From positions 186,001 through 250,000 of the forward strand of contig NW_026515682.1 of NCBI RefSeq assembly GCF_025526975.1: 64,000 nt of DNA. The letters run 5' to 3'. The notes below the pieces were generated by a model that saw only the letters and a program-made list of their open reading frames with translations, did no database searches and was not told the DNA's origin. The stretch comes from Fimicolochytrium jonesii. Its lineage: Eukaryota. Position 1 is the first letter of the stretch; each line of letters opens with the position of its first letter. Of the stretch, positions 1 to 64,000 are shown piece after piece. The position numbers and the translations under genes were made by a program.

Positions 1-2389
1 GCCGCTAGTTGACTCACCAAAGAACTTCTCCAGCTTGGAATTCGACCCTCCAATCTGCTTGGCCTCCCCCGGGAAAAACGAAGATGACTGCTCAACGGCG
101 CTTTTCGGCGCTTGGGTATCTCGGGGCTGGTAATTCGAGTCGGGCAGACTTGCCGACGAGACGGACCGATACACGCCCCCGTTTCCGACCGCGGGGCGAT
201 TGCCGCCCGGAGCCAGAGTCGCAGATCCTTTCGGGGTTACATTGGTGGAGGAGCTGGAGCGGAGCATGATGGGCGTCGACGCTGTCCGGTCCCGCGGCGT
301 GCTTGTCTGGCTCGACGCAGTGCCACCCATCGCGTTGTTTTCCTCAGACCCGTGCAAGAACGTCAGGCTCATCGCTCGACGCTGTAAAATGCTCAACTCG
401 GAATCTCTCCGCCGCTCATCGTCGAACAGTTCCGCCTCTTCTTGCAACGTCCGTTGTTCCAAAAGATCTTTTTGATCAATGACGAGTTTCGTCACCATTA
501 ACAGATCCTCCACGGCTTGCAAAACCAAGGTGGTCGTCTCCAAAAGTGTGCCAAGCGCATTCGGCGGTGCAAATTCGTCCATCGTCGTCCGTGCCGCTGT
601 AACGAGGTCATTGACGGTCGAATACAACACCTCCTTTAGCCTCTTGAACTCTACAATGACCTCCTTCGCCCGCGCGTCCATGTCCTGCAATTCCATCTGC
701 TGCAGCGGTATATCCTCAATCAAACTCAGCAATTGGCCAATCTCGGTGACGGAATCACGAGCCTGCTCGATCAGTTCCTCCGAGATGCGCGAGTCCTGCG
801 TTATGGTGTTGACAAGCGTCGCTATGGAAGTGATGATGGCGTCCGAGTGGGTGTCCAATCTAGAAACGAATTCGATATCGGATAGCTCGGCGCCTCTTTG
901 GTCGAATTCGCTCACGGATAGCGCGACGTTGGATAACGATCCGGGAGAGACGGGGACTAAGTTGCTGGACACATCCTGCGCAATAGTCACAAAATGTCGC
1001 ACGGCAAGCAGGACCTGGCCTGCCTGGTAGCGCATTTTGTTGACAGCGTCCGGCGGTGGCCATAATCCCGAGGCCACTTTCGCCGCCAACATCAATTTCG
1101 ACAGCGAGGACATGATATGGTAGTGGTGATTCCTCAGCTGCCTATTGCTCTGAAACGCCGGTGCGTCTTTCGACGTGAGTCCAGAACTCGCCAACATATC
1201 CCTGATCGCTCGCACGACCTGGTTCGCCAGCCCCACGTATCGCACCCTCGAGTCCGTTTTGGCCGAGTGATTTAGGTCCGAAATTGCGCGTAGGATGTTG
1301 TTGATCAACACTTCCCATGTCGGTTTCACTTTCGGATCCAAAAGAGTTTGCGGACCTGGTATCCAGTTCCCGCCGGACGCTCTCGTTCGGTCGGACAAGG
1401 ACCGGGCGACCAGTGGTGCCTGGTCTTTGAAAGCCGGGAAATCGGTTTTATCAAGAGACTCTGACCGCACCGGTGCCGCCGCTGTCGATGCGAGATCCTT
1501 ACTTGATACCTCTTTCAGCAATGTCGTGGATCGCTTATGTGTAAGGGACTGTAAAGGGAACTCTCCTCGATTAGTGGTGAACGATAATTCCACACATCTG
1601 ACAGCAATACTCACAGCACGCTGAACCTCTTCCAGACTATACGTTGTCTGGTTCGATTGGGTGTTATAATAGTAAACCACGCCCTGCGGCGTCGTCTTCC
1701 TCCCCCAAAACGGCGGTAGCTCCGCCAGATTCCCTGTGGATCCCGACTCGGCATGCGAATCCTCCGATTTCGGCAAGTCCAGCTGTCTAGATTTCATACT
1801 GTCATCTACGAACTCGTCTTCTGGTATCGACGGAACAGATGGCAGTCCATCCGCCGTTGGGGTGGCCGTGTCATCTTCTTCCTCGCCAAGCGCTTTCGCC
1901 TCTTCCATTAATTGCGACAGCGTGGCTTCTAATTGCATCCGAGATGGGTTTGTCCGGCTCAAGCTGGAAGACGTGGTGCTGCCGGGTGAGGCGATGGATG
2001 ACGCGGATGTGGCTGATAATGCGGATGTGGTGGAGGATTGAGATGTTGGTCGTCCGCTTGAGGCGTTTGCTGTTGATGTTTGGGATGATGGGACGGGGGG
2101 TAAAGGTACGGCCGGCATGGGCCGGAGACGGCTTTCTGGTATGACTTGCACATAGTTGGATGGGAACCAGCCTGGAACAAACTGATGTTAGATTCGAACA
2201 TTGCAAAGTGCGTGCGAAATGACAGCGCCACATACCCCGATTTGATCCTAACGTTCCATCCCACCACCCACTTTTGTCTTTGATATGCACAGCAATGGTA
2301 TCACCCTTTCGGAACGAAAGACATGTGGGCTCCGTCGCCTTGTAGTCATGCAAAGCCTGGACGTAGTCCACAACCTCCTCGTCCGCCAT
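1..2389 (-). CDS. SH3- and WW-domain protein, probable CDC25-like Ras GEF; N-terminal part, runs off the window start
   Basis: ATG at 2389: MADEEVVDYVQALHDYKATEPTCLSFRKGDTIAVHIKDKSGWWDG. After an intron (~2173-2234) WFPSNYV completes an SH3 domain. A WW-like LPPFWGRKTTPQGVVYYYNTQSNQTTYS lies at ~1640-1720, then long helical coding sequence. The catalytic GEF domain is not in the window. Confidence 0.7.
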
Positions 2390-3646
2390 CGCGTCGCGGC
2401 TCGTCCTCTGCCCGTCCACACGGGGCTTTCGTCGGGATATGAATTATAATCGTCGTTTCAGGCACAGTTGATGTCTCTGAGCACAGTCAAGTTCTCCAAT
2501 GGTTGCACTGATGACCGTTGGAGAAGGAGAGCTCACAGGGAAACGGTTACCCTCGTGTTTGTGCTATGTCTGTGACCTGCCAAACGGGGCTTGATGTTTT
2601 CCCAGACTCCGACGGCGGGAAACCAAATTCAATATATTCGACGTGGGACAATAACACGATTTCGATGGAGGGCCGAGTTTCGTCCACGGCGATAGCATCC
2701 AGGACTCGAGTTCAGTGGGTTTTCTTCGGAGTCCCTGCTGAGCCCGTTTGGAAGTGGGGCTTGATGATATACACGTATCGATGTGCCGGAAAAGCGCAAG
2801 TTTCACCTATCCGCATACACAGTTTTATTTGCGGGTGCCTTCGCGTAGAACAACAAGCCTGAGTTTATGGCTGTTTGTGTTTGCGGGAGCCTCTCTTGCG
2901 GGGTGGCGCTTCTCGGGAGGTTGGTTGGTTCCTAATAGAACGGGTGTATTAGAACAGGCTGGCGGACCAATGGAGCAAAACAAGAGACCGCGACCGTCGG
3001 ATTGAATCGGGTAACAAACACTTAATAGCATGTTAAGTAGCGTGGGTCCCTGCTTCAAGCCACACCTCTCGCGTGTGGTTGGCGTCCTACACCCATTCCA
3101 AAAACGACAGCACTCCTGCAACGTCTGATGACCGCTGAGGCTTGAACCTTCTGATGAGCACCTTGCTCCATTGGACCGGATATGTGTGGGCAATATAATA
3201 CCGCACGCGAAAGTACGGACTGGATCATTCTAGATGTGAACCACTCACCTGCGCGTCTGGTTGTCGCCGGCTCTCAAAAATACATAGATACCGCCAGTCC
3301 TCCAGCAGACGTCTCCAAGAGAATAAAACCTGTAAGGTGAGATCTGGAGCACACTCGGCCATGAGAACTTCTACATATAAAGAGGACGTTCGCACACAAA
3401 AGAAGTTGCTGGCGGCGGCGAAGACCATGTCATCAAAGCTAGTACTGTCCGACTTCAGCGTATGCTGAGTGGGCTGTAGAGCCTGATCGGCAGCGTCATC
3501 ACGATCAGCAAGGTCTAAGGAATATTGCCTTGATGCGTACAGTAGGTCAAAGCAGATCATCCTCCTCAGCAAGATGTTGTTCGGTGTAATCCAGGTGTAA
3601 TCCGTCACCGTCGTCATGGCCAAGCCCGACATTTTTGTCTCACGTA

Positions 3647-3770
3647 CAGTCAGTTCGCAAAAAGCTGTGCACCCCCCCTCCAAATAAATCAGCGACTGCC
3701 GCAACGCCAAATTCACGTGAGTGACCGAACATTGATTTCATTTAGAGGGGGTGCACAGCTTTTTGCGAAC
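3647..3770. mobile_element. Tc1/mariner-like MITE with damaged right end
   Basis: TA|CAGTCAGTTCGCAAAAAGCTGTGCACCCCC at the left. The inverted copy GGGGGTGCACAGCTTTTTGCGAAC ends at 3770, and the outer ~6 bp plus TA are missing on the right. The TIR start resembles the MITE at 5325-5451. Confidence 0.8.
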
Positions 3771-4144
3771 ACACACGGTCGCCATCTGTTTGCCATTGCC
3801 ATCGGTCACGTCACCTTCGCCGCTAACGACGTGAGTGCAAAACAAAAGGGTACGTACTACCAGAAGAGCACAGCACAAAGTGATTTTGTGCGGATGATGA
3901 GAAGGTTGGATGGGCGACTGGAAGCAACGAGGAGATGGTTGGGCGGTTGGAATGGAAGGTACATATGGATGTATGGAGGAGGCTGGATGACCGGATCCTG
4001 CTCGCTTCAGCTTGCAACGTGGAGGTTGGGCTACCGTGGGCTATGCTTTCTTCGCTTGCAGAGCAGAAAATCCAATGCTTGACGGTGCGGTCGCTTCGCA
4101 CGAAAATGCGGTGAATTTTGGCCATCGCTCCAGATCCAGTCCCT

Positions 4145-4350
4145 GACCGAAGCAAGAAGTGGAATTGTCACTACAATTGGTAAGCGGTGGTTATTGTTTC
4201 CCTTCCTTCGAACATCGCTGACAATGACAACGGACCCTCAGGTATTGTCAGCTTGCATCGTTGCCATTCAGCGAAGCATCCCGCGAGTACAATGTCCATT
4301 TTCTGGTTACAAGCAATCGAATGTCGCCGCTGGAAATGGGTTCTGCAATG
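4145..4350 (+). pseudogene. Spliced fragment of a CACTA/Plavaka-related (DDTSGNxSKKWN-type) transposase
   Basis: Exons 4145-4179 and 4242-4350, joined across intron 4180-4241 (GTAAGC...GCTGAC...CAG), give DRSKKWNCHYNWYCQLASLPFSEASREYNVHFLVTSNRMSPLEMGSAM. This matches the recalled motif SKKWNxH...LAxLP...EYNxHFLxTSN...LE. Confidence 0.6.
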
Positions 4351-4375
4351 GTAAGCACACAGTGGATGCCGCCTT

Positions 4376-5610
4376 GTGATTACCTCAGTTCTACTTCGAC
4401 CCAAAGCTAACGAGTCTCTCAAGAAGCACTTTGTCACCTGCAACCCCTCGCGCATGCCCAAACGCCTTCGTCACTTGAAGAACACGCCATGTTCGGTGCG
4501 GGAGGCCGTGATGCAAGAGCTTGCAAAGGCGTATGAGGTGCAATTTAAGCGGCACAGAGAGACGGGTCAATTCACAACACTGGCCTTTCGCGTCAAGAGT
4601 CCGAGGTGGGCGATCACCATTCCGCCCGCAAATTGGAGCGGCAAGCAAGGCATGCGCTGGCAGTGTTACACCACCCTCCTGCCCGGGCAAGGAAAGTTGC
4701 GCTTCCGCAAGCGCGACAAGCGACGTGTGCTTGACCGATGCCCGAACGGCCCGGAGGGCGAGGTCAAGGTCGTTCACAACAGCGGCACAGGCAAGTGGTT
4801 CATGCATGTGCCAAACTACAAGCCGGTGAGGAACTTGGACCGGGAAGCACGAGGCCACTTGGTTGCCCTCGACCCAGGTCAAACCCCTTCATCAACTACT
4901 ATTCGCCTACCCGCATGGAGTCCGGCTCCTTTGGCACACCACACGACCCGATCCGGCTGCGCGAGTATCACCAGGGCATCGACCACATCAGCTCTGTCAT
5001 GGACTCCGACTACCACTCTCCCGCCGAGACGAGGGCCCTTCGCCGCCGCCGATTTCTCATTCACGAGCGCATCCAGAACCGCGTGCGCGAATGCCATCTC
5101 CGGGTGGCCGGTTGGCTGACGCGAAACTTTCAGTTCGTACACACCTCGCCGTTTGAGACGGAGGAGATGATGCGCCGAGTGGGAGAGAACGGCCGCAAAC
5201 GCCGCATCGGTCGTAAGACGGCACGAGAGTTGCTCATGTGGCGACATGCGCCCTTCCGCCGCGCGCTGCAAATGCGCCAAGAGGAGTTGCGGGGGACGTT
5301 GGTTGAGATCGCCGGCGAAGAGTACAGTCAGGTAGCAAAAAGCTGTCTCTCCTGGAGATTAAGTCAGTGCCGCCGACGCGTCTCTCCGCCCTGTGGTGGA
5401 ACGGTCATTAACTTCAATTAGAAGGAGAGACAGCTTTTTGCTACCTGACTGTAGACGACGTTGACCTGCGACCGATGCGGCCTCATTCAAGCCCGCGTGG
5501 ATGGGAAGTTGTTCAGATGCACGACGTGCGGCCACCGAGTGCATAGGGATGTTCCTGGGGCTCGCAACCACGCACTCAAGAACTGTGTTGACAAATACGT
5601 TTGGCTTTAA
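4376..5610 (+). pseudogene. Fanzor2 (IS607-TnpB-like RNA-guided RuvC nuclease); N-truncated, frameshifted and MITE-interrupted
   Basis: Motifs in order: LKNTPCSVREAVMQELAKAY; RuvC-I VALDPG(Q/N)PFINYYSP with a frameshift at ~4880; RIQNRVRECHLRVAGWLTRNF..SPFETEEM; KTARELLMWRHAPFRRAL; VEIAGEE. After removing the MITE: TTLTCDRCG...FRCTTCG..HRDVPGARN, with stop at 5608-5610. Confidence 0.9.
5325..5451. mobile_element. 127-bp MITE with perfect 29-bp TIRs and TA target duplication, inserted in the Fanzor gene
   Basis: CAGTCAGGTAGCAAAAAGCTGTCTCTCCT (5325-5353) and AGGAGAGACAGCTTTTTGCTACCTGACTG (5423-5451). TA at 5323-5324 and at 5452-5453. Confidence 0.95.
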
Positions 5611-5760
5611 GTGTAGATTGCGCCCACTTTCCCCTCCCACACACATGTATATGTACAGTACGTGATGAATGTTCGCTTTCCTGTTCATGCCAACACCCTA
5701 CTCCCATTGCAAAGAGCAGACCCTCACCGGCCAGCTCTCACTCCGTCCTATTTGTTTCCT

Positions 5761-5915
5761 AGACATGACATTACCGTAAGTGCCCCTTGCGCTTGCGGAT
5801 CGATGTCGTTGCCTTACGAGCACGGTCGCTGTCTGATGAAAGCTCCCGAAGCGGCGTTCGGAGATTTCGCCGGTTACCAAGGACGTCACCACCCAGACGC
5901 CAAGTCGGAGCTTGA
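5761..5915 (+). ncRNA. Candidate Fanzor omega-RNA scaffold
   Basis: A 10-bp stem 5774-5783/5789-5798 with two G-U pairs, extended by 5766-5771/5803-5808. A second hairpin at 5837-5869, and an alternative stem AAGCTCC 5840-5846/GGAGCTT 5907-5913. It lies 150 nt downstream of the Fanzor stop. Confidence 0.4.
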
Positions 5916-6366
5916 AAAAGTTGAAAGCCGAAAGCCTAATATGCTCCGCGAAAACGGGTTTTCGAAGAGGCAAATTGTGTGGTTGAATGGTGTGTTGGAG
6001 TCGCACCCATGCGGGCGACAGTGTCTGACATGTGCAACGGAATCCAGCTCGCGTACCCAGCTTGCGCACCCAGCGGGGATCGTGCCTCGCACTCCGCCCG
6101 CACCCTGCTTGTTCTTGTTCGGGACCGGCCGGGTTGCGCCCCCCTTCGAGATTCGAACCGCGGGTATAGCAGGAGAAGCTGGTTGAGGACGCGCTCAGCC
6201 ATCAACATCGATGGGCGCGATAGCTCGTATCCCTTGTCCAAACATTTCCGTGCCTCACAACGGTTTTGCGCTTTTATTACCGACACAGCCTGCCCCTTCC
6301 TTCATCCTCCCTCAGCACATTGCAAACCTGCACAACATCTCTCCATCTTCCCCCCGAATTGCAACA

Positions 6367-8078
6367 ATGTATCTTCGTGTGGTTCCTGGTGCTTTCTCGG
6401 TAAGGCACACATCGTTAGCAGGAGATGGGCCCCATCGCCTGGTCCATAGGTGGGGGAAACTCGCTCATCAGCAAATTCTTTTCATCTCAACAGCTCCTTA
6501 CCCGCCGCTCTGCGACGACCGGAGTCAATGCCATTCGCTCCTACTCTACCGCTAAGAGCCAGGTATGTCCAGCAGACCTTCTGCAGGATGGAAGTCTTCA
6601 GATCCATCGTACTCACCCACCTCCATTTTCCCACCACAGACTCTTAAGGAGCGTCTGAGTGAGCTCATCCCCCAAAAGCAGGCCGAGGTCAAGGAGTTCC
6701 GATCCAAGCATGGCAGCAAGGTTCTCGGAGAGACCACCGTTGACATGGTTAGTACTTGGACGTTGAAGAGATCGTGGAGTCGGGATCGTGCGTCTCATTT
6801 GAATATCTCACTATCAGATGTACGGAGGCATGCGCGGTATTAAGGGTCTCGTCTGGGAAGGTTCCGTCTTGGACGCTGACGAGGGTATCCGTTTCCGTGG
6901 CTACACCATTCCCGAGTGCCAGAAGCTTCTCCCCGCTGCCGAGGGAGGTGAGGAGCCTCTCCCTGAGGCCCTCTTCTGGTTGTTGGTGACCGGAGAAGTC
7001 CCCACCGCTGAGCAGGTCAAGCAGCTCTCCGCCGACTGGGCTGCCCGCTCTGCGATTCCATCATACGTTGAGGACCTCCTCGACCGTTGCCCCAACACCC
7101 TCCACCCCATGTCCCAGTTCGCTCTCGCCGTCACTGCCCTTCAACACGAGTCTAGCTTCGCCAAGGCTTACCAGAGCGGAGTTCCCAAGACCCAATACTG
7201 GGACTATACTTTCGAGGATGCTAACGACTTGATCGCCAAGCTTCCCAACGTCGCTGCCCGTATCTACCGTAACGTCTTCAAGGATGGCAAGGTCCCCGAA
7301 ATCGACCGCAACCTCGACTGGGGAGCCAACTTCGCTCACCTTCTCGGCTACAAGGACCCCAAGTTCGTTGAACTGATGCGTCTGTACCTCACCATCCACT
7401 CCGACCACGAGGGAGGAAACGTCTCCGCCCACGCTACCCACTTGGTCGGATCTGCCCTCTCTGACCCATACCTGTCTTTCGCTGCCGGTATGGCCGGTTT
7501 GGCCGGTCCCCTGCACGGTCTTGCCAACCAGGAAGTCCTCCGATGGACCCTGAAGATGCGCGACCAGGTTGGCCAGGGCGCAACTGACGAGCAGATCAAA
7601 GAATTCCTCTGGAAGACGTTGAAGAGCGGTCAGGTCGTCCCCGGTTACGGACACGCTGTGCTCAGGAAGACCGACCCCCGTTACACTTGCCAACGGGAGT
7701 TTGCTCTCAAGCACCTGCCCGATGACCCTCTCTTCAAGCTTGTTGGTCAGGTTTACAACATTGCCCCCGGAGTTCTCACCGAGCACGGCAAGACCAAGAA
7801 CCCATGGCCCAACGTTGACGCCCACTCTGGCGTTCTTCTGCAGCACTTCGGCTTCGTCGAGCAGGACTTCTACACGGTTCTGTTCGGTGTCTCCCGTGCT
7901 CTTGGTGTGATGAACGGTCTCATCTGGGACCGTGCCCTCGGACTCCCCATCGAGAGGTAAGGTCTTTTCGAATTTCCAATCTTCATGTTTCATTAGATAC
8001 TCACAACTGTTTCCCTCAATTTCCAGGCCAAAGTCCTTCAGCACCGCGCACCTCCAGAAGATGTTCGCCAACAAGTAA
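6367..8078 (+). CDS. CIT1: Mitochondrial citrate synthase (5 exons)
   Basis: [39 protein letters not shown] and [11 protein letters not shown] motifs. Basic presequence in exons 1-2, and the last exon ends [16 protein letters not shown]. Confidence 0.97.
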
Positions 8079-9099
8079 GCTATCGAGCTCTCTTGAGTAG
8101 GACCTTCTGTTTATTCCCCCCATCCGACCCGTTTGTGGCATCAGCATACCATACACTGCTCCTAGAGTAAAACTCATTTTGTGCCATCCCTCATCTTCTT
8201 TATCGAGTATATAATATTCCCGTTGACCTGACTCATGCATGCTGTGATACAACCTGTGAACTTATGACCCGCATCAAGAGCTTGGCGCCGGGAAGGTGCT
8301 CTACGTTGCGACTAGCACATCCCCCGTGAGGCTTTCTCCAGGTCGGTCGATTGCTGTTCGTCTGCTGACTTCTGACCGCAGGGAGGCCCTCCTTGCACAT
8401 GAGTTTCCGGGATGCTTTTTTTGATTACATATGCCATTCCTTTATGGCTTTCGGTGAACGTCATTGGATGAGGAGATATACGGTGTATCTTTTGAGAACG
8501 ATCTCACATACTGTACATGCGCCGAATCTCTCTGCGACACGTAGTGGCCTCACGGACAGCTCATGCTGTCGGCCATACGAGTCTGAGGCGAAAACGAGGC
8601 TTGCGCCTCTTGTACTGTACCTTATTCAGGGCCCCTTAGTCAGCAGCGAATGTAAAATGCGACACCGTGACATCTAAATTGACAGGCGTCTGCTCGGAGT
8701 TACTCATATTTGGTGCCACTGGATAAACTGTCATTTCGAAGCACCAGGCGGTCAGGCAGAGATAGTAAGCTCAGACAACGGTAGTTTCAGTTTGAGAATA
8801 CTTTTCTTTCCACGCCACCATCCTGTGAAGCCAAATTAGCTGCTTCCGTTTTGGTCACCGGCTTTACGAAGGACAATTCTAGAGACTGATAGCTCAACGG
8901 AGGTTGCCACTCGCATAGATGGGGAAGAAGAAAGAGGTTCCTCGTGAGTAAGAGGTGAATGGAAGCTTATGAACAGCACAGGCTAATGCACAGAATCCTG
9001 TTATACAAAAGCGAGCGAAGCTCCCCAAGCAGCACCTCCAGGTTAACCTACTTTTCAAAACATATTCGCACCTGAAGATTGGAAAACTAACACCTCTGC

Positions 9100-12000
9100 G
9101 AGAGTAGAACCGAAGCAATCATCCGGCTTCTCATTCTTCAAAGGCAAGAAGAAGAATGGATCGAACAACACCCCCGAAGTCTCGGCTCGCTCGCTCCCCA
9201 GAGACAGCAACACTAATCCACCGAACGACAACTCCAATTCGGGACCTTATCAGCAAGGTCCCTATGCTGGCCCCAACGATCCCAATCAGCCGTACGGGTA
9301 TGGGTACGAATATGGATATGACCCTAGATATCCCCCTCCTCCCGGTGAAAACGGACCGCCGGGAGGCCCTCCGCCGCAGATGATGGGAGGTGACCCCAAC
9401 TATGATCGGAACGGAGGATACAACGGTCCTGCGGCGGATACCCCAGTGCAGCAGACCGGCCCACCACCACCCGACAACCGCCCGCCAGTAGATTTTGACT
9501 GGCGTTCACAGGCCAGGTTCGAGCAACTGGGCCCGAACCAACAGCCGCAGAGTCCGTTTGGAGACCCGAGTCGTGCAAAGGTGCCGTTTGACCCGGACCA
9601 GCCGATTCGTGGAGGCAAGATGGGTTTGGGAGCGATTGATGAGAGTGGGCAGGCGCTTGCGGAGGAGGGGTCGCCGGATGATAGGTTTAGGGAGCATCCG
9701 GGGGCATCTGACCATCATGTAGGGACTTTGCATTTTAGAGAGAGCAACATCGAGGCTGAATTTACTGATGCGGTCCGTTTAGGTTCCGCCAAAGAAGAAG
9801 CCACTTGCTGCGAAGAAACCGGTCAAAGCCGAGCCGAAGCCGGAGAGTGAACCTGTAGAGGCGCCGCCCGTGGCGAGCAAACTGCCGGCGAAAAAGGGCA
9901 GACAGCCTTCCGAGCCGGTTGCGGCGGCCACACCGGAGCCGGAATCAAAGGCGGCAAAGCCGTGGGATAATAAGAAGGCTACTCCTGTGCATCGTCCATC
10001 AGTGTTGGATGAGCCAAAAGCGGAAGAAGCATCGCTCGTAAATGCTAAGCTGCCAAAGCATTTACAGGGCAAACTAGACCGGCAGAAGAAGCAAGCCGAG
10101 GCGGCTCCTGGGCCTGCCAAAGACGTCGCGCTCCCGGATGTAGCAGCGTACCATGATGCAGCTACCCCGGATGTAGAAGCGGAGCCTGCGTCAAAGCATA
10201 GGGCAAAACCTCCCGTCAGGGCCCCAGCTGTTGCTGCCAAGCTGCCACCCACGGAATCGATGAGCAAACCTCGTGCTCGATCCCCTTCCAGCAACGCTCC
10301 GCAACGCAAAGCGCCGTCGCCAATCAATCTCCCTCGACCTCGCAGCTCGACCAAACGGCGCGTCTTCTTTCCCAAATCACGCATCCCGACTCTCAAAGCC
10401 CGCCGCCAGCAACAGCAACTTCAACGCCGCGGTCTTGCGTTCCAGCCCGACCAAATGCTAGATACTCTGCAGACCCTCGCCGCGAATCACGCGAAAGTCA
10501 GCGACTCGATCGTTGCCACGTACGGACCGCGGCAGCAGGCGCCTGGGTATCGCAAGGCCAGCGAGGCGATCTTGTCGATTCCGAGTATGCCACTCGAGCA
10601 GAAGGTGATGATGTTGTCTGAGCGGTTGGACGAAGAGGAGGAGGAAGTGAGGAAGTTGCATACGGAGAAGACTGAGTATGGGCGGCAGGTCGTGTCGTTG
10701 AGGAAACGGATGCAGAGGGAGGTTGAGAGGTCCAAGCCGTTACCCAAGGTCATCACTATGGTGCCGCCTAGCGTTGAGGTGAGGGAATGAGACCGAATAA
10801 CGAACAGTAGCTGCATTATGAAGGATTAATGAGCTATTCCCCGCCATCAGGCCAATCTGAACCTCCGATACCAATTCAAAAGATTGGTGGACCACGAACG
10901 AGAGAAGACGCAGAAGTTCGCAGAAGAGAACAAGCACTTGACTGCCCGCGTCAAGGAACTGGAAGCAAAACGTAAGTCCTCTCTACATGGCCCGGATTAA
11001 TCGGGCGGCGCACTCTTTACACAGGCCCCTTCCCCTTCCGTATAGAAAACGCGACCAAACACCCGCCCTCATCCGCTTCCAACTCGCACCGCAACAACGA
11101 GATCGTCTCCTTGCGCAAGCGTCTTCGGGAGTCCGAGACAGAGAAGCGTCGACTGGAGGAACTCGTGCACAAAGTGCAATCCCAACTAGCGAAAGAATCA
11201 AAGGAGAAAGAGAAGATCGACAAGGATCGGGAAGCGATGCGGCAGCAGTTCACTCATCTGCGAGGAATGGATCTGGAGGTTGGGATGGATTCAACAGCGG
11301 CAGGGCTTGGAGGGGTGTTAAGTCGGAGGGCGTCAGCAAGGTTGGATGTGGAGCAGGATGTGAAGAGGCGGGCTCCGGTGAAAAAACTGGGAGATGGATT
11401 GCGACACCAGGCGAAACCAGCAGGGGATGAAAGGCAGCCGGAGGACGAGCTGGCTGGACCGTCGACGCAGTTGGCAGAACAGAGGAAAGGCGCGGGTGAG
11501 CTTGGGAAAGCGCAGAATGAACGTACCGTCGCCGGAAAGCCTGTGCGAAAGCCCGTGGTCCATGCAAGGAGCCAGGTGGTGAGTTAACGTGGCTGGGCAA
11601 TGCGCTGTGATGGACCGAAACCAATGCCATCTATCCCGTAGCCTGCGCAACCTTCCTCGAATGCAGCAGAGGATCCAACCCAGGAAGGACATACAGAGGA
11701 GCCGTAAGTGCGCAACTCAAGACATTGGTGTGTGTTTTACATATCTTATTTTCTTTTTCTTTTGTGGGAAGACGTAAGCCGCAGCGGTCGGCAAAACGAC
11801 CGAAAGCTAAGCAGTAAGCACTTGTTTGAAGAGAAAAGATGCGTCAGTGGAGTACGCTGGTCGGTTATGAACTCAACGCACTCTATTTTCAGGGACAGGG
11901 ATGGTGAGCAGGACGAGGACCAGTCGACCGGAAGCAAAGGAGACCTAGCTGGAGACGGCAAAGGGTGAGCTCAGTAAAATGCGCATCAAATCGGAAACTC

Positions 12001-12457
12001 GTGTTTTCTAAACGCTCGTTTTGTCCACGCCCATAGCAAACTTCCAGGAGTGTTCCGCACAGCTCCGGACCGGCAGCGTTCCGTCCTCGCCAACCTCGAT
12101 CGAGACCTGCGCGAAGCCGGCTCTCTCATCGACTCCCTCGACCAGGACCTCGTACGCGCTGCCGATCGAACGCGCCAACGCCGCCCGACAGGCGAGATCG
12201 GAGCATATGGATCCGAAGATGACGGAGGCGTCGGCGTGCCAAACAGCAGATACGATGAGTATGATCGGCACAAGGGCTCGGAGGCGTTGGGCGCTGTTCC
12301 GGAGTTACCGCGACAGCATCGACCCCAAGAAGATGATGGCGATGAGAGGATGCGGTCGGCGAAGATCAGAGCGGAGTACAAAATCTGGGTGGAGAAGAAG
12401 AAGCAGGAGGCGGCGGCGGCGGCGGCGCAGGCCGGTGGGCCAATACCAAACAGATAA
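9100..12457 (+). CDS. Multi-exon hypothetical protein, Pro/Gly-rich N-terminus and coiled coils; start uncertain
   Basis: Chain of + ORFs (9380-9850, 9870-10790, 11111-11587, 12050-12457) linked by GT-AG introns, with heptad-like E/K/R segments. Confidence 0.6.
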
Positions 12458-12730
12458 GGCAAAAATAGTAGCAGCAAGATAGTTCCGAGGCTAATATAGT
12501 GATAGTTGCCCCGACTCTCCGATAGTGATTTCTCGACAGAAGTGACAGAACTAGTATCATAGGACAGCTCGCTAGGCTGCATGAGATTCTATGAGGAAAG
12601 ATAATAACATGACATTAAGAATTATAGAATACGTGGGGTGTTCGCACATGGAAAGGGATTACTGGTAACATTCCTCATAAATGCCATGGCTGCGTTCCAT
12701 CTTAAACTGCGCCATCATAACGCCGTCTCA

Positions 12731-14149
12731 TCAAAAGGAAGCAGAGCTCGAGTCTTGGTCACTCCCTCGATGTTCCACTACGCTCATAACTTCATGAACG
12801 ATGGCGCCGAGCTTCTTCCCAGCATCCGTCAGGTCTCCTGTTGCGATGGTGATAGGCCTGACCAACTTCGCCCCGTCGTATGATCCAAACATGAGGAACC
12901 GCTCTCCATCCTCGTCATACTCCACTTTCAGTGCCCTGTTCCCGTCCGAAGATGCATACACCTCCCCACGTCGGACAGGGGACCGCTCTGATACTATGCC
13001 CTCCTCGTCCGGCGCTACCGAAGGCGACACTGGACCAGTGCTGAAGATCCATTCCCACTTCTCCGGCTTGATACCCAGCAAATGCCGTCGCTCCACAGCG
13101 CTATCTCGCGGCGGTCCTTGCCTCCAAAGGCGTGAGAAAAGGTCATCGAGGTATTGTGTCAAGGCGTTATGACTTTCTGGAGCGATCGGCGGCTTCTCGT
13201 CCTCTTCCACTTCAAGAATTACTTGCAGGCAATGGCCATTGGTCATGCTCGGAGAGAAGATGAACACCCTGCGCTTCAGGGAGGACGAAATGTCATATTC
13301 AAGGTTAGGCAGTGTTGTGGCCGGATTGTTGCTGAGTTCGGCGTCGGGCACCATCACCTATAAATATGCTTGGTGAACAACAAGGCATATAAAATAATGA
13401 TGCGTATCTTACCTGAGAGGCCCACTGGGACCAAGAATTATTGATGTTCCGGCACCAGCCGAGTATCGTCGACTTCAAGCATTGAATTAGCCGCTGATGT
13501 CGAGGTTACAGAAAGTCGAGCACTAGCTCACCTTATAAAATGGTGTAGGTTCGCCACACCCTGCGTTCAGCTTGTACCGTTTCAAAATTGGCTCCACTAC
13601 AGAACAGGGAGAGTAATTGTAAATCCGCACTTCAATCTTCCCTGTCGCCACGGCTGCCTTGAATTCCCAAAATTCGATTTCCACGTCCGTTAAAGAGACA
13701 TGCACTTTGAAGAGCGCCGTTTTGAAGGTTGAAAACGCTCTCATGCTCGAATTTCCGCTCTTTGCCGGTCGCGGAACAAGGGAACTTCGGTAGAACCAAT
13801 CGGAAAACTTCCGCAGAAAGAACGTCCATAGGTGTGAGTCATCTTCCTGTGGGCTGACTCTTTCCACCATTGGACTGCCTCGGATCTTTGAGCCTCCGCT
13901 CTTGGTGGGATCTCTAAAACGGAATTCTTTGGGCATCGAGGCGAGTACATCATTTGGCGCCCCGTGTGCTTGTGACTGAATTTCTGGAAACTGCAGGGCA
14001 TAGAGGCCGGGAGCAAACTGGCCGACAGAGTCACTCTGTTGCGACTGTGCATCAACACACCCAGCAGACTCAGCCGCCTTGTTGACTGAACCACGGTGGC
14101 CAACATTGGGGTGTGCTACTTGAAACCGGAGGCGCGTTGTGTCTTGCAT
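12731..14149 (-). CDS. Hypothetical protein (about 3 exons)
   Basis: ORFs 13523-14302 and 12731-13357 can be joined by GTGAG..CAG and GTAAG..TAG introns. No recognised domain. Confidence 0.5.
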
Positions 14150-17100
14150 TTTGAGTAAGATTGCGTATGGGATGCTTCGCTCCTTGGTAGGACTTGTATA
14201 CGCCGCCAGTCTACATTGCGCTTTATGGACAGCAGCCACGCCCCCTTTAATCACCAAGTGCCTAAGAAGAGGGGTTAAAATGAGGCTATGGGCAGAAAAC
14301 AACAGGGAGATACTTACGAAGATTTCACGGATATTTGGGCCCCCGAGCTCTCCCTCACATACGGGATGTTTCTCTTAACATTGGCAGCGGTCTCCGGCGG
14401 GAAGAAGAAATTCAGCGTCATATCATCTCGCCGCATTGTAACGCCAGGTCTGGAACACTTTGTGGGAGGGCCGCCGAGAGGACGGGAGCAAGCGGAGCAG
14501 AGGGTTGCGGAACTGCGTTGCGCTATGGATCTATGTGTAGTGTTTCTGAAGGTTTTCGCAGAAGATGCGGAGGTGGCCGACTTTTGGACAGGTCTGAGCA
14601 GCAGCGGGGGACTTGGGGAGCTGATGACAGCACGCGCTCCATCATCGACGCGCTGAGGGAATCCAATTCACGCCAGATTCACGCGTCGCTGGAAAGTTGG
14701 AACAAGGCGCTGGGCAGGAGCCAGAGGGCTGTGGATTCAGGAAAGGCGTCGTCTGGGTGGAGACCTTGGAGACTTTAGCTGGGCATCAACCAGACCAAGA
14801 CAAGGGTGGTGCGGCTCGTTCAACGCGGACAGTAGCAGCCAGTGGCAGGACCACCTCTCCTTGTCCCTATAGTCGCACGTCGCCCTTGCGACTCCGTGTG
14901 TACCCTTAACACAGCAAGGCCAGGCTCTTCACCCGGTACTCGACCTACGCAAACTCATTATCGAATCAATTCCGGAAGTCATGAAGGTCCATCTCCTACT
15001 GTGTCTGGATGCTGCTCTGTGTAATCAGCTTCTCCGTCCTCCGCCGCAAACACAAACGGTGTCGCAACGAATCTCAGTGCTTCTCGTCGACCTTGTTGTT
15101 CGAGGAAGTGTAGAACCACTGCACTGTCCACTGACGAATACAGAAGTCAGGACATGGAAAGGCTTGCATACCATTCGCAGTGGGACATCAATATGAGCAG
15201 TTTATCGCTGAAAAGAACCTCCGTCGCTCCTGGGTAGGAAGCTGTGAACCTAAAGCCGAAGAGGATGCCGAGCCCGCCAACGAGCGCCAATATGGACGAT
15301 TTCGGATGCTGCACGATGGGGACGGGACTTGCTCATGATTGGTGTTGTCCAAAATGCCGCGTACTTATGAAAGTCGGTGGCAAGCCGGCGATCGTCACCT
15401 CGGGTGAGATTTGCCTCATCACGTCGGGATGTATGCGGCCGTACCATTCATGTACCACCCGCCGAGGATCCAACCACATTTCCATCTCTCACTGGCAGTG
15501 GCAGCAAACACTCAAAAAAACGGTTGATGGGCCAATATACATGTTTTGACGAACTGCTTTGATTCTCATATTCGTAAAACGCAAGAACGAACAGATGAAC
15601 GAGGTTCCTAGCGCGATCAGGAGTTGTTCCGGATACTTGAACGTTGGCAGGTTTCCCGTAGCTTGTGTGTTGAGTATATACGGCTACCGGCGAGCGGATA
15701 ACCTACTCCGCTGTAAGGGTGCTGTTGGCTTCATTGCACCGCTTACTTGGAACGAGCACGCTGGAAGGAGAAAGCTGGTGAGCAGTGGGAAGGGAGACGG
15801 GTAGAAAGCGAAATGCTAGGACGTACCATCTTTCTGCGCTTACGCTTCAAACGACGCTGACGCTTCTTCCTCCACTTATCACGCATGGCTGTGGAAATGA
15901 AACAGAATGGCTGTCAGCTTCTCACTGCATTGAACACCCATGACTACTATCCACCACGTCCGCGAGTCACACGGCCACCACGGGAATAGAGATCCAGCAT
16001 TCCCAAAATGCCTCAAGCATGTCCCAGTCCGCTGCCCAAATCCATCCCATCCATCCATCCATCCATTCGTTCGTTGGTCCGCGCACATCCTCTCTCCAGT
16101 CTGTCCCACTATTCGCCGTGGTCCCATGTCGAGTTCAGAGACGTTGTACTGCTGGATACCTCTTTCGTCTGTCGATACTAACCTGCTGATTGCTATAAGT
16201 GATGCGGGATGGATTCAAACGACGTGAACTCTCCACTTAGCTGCTTTTGATGAAGCCCGCGCCCCCGACGCGTCCCCGTTCCGCCGTGCCTTAGTCACGT
16301 GACTCGTCAACCCTGTCGCGTTCTCGCTCAACTGCCACGACTTCCACAGTTGAAGTTGCCCCAGCATTCCTGCCATTCTCGCCGCCGCAAGGCCCTACCC
16401 ACCGATAGTCATGCTCCTGCTGCAAAGCGTATAAAAATCTCCGCTACACCGGTCAGATTGCTGTGCCTGTCATGTCGTTCTCCGGCCACCTTGGGGTATT
16501 CCCATCCATTTTGGCAGCTCAATAAGATCAACGGTCCGCAATGGAGAAGGTCAAAACGCCCAGTGAACTTGACGAGGAGTGGGGAAATGTCTCCATGCAC
16601 AGCTGAATGACGGCCACTGCACGAGGGTCTGTGGCTGGATAGTCGCACCACGTCGATCTTGGGCACCGGACGTTGGCTCGCGGGGATTCTGTGGATTTTG
16701 TGGATTTTGCGCTCCGCGAGCTGCTGCAACACCATATTCAAGCAGTTCCAATCCCCCCTCTGCACACACACACACCTTCGAAAATAAACCGTCCTAAACT
16801 GGGAAGGTAAAAACAGGTGTTGCGGACACAGTGGTTTCCGCAGGCATAAGCAGAACCTTCAAGTGCACGTACCGACTAACTGAACTTTTTTTCTCAGTCC
16901 AAATAGGAATGTCTACTGGCAGCCTATCAACCTCTCCTCGTGGGGAGTTTTGCACCGGGTCAACCGCTCCCTACCCTTCAACCCGCAGTTGTACCGGCCG
17001 GAGGTGGGTTCCAGTACCACCATGTGAAAGTTGCCATCCATAAAGTGATAGAGCAAATCGAAAACCCTGATATAGCTTTCGGATTGATCGGTCTCAATCA

Positions 17101-17182
17101 TGGGCCTTCCGGGTCAGTTGTCTGTGATTTGAGCATCATATATGCGAATTGTGTTGTTGTGCGGAGGATACGTAGCTTTGGC

Positions 17183-17256
17183 AAGGGTGCAGTTTAGTGG
17201 GTTTTGCCAACGTTAAGCCAACGTTAAGTTGGGAAAACCCACTAAACTGCACCCTT
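17183..17256. mobile_element. Short foldback element / MITE-like palindrome
   Basis: AAGGGTGCAGTTTAGTGGGTTTT (17183-17205) is perfectly inverted at 17234-17256. Internal tandem CCAACGTTAAG x2. No clean TSD. Confidence 0.65.
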
Positions 17257-17799
17257 AGCCGAAGTAAGAATACACTTGATTCCGGGCGTTCTGGGAAAGA
17301 GGACGGTTAAAAGTTCGGGAAGACCTATTCCAACGGAAAACCTGTCGACGCCAGCCAACCGGGCTTTGACAAGGACTTCTGGGAGTTTGAATCGGAATAC
17401 ACGAGCCGGGCGTCCGCCGAACCGCCGCATAACCACTCGTAACCGGCGTCAACTCCCCTCCAACACTCCCTGTATCCAACGTCCGGACACATGAACTGCA
17501 ACGGGAAGCTTGGGCACCAAGGGTTTAGAGGACTGTGTGGGGAAGGAGGTGGTGGGTGATGGGGATTGAGCTGCGCATGGGTTGGAAGTGGCGGGAGATG
17601 GGACTGATTGGGATGAAGCGTATCGCTTGCGGGTTGTGGCGGCAGCGTGGGAGGGGTGGAGTCGGGGATGGGTGGCGAATTTCAGGCCATATTGGGCGCT
17701 GGGAGTTTATAAGCTTCATAAACGTCAGCTCAAAAAATGTGATAAGACAGCTCAAAAGATGTGATGTACGAATGATGCACGAATATAGATAAGCTTCAT

Positions 17800-20700
17800 A
17801 CTTGCTACGCCAGCTCTGTGCATTAATCTTGCGGCTTGATACTAAACCTTCACGATGATGAGCGAAAAGGCGGCCATGTAGCGACTTGGTTCAGGAATGT
17901 GAGGCAAATCGCAATTAGGGTCCGCATAGACATGAAACGCTGGCAGACGGCGATGACCCAAACGGGCAGAAAGCAACAGCATGGTTCGGAGTAATGCATG
18001 TGTTTATATCTCATGCTTCCGCTTCAAAATCTCCATGAAGTGCTCCCCATCTTCTCCTGAATTCGTTCAAAGGCAACATGTAAGCAACTTTCAAAATCGT
18101 CCGCGTTGACGGTTCACGGACGTACCCTCTATGGATGTTAGGAACCGAAGCACTTCTTGGCGGATCTGCATGGCGGGATTGGGCAATTTGAATTTCGAGC
18201 TCTATGAACGTTCTCTGTCCATTGAGGATTGGCATCGTGATGACAAACCTCTGTGTTCTTCAATGCCTTCGCACGTTCTAATAGGTCCAGCGCTAACTGT
18301 GGGTCGGAAGACGTTTTAGGCGTATCCGGTGGAGACATCGGGTGTGATGTTGCTTACCTGTCCGCTAATGCTTGTAGATTCCAAAGATTGCACGATCACA
18401 AGGTATGATGTAGCCGAGCGTAGTGTACCATCTCTTAGACACATCTGATTGGCAAATGGGTAGAGACATCATCAGCGGCTTATGGAAGATCAAACATGAA
18501 CGTTCGGCAAGTTTAGGCCCTTAGATAGCCTGATACCGACCTCAAACAGCACTTTGGGATCCCCGATAATCGAGAAGAAGTAGGGCCACAACGAGGCTTC
18601 ACTTTTCCGTGCCGTATGCGCAACTATCTGTGGGAAGTCAGTGAACTTCCGCAGGAAGGCTGTGATGCGCGGTAGCATTGCGTCTGGTCGTGATAAGACA
18701 ATCCGTTTGCGTTGGTTCCATTTTCTGACATGCACGAAACCTATGCTTCTAACCTTGTTGTGGGCTGAGACCTGTGCCAGCCTCGGCTTCCAGTGCTTGA
18801 TGTAGGAGAACTTCGAGCGAATGCTGCCAGTAGGGCAATTGCTGATACGTTTGAGTGACGAACCCGGCCTCCGCCTCATCGCTAAATCCAGGAAATTAGA
18901 ATCCAAGCATACTGCAACTCGCGGTGGGCAGAACTTTACCCGTAAAACAAGAGGTGTCGGACAAGGACATGAAGGAACAAGCGAGTTTTCACATCCGCTC
19001 GGTACAAGTGATGGTTGACTGCCGATGCCATTGGTATCTGCGACTCTATGCCGGCTACGAGACCTTTATTGAGCGCGACCGCTGGAGAGAACGCGAGGGG
19101 AATAGGTAAGAGTGCCATGACATGGTCTGCTACCAAGATGCGATGGACGTACTGAGCGGATAGAAGTCAACGTCGACTTGTATTGCGGGTGCAATCTCTA
19201 AAGTCGGATTCCATGCGGTGAGAGGGCCAGCGCCAGCGCCGACGTTTGCCCACATCTGCCAAATGTCGTGATGATAAGCAAATATTCTTACCACAGAAGA
19301 AAAGATCCACCCACACCATACCTGGAGTTTCCTTCCATCCATCACCCATAACGAATTGAACAGATTCCCAATGCGGTCTTGTGGTCGCGAGATCCAGAAA
19401 ATCTCGACTTTGGTCTTGATTTGTGTCAGCTCCCAACTCTGCTCAGACTGTTCGGTACCAACATTTCATTAGCTGATGTTGATCGCATTTTCGCAGATTG
19501 CACACCTACGTTTTCCTTGAACAGGTGGAGAGTTCCCCCATTCAACACTAGAATGCTAGGCTGGCTCTGCTGTTGTCCATCTTCGAAATGATGTGAATGG
19601 GGAGGCACCTGTGATGTATATTGGGGAAGATGGCAATGGCTCACCTCCAGCAGGACACCAAGCCACGGCTCGAACAGCAAATGGAGACGGTACAACGTCG
19701 TTCAAAGAAAGCGTCGTTCTAGCATGCAAACTCATTTTGGTTCCTGTACATCGACCCGATGAGAGATGCACGCACGTTAAATATGGCATGCCGATCTCAC
19801 CTTCCGAAGTCACAAGGTATTGCCGCAACACATTGTCGGCAGTGTATACGAGCAAGTTTGCGTCTGTCATGCCCATAGCAATAACAGAAGCAGGAAGTGG
19901 TTCGTTCACCAGCACATTGGTAAGGACCAGATTTCCTTCTCGGGAGAAAACTCGAATCTGACCAACCAAGATCAGCACGTCTTCCATGTTACTTGAAGAT
20001 TTCATGATCCGTACGCACCTCATATGTCTGTGTCTCCAAATCCTCGCATCCAGTGATCAGGGCATTGCGATACCAATGCATCCCACCAATTATTCGAAAG
20101 CTTTGCTCCTATATTGCATGCGAGGTTAGGGCACTGACAAGACCTGAACTTGCAAAACATAAGATATCCCACCTGCTGCTCGTTACCAAACAACTTCCAC
20201 TTGTTCGATGCAGCACTGTAATGTGCAAGTCCCCGGCTTCCCGCAATGGCGATGTAGTTTCCGTTGGCGTTCAGAGCAACATACTAGTCCGATGAGCGAG
20301 GCGTGTAAGGAAAAGCAACCCGCCATTGTAATGAATACCGGTGCGTATACCTTAATGGGCCAGTTTTGTGTCACGTACATGGGCGGGATCTGATATAAGG
20401 GCAATCGAGGTGAAGGTGAGAAGGCAATTCCATGCGATGCGGGCCTAGTTATGATGTCCAACCTGTATGGTAGATCCGGCGAATGCACCCAGACCAGCCA
20501 TTCTTCCTTGGCTGATGTCGATCTCATTGAGTATGATCTTCTCATCATGCACCAGGACCATATGCATCGCATTGTCCTGCCAGAAAGATTGAGTGGAGTC
20601 CCAAACTAGCAGTGCTCAGAGGCGGCCCACCTGGGTGAAATTGTCAACGAGAGCTGATTTCGCGAATGGAAGCACATATATGTCACCGGTGACGTCTGTA

Positions 20701-22571
20701 TGCAGAAACCAGATGTGAATACACAAACGCTTAGGTGCTTAGACTTCAAAGCAGCACTTTTCAGCACCTTCGTTGTGCAGGCATTTAGGGAGCACAAACA
20801 AGTCAAAATCCCCCACTCCCCATCCCTGCAAGCTGCGTCAGTAAGTGTTCCATGCTGGCTTCAGGTCTACCGAGCATTCGCAGTAACATACCAGATCTCG
20901 CACGCCAGTAAAGTAACCTTCCACAACAGGATCGTCCTCTTCGCTGGACGAACTTCGCAACTCTTCGGAGAACGTCGTCATCAACAAGCGGCCGTACATG
21001 CTCCAGAGTGACAGACCACCGGAGCTCCATCCCACTGCCAGAGCTTGACCATCTGTCGACCAATCCAAGGCGCTTACGCCTCCTATTTGAGCTTCGGACC
21101 ATCGGCATCTGTTAATGACTGTCGCGCAGTGCATAGCAATCAACTATAGCTACCTCGTCTCGCATGCTCGAAGGAACATTTATGTGACAGACTGATCTCT
21201 TGATTGTCATTATTTATTGCGTACACAAGAACTTCTCCACTAAATAATAGGAATACGCAAATACATATGGTAAGAGAAACTTTCCGGTCGCTATAGCAAA
21301 TCAAGGCGGCGCTATCTAGTCTTGAAACTCACGATGTTGTGCCAACAGCTATCATTGAGTATAGTTGATTCATCGCTATGCAGGTGGCTTTGGCGCTTGT
21401 CCTGTCCGAATTATAAAAGCAGAGACCCAACCATGTCTGCGGGCCATGTTGTGAGCCCGACTGGGGGGTGTGTGGGACGCGGAGTCAACATTGAAGGGCA
21501 GTACAAAGCTCCATACCCGCAAACTTCGAGCAGCACTCGAGCGTTGAGCAATGTATGCCTTGCCCAAAGCAGTGATCCATCCGTACAGCCCAGTATGCTC
21601 GTTCAAGACGATGTGCACCAGTCCTGGATTTCGATGGTTGTTCATAAAGAACCAACACACAGAACCAGCGGCGTCGACATACCACTATCGGCCTCATCGT
21701 AAAAGTCCACATCAGCCAGGTCGCTCGTACCATCGATGATTACGTCTCCCTGCCAGGACAGCGACACGATCGATGGTGGATTGTGCGTACATAGCAAGAT
21801 CTCCTCATCCCGACCGATCCCGCTAGCAGCGTAGGGAAGATCCAAATCAACGTGAGATGTCAGGCAAGAAGGGAGAGACTTCTTCATGCTCTAACCATTG
21901 GATCCCAGTAGCGATTTCCAGAGCCAATGTGAAATGAAGACTGAGGCCCTGCATCCCGTTCGCCTCTCCTGGTCCAGTCATGAAATGATGCACATTGATA
22001 AATTGCAGGTCGAGAGGCTTGCTCGCCGACTTCCTGATATCGTAGAAGTGAAGGTGTCCTTTGTTCGTCTATGGGTGATATCGACCTTGTCAACTGCCAG
22101 GCGTTCTCCTCCACCTGAGCTCCGTTTACAATAGCATACCACGACTGCAAGAGCAGTTGCGTCTGGCTTCCATATAATATCAAAGTTCTCCCCATCTTCC
22201 AGAATGGTCGACTCAGACCTGCGGACGGTTGCAAGTAGGACGCTTGGCTATATGAAGTCGGTCCATCTTGTCAGCCGTGTTCAACATCTTCGGCATCCCC
22301 ACCTTGCGAAGCAGCGTGCGCAAAGTCTTCGGTTCAGCAAATATCTCCAACGCACCCGAGAAGACCATAGATACAAGGTGTCGTGGGAAACGGCTGCGAA
22401 TAAAGGCATATTCCGACAAAGTTTCAAAGAGAGGAGCGCCTGTTGCGGTTCGTGGGGAATCCTCTGCCCCTCAGAAGACCCATCTTGAAAACCGTCCAGA
22501 TTAGCGCCAGGACCCCCGAAGCACTTATTTACTGAGAGAATGCGAGCTGTTGCTTGAGCGTGAAAGAACAT
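17800..22571 (-). CDS. RIC1: RIC1 (Rab6/Ypt6 GEF complex subunit), many exons; 3' end approximate
   Basis: N-terminus [12 protein letters not shown]..., WD-like [24 protein letters not shown], and the RIC1 domain [32 protein letters not shown]. Confidence 0.88.
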
Positions 22572-22698
22572 GTTAGCCAGTCGATCGCCTGTGAATAGAG
22601 ATTCCTCGCTGGACAAATGTAAATAGATGGTCCACTCGTCACCACTTTTCGATTTTGTGTACGCGAGTTCTGAAGCATCTGTTGACCCATCTTGCACC

Positions 22699-23623
22699 AT
22701 GGCTGCCACCCGGAAGACACCTAAGCAAGCAGCTGGCAGCTATATATTCCCTTCCATCCACGACTTCCCTCCCTTCTACACGTAAGTTTACGACTTTCCT
22801 AAGACGCCCAGGATGTCCAAAGGGTGGGGATGGGAGCAGTGATCACACCCGGAGGAACTCACTCTCGCGACCTTGACGTTTTCACAGAATACAACCGACA
22901 ATATCCACCCGCACAAAGCAACTACAGTTATGGTGTGAAATACTGCTGCAATACTGTGCAGCGACTCGCACGTCTGAGTTGCTCGTTGTGCCGGCCACGA
23001 TGAACCAAGATCCAATGACGCAGGCCGTGTTTGCCAACGAGAGGATAAGACGTAATGTATCGGTGGGGAAGTGAGGGTCTGCGGGGCAGAGCGGAATTAG
23101 ATTGGCGTTTGTTCGGAAACCTCATGCCGGAGCTTTCGATTTGCCTAGGAAGGTTGAACAGGGAAGCGATACAACAGATATCGTTGATGAGCTAGTGCAG
23201 CAAGGTAGGCTGATACCTTGTTGGCACGATGTCCCAGTTTGGTTGTCCGTTTCCGCCGGCTGACGAAAATCCTCAGGTCAAGCCGAATGGGACTCACCTG
23301 CCAAGGACCGATGTCTCATCTACTGGCGGAAGCCGGAGGATTGGGGAGCGCAAGTCTACAAATGGGCTTTCGACTCTGGATCGACGGGATCCATTTGTAC
23401 CGTTTACGAGCTTCTGCATGGCAAATACACTGAGGGACAAGGTGGGTCATCTCCTTGCGTGAATTATAGCCTGTCGGTTGTTCTCATGTGGTGTTGTTTC
23501 GCAGAATTCCATGGACTGAACGAGAAGACCATGGTGAAGGCATTGGAAGCGCTCGCAAAGTCGGGAAAGGCGCAGCTGTTTGTTGGCAGTACAGACTTGG
23601 AGATGGGCGTGAAGTTTTCATGA
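22699..23623 (+). CDS. VPS25: ESCRT-II subunit VPS25, with an apparent 2-nt frameshift at ~23175
   Basis: FPSIHDFPPFYT|IQP, FANERIRRRL, GQAEWD..YWRKPEDW, ICTVYELLHG, EFHGL..KAL..KAQLF..GVKFS*. Confidence 0.9.
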
Positions 23624-24527
23624 GTGGCCGGTGGCATCGATCTCTCGCATTTCTAAACATCCCCTTCCATCTCAGTGGAAGGTTGGTTGTTGGTCCTTGG
23701 AGCAACACTCTGCCCGAACCCGACTCGATGAAAAGAGCATATTCTCCATATGCGTGGAGGGCATCACCCTTTGCCTTTCTGCAGCGGACTTGAGTTTTTT
23801 CCGGGAGGCGGCTCGGAGACGACAATCACTGCTGTATCGTGCGTTCCCATGCGGGCTGCCTTCGCCGTATGATGGCTTGCTGGACTCTTACGTTGGAGGT
23901 GAATCCACCCTCATCACCTCGTTCTCGCTAAACTCACGCGACGGAAGCCATGCCCTCAGCGAACAGGTGCGATCCTAGGAACATCTGAACAGAAATATCT
24001 GATGTACATATATGTCGATGAAAATCTTGCTCGAAAATCATTGTCGTAAGTTTAGTCCCTACGAGGCCACAGTAGCTGGAACATGGGTGGCCGTAGGTTC
24101 ATGCGGCGTTCTTCTGAGCAGTGGGCCGGGGTCCAGCGCGTCGTCCGAGTTCCTTACGGCTGGAGGCCCGTGGTTTCGACTCACCTTGTGAGCTGCCAAG
24201 TTCCCACCCACGTAGACCCACCCACGTCTCCACGCAGGTCTCCACGTCTTCCTTTTACCACCGGCCAGCGTCAGAATTCAATACGGGGCGGCTTCCTCAT
24301 AGGTCGAAAAGAAGTGACCTGTTGAACTATGATACATGAACTTGTGCGTGCATTGGTCTCACGCCGTCCAAAAAAATTGAACCCAAAACACCGGCGAGTC
24401 CTACATACATATATATATAGGGGACACAGTAGCCTCTACTGCCCATGTCCGACGCATGGGGGCAAAGCACCCATATGAGTGACGCACGTTGAGGACAAGT
24501 CAATAGCCATGTAAAAGAGTTTGAGGC

Positions 24528-26177
24528 TTACACCACTACCCACTCGCTATTCAGTGAACTCGCCTCACTTGCGTCGTCGGGTATAAGATGATCGTTTTCG
24601 TCGATGTGTGTTTGCACTGGCCCATCTGCCAAGACCTCCCTCCCTCCATCGCCGCGATCATCTTCGATTGTTTCACCGACCCCCTCGTCTTCGCTTGGTT
24701 CATCCACATCCTCGTCTTCGCTTTCCGCATCCTCTCCATCCTCGTCCACGCTCGAATCATCATCGTCATCATCATCATCATCGTCGTCGTCGTCTTCGAA
24801 ATCAGAATATACCTGCTCCACAGAACTGGCTAACTTTGCGCCAGCCAGAATGTCCTCCTGACACAACGCCGTCAGATCAGGCCACCCTCTCCTCCGGACC
24901 TCCCACACACATTTGTCCCACTCATGCCCCTCTGCAAACGTGCTAGGCCATCGTGAGTCCGGCGTTGCTGCGATCGCTGCGTAATGCTCGCGGCAGAATC
25001 TGTTTACGGTTGCGTTTTGCGGTCCGTCCTGTCGCCAAAGATCTCCGTCGGTCTCTGCAAGGAGATGCTTGCACACTCTCAGAACGACGCGGCGAGTGCG
25101 TTTCGGGTGTATGCAAACTGGTAGCCAGGCCTCGCTTGGGGATAAAGTCGATTTGAGTTCGGCGATTGCACATCCTAAGATGATGCGCTGAAAGGCCGGC
25201 GTATCTTCCGAGCGCGCAAGTTCCACTATAAGGCGGCATATTGATGGGCAATCTTGGGTGATTCCAGACTCAACAAAGCAGCCCGCCTTGGATAACATCG
25301 TCAAACACCATTCCAGGATGGTGTAATCGTCCAAACTAGACAGAATCGTATCGAAAATTTCTTTGTATCTCGCTGCGATGATGTCCAGTAGATTGTGAAA
25401 CATCTGAGCGAGTACGTCCGCACGGACGACTGAGTCCGGCCAGCCCGTCCGCTCTTGCGGCAGTAGGCAGGCTATTGCGCGGAAAAGGTCTGTAGCGGAA
25501 GTCGACGTGGAAGTGATGTCTTTCTGCCAAAGGTCCAACCATCCGTTTATAGCCTCTGGGCGTTTGAAGTCAATCCCATCACACATCTCTTGAATCGTAT
25601 CGAACGCATGGGAAAGATTGCCTCCAGATATTTCGATTTTCAGGCATCGAAGTCGTTGATCCAAAGGAACCTCAGTCTCGGAGGGCCGGTAGCCCATGTG
25701 AATGACCGCTTGGTGGCACTCGTGCCTCAGACGAGAGAGGGCGAATTTTCTGCGCGAAGCCTCCCTCAACCTCAGATGATGAGGGTCGTGAAGTTCGCGG
25801 TCCAGCATGTGTTTAATTATGTCGATATCCGAACTGAACTGCCGGGCATCGGCGATCTTCGATATGCAGGCGGGGTACGACCGACGCGAATAGTTGTAAT
25901 AGCGAAGGATTTCGATTGCTTCCCTCATACGGGTTAGATCAGGGCCAGATAACCCTGTTATGGAGTCGGTGGTCCAATAAACGCCGCGCCTCAGCAATTC
26001 GAGCAACAGGGGCTGTTGGCGCTCATAAACCGTACACCCAGTACGTCTTTCAAAGGTCGTCCATGACATTGTTTTCGCATCCCAGTTTGACGTCGTACTA
26101 TGTTTCTCGTCTTTGCTCATCGTAGAAGCCTGGGAGGAGTTGGTATTCTGTGGGTCTGACGTTTCGGTGGCAGACAT
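24528..26177 (-). CDS. Intronless hypothetical protein (~550 aa) with acidic poly-Asp tail
   Basis: Uninterrupted ORF of about 1.65 kb. No recognised domain. Confidence 0.7.
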   Translation of the reverse strand: MSATETSDPQNTNSSQASTMSKDEKHSTTSNWDAKTMSWTTFERRTGCTVYERQQPLLLELLRRGVYWTTDSITGLSGPDLTRMREAIEILRYYNYSRRSYPACISKIADARQFSSDIDIIKHMLDRELHDPHHLRLREASRRKFALSRLRHECHQAVIHMGYRPSETEVPLDQRLRCLKIEISGGNLSHAFDTIQEMCDGIDFKRPEAINGWLDLWQKDITSTSTSATDLFRAIACLLPQERTGWPDSVVRADVLAQMFHNLLDIIAARYKEIFDTILSSLDDYTILEWCLTMLSKAGCFVESGITQDCPSICRLIVELARSEDTPAFQRIILGCAIAELKSTLSPSEAWLPVCIHPKRTRRVVLRVCKHLLAETDGDLWRQDGPQNATVNRFCREHYAAIAATPDSRWPSTFAEGHEWDKCVWEVRRRGWPDLTALCQEDILAGAKLASSVEQVYSDFEDDDDDDDDDDDDDSSVDEDGEDAESEDEDVDEPSEDEGVGETIEDDRGDGGREVLADGPVQTHIDENDHLIPDDASEASSLNSEWVVV

Positions 26178-27105
26178 ATCGGGACAGACGGGCAATGGAT
26201 GGTGAACTTGCCAAAAGTCGCAGAAGCAGGTGGGCGAAGGAGAGCGGACTTGCAAACAAGTTGTGAAGCAGGCGTTCTTGAAATCTATAACAACGTCCCG
26301 AGGCAGTCACAATGGTGGATATATGTACCTACTATGTACAGTATAATACAAATGTGGGTGGATGCTACTTTTGCGAGCAGCAAGACTCGCATGCTTGGCC
26401 ACGACGCGTCCACCCCACAAGCTTGTGGGAGATTCAAGAGATTCATGCCACGAGCTTTTTTCGGCACGAAGGACAAGTCGCCATATTCGAACAGGGGCCA
26501 CAACAAGAGCAATTCCGAGTAACCATTTGATTGAGTATATCTTCTCAATCATGGGCAATGACGCCTTCCAGCCTTAGAGGCAAACTGCTGCCGGGGAACG
26601 TCTGATGCCAGCCTAGGTTCAGTTGTTCGTTGTGGCCCCTTCTGGACATGAAAGATGCGGATGCTGGCAGCGCCAAGCGCACTCGTTCCCATTTCGCTTA
26701 CTGTAGTTGCTATGAGGAAAACCGCCAAAACTTTAATTCGGAGAATGTCCGCGGTAATCATACCCGATTCCCGGATTCGCGAATACAAGCCGTCAAAAAT
26801 AGGGAAATAACGCCTAATGTAACAGTATTTCACGAATTTTTCACTTTTTATTAGCGGCCCGCGGGCAACTCGATCCGGCATGCGATGAAGTGTTTTGCAA
26901 TTCCTCTTTCCAGGTTTTGGACTCGTATATAAAGTGGGATATCTCTTCCCCCTTTCCGGTCTCCACGGACTGACGACCTCCAAGATAAACGAAGAGTACC
27001 TGAGTCTATACGAGTTTCAAGTTTGATCTCACTTTCATTCGCTTTAGGGAGCGCAACGTCAGGGAGACATCCGAACCAAAGCGCACGAACAACCACCCGC
27101 TCAGC

Positions 27106-28537
27106 ATGTCTCCCGCAACGACCGAAGCGTCCTCCCGGGCACAAGCACTCCAGGAAATGGCCAATATGGACGTAACATTGATGGGGCCATTCAAGTTGCT
27201 CGAAGAACACCCGGAACTGGATCCGGCCGGGGTATTGCGCTCCGGACTCGCCAAGGAAAGCGCCGATCTTTTCCTCGCGTTAGGAGCCCCCGAAAGCCTT
27301 GCTCATGCTCGCAGATGGTGGACCCTCGGCGCGGCTTTCGATAACGACATTGCAGCCAACTGCGCATACGCCCTGGCACATATTTTGTTGGTCAAGCGGT
27401 ATACCGACAGCGATGCCAATATCGAAGAGGGCCTTCGATGGCTGATCAAAGCGGCCGATGCTGCACATAGGGATGCTTGCGCATTGCTGGGCAAGTTCTA
27501 CGAGCAGGGTATGGGCCCTGGGAACAAGACTTTGATCGACCGCGACTACAGGCGTGCATTGGACTATTACACCCGGCCATGCCTCTACCAACGCCCACAG
27601 CAAGAAGCGGAAAAGAAAGAAGCAAACTCGTCCCCGGTGCCGACTTTCAAGCTCCAAACACACGAGGCGCAATATCGCGTATCGATAATTCTCAAGAACG
27701 GATACGGTGGGATTCCAATTGACCCGGCTCGGTCTCTCGAGTGGTGCCACAAAGCTGCTTGCAATCTCTCCGTCCAGGCCGTCTACAGTATGGGGATGCG
27801 CATGCTTCCCAATCTCACCCATCGTGCCCAAGCAGCGGGTGCCGGAAGAGCATTGGGTGGCGCTCTCGTACCTTCAATTCACGGAGGACTTTGCATCGCT
27901 GGATCCCACACTCAACGAAACGTTTGAGACAGTGGCTGATCTGAAAAGCGCTCTCTCCGTCGCCGGGGTCCTGCACATGCTCGCCGACCCCTCCGCACAG
28001 GTCATTACCCCTGAGACGACGGCAGAGGAGCTACTCGACATGGCTCGCATTTACGCGGCGTCGGATATGTACCCCAGCAATGAGAACGTTCGGGCGAAAC
28101 GCCAGTTTACTCTCTCGCAAGCCGTCGCCAAGGGGTCCGCCGAAGCTTCGTACGAGCTCGGTCGATACTTTCAGGTCCAAGCTGTCGCCCACGGCGGGTG
28201 TAACCCGAAAGTGGCGCAGACGAAAGCCTGGAATTTCTACTTTGATGCCGCGTCGCAGGGGCATGTCCTCGCGCTGCTCGCATGTGCGCACCTGCTCCAG
28301 ATCGACGAGCCTTTTCAGGTAGCCGCGTACGAGATACTGAGGAAAGGGCGCCGCCATCCAGATATACCTGGGCTGTTGGCGAAGTTGACCCCACCCTCCT
28401 GGGGCACCCCCGAGTTCTTGCGCAAGGAGAAGGCGGATTATGCGAAGGCCGCACAACAAATAGACCTACGTGTGGATACCCCGAAGGAAACAGGTGCTGG
28501 GGAGGATACTGATGGGTGTTGTTGCACAATAATGTAA
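27106..28537 (+). CDS. Sel1-like repeat protein with C-terminal CaaX box; frameshifted at ~27810-27820
   Basis: Sel1 repeats GLRWLIKAADAAHRDACALLGKFYEQG, AQYRVSIILKNGYGG..SLEWCHKAA, AVAKGSAEASYELGRYF and DAASQGHVLALL. Ends GCCCTIM*. Encoded as two overlapping ORFs with no intron signal seen. Confidence 0.75.
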
Positions 28538-29006
28538 CACCTCGTAGTAGACGTTCTGACGTCCACGGCGTATTTAAGAGGATAGACAGCCTGGCAGGCC
28601 GGGCCACACACACCGGGCGGTGGGTAATTTAGGTTCATATGGTGCAATAGAGTCCGTTAGGCGCTATTACGTTGTAGCGGCATCCCGCAAATGTGAGAGG
28701 GAGCGTTGCGAACAAGTCAAACTGGGAAAGGCAGAGTATAATAAATTGATGACTAAGACGAGACGAATAAGTTATGTCGATAAGCCAGCTCAAAGTGGAT
28801 GACAGGCCACCTGGGAAGCCTGGGAACTCGACTCGACGCTTTGCTTTCCCACAGCGCTCACGGAAGATATCATATAGACAGACACAAAACTCATTTGTCT
28901 TTCTCCCCACTACCATATTGAAAAGCAGCACTGCCGATTGTGTGCTTTTTGTCTCGGCTGGAAAAGCTTCTACGCAAACTTCGCATCTTCCTAAAGGCAT
29001 CCTATC

Positions 29007-30893
29007 ATGTCGGCTATGGACGTTGACGATGACTTTATGAACGACAGCGATGCCGCAGAAGATTATGACACCGGCTCGGACGCGGAGAACGGGGAGGAGG
29101 ACTACGATGAGGACTACGACGAGGACGAGGAAGAGTTTGCAACCGGCGACGGGTTTGAGCCCGTCATCGCCGACAAAGACATCAAGAAGGCCTACGAGGT
29201 CGATTGGAAGGTCCACTCGACCGCCGACATTACCGCTTTCCAAAACGAAGAGGTGGCCCACGTTGCCGGGATCCTTGGCTGCTTGCCTGAACATGCAGCG
29301 ACCCTGCTGAGACAATACAAGTGGAACAAAGAGCGCCTCATCGAACGTTACGTAGAAGATCCAGAAGGCGAATCTGAGAAAGCGGGGGTGGTGGTAGACA
29401 CGCAAAAGCAACCCAAGTTCACCACCGTGAAAGGCTTCGAGTGCCCGATCTGCTGCAATGACGATGAAGACCTGGAGACCATTGCCTTACACTGCGCCCA
29501 CCGCTTTTGTCGGGATTGCTACGAACACTACCTGAAGGAAAAAATCGCCGAGCAAGGAGAAAGCAGGCGGATACAATGTATGGAGGCTGGTTGTAAATTG
29601 GTGGTGGACGAAAATACTGTTCATTTGCTGGTGTCGGAGGAGGTACACGCAAAGTGAGTACAAGCAACGAACTTTGGTGGCGTACGTTGAGTCTGTTCCT
29701 CACACGCCATCATGTTCTAGATACCGGTCGTTGCTCATTCGGACCTACGTGGACGACTCACCATTCCTGCGATGGTGTCCCGCCCCCGACTGCGAGTACG
29801 CTATCGAATGCCACGTAGCGCAAACGCAGTTAGCCGAGATTGTTCCCACAGTCAAGTGCAATTGCGGTCATGTGTTTTGCTTCGGCTGTGGACTACCAGA
29901 TCACAAGCCATGCATATGCCCACTTGTACGGTTCTGGCTCAAGAAATGCGCGGACGACTCGGAAACAGCAAATTGGCTATCAGCCAATACGAAGGAATGC
30001 ACGAAATGCGCATCCACGATCGAAAAGAATGGGGGCTGTAACCACATGACGTGCAAGAAATGTAAATACGAGTTCTGTTGGGTCTGTCTGGGGCCGTGGG
30101 TGGATCACGGAACACAGTGGTACAATTGCAACCGCTTCGACGAAAAAGCAAGCATAGACGCAAGGGATTCGCAAGCGAAAAGCCGACGACAGCTCGAAAG
30201 ATATCTACATGTATGCTCACCTCTTCCGTTCTCGCTATTTCATCATTTCCATACGTTGCTAACAACGCATTTGGAATCTTTCAGTACTACAACCGCTACG
30301 CAAACCACGACCGGTCCGCAAACTTCGGCGTTTACCTGATAGCCCGCACAGCTAAGTACATGGCGGACATGCAATCTGCATCAAGCCTATCCTGGATCGA
30401 AGTCCAGTTCCTCCGAAAAGCCCTCGACGAGCTCCTCGAGTCGCGGATGGTGCTCAAATGGACGTACTGCTTCGCCTACTACCTCGCCCGCGACAACATG
30501 ACTGCTCTGTTCGAGGACAACCAGCGCGATTTGGAAGTTGCAGTCGAGAACCTAAATGAGCTGCTTGAGAAGCCGATATTTGGCGCAGAGGCGGCCAAAG
30601 TGTTCCAAGGGCTCAAAGCCGCGCAAAGTTCTTCATCATCGGACCTTGCTTCCACCACTACCACTACCAATACCCCCGCCCCCGCCCCAGGCATCGAAGG
30701 AACGACCCCGCCAAACACCACCACCCTCGCAGACATAGAAGACCGGATCAGGAACCTGCGACAACAGGTGCTCGACAAGATGGGATATGTGAAGCATAGA
30801 CGCGAGGTGCTACTGAGAGATACGGCCCAGGGGTTGAAGGAACGTCGCTGGACGGTCATTGTAGATATGAAAACGGGCATGATGCTCGATTGA
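29007..30893 (+). CDS. Ariadne-family RBR E3 ubiquitin ligase (ARIH1/Hel1-like)
   Basis: Acidic N-terminus, RING1 CPICC..CAHRFCRDC, IBR WCPAPDC, RING2 TKECTKC..IEKNGGCNHMTC, and Ariadne domain LKWTYCFAYYL. Two introns. Confidence 0.95.
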
Positions 30894-31823
30894 ATTGGAG
30901 GGTCGTTCCCACGTGCGAGCGTGCGATAGGAAGAGGGAGGGGTGCGGAGGGGGGAAGGGGAAGGGATATGCGCCAGCCCTTGTTGTCGCTGTGTGCATTG
31001 GCATCCCTGCAGTTGTGTAGTGTATTGTAGACAGCCGAATGAGAAAAACCACGTACCACCTTCAATTTTCGATCCTACTTCGCTCTCCGGGTTCAAAGGA
31101 GACTTTGTGTACATTTCACTGGAGCAGCGGAAGAAGATACCTGAGTTTGGATATGCATAGTACGTCCAAGACATCAAAGGTTTTTTGGAATGAGATCTGG
31201 CGCGCGCTTGCAAGAGATGTCACGACAATTGGGGTGTACATACATGCATGCGAGGGTCCGCGCTAAAACTTCCGTTTTTCTACATTTCGAGCGCAACCCA
31301 CAACCGCAACGTAACGAGAACGCAGTGGAGAGGTTAGATGGCGGCGGGTGGGATGCACCCACGCCGGAGATAAAGAGCATCGAGATATCAACACCGAGGC
31401 TTGCGAACCTTTGTTGACTATATGACATCCTTACACCCACCATCAATTCAACAGTGATATCTCTTTGCCGGAGCGTGATGGCCAAGCGTTAGAGCCCTGA
31501 TGTCAACGCCGGTCCCCACAAGCCTACACAGCCTTTCGGGATTCGCCCCCGACATTTCAAAAGAGAGGGGCGCTGGTTCGCATGGCCCTTTTGGTGGTGT
31601 TCAAAGCGGGGCTTTTGTACAACCTTCGCTTCCGACACCCCTTGGGCATTTCCTTCTCCGTTTCAAACGGAGTTTTTCATGATGTTCATATTGTTTTTTC
31701 GTAGCGGCATCTGGAAACTATAAAGCACATCACTTGTCTAGCACGTCTGCCAAATGACTGGGTATATTGATATGTACAGGCCGAACGGGTCGGGAAGACG
31801 CCCATTGGACGTAGTTGAGGATT

Positions 31824-32483
31824 CTATAGCTTGGACATGGTGCATAGCAGCACGCCTGTAAATATCAGTCCGATTCCGAAGATGGTTTCTGTTGGCGCAT
31901 GTATGAGAAAAGTAAGAGCCGCGGATGGTGGGCTCGAATGGAGGGGTTTTACCTCTGGAACCGAGATCTTCGCCCAGCAAGGCGCCCGCGACCAGTGTTA
32001 GTGCTAGTGTGCACATGTTTGAGACTGGGACGGCTATCGACAGATCTACCCATGCAAAACGGACATTTCACCCACTGGTCAAAACTCAACCCCATCTCCA
32101 CTGCCCCCCCGCATGTGCTCGATCGACTCACCGCTCTCCCCCAGCGTCTTATAATACAAAACCGACCCACTCAAATTGATCGCCAACGGCAGAACATACT
32201 GCCACCGGGTGACGAGATACCACGTCTCAGCGGCGCGTTTTAGGTACCACGGTGATGAGGCGTGCCGCTGGGTGATGAGCTCGAGGCCGGCGCTGCCACG
32301 CTTTATAAAGGGGTTGGTGAAGCCCCATGCCTATGGGAATGCGAGAAAGGGTTAGTCATAGAGGTAGGGAGGGGAAGGGGGTGCTGGGGGAAGGGAGGGG
32401 CACGGACGTACGAGAGCGACGAGGAAGAAGCCGAGGAAGTTCTGGAGGGTCGTTGGGGGGTCATGTGGGGGGTCGGGGGTCAT
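31824..32483 (-). CDS. TMEM234-family small membrane protein (4 exons)
   Basis: Spliced: FLGFFLVAL|AWGFTNPFIKRGSAG...WQYVLPLAINLSGSVLYYKTLGRA|DLSIAVPVSN...LLGE|..GVLLCTMSKL*. Confidence 0.85.
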
Positions 32484-32706
32484 GGCGGCGTCGTTTGCAT
32501 GACCGGATGCCTACGGAGTCTGTGGGGAAGATGCAGGTCGGTGTCTGCGAGTTTCCAGGTCGCTGTCGACGACGAAGCCACGTTTCTCCCGGGGGAAGTC
32601 CAAGTCCAAAAGCCCCCCTCATAGCCCTCATCCCTTAGAATGTCTTGGGCGTAACGTATCCATAGAAGTTGGAATACGCCATAATTCGCGATTCAAACTC
32701 TAGACG

Positions 32707-33608
32707 ATGTCGAGCACATCTAGCACAGCAACAACGTGCGTTCCACAGCTCCTCGCCGGTAAATCCATGGCCATCACAGGCGGCGTAACAGGCATCGGAC
32801 GCGCCATCGCCATCGGATACCTCGCGCACGGCGCGAACGTAGCCATCAACCACCTCGGCGACCCAAAGTCCTCAGAACAATACCAGTCACTCGTCGAAGA
32901 GGCATCTCAAAGCCTGGGCGGGACCGAGGAAGGGCAGAAGAGATTGATGGAAGTGCCGGGCGATGTGGGCGATCCGGAAACCGGGAAAAAGCTCGTCGCT
33001 GCCGTGGTCGACAAATGGGGCCGATTGGATGTGTTCATTAGCAATGCGGGGATATGCGAGTTCAGAGAGTTCTTAGAGTACGTCTGCTCACTTCAATCAC
33101 AGCGCAGCTCAGAGGCAAGTCTCAAATTGAGGACTATGTTTCTAGAATAACACCCGACCTCTGGAACAAAACACTCACAACCAACCTCACCGGCGCGTTC
33201 AACACCATCCACGCCGCCGCCACGCAACTCGCCAAACAAAATCCACCAGGGGGGTCTATCATCGGCATATCCTCCATATCCGCGCTTGTCGGCGGCGCAC
33301 AGCAGGGGCATTACACACCTACCAAAGCGGGTGTGCTGTCGCTTATCCAGTCATCTGCGTGTGCGCTGGGGAACTATAATATCAGGTGTAATGCGCTGCT
33401 ACCAGGGACAATCAAGACGCAGTTGAATGAGAAGGATCTTGACGATGATGCAAAGAGGAAGTACATGGAGGGAAGGATTCCGCTTGGACGGACAGGCGTG
33501 CCGAATGATTTGGCGGGTCCTGCGGTGTTCTTGGGAAGCGATCTGTCGGGATATGTGACTGGGGCTCAGTTGCTTGTTGATGGGGGATTGTTTGTGAATT
33601 TACAATAA
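32707..33608 (+). CDS. Short-chain dehydrogenase, L-rhamnose-1-dehydrogenase (LRA1/Rha1)-like
   Basis: TGGVTGIG, NAGIC, SSISALVGG.QQGHYTPTKAG, and C-terminal GAQLLVDGGLFVNLQ. One intron at ~33078-33145. Confidence 0.88.
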
Positions 33609-34090
33609 GGGAAGCGGCACTACCGGAAGCGAGCAAAATGTTGATAGCTACTCACCCTGACTTCTCATGATTTCTTTTCACCATTTGTGCACATCATAAG
33701 GTAAGGTTGATAAAAAAGGGTACACAGTAATTACGTTACGGTTGTATATATACGAAGGAAGCAGGGAATGAGAACAAGGGGGCGAGGTAAATGAGGGCAG
33801 GGATGGCAGGCCTAATTGCCTCTGTCCTAAGGCGCATGCTCAATATGGGGGCCAAAAAAAGGGAGGAAATGGTCTGGATGGGTGGGGTGACGCGGAAGTA
33901 GTGGGATAAATAGTTCGATGGGATGTGTGCTGATACGCTGAACTGATGTTTCGTCGTCTGGCAGTTAATGATAGTGACGGCCGGAGGAGTGTTGTCTTCG
34001 GTTTCCTCCCGGCGAGAGCCGGGACTCCTGTCATGATATCCCCGACCCGACCGACGACCCACAGTACCAAATCCGAGCGAGATATCCATT

Positions 34091-35716
34091 TCACCTCCTC
34101 CTCCGAACATCTCCCTCCCTCACCGCAAGCCCGTCCGCCAACCCCGACGCGCCTTGGCTGAAAGCCATTTTCGCCGCCGTTCTCCGTGCCTGTTGTCCCG
34201 CAAGCGACGGCTTTGTCTTCTGTTTCCGCTCGCCCTCCTTCCTTGGCGCCGTCTTGGCCGTCGCCGACGTCTCATCCACCTCCTCATCCTCCTCATTGTC
34301 GCTACGGACATCTTCTGCGCCAGCACCGCTGATGACCTTCAACACGACCTTAAGGATCAGGGCGAGCCAGTAGAGAAGCAAGACCTGCAGGGCGCAGAAG
34401 AGGCCGAGGAACATGTAGTACACCTTGAAGGAGTAGAAGCACTCGGCGCCCCAGGGGTCCCAATGGCGAGACTGTTCGGGGATGTAGATGAGGGTATCGC
34501 GCCAGATCGAGAGGCAGATGTGGAAGAGGTAGTAGTGGCGGGTCAAGACCCATGATACTGTGAAGACGGCGAAGGAAACGTCGCAGATGGTCTTTTGACC
34601 GGCGTATCTCATGATCTGTAAATCGGATCGCGATGAGAATACGATCTATAAATGCGCAATGAGACCTGCGCGATGGCACTAGGGCAACTCACCTTGGCAA
34701 AAGGTAAAATCACATCGGCCAGATCCAACAGAACCAACACAACGTGGCCGACACGAGTAAAGTTCATGTAGTAGGACATGGACAGCAGCGATACCGTGAC
34801 AAAGTGGTGAACAGCCAAAGCGTAAAAGTCGGACCGCTTGGGCACGGCATATTTCGTCTTTTTCCCGTGGGCTTTTGCCTTTTCAACGGCCGACCGTTGA
34901 TAGCTCTCGATGGCAAGAGCCGCGCAGTGGTGGAACCAGTAGCCGATCACACCCATATAGTAAAGCTAGATCGAGGAAGAAGTGTAGTTGGAACAGTTTA
35001 GGATCTCAACAATCTACCGTCTTCAACCATCAACATCCATCAACCAATCATCAATTATGATCCATCAACCATCATCACCGATCATCATCAACTATCAACG
35101 TCGGGGGAGTTTGCGCCTTTGGCGCAACGTGGTGCTCGCTTCGCTCGCGAAAGATCTGACGCTCGCTGATGCTCGCTAAGAAATGCGGTCTTTGGCGCAA
35201 TGTGGCTTGCTCCGCTCGCCGCTCGCTTCGCTCGTCTGCACTCCCTTTGCCTGCCGCAGACAAGTACCCTCGCTTACATACCTTGAAGACCGGGTCCAGA
35301 TACTTGTAATCAAATGGGTATCCCACCCAAAAGTGCTTGAGCCCCTCCCTCTTCCCAATCGCAGCACTACCATAATCCCTCCCAATAAGAAGCAGCGCGC
35401 CGAACGTGAAAGAAAAGAAGTGGCACAACATGAGCCAGAACTGTTCCGAGAACTTTGCCCTCGTTATGCGGCTCTGAGGCAGACCCATTCGATCTGCGAT
35501 GGGCGGAAAGACCGCTTTGTAGAGGTATCCCTTGACCAGCAAGAAGCAAGTGGCAAAGATAAGGGCGAGTGTGATATCGTTCCAGCCCTTCTGGCAGAGA
35601 CCGGTTTGGTGGTTGTAGTTGAGCATTCTAAGCAGGGCTTGTGGCAGCGACACTTGCTGGTTGGAGTTGAGAAGGCCGAGCTGCTCAAGCGGCAGCGAGG
35701 CGGATTCTGACGACAT
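34091..35716 (-). CDS. Ceramide synthase, LAG1/LAC1 family (TLC domain)
   Basis: KFSEQFW, Lag1 motif RSDFYALAVHHFVT..SYYMNFTRVG..LDLADVILPFAK, and ALQVLLLYW..AEDVRSD. Two introns. Confidence 0.92.
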
Positions 35717-38700
35717 TGTTGAGGGAGTGGTGAAAGGGGCGGCAAAGCGTGAACACTGTGGAGAGGTGGGCCTAGTTTTCAACGCCAAGCGCGATCGAGT
35801 GTAAACCACCGCAGTTTGGGCAGTTGATCGCGAGACACCCCTGTGTGTATATATGCTGCTGCAGCTGCTCTACGTTCTGGCTTCCGGGAGCTGTGGGATC
35901 AGCAAGAGTGTTGCGGTGTGTTTGGAGAGGTTGTGTGCTTTTCTGCGTCCTTGGCCCTTTTGCTTCGTTGCCGTTTTCGCCCCACAGCGCGCGCACTGGC
36001 TGGGAGAGCAGAGCGAGCGGCTTCACCTGCAAATCCAAATCCCATGGGCAAGAAAGCGCGTCAACGGGTATATCCCCACTTCCACTTTTGGTGGTTCTTA
36101 CATAGTATTAGAGACGCTAGTAGCATGCGTCATAGCTGAGAACACACAAGTCCTCTCCTCCCTGCTCACTGGCTGGAAACTAATTATTTGACGCGTCGGG
36201 CGCGTCGCTCTACCGATGCCGAGGAGTTGAATTGGAACATCGAGTCGGACAGACGGAGAGGGAGGGGAGTGCCTGGCGTCACCTGGGCGAGGAGGTCTTG
36301 CATCTCATCAGACTGAACGACTCACTGACCTCACAGGGCCCAAAGGGAACGCCGCGGGAGCAATGCTTTGTCCCGGGGGGATTGTCCATATGGGAAACTT
36401 GCAGGGGCCTCAGGTTCATATTCTACTTGACTGCCGACGCAACCATCCAATGTTCTCCGCCTCCCTAGCAGCATCTGGATGTGCTTCGGTGGACAGTGGA
36501 AGTAAGAAATGCAATCATATCATTGGTCAATACGCCGATTCGCCAAGTGCTCTTCACGGGAAAGGGAACGACAGCGGCCTTCTTCGCCATAAGCTATCGA
36601 TTTTCGAGCTTCATCTCCCATGACGCGTGATACGTATTATCCAGTGAAGGGATATTCCCCGCTCAACATGCCTCCCCTTTGGCGCTCAGATATGGTGAAT
36701 AGCCCTCCCCACGGTTTTAGGCTGATTACGGTAGGGGGTTCAGATTTACCTCCGTCGTGCTCCATTCCTGCCCTATCTTCAAGGGACATCCAAGGGCTGG
36801 ATGTCGTGCAGGACAAGGGATGCAAAACCCAAGCTGGTGACGGGAGTCATGCAGCCACCCTTCGCGGTGTTCCCCCGCGACCGTAAGGGCCTGCTTAGGT
36901 CCACCCTGGCTAAGCCACTGACAGCTTTTTGACGACTTTTGGACTTAACGAGGTTTTCGCAGACCCAAAGTTGCTGCACATGTTGAGCAGTATCTTGACA
37001 GCCAGACATGCTAGCAGAAAGATTGATTAGGCAGTTTGGTGAAGAAGGCACTGGTTCAGGGTTTGACACCTCTAACTGGCAAGTTTTACCCAAAAACGGC
37101 CAAGGAAAGACAGTTTTACTACTCAGACTTTTGGGCCTCTGCGTTAAGTTTGTTGCAACAGCTACCCCCACAGACACTTAGAGGGGATTGGCCAAAGTAG
37201 GCAACTGGAGCCGTATGCAAATGGAATAGGTTGTCCTGCATGTCTGTGGGATGGTATGGCTGCTCAAAAAAGAGGGTTTTGTGAGGAAACTGCTTTAATT
37301 TCCCTAATTGTGCCTTAAGGTAACGCGTAGAGCGTTTGGGTGGCGCAGCCAGGGTGGACCTGAGAGGGCCTGCCTGCAGTGCCTGGTCTCTCTCATTCGG
37401 GTTGTTCGCCTGCAGCTACGCGCGTTGGACGAGAGATCCCGTCCAGGACCGCTCATAGTCGTCCCACTCCTCCGCCGTCCTGACATGCCCCTAGCCTTGT
37501 TCAAAGTCGCACGCACGCACGCTATCGACTAGGCCAGGTAACGTCGGGAAGCAGTCCGGGTCGGCCTCCAACACTTCCTGTGCAGCCGTAGATGGCGACG
37601 TCGTCTTTTATCGCCCAACAGGACAATCCACCACGTAGCAATCCACGCACGTTGTTCTGGTAAGTGACAAGTCGAGTTCGGGTCAAGCAGTCGTGCCGAC
37701 TTAGAGCTGGTGGCAGCTATTCCACAGAGCCTACGGAGTAGCGCTAAGTGTAAATGGGAGCGAGAGGATGCTCGGCGTAATCCTATGGCTTAAAAACCTC
37801 GAAGTCTTTCACGGAGGTGTTGGCCCGTCGATGTTCTATGGGAAAGCAGCATGCAGTCCGTGAAGCGCCAGTATGGCGAGCGCACTCGTGTAGCGGAGTT
37901 CTTGCTCACCACACTGGATGAGGGTGGTATGGGGGGCTGCCACGGCGTCGAGATTAGCTACGGGGAATCGATCGGTGGTGCGACTGCTACAGCCTGGGGA
38001 CAGGAAGGTCCGCCGAAGTTCCCCAGTGGCTCGAGGTCTTGACCAGGGGGGTGGGATCCCATGGAAACCTGAGTGGTAGCTCATTTGCACGGGAGCCACG
38101 ACTTCGAGCCATACTGTACTGTAGATCTAGGGAAATGCTAAAACGACACTGGGTGTAGCCAGTTTAGAACGACACCCCTTCTGAGGCCTCGCCGGCAGCT
38201 AAAACGACCCCTCTTATAGCCCGAGACCTCTTTTGCAATTGAAGACAAGTTACACCCACATACAATCATGGCCTTGGCGTTTAACAGAAATTGTGACACT
38301 AAATATGACAGTGATAGCCTACAGTGACTAAGGGTTGAGCCTAACCCTTGACGAGATCCATTTGAGAGGGCGCTGAGATGTGGGAAGGGCACTGCCGGTT
38401 TGACTTCATGTGCCCTGTCGAAGGCAGCCGAGCGGCACGGCACGTCAGTGCGGGGCGCATGGTTCTCCTTCCCACTTCCGCTTTGAATGCCTGGATATCC
38501 GCAATTGTTGGTCACAATACAGCTCTGGAAGGACTCGCCAATTGGATGTGTGTTTACCTCCGAGAGAGGAATTTTCAATGCAGTCAAACCACTGCGAGGC
38601 CGCCCCAATGCAGTCAGCCTCAAGCGAGTGATGGCAAGTTGCAGTTTCATTGCAAAAAGCGTGGCAATTGCAAAACGGATCTTGCGACGCTCTTTCGCGA

Positions 38701-38820
38701 GCTGTTAGGTGACGACCAGGGAGACCGGGGTGACGACGCTCTTCCGCTAGCTGTTAGCTGATTTTGCTGCGGATGGTCATACTCCACAAAAGTCAATATT
38801 TCCGGCGAACCTCCCGTCCC

Positions 38821-40519
38821 TTAAACCACCCTATACCTAACTCTATCCGCCGCCACCAAATACACCTTTCCCGCCCCCTCAGCGGGTGTAGGATGGTACC
38901 CCACCGGCCCGACATCGCAGTCGGCGCAGGAGAGGTACCTCGTCGACGACGAGTTGGAGCCTGGTACGGGTTTCGTGAAGCCGATGTTTTCAAAGGCCAT
39001 CATGTCCGAGACGGACCAGTTGTAGGTTGGGGCGAGGGAGTGTTTGGTAGGAGATTGGGTGGGGATGAGGGGAAGTTCGACCTGGTTTGAGGGGAGGGCA
39101 TTTTGGGGTTTGTGAGTGAATGCTACAAAGAGTCGGAGGGGCCCCCCATGCGCTGTACACCGGTAGGATTGTATGCATTGATACGCAAAATGTTTGCTTA
39201 CCGCAGTCTGATGGTCCACCTTCTGGGCCACCCCCTTCTTCAAAATAAGGGATTTACAGCTCGGGCAGTGAACATTGAACGCATTTGTGCCCTCAGCAGT
39301 CACCAGCTGGGTCTTAGCCGCCTCCATATACGTCGTAAACTCGTTGGCCCCTGTAGCCACTGCCGTAGACGGGGTGCCCGAGGCAGCGTCAGCAAAGATG
39401 ATCCTCTCCAATTCCGCAGCGGCGGCGTCTACGTCGCTGCCGTTGACGATGATGGCGTCGTAGGGCGAGGGGGTGGAGTGGGCGTAGTCTAGCGCTGCTT
39501 GGGCGGAGGCGATGCGGGCGGCGAGAGATTCTGGAGTTTCGGATTTGCGGTTTTCGAGGCGGGAGCGGAGCTCTTCAATTGAGGGTGGCTTTTTGAGTGC
39601 AGAAGGTATGTCAGCTAGAGCAGAAGCCCGGGATTGAGATGCGCCGTCGATTGCATTGAACTCACAGCGATAAAGATGCACAAGCAAGGAATTCCCGAGT
39701 TCTTCATCGACTTGACACCATTCAGCTCCAGATCTAAAATAATGCGTTTTTGCGGCTTGCCCGCGTCCGCCTCCGATGGGGACGGGTTGATAGACTTGAA
39801 GGGCGTGCCGTACATGTTGCCGGAGAACTCGGCGTGCTCGATGAGCTCGCCGCGCTCGATCATGGCTTTGAACTCGTCGCGGGTGATGTAGTGATATGAC
39901 ACTCCAGGTGTCTGTAGACATGTGGATGGCATCAGCACCCTGTTGAAATCCGCACATCGTCCTCAAACTCAACAGCGTTCCGTTGCGGCACTCTCAATTA
40001 TCTGCCTCCAGTTCCCTCCCAATTCCAGAAATAACAGATCGCCTCCTCTCTCACCAAAGCCCTTACACAACCCATACCTCTCCAGCCCGCGGCTGCCGCG
40101 TCGTACCTGCCAAACCCAAAAAGCAGTCAGTCCCTTTCACTCCCAAACCGCGCGCAACCTCCGCCACACCACTCACATGAAACGCTAAACTTGAAGCTAT
40201 CCGGATACTTCTCAAACAACCTAGTAAAACAGACAGGGCATCAATCTCAAATCCAATTCTCGGACTCCTCCTTCACCAAACTTACTTGTTGAGCAACGTG
40301 CTAGGAGAGGCAAAGATCAGGACGCGTTAGTATCCAGCTCATCGACTCCCATCGCGCCACCACCACCATAACCACCACTGCATCCCCATCCCATTCACAC
40401 ACAACACGACCCCGCCCGTTGCGTCCCACAGACATTCCCACCTCCTACCTCTTCCCAGTCCCACTAGGTCCAGACATGACAATCGGACGGCCCGCGGAAA
40501 TAGGCGGTGTTGGAGGCAT
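38821..40519 (-). CDS. Guanylate kinase fused to a C-terminal Mss4/RABIF domain
   Basis: P-loop SGPSGTGK|STLL, FSVS.TTRQPRAGE, EHAEFSGNMYGT and PPSIEELRSRL. The same exon continues into CPSCKSLIL. The last exon has DMMAFENIGFTK..YLSCADCDVGPVG. Confidence 0.88.
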
Positions 40520-40899
40520 GGTTTCGGCGTTTAACTTCACTGAGCTGCGGGTTGAAAGGGGGCGACGGGTGGTGATACGGGGGGTGGGAATAAGTCGGGG
40601 GTGGATGACTGTTTCGTGAGGGCGGGTGTAGGAATATGCGGGATGGGAGGAAAACAAGGCGGTTGCGTACAGGGTTGCGTAAGTTCTGGAGAGAACGGAG
40701 GCGACGCGGCGGCGAGAGGGGATTAGAGTTAACGTCAAACAAGGGCGTTGTTGAAGTGCTTTCAGGTGGGGTTGTATCTTCTGACACTGCGGCCGAAGGG
40801 ACATTTGAAAAGCGGTGGGAAAGAACTTCAAAGCAGGTGGGAAAGGGGAGAAGCCCTGCCGTGGGGAAACCTTTTACAACCCTCGCGTTTGCAGCCATT

Positions 40900-42139
40900 C
40901 CGAGCGAACGCAGGTCCTCGAACGTATCCTTTACCCTCATCGACGAACGGTTCGCCGTCCCCGATGTAGGCGACAACCTGTCTAAGGAGCTGAGAGCGGC
41001 GCTCGCTTGTGGCGACTATGATGATTTCGTCGTCATTGAAGAATTCAAAACCCGCCTAATGGACGACAATCAGCGCATCTCTAACGATATGCATTGTGAG
41101 ATCCTTACCCGTGCTGTGGTGCAGGTTGAGCCGCCGAAAATGAAGACGAAAGATGTATTGATGGAGTTTTGTTATGTCATTAGCTGCAGAATTGCTGATT
41201 TATTTTATCACAACCCGGAGGAATTTATTGAGTGGACTACCGATGGCGAGTGGAATTCTGCTGACGAGTTGCGTACAAACAGATTCCTGGCGGAGGGCTT
41301 AGATGAGATTCGGATTCTACCGGGGAACGTCGATACACCCTTTCGAAACGGCTAAGTCTTACCTTGAAATGGATGCACCACTGAGGTTGATGTTTTTGTT
41401 TTGCAGGGTATGTGAAACTGTGCATGTTCCCCGACGCCGATGCCGCCGGCCCCTACTACGCCGCGCTGTTCACTCTGCTGCAGCACATGAACGGTATCAT
41501 CATAGACATCCGGACCAATGGCGGGGGCTCGGGGGCAGTTGGTCCGTTGTTCTGCTTTTGCCATGTTGCGTTTACCCAACAACTGCAATGAACCAACTAA
41601 TCTTCCAAAACCTCTCACGCAGACCTGCTCCTCACCTACCTCGTCAAGCCAAGCCGCCAAGCAATGGTCTCCACGCACCACCGCTTCTCCGGCGCGCGCA
41701 CCACCCTGCATCTCCTCCCCGCCGTAGCCGGCCCACGTACAGCCCGGACAAGCCAGTGTGGGTGCTCATGTCTAATAAGACGTTCTCCGCCGCGGAGCAC
41801 TTTGCGCACACGGCGAAGGCGCTCAAGCGGGTCAAGATCGTCGGCGAGAACACGGCCGGGGGCGGCCGCATGTGCGATGGGTTCTGGATCCACCCTAAAC
41901 TAGACTTGCGGATCTCCACCGCGTTCGTGCGCTGTGAAGTCGACGGCGGGGTTTGGGAACGCGTGGGCGTGCAGCCGGATGTGAAGTGTCCTGCTGATGA
42001 CGCTTTGGATGTTGCGCTTTTGGAGGCACTGGAGAGGTTTGTGCCGGGGATTGAAACTGACCCGCATCTGTTGCAGTTGGAGAGGCACACTAGGTGGGGT
42101 GACAAGACGGGGCGCAAGACACTGGCGGAGCTTCGGTGA
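40900..42139 (+). pseudogene. IRBP/tail-specific-protease type S41 peptidase, probably decayed
   Basis: S41 N-domain (GDYDD..EFKTRL..ISNDMH), ILPGNV|GYVKL, IIIDIRTNGGG, PVWVLMSNKTFSAAEHFA, IVGENTAGG, WERVGVQPDV. The intron donor reads AT instead of GT (~41333) and there is a frameshift at ~41735. Confidence 0.75.
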
Positions 42140-42569
42140 AGCGAGAGGGACGGTGGTGCAAAAATAGATATTAGATTCACCACCTAGATAAACTCGCTGG
42201 AAACTCAACTTTCCATAAGCGTTTACTACGCTTGGACTAGAAACTTCAAAAGGGAAAGCGTCCGCTCAAACTGTTCTTATTTTCCCTCTATCGTCATGAA
42301 CTCGTCGTCTTCCTAGAGCTGGATCAACTAGGTTTGTGGGTTTTCAAGCTCAGTGGCCCGTAAACGCGTGGGAAAGCGTGTCGAAAAGCATTTCCAGCCG
42401 TTTTCAAAGGGTGTCCGAATTGAGCAGGAAAGCCCAATTTCACCTGCGGAATAGGGGCAGCCCTTGTCGAGAGTCAACACAACAGCTACATATACACCTA
42501 CCGCAAGGCTGCTCCCGGGTCCTCTCACACTTCCTAGCCGTCCGTCGCACGCCGTCCAACTACGGGTCT

Positions 42570-43812
42570 ATGGCTGGCCTTCAGGCGTCCGGACTCGCTT
42601 CGGGGTCCCCATCCAATTTCTTCAGAGCTAAGTTGGATGACGTTCGGTATCTTGTTACGGTGTTGAAGGCCCTTGCCTATAAAGATGTGGGGAGCCGTCG
42701 TTACCAAACTCCTTAGCGGTAACACTGTACTGAATCCAAGTTTCGCTTGCATCAGAAAGCCCAGTGCATCCTGAGCCCCCAAGGCCTCCGCGTTATCACC
42801 GAAGACTCCCAAGCGTCTCAGTCAAGAGGATATCTCGAAGCCTCGCATTTTCGGGAATACAATTTCCCAGATTTAGATCGGCCGGGGGACCATGAAAACG
42901 ATCAAGAAGCAGCAGAAAACTCCGAAGACCAGCCCGGAACAGCGTCGAGTATCACGTTCGGGATTGACATCCAGGCTCTGCTGGATTGCTTGACGATATT
43001 TGGTGGGGCGTCGGCGCACCCATCAACTACTGGTGGTGGCGGGCGATATGGCGGAGGTGGTGGAAACGGCGGTGGCGGTGCCGGAGCAACTGGCGGGGAT
43101 CCATACGACTTCCCTACCCAGGAAACCCGCGCCATCCCCATCGAGACGTCCCGCGTCCCCGTCCGCATCACTCGCCCCCTCACAGGTGGCGTTCTCTCCC
43201 TCATGCTCGAAGAACGTGAGGTGGTGACCGTCTGCCAACTGAACACGACTGATCCGGAACCGATCTCCGAACTCCACTCCCGGTTCATCGAAAGCCGCGT
43301 CGTTGGCAAAGTGATCATGAAATCCGAATGGTTGCGTGATGCCTTCTCGGAACTCGATGGGACGTCCGATACCTTGACGCTGATCGTCGCCTCTGTTGCG
43401 CCGTACTTTAGACTGGCCGCCTCTGGGTTGGCCGGCGACGCGCAGATGGATTACCCCAAGGATACCGATGTGGTGGAATCGTTCAGTTGCCTTGAAAACA
43501 CCCGGAATAACTATCGATACGCATCGATTGCGCCGTGCCTGAGAGCGTTGGCGTTTTCGACAAAGACGTCGATTAGGGTTAACGAAACGGGCTTTCTGAG
43601 TTTGCAGGTATGTCGCGCAGTTTACACATGTTCTTGCGTGCAGTGCGTCTGTAGCTTACCACGCCGTATTATTCCCCCTGCAGTTTATGATACCCCTGAA
43701 TGAAAAAGACGTTACGTTTGTCGAATACCTCGTCTCGCCGTTGATCCGGAACGACAACGATGATCAAAACAGCAATGACGAAAACGAGAATCAAAACACC
43801 GCAGGCTCGTAG
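42570..43812 (+). CDS. RAD1: 9-1-1 checkpoint clamp subunit Rad1/Rec1
   Basis: KSEWLRDAFSELD, PYFRL..G.AG.AQMDYPK, ALAFSTKTSIRVNETGFLSLQ|FMI..FVEY. Two introns. Confidence 0.92.
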
Positions 43813-44542
43813 GCTTAATCACTTGTGCTCGGAAAACCCTGCCGAGTGGTTGGAGCATTCGGGACGGCCACCCGTCATAGAACCGCTCGCGGGGAGTAAT
43901 CAATACGCCCATTCACCTCTCGATATCGTGTCGTGATTTTGCCCTAGTGGGTAGGGTAGCTAGAATAGGACAGGAGCACGTCCTGGTCGCCATTGAAGTG
44001 GCGTATATTCGCAGTTCCCGAGAGAGATACCCACCTATTATGTAGAGCCCTCCGCAAATACCACCCACCCGCTTTGCGCCATCTAAATGGTGCGATTGAA
44101 ATTCAATCAAATGACATCTGAACGCATTCTGAGCCAGCGGTGGGGATGAAAGCTCTGGGGATCGTTTCGTCTTTCTCTTTTGTCTCGTAACAACGATCCC
44201 CTTCCCAGTTCTTTTTATTTATTCATCTTTCGTCATCCAAGTCGTAACAAATAAGAAAAGCAAAGGCAAAACAAACACTTATAACACAAGGGAGATGGGG
44301 AGGTAAAAACACTACACGGATTCGAAGAACCCATAGCTAAGGTAATTGCGAGAGGGGCGAAGTGAGCTAAAGAAGCGTGTGGGCCGAAACCATTACAGGT
44401 AGAAGTTGAGTGAATGCAACGTGCGACGAGTGTTGAACGGATGGGGACCTGTACAGGGATATATATGGGAGCGCGGAGCAGAAGATTGGGGCCAAAGCGA
44501 AGATGGAACATGTCGGTTTTTTAGTGTTTCTGTCTTGCGCCC

Positions 44543-47500
44543 CTAGCGGCGTTTCCAAGAGGTGTCCGCGTCGTGGTCTTCCTCCTCCTCTTCGTCTTCC
44601 CACTGCGCTGTAGTGGTGGTATTTCCAGGGGCGGTGGTCTCGACAGACGACGGGTCAACTAACGCTGCGGCAGAGCCATTCGACAGTTTGTCGAGAGAAG
44701 CGGAGGATTGATCGGAGGGGAGGGTGCCCGTAAACCATGACAGTTCGGCGGTGTCAAAGTCCTCGAGTTTGAGAGGCTCTGACATAGCCTGTGGGAAATG
44801 AAAGAAGTGTGAGTCGTAGGAGGTAGATACATGCGTTGAGGTTTTCACACATACCCTCTCCGCATCACGGCGAGAACCGTATTCTACAATCGCACTGCTG
44901 TCATCGTCAGTGGACGTCAGATTGTTGATGGAACCAAATTTCTGAGAAGGCAAAGGGTACGTTGTTAGTCAAATTGTTCGCCGGATGTGGTGTTGTCGGA
45001 CGATTCGCGCAACCGTACCTCAAAGTGGGCCCTCAATGCGAAATGCCCAGACGAGCCTACATTCTTCACCAACAGCTTCTTCGTCCGGTTGTCCAAAGTA
45101 AAACGGCCACCACTGCCACGGCCACCGGCCCATGATCCACGGCCGCGGCCAGAGTACGGATGGGAGCTTCCACCGCGGGTGGAGCCAGCCGCCAAAACGG
45201 CGTTCGGGTCGATTCCACGGGCGGCAGCCTGAGAAAATATTGGTTGTCAGCAATAAGAATGACGTCCAAACGTTGTGAGGCACGCTTACCTGAGCTTTCA
45301 AAGCCTCCAACTGAGCAAGTAACGTCGCGGACTTGCTGGTCTCCTCTGCAGGAACCGCTCCCGGTGCTGGGCTCTGTACCTGGCTTATAGCATCCAGTTC
45401 ACGGTCCAACCGTTCTCGCTCCTTCTCTTCCATCAACGCGGCCCGTGATGCTGGCTTACTGGCTTGCTGCGTCTGAATGGTTGCAACACGCGTCGAGGCA
45501 GAATGCATGACATCCTTCATGGACTTGGAAAGGATTTCGAACTGCGACATCAAGGCCTTCTTCTCCTGCGGCAACAACGTCTTTGATTGCAGCTTCTCCA
45601 TAATCTTCTTTTGCTCCTCTATTTGCTTCGCGATCAGGTTTTGCTGCATTTCGAGCATTTGTTTCGTCTTTTCCTTCTTCTCCTCGGCGGCTGCGGCGGC
45701 TGCGGCGGCCGCTTTTTGAGCTTCCGCCGCTGCGGCTTGAGGATCTATCGTGATGACCGAACGACGTGTGGAGGCGACGGGGGCTGTGGGCAGTGGGGAT
45801 GTTTCTGCCTTGCCACCCATATTATCCGGGTTCGCAAAGAACACTTTGACAAAGCGGTTGTCAAATATAGGGTCAGGGGACCTGTAAGCAGCTTGTGCTT
45901 CGGCTGGAGTCGAGAACTGCAAGACAGCCTTGGACGTGGGAACGTGTAGTTTGATGTTCGTGATGGTTCCAAACTTCTTGAAGAATTCGCTGATCTTGTC
46001 GATGGTGAGATGTTCTGCGGGTACGTTCTGCACTACCAAGGTGTCGTTGGAGGCGCGACCTTTCGGGTTGCCGCCAAATGTCCTCTGGCCCATGTTCCCT
46101 TGCTGGTGGTGACCTCCAAACCCCGAATTGAAATTGGCACCACCGCGACCGCCTCTCCGTGCGAATCCACCGCGCAAACCACTCTGGAAGTTCTCCGGAC
46201 CGCCAGGCCCGCCAGCTTGGAATGGTGCACCGCCGCCAAGTTGTCCGTTCCCCGCCCCCTCGGCGGCTCCTACGCCATTTTCACTCCCTGGGCGCCTCCC
46301 AGCTGCTGCAAATGATGCTCGCTCTGGGTCATATGCTTCCGATGGACCGATCGGCATGGACATTCCGGGCTCTACAGGTGTGCCCTCCGTTAGCATTTGT
46401 GTATCGCAATAGGGCTTGCTGGAGAACATGACATTACCATAAGGTTCTGCATCGAATTGTGGCCGCATGTTCGGAACACCAGGGCGGCCTCCATAGGGGT
46501 GGAATGGTCCTCCCATTCCTGGGATGGGCATCATAGGGTTCGGGCCCATCATCTCAAATGGCGGCCTGCCTCCCACCATGGGAAGATCGTCAACGACGAT
46601 ACGATCAACGCCGTGATCATATGGGCATGCATCCCCACGTAGACAATACCCCTTTTCTGTAACAGAAGAACAGTTAGCCAGGCGGCGATTAACATGCTGC
46701 AATGGCTTTGGAGCTTGTGCCAACCTTCATAATCGTGACATGGCCGGCGACCGCGGCCATTCATGAAACCACCCCGACCAGGACCCATGTTTCTCCCTCC
46801 AGGTCGGTCACCCAGGCGGCCTCGTAACCTGCCGTTCCCACGATCACCGAATCGACCGTCATGCACCGGCACTCCCATCCCGGGATGAGGAACACCCATC
46901 CATTCCGGAGGCCCGCCTTCCCATCTACCGGGTATCAAGGGTAGCCCTTGTGGCGGTGGAATCATCTGTGGTGGGAAACGCTGTGGTCCCATATGTCTCC
47001 CATCGCGATCGAAGTCGCGTCTGCCAGGGCCGGCCTGGAATGCGGCATTTGGCCCGTTGAACCCTCGGTTTCCTTTGTTGCGGTCGTCAGGATTCGCTTC
47101 GCCAGATTTTAGCCTCTTGTGGCTCGCCGTCAGGTCTTCATTCTGAGGTCCATCCTGCCGTGGGTAAGCGGAGTTGCCTGAGTCTTGCCCTTGCACCGGA
47201 TCATCCGATCTTACTCGTTTCCTGCTCGCAGCATCGTCTCGTGACGTCCGGCCGTCCGCAACACCCAGATCCTGCGTGTCTCCACCTCGACGAGTGTGTT
47301 TGAAGTTTCGGTCGCCGTCTTCATCATCAGATACTTCCTCCTCATGAAACTTCTGAGAGGTTGCTGGTGCTTCTGCCTGCTCAACGGCGGGATCTTCATT
47401 GAGCCCACTGACACTGCTTTCCGCCAATGTCCCATCTTCTCTCGCGTAGCCTTCCGAGAGAACGGTATCAAATAAAGAGTTCACGAACGGCCCAGTTGCT

Positions 47501-47827
47501 GGATACGATATGCAGATTATGGGAGCTGTTAGCTTCAAGATCATATGTCCTCGGTGGATGGAAGCTCAAACGCACATTCTTTCAGAAAGTCCTCTAGCTG
47601 ACTTATACAGAGCGTTTTCAGTCCGTCTATCGGCTGGTCGTGCCTCAACAGTGCCATAACATAGTCGGCAAGAACACTAGGGTCCGCATCGCATCTACAG
47701 GACGGTGGAGGTAGAGCGTGAGTAATGTCAGTCCCCATAGTTGGGGGATCGTTGTGACTTACATTGGAGCTAACTGCGCTACCAAGTAGTCGTTCAGCTG
47801 CGTGATAGTAGCCTCCTCAATATGCAT
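44543..47827 (-). CDS. RBM26/RBM27 (Rmn1)-like RNA-binding protein: PWI, CCCH finger, RRMs
   Basis: CDADPSVLADYVMALL (PWI), CHDYE.KGYCLRGDACPYDHG, and RRM FFKKFGTITNI..FDNRFVKVF. Confidence 0.9.
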
Positions 47828-48280
47828 AGTGAGATGTTCTGCGGAGTCCCGTTTCCGTTGCGTTCTCCACCGTGGTCGTTGCGACGTTCTCGCTCCTCCG
47901 TGGGGTCAGGGTCCACAAGCCAATGTCACACCGCAGCGAAATCGTCTGAAGTCGCCAGAGAGGTTCGTGGCGAACTGAGCGATGTGCGTCAGAAACGTGG
48001 TGCCCAGTAGCTGGCTGCTTGGTGAGATACTGGTGATCTGCAGTTTCGAAATCGAACAGGATCTTTCGGCACAGTCGATGTACAGAAACCAGCTTCTTTC
48101 TCCAGTTACGAACTGATGCATCTGTGCTTTCAAGCGTCCGACTGATTCAACTGTCACTGGGCAAGTCACGTGAGCAGATAAAATGCGAGGTTCTGCCCAC
48201 TATGACACGCCAACACGGCCAACAACGAACAACACTGACGTTCCGCTTTCTTACTTTTTGCCACCTTCATTCATTCACAA

Positions 48281-49883
48281 ATGCCAGTTTGTCAATATCA
48301 CTTGCGTGGGACTTGCAGGTTTGGCAACGCTTGCCGCAATGAACACACAGGTATGTACTTATTTGGATTCGCGGCACCGCAAGCCTTTCGCTTTAGCTGC
48401 CATGTTTGACGTCTTGTGCTCGCCAAAGCTCAGATCGAACTGTGTAGCTGACGGAATTCTGTAGGGGCTGCAGGGGCTGGCGGCGGCGGGGCTGGTGGTG
48501 GAGGCTTTGGAGGTGGTTTTAGAAGTGGGGGCGGAGGAGGCTTTGGAGGGGCAGCCAATAACTCCAACGCGTCAGGGAGTCCATTCGGTGGTCGGAACAC
48601 CCAACAACAGCAGCAACCACAACAGGCGGCCGTGGACACCGTAGCCACTTTGATCAATGACCTGACAGGACCGGATGCAAAATCGAGGTGGCCCTTGTCT
48701 TCGTATGGAAGCGACGGCATTTCGCTTCTGAAGGGCTTGGACCTTTCGTTCGAGGAGTATAGATGGGAAGTTTACAGTGATCTTCGACAAACCGGAACGA
48801 TGAACAATGCGGTAGGTTTCATGGCGTTCACATACTCGCAGGTGGGAACGTTGGTCGTAATCGCAAATTTACCCTCAGCTTGCCAAAATCGGATCGTTAT
48901 ATTCGAGCGTACAGCAATCAACGAACGCAATAGTAGCAAACCCGAGTGCCGCTTTAGCAAACGCTCAGCAAGAGTCAGGAGCAGCCGGTCTTGCATCGGC
49001 GTTGAGCAACCCCACCGCGCTTGGATCGGCGACATCCAGTGCGTTCGGCTCGGCAACACCATCGCGGTTCGGTTCCGCACCACCGTCGGCATTCGGTCCA
49101 ACACAATCGGCATTTGGATCGACACCATCGGCGTTCGGGTCAACGCCATCATCAGCATTCGGTGCCGGTGCAAAAACGTCGGCGTTTGGCAGCGTTGGAG
49201 GCGCATCAAGCGCGATTGGCAACACTGCCCCGACTTTTGGTAGTCTTGGGTTCGGAAGCGTCGGCGCTGGGTCCAGCGCCTTCCAGTTAGCAAACAGTGC
49301 CTTCGGGGCACCCGCCGCATCAGCTTTCGGGAATTCTGCGGCATCTGCTTTCGGGGCACCTGCAGCGACAGCTTTCGGAGCAAAACCTGCGGCCGGAACC
49401 CCCGCGCAATCAGCATTTGGCGCCCCATCGCCGGCGTCCGTTTTTGGTTCGTCTGGCAGTGCTTTCGGTCAAAGTGGGTTTGGCAAGAGTCCATCTGCGT
49501 TTGGACAAACAGGATTTGGTACTCCTGCGGCGGCAGCTTTTGGAAGTGGTGGCGGCTCGTCTTTCGGCGCTGCCACACCTGCAACTACAGCTGCACCGAG
49601 CGCATTCTCTGCCTTTGGACAGCCACAGCCGAGCACGGATATCCCCACAGCGCCACCATCACAATCAGCAACCGCCTTCCCATCATCAACACAAGCACCG
49701 GGCGCGTCAACAACGCAGGCTGCGGGCGGTTTCGGACCACCACCAGCGCAACAAGTGACTGGGACGGATGTAGCAGGAGCTGCTGCAGGCACCTTGGACC
49801 CAGACCTGCAAGCTGCATTCATGAGCCCTGCATTCGAATTCGGCAAGATACCCGGCATTGTACCTCCACCACAGTTTCGCTGA
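48281..49883 (+). CDS. Amo1/NUP42(NUPL2)-like CCCH zinc finger FG nucleoporin
   Basis: MPVCQYHLRGTCRFGNACRNEH, WPLSSYG..DLSFEEYR, many SAFG repeats, and C-terminal FEFGKIPGIVPP. Confidence 0.88.
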
Positions 49884-50227
49884 CCTCTTCGGCCACTCAC
49901 CGTCCCGCAATTCTGTCCGGGAGTAACCAGTGCCCAAAGCAAGAGCTTGTGAGATTTGGTGCACCAGTCATGTCAATTAGCGCATATGATGCTCACTTCT
50001 TGAAGAACACCAAGGTAGACATCACCTCACATATACCCGAACCTCGTAGGGCCATCAGCATCTGCATGTCTTGAGCAAGAATCTATTTGTACCATATTTA
50101 CAAGAATTTACAGTATTCGACAGTGGTCTCGATGTCGGGGTTTGCTCGGCAGCAATGACTGGTGCATTTGTTTTCTTGCGTGTCTCGCATCCGGCCAACC
50201 AATGACCAGAATTATACGCCTTGCAGT

Positions 50228-53200
50228 CTACCAGAATGCACACCATCCGATGTAACACTAAATTTGAATGAAAAGCATGAATGGCAATGGAGTGATACAC
50301 GACAATCTCGAATATTGAAACGTACTTGACATAGGTTCTCCAAAGACGTAGCCTGCAGAATCAACCTCTGCACTTGATTCCGTACGTCCAGAGTTTGGTT
50401 CGGTCGGAAATCTCGTCCAGTCAGCTTGTTTGACACACGGTTGATGACGGTCAATGCCCGAGTGTTCAGTGCTTCTGGCTTTCCGACTTGATCGTCCTCT
50501 ACGAAAGCCATCAGTAAAGGTATTGCAACATTCTTCATCAGGAAAGATTGAAGACGCGCACCACTAGAAATCAGGTCGTTTTCATTCTTCTGCAGCTTTC
50601 GGCTTGCCGGGAAGTTCCTTGTTTGCGCCGCCTCATCAAGCAGGTCTGAAAGCAAAGGCAATCAGCAAACATTTTATGGCATCTGAAAGGAAACACGGGT
50701 GCATACCTGTGCCCCTCTCAGTCTGTCGCATTGGTTTCGCATCTACAAAGTGAGTTTTAGTGTGGTTAGCGATGATACGCTCCTCCTGTTGAAAAGGTTG
50801 AGCAATACCTTGTTTGGGACTCGCCGTCGACAGCAGCCTCCAGTTGATGAGAGGATCGTACACAAAGGCTTCAAGGACAGCCATCAGACTGTCTTTGTTA
50901 TCTCGCAAAACAGTCATGACATTTTCACACGTTATCCGGAAGTTCCCTTCAATTCCGGATACCTATCCACGGGCAACATGTACGTTCCTCAGCCATTGCA
51001 GGTTACGGCCAAGCCAGGAAGTTTGTAGCATACCTCCATAGCGTTGATCAGCATTCGCGTTAGCCGGAATGGAATCATTTCTGGGAACTTTTCGCGATGC
51101 ATTGCAACCTTACGACCCCAGATCCAGTAAGTGCACGGATTTTCATCAAGATTCAATCAAGCATGAGGAACATACCTCGAAACAATCTCCGAAATCGATA
51201 TGCACCACTTTGCCAGTAAATCTGTCCAGCATGAGATTGGACGGGTGACGATCTCCCAATCCCAGTATATAGCCAACCATAGACATTGTCGCCAGTGACC
51301 TCGTGTAGTTTGTGCGGCGGTCGAGCCAAACCTCGGAATTCTTGCTCTTGAGCCACAAGACTTTATACAGATCTTGCCCGGTCGTGTTTTCCAGCGCATA
51401 CTCGAAGACTTCCACCTTCTGCAGCAATGTCAGATTGTCGTAGTCGGGAGCCATCTGAAGCATTAATCTATGTTCGATATTGAGCAGAATCTTGCGAGAC
51501 TCTCTGTAATCACGAATGAGGGTGTGTAGAGTGTCACAGTGCGGTACCCAGCCGATCAGACCCGAGTTTGGCGACAAAGGAATGACAGGGAATCGCTGAA
51601 TGTTGAGATGCCTTTTGAACGTCTCTGCGTCTGTCGAAAGTAAGGTGTTAACAAGCCCGAACAGCTGCATGACACGTTCGTCCTGTCGCAGGTCTTCGTG
51701 TCCTTTCAGAAGGTAGGCATAATCCCGGCCATCGCTCCCCTTGATCGTCAGTCGGCGAGGTCGCTGTTTCGAGGTGATCACCGTGAGAGTTGGCACGAAC
51801 GACGAAATCTTGACAACGGGCTCGGAGCTTCGGTAGTATCCGGGAACGGAGAGTTCCAAGTCGCGGGCGGCTAAAAGCTTCGGTGACACGTATTGCAATT
51901 CGAGCGTTGTCAACTGCGGTAGCTGCTTCCTGATTCTCTGGAAAACCAGGTAGTACAGATCCCAGGCTTGGTTCAGGTCGTTCACGCTCTGCGTTCGCCG
52001 GAACCTCCTGCACCAATCCAGGGCTTCTTGAAGATCCCGTCCAAACGTTTGATTGAAAGAGATCTCCCTTAAGGTCTCTGGCCCTCTTTCGAGCATGTGA
52101 TGCAGCGGTTCCAACGTGGCAAACATCCCTTCGACGTTATGATCACCGAAATAGAGCCTCGAGGCCTCCTCCAATCCTTCGTACCACATCTCATGCCATA
52201 AGATAGCGACGCGGATGAGTTCCTGACTGACTAGCAACGCCTGTTCGACCAGAGTGGCACTGTGCATGCGCATCTTGTCGATAATAGCCAGGGCGGCTTT
52301 CTTACGGGACGTGCTTTGCGATTTCGAAGCCACCGTAAGCGAGTACACAAGGGCCTGAGGATGCTCCTTCCCAACGTCCGCAAGCAAGTGATGAATCAGG
52401 CGACGCACATGGGGACTTGGCGTGTGAATACGAGCAATGAGTTGTGGAATGACCTGCAACCACGTGTCGATGCTGACGCTATTGAACCCTTCACCGATCG
52501 CAATGTTGACGTCCTGCTGGAAACCGTATTTGAACCATAAGGTGAGCAACCTGAGCGTATCTTGCAAAGAGTTTTCCTTTGACAGAGCGATTGACCGAAA
52601 GAATCCTTGCACGGAAGGTACAACGTGCGAGACCAGGATTTGCGATGGAATGGTCTCGTGAACTTTCTCGTAGTGAGAGATAACCTCGAAGTTGGCAAGC
52701 GCCCACGCGTGCCACGCTTTGTACCAGTCCTTGTCACAATGGGTGGCCGCCAGGTAGGACCTCAGAATCTCCGGGATGACGTTATCGTTGAGCTCCTCCT
52801 GAAGGGCGATCTGCCATTCGCCCAACTTCAGATAACAGCGAGCCAGCAGCTTCACGAGCTCGCCTTTCCCAGAGTCACTATTCTGCGTCTCGATCTGGGC
52901 ATTGATGTCGTTCAGACTAGTGATGCCAAGTCTGTCCACGATACTCCTCGTGAAATCCTTCATTTGGCCGAAAGAATGTTCTCTGGAGCCGGATGCCCAC
53001 AAATGTTTCAAACATGCGTATACCACTGGTGGGGCATCATCTCTGATAGCGAGGGTACTGAAGTCCTTCGTGTCAGGGTGAATCAGTCCAGCTAGTGTCT
53101 TGTGAGAAAGGCCCAGCCTTCCACTCTTCCGACACAAGTTCGCGAACTTGATCCACATCTCCATATCGTCCCTGGGTTGTATGACCAAAGCGCGGACCTT

Positions 53201-56200
53201 CAACACTCTCTGCCACACTTCCACGTTTCGTTGACAGCCCCTTAGCCGAGAGAGCCATGTTTTCCGAATAGCAATCTGACGCTCCGGCTGGTCGTACAAT
53301 TGCTTGTACGTGATAATCTCCTCTAGCTCCGCAAGCATCTGAATACGTACGACGACGTCGTACGCTCGGCTGTAACTCTCGCCGACAAGGGCCATCAGCT
53401 CGGTGTCCAGTAGGTCCCGCGTGCGGTCGATATACTGAGCGGCTTGGGGATAAAGATTCTTGTGCAGTGCGAAAATCGCACGGAAGAACGCACTGTCGGG
53501 GCTTTCCTGCTTCATGACCGCAATGTATTCGTCCATAAGATCCCACTGCCGAAGACCCCACGCAGCAGCTGCCGCCAACGGTGCGATGGCCTTCTTGACG
53601 TCGTTCGGCGCATTTCCCCACCGGCTGTGCGCGACCTGGGACAAAGCTTCCCAATCGCCAAGGTTATGCAAACAACGCATTCGACCGAGCATGGCTTCCA
53701 CAGATCCCGGGTCTTCAGCCTGCTTCTTCTCGTATGCGGCCAACCCATCGTCCCAGCGATGCAGCTTTTCATACCAGGATTCCATAAGCTCCACATCGTG
53801 GTTCTGCTGAGCGTAGGTCAAGATTCCGACGGCAGAGTCAGGCTGCTGTAGCTTGTTGTTGATATGGATCAATGCTTCTATCGTGTTTGTCAAGGGTTCG
53901 GAAATGAACTCCAACTCCTTGTAGTGCAGCGCCTTGGCATAAGCGTGACATTTGGCGGCATACAGCCCAAGAGTCCTGATGTCGATAGGGAGAGCTTTGT
54001 CGTCATGCTCCATGAACTCCGCCAAGTTCAGTAAGGTCTGCAGGATCTCGGGCGGGATGTTGGGCGACGTCAACGCGGTTTCTAGACATCGGACAAGCTC
54101 GTCCTGGTACTGGTCGAAGAGCTCGCTCCAACAAGAAACGAACCCAGCGTTGAATAGCTCACGAGCTAGCGGGTAGTATACACCAGCCAAACTGGCGCAC
54201 GCACGAAGTGCATGGGAGGGTGACTCTTTCAATAGTTCCACACTGAACCGACGGATCCACTCTGCCCAGTCATCCTTTGTAGACCGTTGCGACGTCTCCC
54301 ACGCTTTCTTCAGTTGCTGTTGGTTCACTGGAAGCTTCTTTGTAGACGCTTCTGCAGGTGACTCTTCAGCCATTGCGACATCCAGCCGTTGGTCTCCATC
54401 TGTGGCAATCTCCTGAGGCAACGGCTCATTTTTCAAGAGCTTTGAGACGAGGAGATCGTATTTGGCGTGCTGAATGTGGTGTTTCACGAGCGTCTAAGAG
54501 AGACAGTCAATACTTGCGGTATATCGCGATTTCCAAAGGACATCCCTACCTTGTTGATCATCGGAACGAAAATGGCAAAATCAGATCCTAGCTGATATAT
54601 CAACGCACAAAGTGTATCCATGGCAACAGGGCGCATATCCTGTTGCGGCGAAGCGAGCACTCGAACAAGGGGATGAATGATCCTCGAGGCTTGATCCGAG
54701 AAGCTAATCTTTTTGCAAAGATGTCCGAATGTTTGAATGGCGTGTTTGCGAAGATGTGGAGGCACATCGGGGCGCTCGAAAAGCTTGACGATCACCGGAA
54801 CAACCAAATGGAGGTATTCCTCCAGATTGGCGCCAAACGTAATCATGGCATGCAAGACCTTCTGAGTCGGCAGCCGTCGTTCGCTCGTGTCGGCATCAAA
54901 TATTTGCAGCATCTGCGGAAGGAGCGTCGGGAGGTACACCTTGAACTCCCCATCCAAAGCGACAGCGATCGCTTCGACCAAAGAGAGAATGGTGATCTGG
55001 ATGTTGGAGGTTGGACTCCAGTACTCTTGGATCAAACCGAGGAGGTCTGTCAGGTAGCCTCGTATATGCTGCTTGACGATTGTGACCAGCAATCCGAGCT
55101 GCTGGAAATGGAACTCGAGCATTCCAATGGGACAACTCCTCATCATGCTCAGGAACGGTGGCATGATCTGATCGCGTAGGGTTAGCACCGACGATCTGCT
55201 AGGTGAAAACTAGGGGCGCTCAGACCAAGTTACATACCTGCGGCAAGAACGGTACACACTTCAACCCCAGCGTTTTGAAGATGTACATCACCGCCTGAAT
55301 CACCGCCGTGTGATGAATGCTGAGTGAAGGATCTTTGAGGATCTTCATGAGAGCATTGATGGCCACGGTCGGGTAGTATTCGTCGCTGGATGGACTCATT
55401 GACAGCGGCAAAGTCGTTTCGACATTGGGGCCATTCAGCACCGTCTCCTGATCCCCAGACGTGATCTGCCACGTAATGGGACGAATCTCCGTTAGCGGCT
55501 TCGTTCCCTGTCGCGCATAACAGGCATTTTCATACCTTGTGCTTGTAGGGATCAAGCGCACCCAGAATACCCATGACCTTCACAGTTTCCCTTCGGATTC
55601 CCGGAGATTGCTCGGTCTTCAGAATATCAATCAAGATATCCAAGAGTATCGGGTACTTCAGGTACGGTTCGATAACCCATCCCGTGTTGCTCGACAGCTG
55701 ACCCAATGTGTGCAAAGCCGCCTCTCGTTTCGTGGAGCTGCTTTGATCTTGCAGGGTTTCCATGATGATTGGCATCAAGTCGTCGAGAAAGGGTAAGAGA
55801 ACTTCGCCGCCGACCTGGGCAAGCTCACCGATAGCGGCGAGAACTTTGGACGCGACCCCTGAACTTGGGTCTTTCACTTTGGGAAGGAGAACCTTCATGA
55901 TGGGCTCCACGTAGGGTTTGATGAGCCGTTGTGCGGCTGATACGAGGTGCGTTAATAGCCGGGCACTTTCTTCTCGTTGACGACTAAAGAACAGACTCAA
56001 AGTCAGAAAGGCGGTCGAGAATTTTCGCGTCCTTCATCAGTACAACCTCACGCCAGAGTATTCTAGCTCCGTCAACAACTGAATGAGCGTTTTACGGAGT
56101 GACGGAAGAACATAAGCCGGGTTATGCACCGTCAGACGACCGATAATGGCGATCGCAAGCTCTCGGATGGCAAACACTTCATCGTTCAGCGCGACGAACA

Positions 56201-58682
56201 GTGTGCGGATATGCTCCGCTTGCGCGAGATGGAAATCGAACCGCTCATCCAGGGACGATAGAACCGTTTGCCGAATTATCGGGTCTGGATCAGTGATTCC
56301 AACAGTCAACAGCTTCTCCAAGATATCGCCGACCACCTGGATAGCGTGATTGCTGGTCTGATAGCAAATAGGATCGCGCCCAAGCAGCTGACAGCAAGTC
56401 AATGCCGCCGCCTTCCTCACTTCCGGATTATCATCTTCCAGGTATGACACCGCACATTCGCGGATAAGCTCGTGCAGCATGTACCCTGCGAAATCGAAAC
56501 CTCCTAGGGTTGTCAGAGCAAGGATTGTTGTTTCGACGTCGCGAGGTTCGCTGTTGATCTGCAGATAGCGAAATTGAGTGTACGCATCTCATTAACAGGA
56601 GTTCTCAACGCTCAAATACGAACCTGGAAATCACGCATGCTCTGAGTCAACGCCGCTTGTGCTGTCCGCGATGGCGCGCCAGGATGACGATATGGCTGTC
56701 CAGATAGGATCATGGACAGCAGATTCAGGAGTTTCTCTGGCCGCCGTGAAATGGCGTTAGCCAAGTGGGACGTAACTTTTTCATAGGCGGCCTCGTCGTC
56801 CTACCTTGGATGGTGGACAGCAGTGGCGGGATGTAGATGGACAAATCTACCAGAGCCTGTCGCAAAGGCTCCGAAAGTCCTCCAGCAAACATTTGCTCTA
56901 ACAGCTCATGCATGTACTTCGTCAACGCGGGACCAACAGCCTGAGCCAACATGCTGATGCACTGATAAATCGGCGCTTCGGTGACGAGACGGCCTTTCCT
57001 ATTGGTGGATATGAAGTGGTATATGAATGGGGACCCTGAAATATCGCCGACCGATTTCCTTACCCTTTGACGCTGAGGCCCTCCTTGATATTCTGCAGTG
57101 TGCTGTCCAAGTATGGACTAATGCTGCTGCCCACCGCTATCGCCACTTTTCCAATTGCGACGAAGCCTATCATCCCAGAGAAGCAATCAGTACTTCTTCG
57201 ACCATGCGCGACAGCCATGAATGACGGAAAACGGACCAGCTGATCGGTCTCGGTCCTTCTTTAGTTGCGCCAAGAGATATGCCATGCACCCATTCATGTA
57301 CGCGGCCACAAAGTCCGTCGGATCGAATTGGGCCAGAGCGGGAATCATCAGGATCACCGTTCGCCTGACAAGGCCATCCCGATGGTCCTTGTACTTCAGG
57401 ACGGATTCGCACAGCCCTTTGTACTTCTCTTGCGGGTACTTTTCAAGAAGTAAGAGTGTTGGTGCCCCACATACTCCGCAAGAGCACTTGAAAAAGGCCT
57501 CTCACCATTCCCTTCTGGCTGATGAGTTCTCGTAGGGTCAATAGCGATCCATGAATCGCGTCCGCGCTGCCTATCTTGAACCCTTTCTGCGTTTCTTCCA
57601 AGATCTTCTGATACCAAGATTTCCTTTGTCGGTTCTCACGGACATGAACCAGAGCCAGTGTAGCGTTCAAAGCTTCAGCGGCCCCTTCCCGGATAACCAC
57701 CTGCCGAACAATTATGAATCCCGTTCCCTCGTAGGTGGTTAGCGGCCAAGAAAGCTTACCCGAGGATCCCTCAAGGCGACCCAAATCAGGTCTAGAATCT
57801 GTCCCACAAATGCATATACCAATGTCGGTGCACTGACAGCGAGCTCACGCAGCACGAGAACCGCCGCGTAGCGACGTGCCTCATGTCGATCGCCTAGATG
57901 GAAGCAGTGAGCTTCCCCGTCTCCTCCGATCGTATCGGTTGCCCATCTTACGTGCCTTGCAGCCATTCCAAAGCTCGCTTTACTTCAAATTCCACAAATT
58001 CAGCGGTCAGAGTTCCACCCGATAAGGCCAGTTTCCCTAAAAGACGCGTGAGGTTCAGCTGCCGCCCCTCGCCACGAAGCTTGCATGATCCGAAGATGGG
58101 CTGTCCGCTGCCATACCGAGGGCCTTTGCCGCGAACACAGCGATTTGCGGATCACTTCCAGGAAGTACTATCCGCAGGTAGTTAGCGAAACGAGTTGTTT
58201 TCGTCGTGTTTTCCTCTCCATCAAAGTCGATCAATTTGTCTACGGTAAGCGACCGGTGAGTACATCCAGACCTCCGAGCCTTCTGGCGCTTTCCGGCTCG
58301 CCCATACCAATGGCAAGGATCCCTCCTATCTTGTCGTTATTGTCATTGCTGTGAATGAGTTCAAAGATGCGTCGGTTTACGTCGTTGACGAACTTTGTGA
58401 ATGCCTCGCCCGACACTTCGCGAGAAATGGCAGTGAACTTTGGCAAGTGAAGAATCAGTTTATGGCAGACCTAGATGCCCTGATACTCCAAGACTATGAC
58501 ATACGTGAGCTCGAAGGTCATTTGCGGCTTTGGTTCGCACTTCATCGTTGCTGAAATGTGCGAGTTGAGTGACAAGCAAGTCGAGACCACGATGTGGAGC
58601 TGGCACTTCAAATAACCTACCGAGATCGCAAGTCCGAGAGTATCCTGACTAGAGGCTCTGAGGCCGCGGCTGTTGAAGCCAT
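50228..58682 (-). CDS. TOR: TOR serine/threonine kinase (many exons)
   Basis: HEAT repeats, FAT, FRB ([21 protein letters not shown]), kinase [18 protein letters not shown] / GLGDRHPSN / DFGDCFE, and FATC ending YIGWCAFW*. Confidence 0.98.
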
Positions 58683-60189
58683 TCCTGCCTGGACTGTTGA
58701 GAGGACTTACACACTGCGCAGCGATTACTGATCTTGCATGCCAGTGCTTTTGTCGGCTTCCCGATTTCCATAAATTCCCAGCTAGTCGCAAATTCACTGT
58801 GGCCAAGCCCTCACAAATTCGTGATGACCGCACGCGACGAAAGCGACAAACTGACCCCACTTGACCGTTAAGCGTGGCCCACTCATATTGACTTTCGACT
58901 TTTTGAGTCGTGGCTTTCGCTCGCCCCCACCAACCTCAAGAAACCCGCAGGATGCAGGAGGAAGGGTTTGAGCTACCTATACTCTATTGCTATGCTACCG
59001 GGGTGCGTTAATTCAACGGTTTCAGCTGCGGCGCTCCAATCGACCCACTGTGACGAAATTCGGTCCGCAGTCACCGCAGGGCCGCCCGTTACGAACAGTG
59101 GGCTTGACTTCTCAGCGGCCGGTAAGCAGAACCTACCCTTGAATCAAAGCTGTTCGTGAGACGGGAGACGAAAAAGCCATGCAGTGGCCGGTAATCGAAG
59201 TTGGTTGGTCGGTGTGAGGTTTCTCAAGGGTTCCCATCTATTCCGCCCAAAATGCTCCTCTGAAGCCCTCCGGGATGCCAATGTGGGACAGTAGTGTTCC
59301 AGTTTTTGATGGCGGAAGTGGTTGAATGCGGGCGGCGATGGATTGCCGATGTGGCATTTGACTGAGGACATTCGGCCCCGCAATCAAATGCGTACATCGG
59401 TAAGAAATCTGTCGGAAACGGCATGCGAAAGGACGCAATGGCACAACCGGTCTCTCTGTAGACACAGAGATGAATCGCAACCTGAGCGGATCCAGCCTTC
59501 ACCCTGGTGATAATGCCCGACGCTCCATAACGCATGGATGATGCAGATGCACGGGGCCCTCTGTATATGTACAGTAGCGTTGAGAGAAATCATTACCCAT
59601 GAACAAAAGATCCTGATATGGGAGCCACATTTCGTCCGCCGGTCCACTCTTCTCCAAGTCATGGTCGGCGGTTGAAGGCATATCTGTCATGTCCGAACGC
59701 GAAGCTCTGCGTGTCCGAAAAAGGAGACAGTGGTCCATTGTCCCCTTCTCCTCCCTCAGGTACTTACTCTGCAGTATCGATATGGATATTCATCTATAGA
59801 GATGGCTGATTAGACTGATTCATTCCGAAATTCAAAGTCCATCAAGCTGAAAATGTGCCGTGCCCGTCCTGGGATTGATCAGCTTGGAAATGCCGCATCA
59901 ACTTAGAAGGAGGCGTAAGTATCTTGGCTTGCATTGTCCATGACAACAAGACTTCGCGCAAACAAGTGGGCACATTGCCTGTTGAGCCTTCAGGTCGGGG
60001 TAAATTAGCGCGAGCAAGTGCGCATAAGCAGGCGCGGAAAAAAAAACGGGTGCAAGCGACGCAGTCAAAAAGGGTGTCATCCCCTTAGGGGCCGTCAAGG
60101 CTGACGGAACAAGAATCATTCATTGCACACGCGGTTGGCGTCCTCCGGGAAGTAAAAACTCAACACCATGCCATTGAAAACAGAACCGT

Positions 60190-61730
60190 TCAGTCATCAT
60201 ATTCGTCGGGCGGAGGTGGTTCGGAGTCAGAATCATCGTCCACAGGTTCATTTGATGGAACCCTATCCAGAGGTTTCGTGATGTGGTTGTCAACCGGGAG
60301 AACGCCCGAAAACTGCATGAACATACCCAAGGTCGTGTAATTGGGAGGACGAGGTGGGTTCAGCATGGTTTCGGGGTCGGCCCCGTTCAGAAGCTCGGTG
60401 GCCCATGCCGAGCCGTGCTTGGCCAATAAGGCGACGGGGACACCGTGGTGTTCAAACCAGGGGCGGTAGTTCGCTGTTATCTTATCCACGTCAAACCCGA
60501 GCTCCAGTATATTGCTGACCCAGAGCTTTGCCGTGTACGAATTCCACCCACCCGCCTCTGCACGCTGCTACCGCATGATCCACCGGCGGAAGGAGATCGG
60601 ATCATCGCGCAGGGTCTCGCCCACGCTCAACAGAGCAGCAAGAACGGACCTCAGCTGCAGGTCGACCACGAAACGCGTTTTCCGGGCCAGCCTTGGCAAA
60701 ACAATGCTACTGGGAGACTTGACTTCCAGCCGTGCTTCAAGAGCGTCGCGGACAAAGCGGTTAAGCGCGTTGAGGCGGCGCTCCATCTCAAACCTGTGTA
60801 CCGACCTCTGGTTTGTGACGTCGCCCTGATCAATACCGAAATTGTGTTCCCATCGCCGATACGCATGTTCGTCCCACGCGAGACGAACGCATTCATCGAA
60901 AGCTTGCTGAATGGAGAAGGCGGCGACCGAGGGAGTCCAGAACGGAAGTACCAGGATGTCGAGAAAGTTCATGGACGGCGGGGCGATTTCGATGCCTTCA
61001 AGGACAAACGGCGGACAGATCGTGTCAGGCGCCTTGTGTTTGAGAAGCGCGGTCAAGACATCGATCGGACACTGCGATACGGGCGGGATGGAACAAGCCT
61101 GTACGAGGAAACTTTTCAGAATCACAGGGTAATCTTCGGGACCAGTAAATTCGTCGTCTGTAGTGAAAACATGCTCAAAGAACTTTGTCCAGGAGAGCGG
61201 TCGATTGTGCCCTAGCCAGTGTGAAGTGTAAAAGACCGCCATGAGCGTGTGCGGCGGTCACATCTTGGAGTTCCAGGCGGAAGCCATGCAGCGCGGAACG
61301 CACCCACGGCACAAGATGCTTTGGCCCGCAGTAACGAGGAGAAAGGGGAGGCCGCGGAACATCGTGAGCTTGCAGAAAGTGGATCGAAGCCAGTTCCCCG
61401 GCAGAATGAGCGGCCTCCCATAGTGACTGCGGCTTGCTAGCGTCAAGCGCGTTTGCAAGATCCCAGACGGCCTCCATTGTGGTGGCTGGCGGTTGAAGGG
61501 CATGGGCGGGATTGCGGAGCGCACATTCCAGGTCGGCAATCCAGGTGTCCTCCAAACAACCCCACAAGGTAGGCGCGGCCGGCTTCGTCCATAGTTCCCT
61601 TAGAATCCCGATGTGGCCACGAACCATTGCAGCACGGCGGAAGCGCATCCAGAGTCAGAAGCGGTGAGCCCTCAATCCACGGACGAACAAAGCGAGCTAG
61701 GCGAGCTTGCCGTTCAGGGGCATGTCCGAA
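60190..61730 (-). pseudogene. Intronless orphan gene remnant
   Basis: ORFs 60568-61242 and 60190-60489 are in the same frame, separated by one TAG (60568-60570). Frame changes occur at ~61250 and ~61640. Acidic C-terminus. Confidence 0.55.
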
Positions 61731-61993
61731 CGCAGCCGAACGCGGTGTCCGAACGGGAAAACTGTGCGAACGGCCTTGTCCGGAGAAAGACCCATTTCTC
61801 CTGCCAGAAGCTTCCGTTTCGCAACAACCCCAGTGCACCGACATCAGAGAGAGCGTCGAAAACTTGCTGTGCAAGCCTCTTATTACAACCTCAAGCCGTT
61901 CTTGGACAGCCTTATCGAGACTCGACCTCGACCTGTCTATACGATCCGACCCTATCAAAGCTATAAGGCCATCGATTCGTCTCGGCAAGCGCA

Positions 61994-64000
<2,007 letters not shown>

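Follow-up and report, generated by a model that had tools for sequence, protein, structure and literature searches.

Fanzor RNA-guided nucleases of class 1 and class 2 share a DPG motif and a Glu displaced toward the C terminus, as described by Yoon et al. (PMC10711439). Jiang et al. describe the canonical RuvC-II Glu as replaced by Pro or Gly in Fanzor and pro-Fanzor proteins, and they treat an HTH domain as a Fanzor2 feature. In the mimivirus enzyme ApmFz2, Gly416 is reported at the old RuvC-II site. Fanzor2 in fungi has been reported several times. Table 1 of Bao and Jurka (PMC3627910) lists four yeast families (Ashbya, Eremothecium, Saccharomyces EC1118, and Torulaspora), Saito et al. (PMC10432273) describe Fz2 as widespread among fungi and include Rhizophagus, and Table S5 of Yoon et al. 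(PMC10711439) holds a Borealophlyctis protein, KAJ3297308.1, that came from a Fanzor2-type pattern search. An earlier note on the DNA analyzed here had implied that Fanzor2 is rare in fungi, and these three reports contradict it. Within the part of Saito's table that was counted, the chytrid rows (19 rows across five genera) are all Fz1, and 7 further Synchytrium rows lie outside that count.

We analyzed 64,000 nucleotides of contig NW_026515682.1 (“the window”) from Fimicolochytrium jonesii, a soil chytrid of the Powellomycetaceae. We are confident that the window holds a broken and likely recently killed Fanzor2 RNA-guided nuclease gene, which lies between ordinary chytrid genes and belongs to a distinct lineage. 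The locus is flanked by an SH3-domain gene and a citrate synthase gene, and the same fungal region also carries TOR, Rad1, Ariadne, and MCM genes. Separately, one stop-free frame at 38824-39993 on the minus strand matches both guanylate kinase (weakly) and Mss4 and may be two close genes or a fusion. The features of the locus are collected in Table 1.

Table 1. Features at and around the Fanzor2 locus, in window positions
Feature	Position	Strand	Remarks
Second, related MITE	3647..3770	.	Upstream; right end without outermost bases and TA
Possible scrap of lost N-terminal half (FSEASREYN...SNRMS)	4267..4326	+	Right order, wrong spacing
Public 199-aa “uncharacterized protein” model (P0001)	4321..5421	+	Exons 4321-4350, 4424-4537, 4966-5421
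Fanzor2 piece 1: REC/WED region to RuvC-I	4391..4879	+	Homology to relatives
Fanzor2 piece 2: bridge helix and RuvC-II	4880..5324	+	After 1-nt deletion at 4879/4880
127-bp MITE	5325..5451	.	Perfect 29-nt inverted repeats; TA at 5323-5324 and 5452-5453
Fanzor2 piece 3: C4 zinc finger and RuvC-III	5455..5610	+	PF07282, E 1e-08; NF040570, E 1.6e-4

Three pieces, together spanning 4391-5610, were colinear end to end with TnpB-like proteins of 513 to 548 aa. The read-through of these pieces, with X at the breaks, comprises 363 residues and is 42 to 45% identical to its best five relatives. When the full-length relatives P0151, P0153, and P0157 were searched against the locus with tblastn, pieces 1 to 3 were all covered, in order, with E values of 1e-73 to 5e-75 and a 43-codon gap at the MITE. 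Such a colinear match lies far outside what chance would give. Piece 1 was 46% identical over 167 aa to residues 162 to 327 of P0183, and piece 3 alone matched PF07282 (TnpB zinc-ribbon) better than the curated cut-off. The proposal that the three pieces join into one TnpB-like protein was therefore borne out by the full-length relatives and the PF07282 match. Pieces 1 and 2 alone gave no Pfam match and nothing significant in the PDB. When piece 2 was searched exhaustively against proteins, 570 matched at E ≤ 0.001, and 150 of these were listed. The locus also contains the TnpB/Fanzor superfamily pattern of Bao and Jurka, D-X(125,275)-[TS][TS]-X-X-C4 zinc finger-X(5,50)-RD.

Every motif quoted in the earlier note was present in frames 2 and 1. 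Frame 2 reads ...TPCSVREAVMQELAKAYE...VALDPG through piece 1 and ends at 4879. Frame 1 gives NPFINYYSP...HLRVAGWL...SPFET...KTARELLMWRH...VEIAGEE in piece 2 and, past the insertion, TTLTCDRCG...FRCTTCG...HRDVPGARN in piece 3, which closes with a natural TAA stop at 5608-5610. The D/E/D codons are intact, as had been claimed: the catalytic Asp of DPG (RuvC-I) is encoded at 4871-4873, the shifted catalytic Glu at 5317-5319, and the RuvC-III Asp at 5548-5550.

We counted four internal or terminal lesions, namely, the loss of about 160 N-terminal residues, a 1-nt deletion, the MITE, and a stop at the MITE junction. That the copy is dead and lacks its N terminus was confirmed, with homology beginning at residue ~160 of relatives of 520 to 550 aa. 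The gene itself was correctly located, but homology begins at about 4391-4400 and not at 4376. Similarly, the 1-nt deletion is real, but the lineage motif DPGSNP places the missing base at 4879/4880 instead of near 4882. The insertion was also correctly recognized, but excision of 5325-5453 does not give a clean repair. The insertion interrupts the codon for the Tyr of E-x-Y-T-T, and TA plus the G at 5454 would read TAG, leaving an in-frame stop where relatives have Tyr. This stop is a third internal lesion that the earlier note missed. With a frameshift immediately behind its first catalytic Asp, and with the Glu split from the zinc finger by the MITE, the copy cannot function, and it makes no nuclease.

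Including the TA, the arms of the inserted MITE are 31 nt long and 100% complementary (5323-5353 and 5423-5453). From its ends, this MITE is putatively Tc1/mariner-like. The few lesions and the perfect MITE arms suggest that the gene probably died recently. The upstream MITE is related but diverged and lies 1.7 kb away. Matches to the MITE terminal sequence in the 64 kb amounted to 3 ends versus 0 expected, all from these two MITEs. Elsewhere in the window, a near-perfect 29-nt inverted repeat with a 16-nt spacer at 17183-17256 may be a tiny MITE or hairpin element, and 31-nt inverted repeats (84%) lying 421 nt apart at 36888-37370 may mark an older non-autonomous transposon.

The lost N-terminal domain and HTH were found nowhere in the 64 kb by a profile search of six frames. 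A frameshift-tolerant search for the lost N terminus scored 25.1, compared to 25.5 ± 3.3 in 56 control stretches and 305 for the positive control. The possible scrap listed in Table 1 was a post hoc pick and was absent from this unbiased search. For the four column ranges tried, 0, 4, 14, and 47 of 366 control windows scored equally well, and we regard the scrap as a weak hint only. No second copy of the Fanzor2 gene was found in the window. As a separate observation, broken members tend to resume near the FVTC motif with the HTH region lost (F. jonesii at 4391 and a copy at 7794-9095 on contig L015, with P0159 starting there too), in three cases only.

To define the active site, we aligned 23 rows of the lineage with four bacterial-type TnpBs and 84 further Fanzor2-like rows. 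In the canonical RuvC-II column, Ser was found in 22 of the 23 lineage rows, Pro in 79 of the 84 other Fanzor2-like rows, and Glu in all four TnpBs. Two residues before this column, His was found in 23/23 lineage rows, while the six commonest residues at that position in the other rows do not include His. The F. jonesii copy reads H-T-S-P-F at 5140-5154, with its Ser (5146-5148) in the canonical Glu column. A Pro had been assigned to the RuvC-II Glu site, but Ser occupies it in both the F. jonesii copy and the lineage, and the Pro is the next residue, where it is unconserved (4/23 lineage rows). The D, P, E, and D residues were invariant in all 23 rows. Compared with the Pro or Gly substitute described by Jiang et al., the Glu is lost here as well, but Ser stands in its place. 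The functional feature is the loss of the Glu, not the identity of the substitute.

In a tree of 38 chosen rows, the lineage comprised 26 rows on a long stem with support of 100/100, and the F. jonesii copy was sister to two Geranomyces variabilis fragments (100/97). A 106-row tree was built by a quick method from rows that a RuvC-to-zinc-finger filter kept out of 174 proteins plus the locus ORFs, with P0093 dropped. There, the lineage held 18 of the 106 rows with an SH-aLRT of 99. Eight members are named to species, every one of them partial, and their sources are the four chytrids Fimicolochytrium, Geranomyces, Borealophlyctis, and Phlyctochytrium arcticum. P. arcticum appears on two separate branches of the lineage in the 38-row tree. 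Full-length members, 513 to 548 aa long with the full motif set, make up 11 of the 23 aligned rows; they are metagenomic, none is named to species, and two are near-duplicates. The contigs that encode full-length members measure 53 kb for P0151, 56 kb for P0183, 101 kb for P0153, and 234 kb for P0013. Neither the viral collection nor the prokaryote collection (185,579 species) contained a single stretch with the lineage motif. Against the viral collection, piece 2 gave one weak 30-residue match (L001), and the lineage profile found 13 loci whose long matches had 22 to 29% identity. Where such loci were placed in the tree, they all lay outside the lineage. Two of the viral loci (L002 and L003) are copies of a more distant Fanzor2 on one 148-kb contig, and their number and the long tandem repeats flanking them suggest recent mobility of that element.

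Tests independent of the active-site motifs favor the Fanzor2 class. A lineage profile built from 11 relatives was searched against the PDB, and its best match was the mimivirus Fanzor2 (9b0l; E 4e-31) over profile positions 16 to 490, including the N-terminal domain, with the next matches at E 5e-11. A predicted model of P0151, whose mean pLDDT of 57 is low, also ranked 9b0l 1st (E 2e-14), and its named top matches in the viral library were giant-virus “transposases.” HTH_OrfB_IS605 was found in 9 of the 11 relatives scanned (one below the cut-off), the other two being without that region. The Fanzor2 architecture of HTH, TnpB-like part, and N-terminal extension is thus present in intact relatives, and the region is deleted in the F. 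jonesii copy. The zinc finger of the lineage is compact (CxxC-x13-CxxC). These data uphold the Fanzor2 call, with the mimivirus Fanzor2 as the best solved relative by both sequence and fold, an HTH in the relatives, and a short zinc finger. The grounds first given for the call do not discriminate. DPG and the Glu six residues before the zinc finger are present in the read-through and in 23/23 lineage rows, but both are common to Fanzor1 and Fanzor2, and the read-through fits both patterns of Yoon et al.

The locus might instead be a Fanzor1, like SpuFz1 and the large family tabulated for F. jonesii. The shared DPG and shifted Glu would allow this, as would the match to Yoon's Fanzor1 pattern, and our trees contained no named Fanzor1 or Fanzor2 reference; in them, the locus grouped with proteins that have the rearranged site and are either unnamed or encoded on giant-virus contigs. 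However, no Fanzor1 entry appeared among the 28 PDB matches of the lineage profile at E ≤ 1, SpuFz1 ranked only 45th by fold (E 3.6e-3), an HTH is present, and the compact finger differs from the long-looped finger of Fanzor1 rows in Yoon's table. A Fanzor1 identity is therefore largely refuted, and we give it very little weight. A bacterial TnpB, present as contamination or by fresh transfer, is less probable still. Piece 2 has look-alikes in the Atlas that score 0.92 to 0.94 and are fragments of bacterial TnpB. Against this, the motif is absent from the prokaryote collection, a host MITE sits within the gene, fungal genes lie on both sides, and the four aligned bacterial-type TnpBs keep the canonical Glu and fall outside the lineage. 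Together, these findings refute a bacterial origin.

Two further readings concern what became of the gene in its host. The spliced translation of the public 199-aa model is exactly P0001, and it could be read as a genuine gene that the host domesticated from the remains of the Fanzor. Its first intron does have a GTAAGC donor and a GCTAAC branch-like site. Yet this intron overlaps nuclease-homologous residues, the second jumps the frameshift exactly, and the model ends in MITE sequence. Moreover, the model drops RuvC-I and the zinc finger and had no orthologue in cluster and word-index searches. Domestication is thus quite improbable, and the model, whose splicing bridges the frameshift and whose last exon extends into the MITE, is likely an annotation artefact. 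Somewhat less improbable, but still unlikely, is the earlier note's inference that the locus is a dead member of a chromosomal transposon family (IS607-like or a TIR-borne Fanzor2*) that is still active and has intact copies in the same genome. Few lesions in 356 codons and the perfect MITE arms point to a recent death, Geranomyces has two related fragments and Borealophlyctis three, and broken or unannotated copies would be invisible to protein databases. On the other hand, a word index of 5.8 billion clusters held no close copy at 267 to 2000 aa or at 108 to 345 aa besides the locus's own model, and the 90% cluster of P0001 has 1 member. A piece 2 word-index search for longer proteins gave 0 of 330 candidates; this search misses 40% relatives and speaks to close copies only. 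Yoon's table, with 33 rows for F. jonesii, does not contain the lineage motif, and all species-named members of the lineage are partial. Nor did the locus show a TnpA, flanking inverted repeats beyond the two MITEs, or a second copy in the 64 kb. An active family in F. jonesii is unsupported rather than refuted, and unannotated copies may exist. By eye, at least 32 of the 33 F. jonesii rows belong to one unrelated, SpuFz1-like (Fanzor1-like) family. Both Fanzor classes have thus met in this genome, as a SpuFz1-like family (33 rows in Yoon et al. Table S2) and as the Fanzor2 ruin.

Returning to the Fanzor2 reading, the intact ancestor would have been a protein of ~520 to 550 aa. By analogy to characterized Fanzor2 enzymes, it would bind an omega-RNA transcribed from the 3' end of the element, recognize a short motif next to its target, and use the rearranged D/E/D site to cleave double-stranded DNA. 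Such cutting may favor retention of the element at insertion sites. Intact members of the lineage are likewise predicted to be omega-RNA-guided, motif-dependent DNA cutters, on the model of ApmFz2 (PMC11832414). At the two loci folded, the 3' region was no better than shuffles (z of +1.63 in F. jonesii and −1.01 in L015), Rfam gave no match, and the downstream DNA of F. jonesii and L015 did not align (score of 20 versus a shuffled mean of 21.8). Synonymous identity between the two genes rose somewhat toward the stop, from 14/58 and 19/55 identical codons in the earlier parts to 9/18 over the final 25 positions, which is too few to call. Neither an omega-RNA nor an end of the element could be placed by comparing these two loci. 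No TnpA was found by Pfam in the 32 upstream and downstream frames scanned around the locus; the serine-recombinase TnpA of an IS607 element, if once present, could have been lost with the 5' deletion. Around this gene, analyzed in one copy whose 5' end is deleted, terminal inverted repeats or a target-site duplication were not found besides the two MITEs.

We then considered how the lineage reached chytrid chromosomes. Contig L015 carries a lineage Fanzor2 (7794-9095) that is 85% identical to intact P0162, with residues 45 to 164 lost and one stop, and no adjacent TnpA. The contig is gene dense, and near the Fanzor2 lie a divergent family-B polymerase, Pif1, a dNMP kinase-nucleotidase fusion, ribonucleotide reductase, and Fic. 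The nearest cluster of the kinase-nucleotidase is mostly viral. In the viral collection, the kinase had no relatives, the polymerase had no close ones, and Pif1 had 54 distant relatives (28 to 40%). The ribonucleotide reductase (9254-11780, minus strand) is of eukaryote type and has three GT-AG introns with fungal-style branch sites, as judged by eye; the contig is otherwise intron poor and virus-like. The giant-virus promoter motif AAAATTGA was not enriched, with 1 seen versus 1.56 expected. From its gene content, L015 is probably a giant-virus fragment, likely with a fungal host. The Fic-domain gene on this contig (12782-14562) lies within perfect 20-nt inverted repeats 1.7 kb apart, possibly a Fic-carrying mobile element.

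F. jonesii itself keeps a remnant giant-virus capsid gene (Myers et al., PMC13533422 and PMC12247965), in reports whose main text does not mention Fanzor or TnpB. Giant viruses of zoosporic fungi may have carried the lineage into chytrid chromosomes, a route that we consider about as likely as not. Such entry, if it occurred, would explain a lone copy without a transposase. The relative beside virus-type genes on L015, the capsid remnant in the host species, and the two branches in P. arcticum speak for this route. Against it, the evidence comes from one contig, the lineage motif is missing from the viral collection, the promoter motif is not enriched in L015, and the node joining the F. jonesii branch to the L015 branch has a modest support of 88/92. 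In addition, the closest relatives of the F. jonesii copy belong to its own fungal family, as descent within the host would also predict. More tentatively, and with somewhat less than an even chance of being right, the locus may be a chromosomal fossil of an uncatalogued Fanzor2 lineage that lives mainly in chytrid giant viruses and has repeatedly been dropped into host chromosomes, dying there. If so, it would directly record fungal giant viruses at work as a vector that brings RNA-guided nucleases to early-diverging fungi, and the 11 full-length members would supply a new set of compact editors.

The locus itself is what remains of an enzyme whose class is known and had already been reported from fungi. 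What is new is modest, a well-supported lineage, with a Ser/His signature, that motif searches did not find in three published Fanzor tables. DPGSNP and DPGANP were absent from the supplements of Yoon et al., of Saito et al. (readable files), and of Jiang et al. (seemingly cluster representatives without species names), and the four accessions searched were absent from Yoon's supplement. A literature search found no publication on the lineage, and IS607 with chytrid returned 0. Protein-based surveys apparently missed the lineage because every copy in a named genome is broken. Its natural full-length members are available for assay without rebuilding a consensus, and the lineage suggests a connection, open to testing, between the spread of Fanzor and the giant viruses recently reported from zoosporic fungi.

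Among known systems, the fungal Fanzor2 proteins already tabulated share class and kingdom with the F. jonesii copy and include at least one chytrid case, but the Borealophlyctis and Rhizophagus proteins have the usual Pro-x-Phe motif, unlike the lineage. SpuFz1, the Fanzor1 of Spizellomyces punctatus, comes from the same fungal order and has DPG and the shifted Glu, but it shows no sequence match to the lineage, a distant fold rank (45), no HTH-type N-terminus match, and a different zinc-finger spacing. Fanzor2*, which Yoon et al. describe on TIR transposons of molluscs and Chloropicon, is likewise without an adjacent IS607 TnpA; however, no TIRs or target-site duplication were found at the F. 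jonesii locus, where the two MITEs are separate insertions. The closest described enzyme is ApmFz2 (protein L79 of Acanthamoeba polyphaga mimivirus; PDB 9B0L; Schargel et al., PMC11832414). As reported, it resembles the lineage in its N-terminal extension, HTH, DPG, and RD of RuvC-III, in a shifted Glu six residues before the C4 finger, and in length (520 versus 513 to 548 aa). The two differ at the old RuvC-II site, where ApmFz2 has Gly416 and the lineage has Ser after an invariant His, and their identity in the structural alignment is only 17%. ApmFz2 is also reported to reside in an IS607 element that carries TnpA and to have a known omega-RNA; no counterpart of either was found at the F. 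jonesii locus, whose copy is dead.
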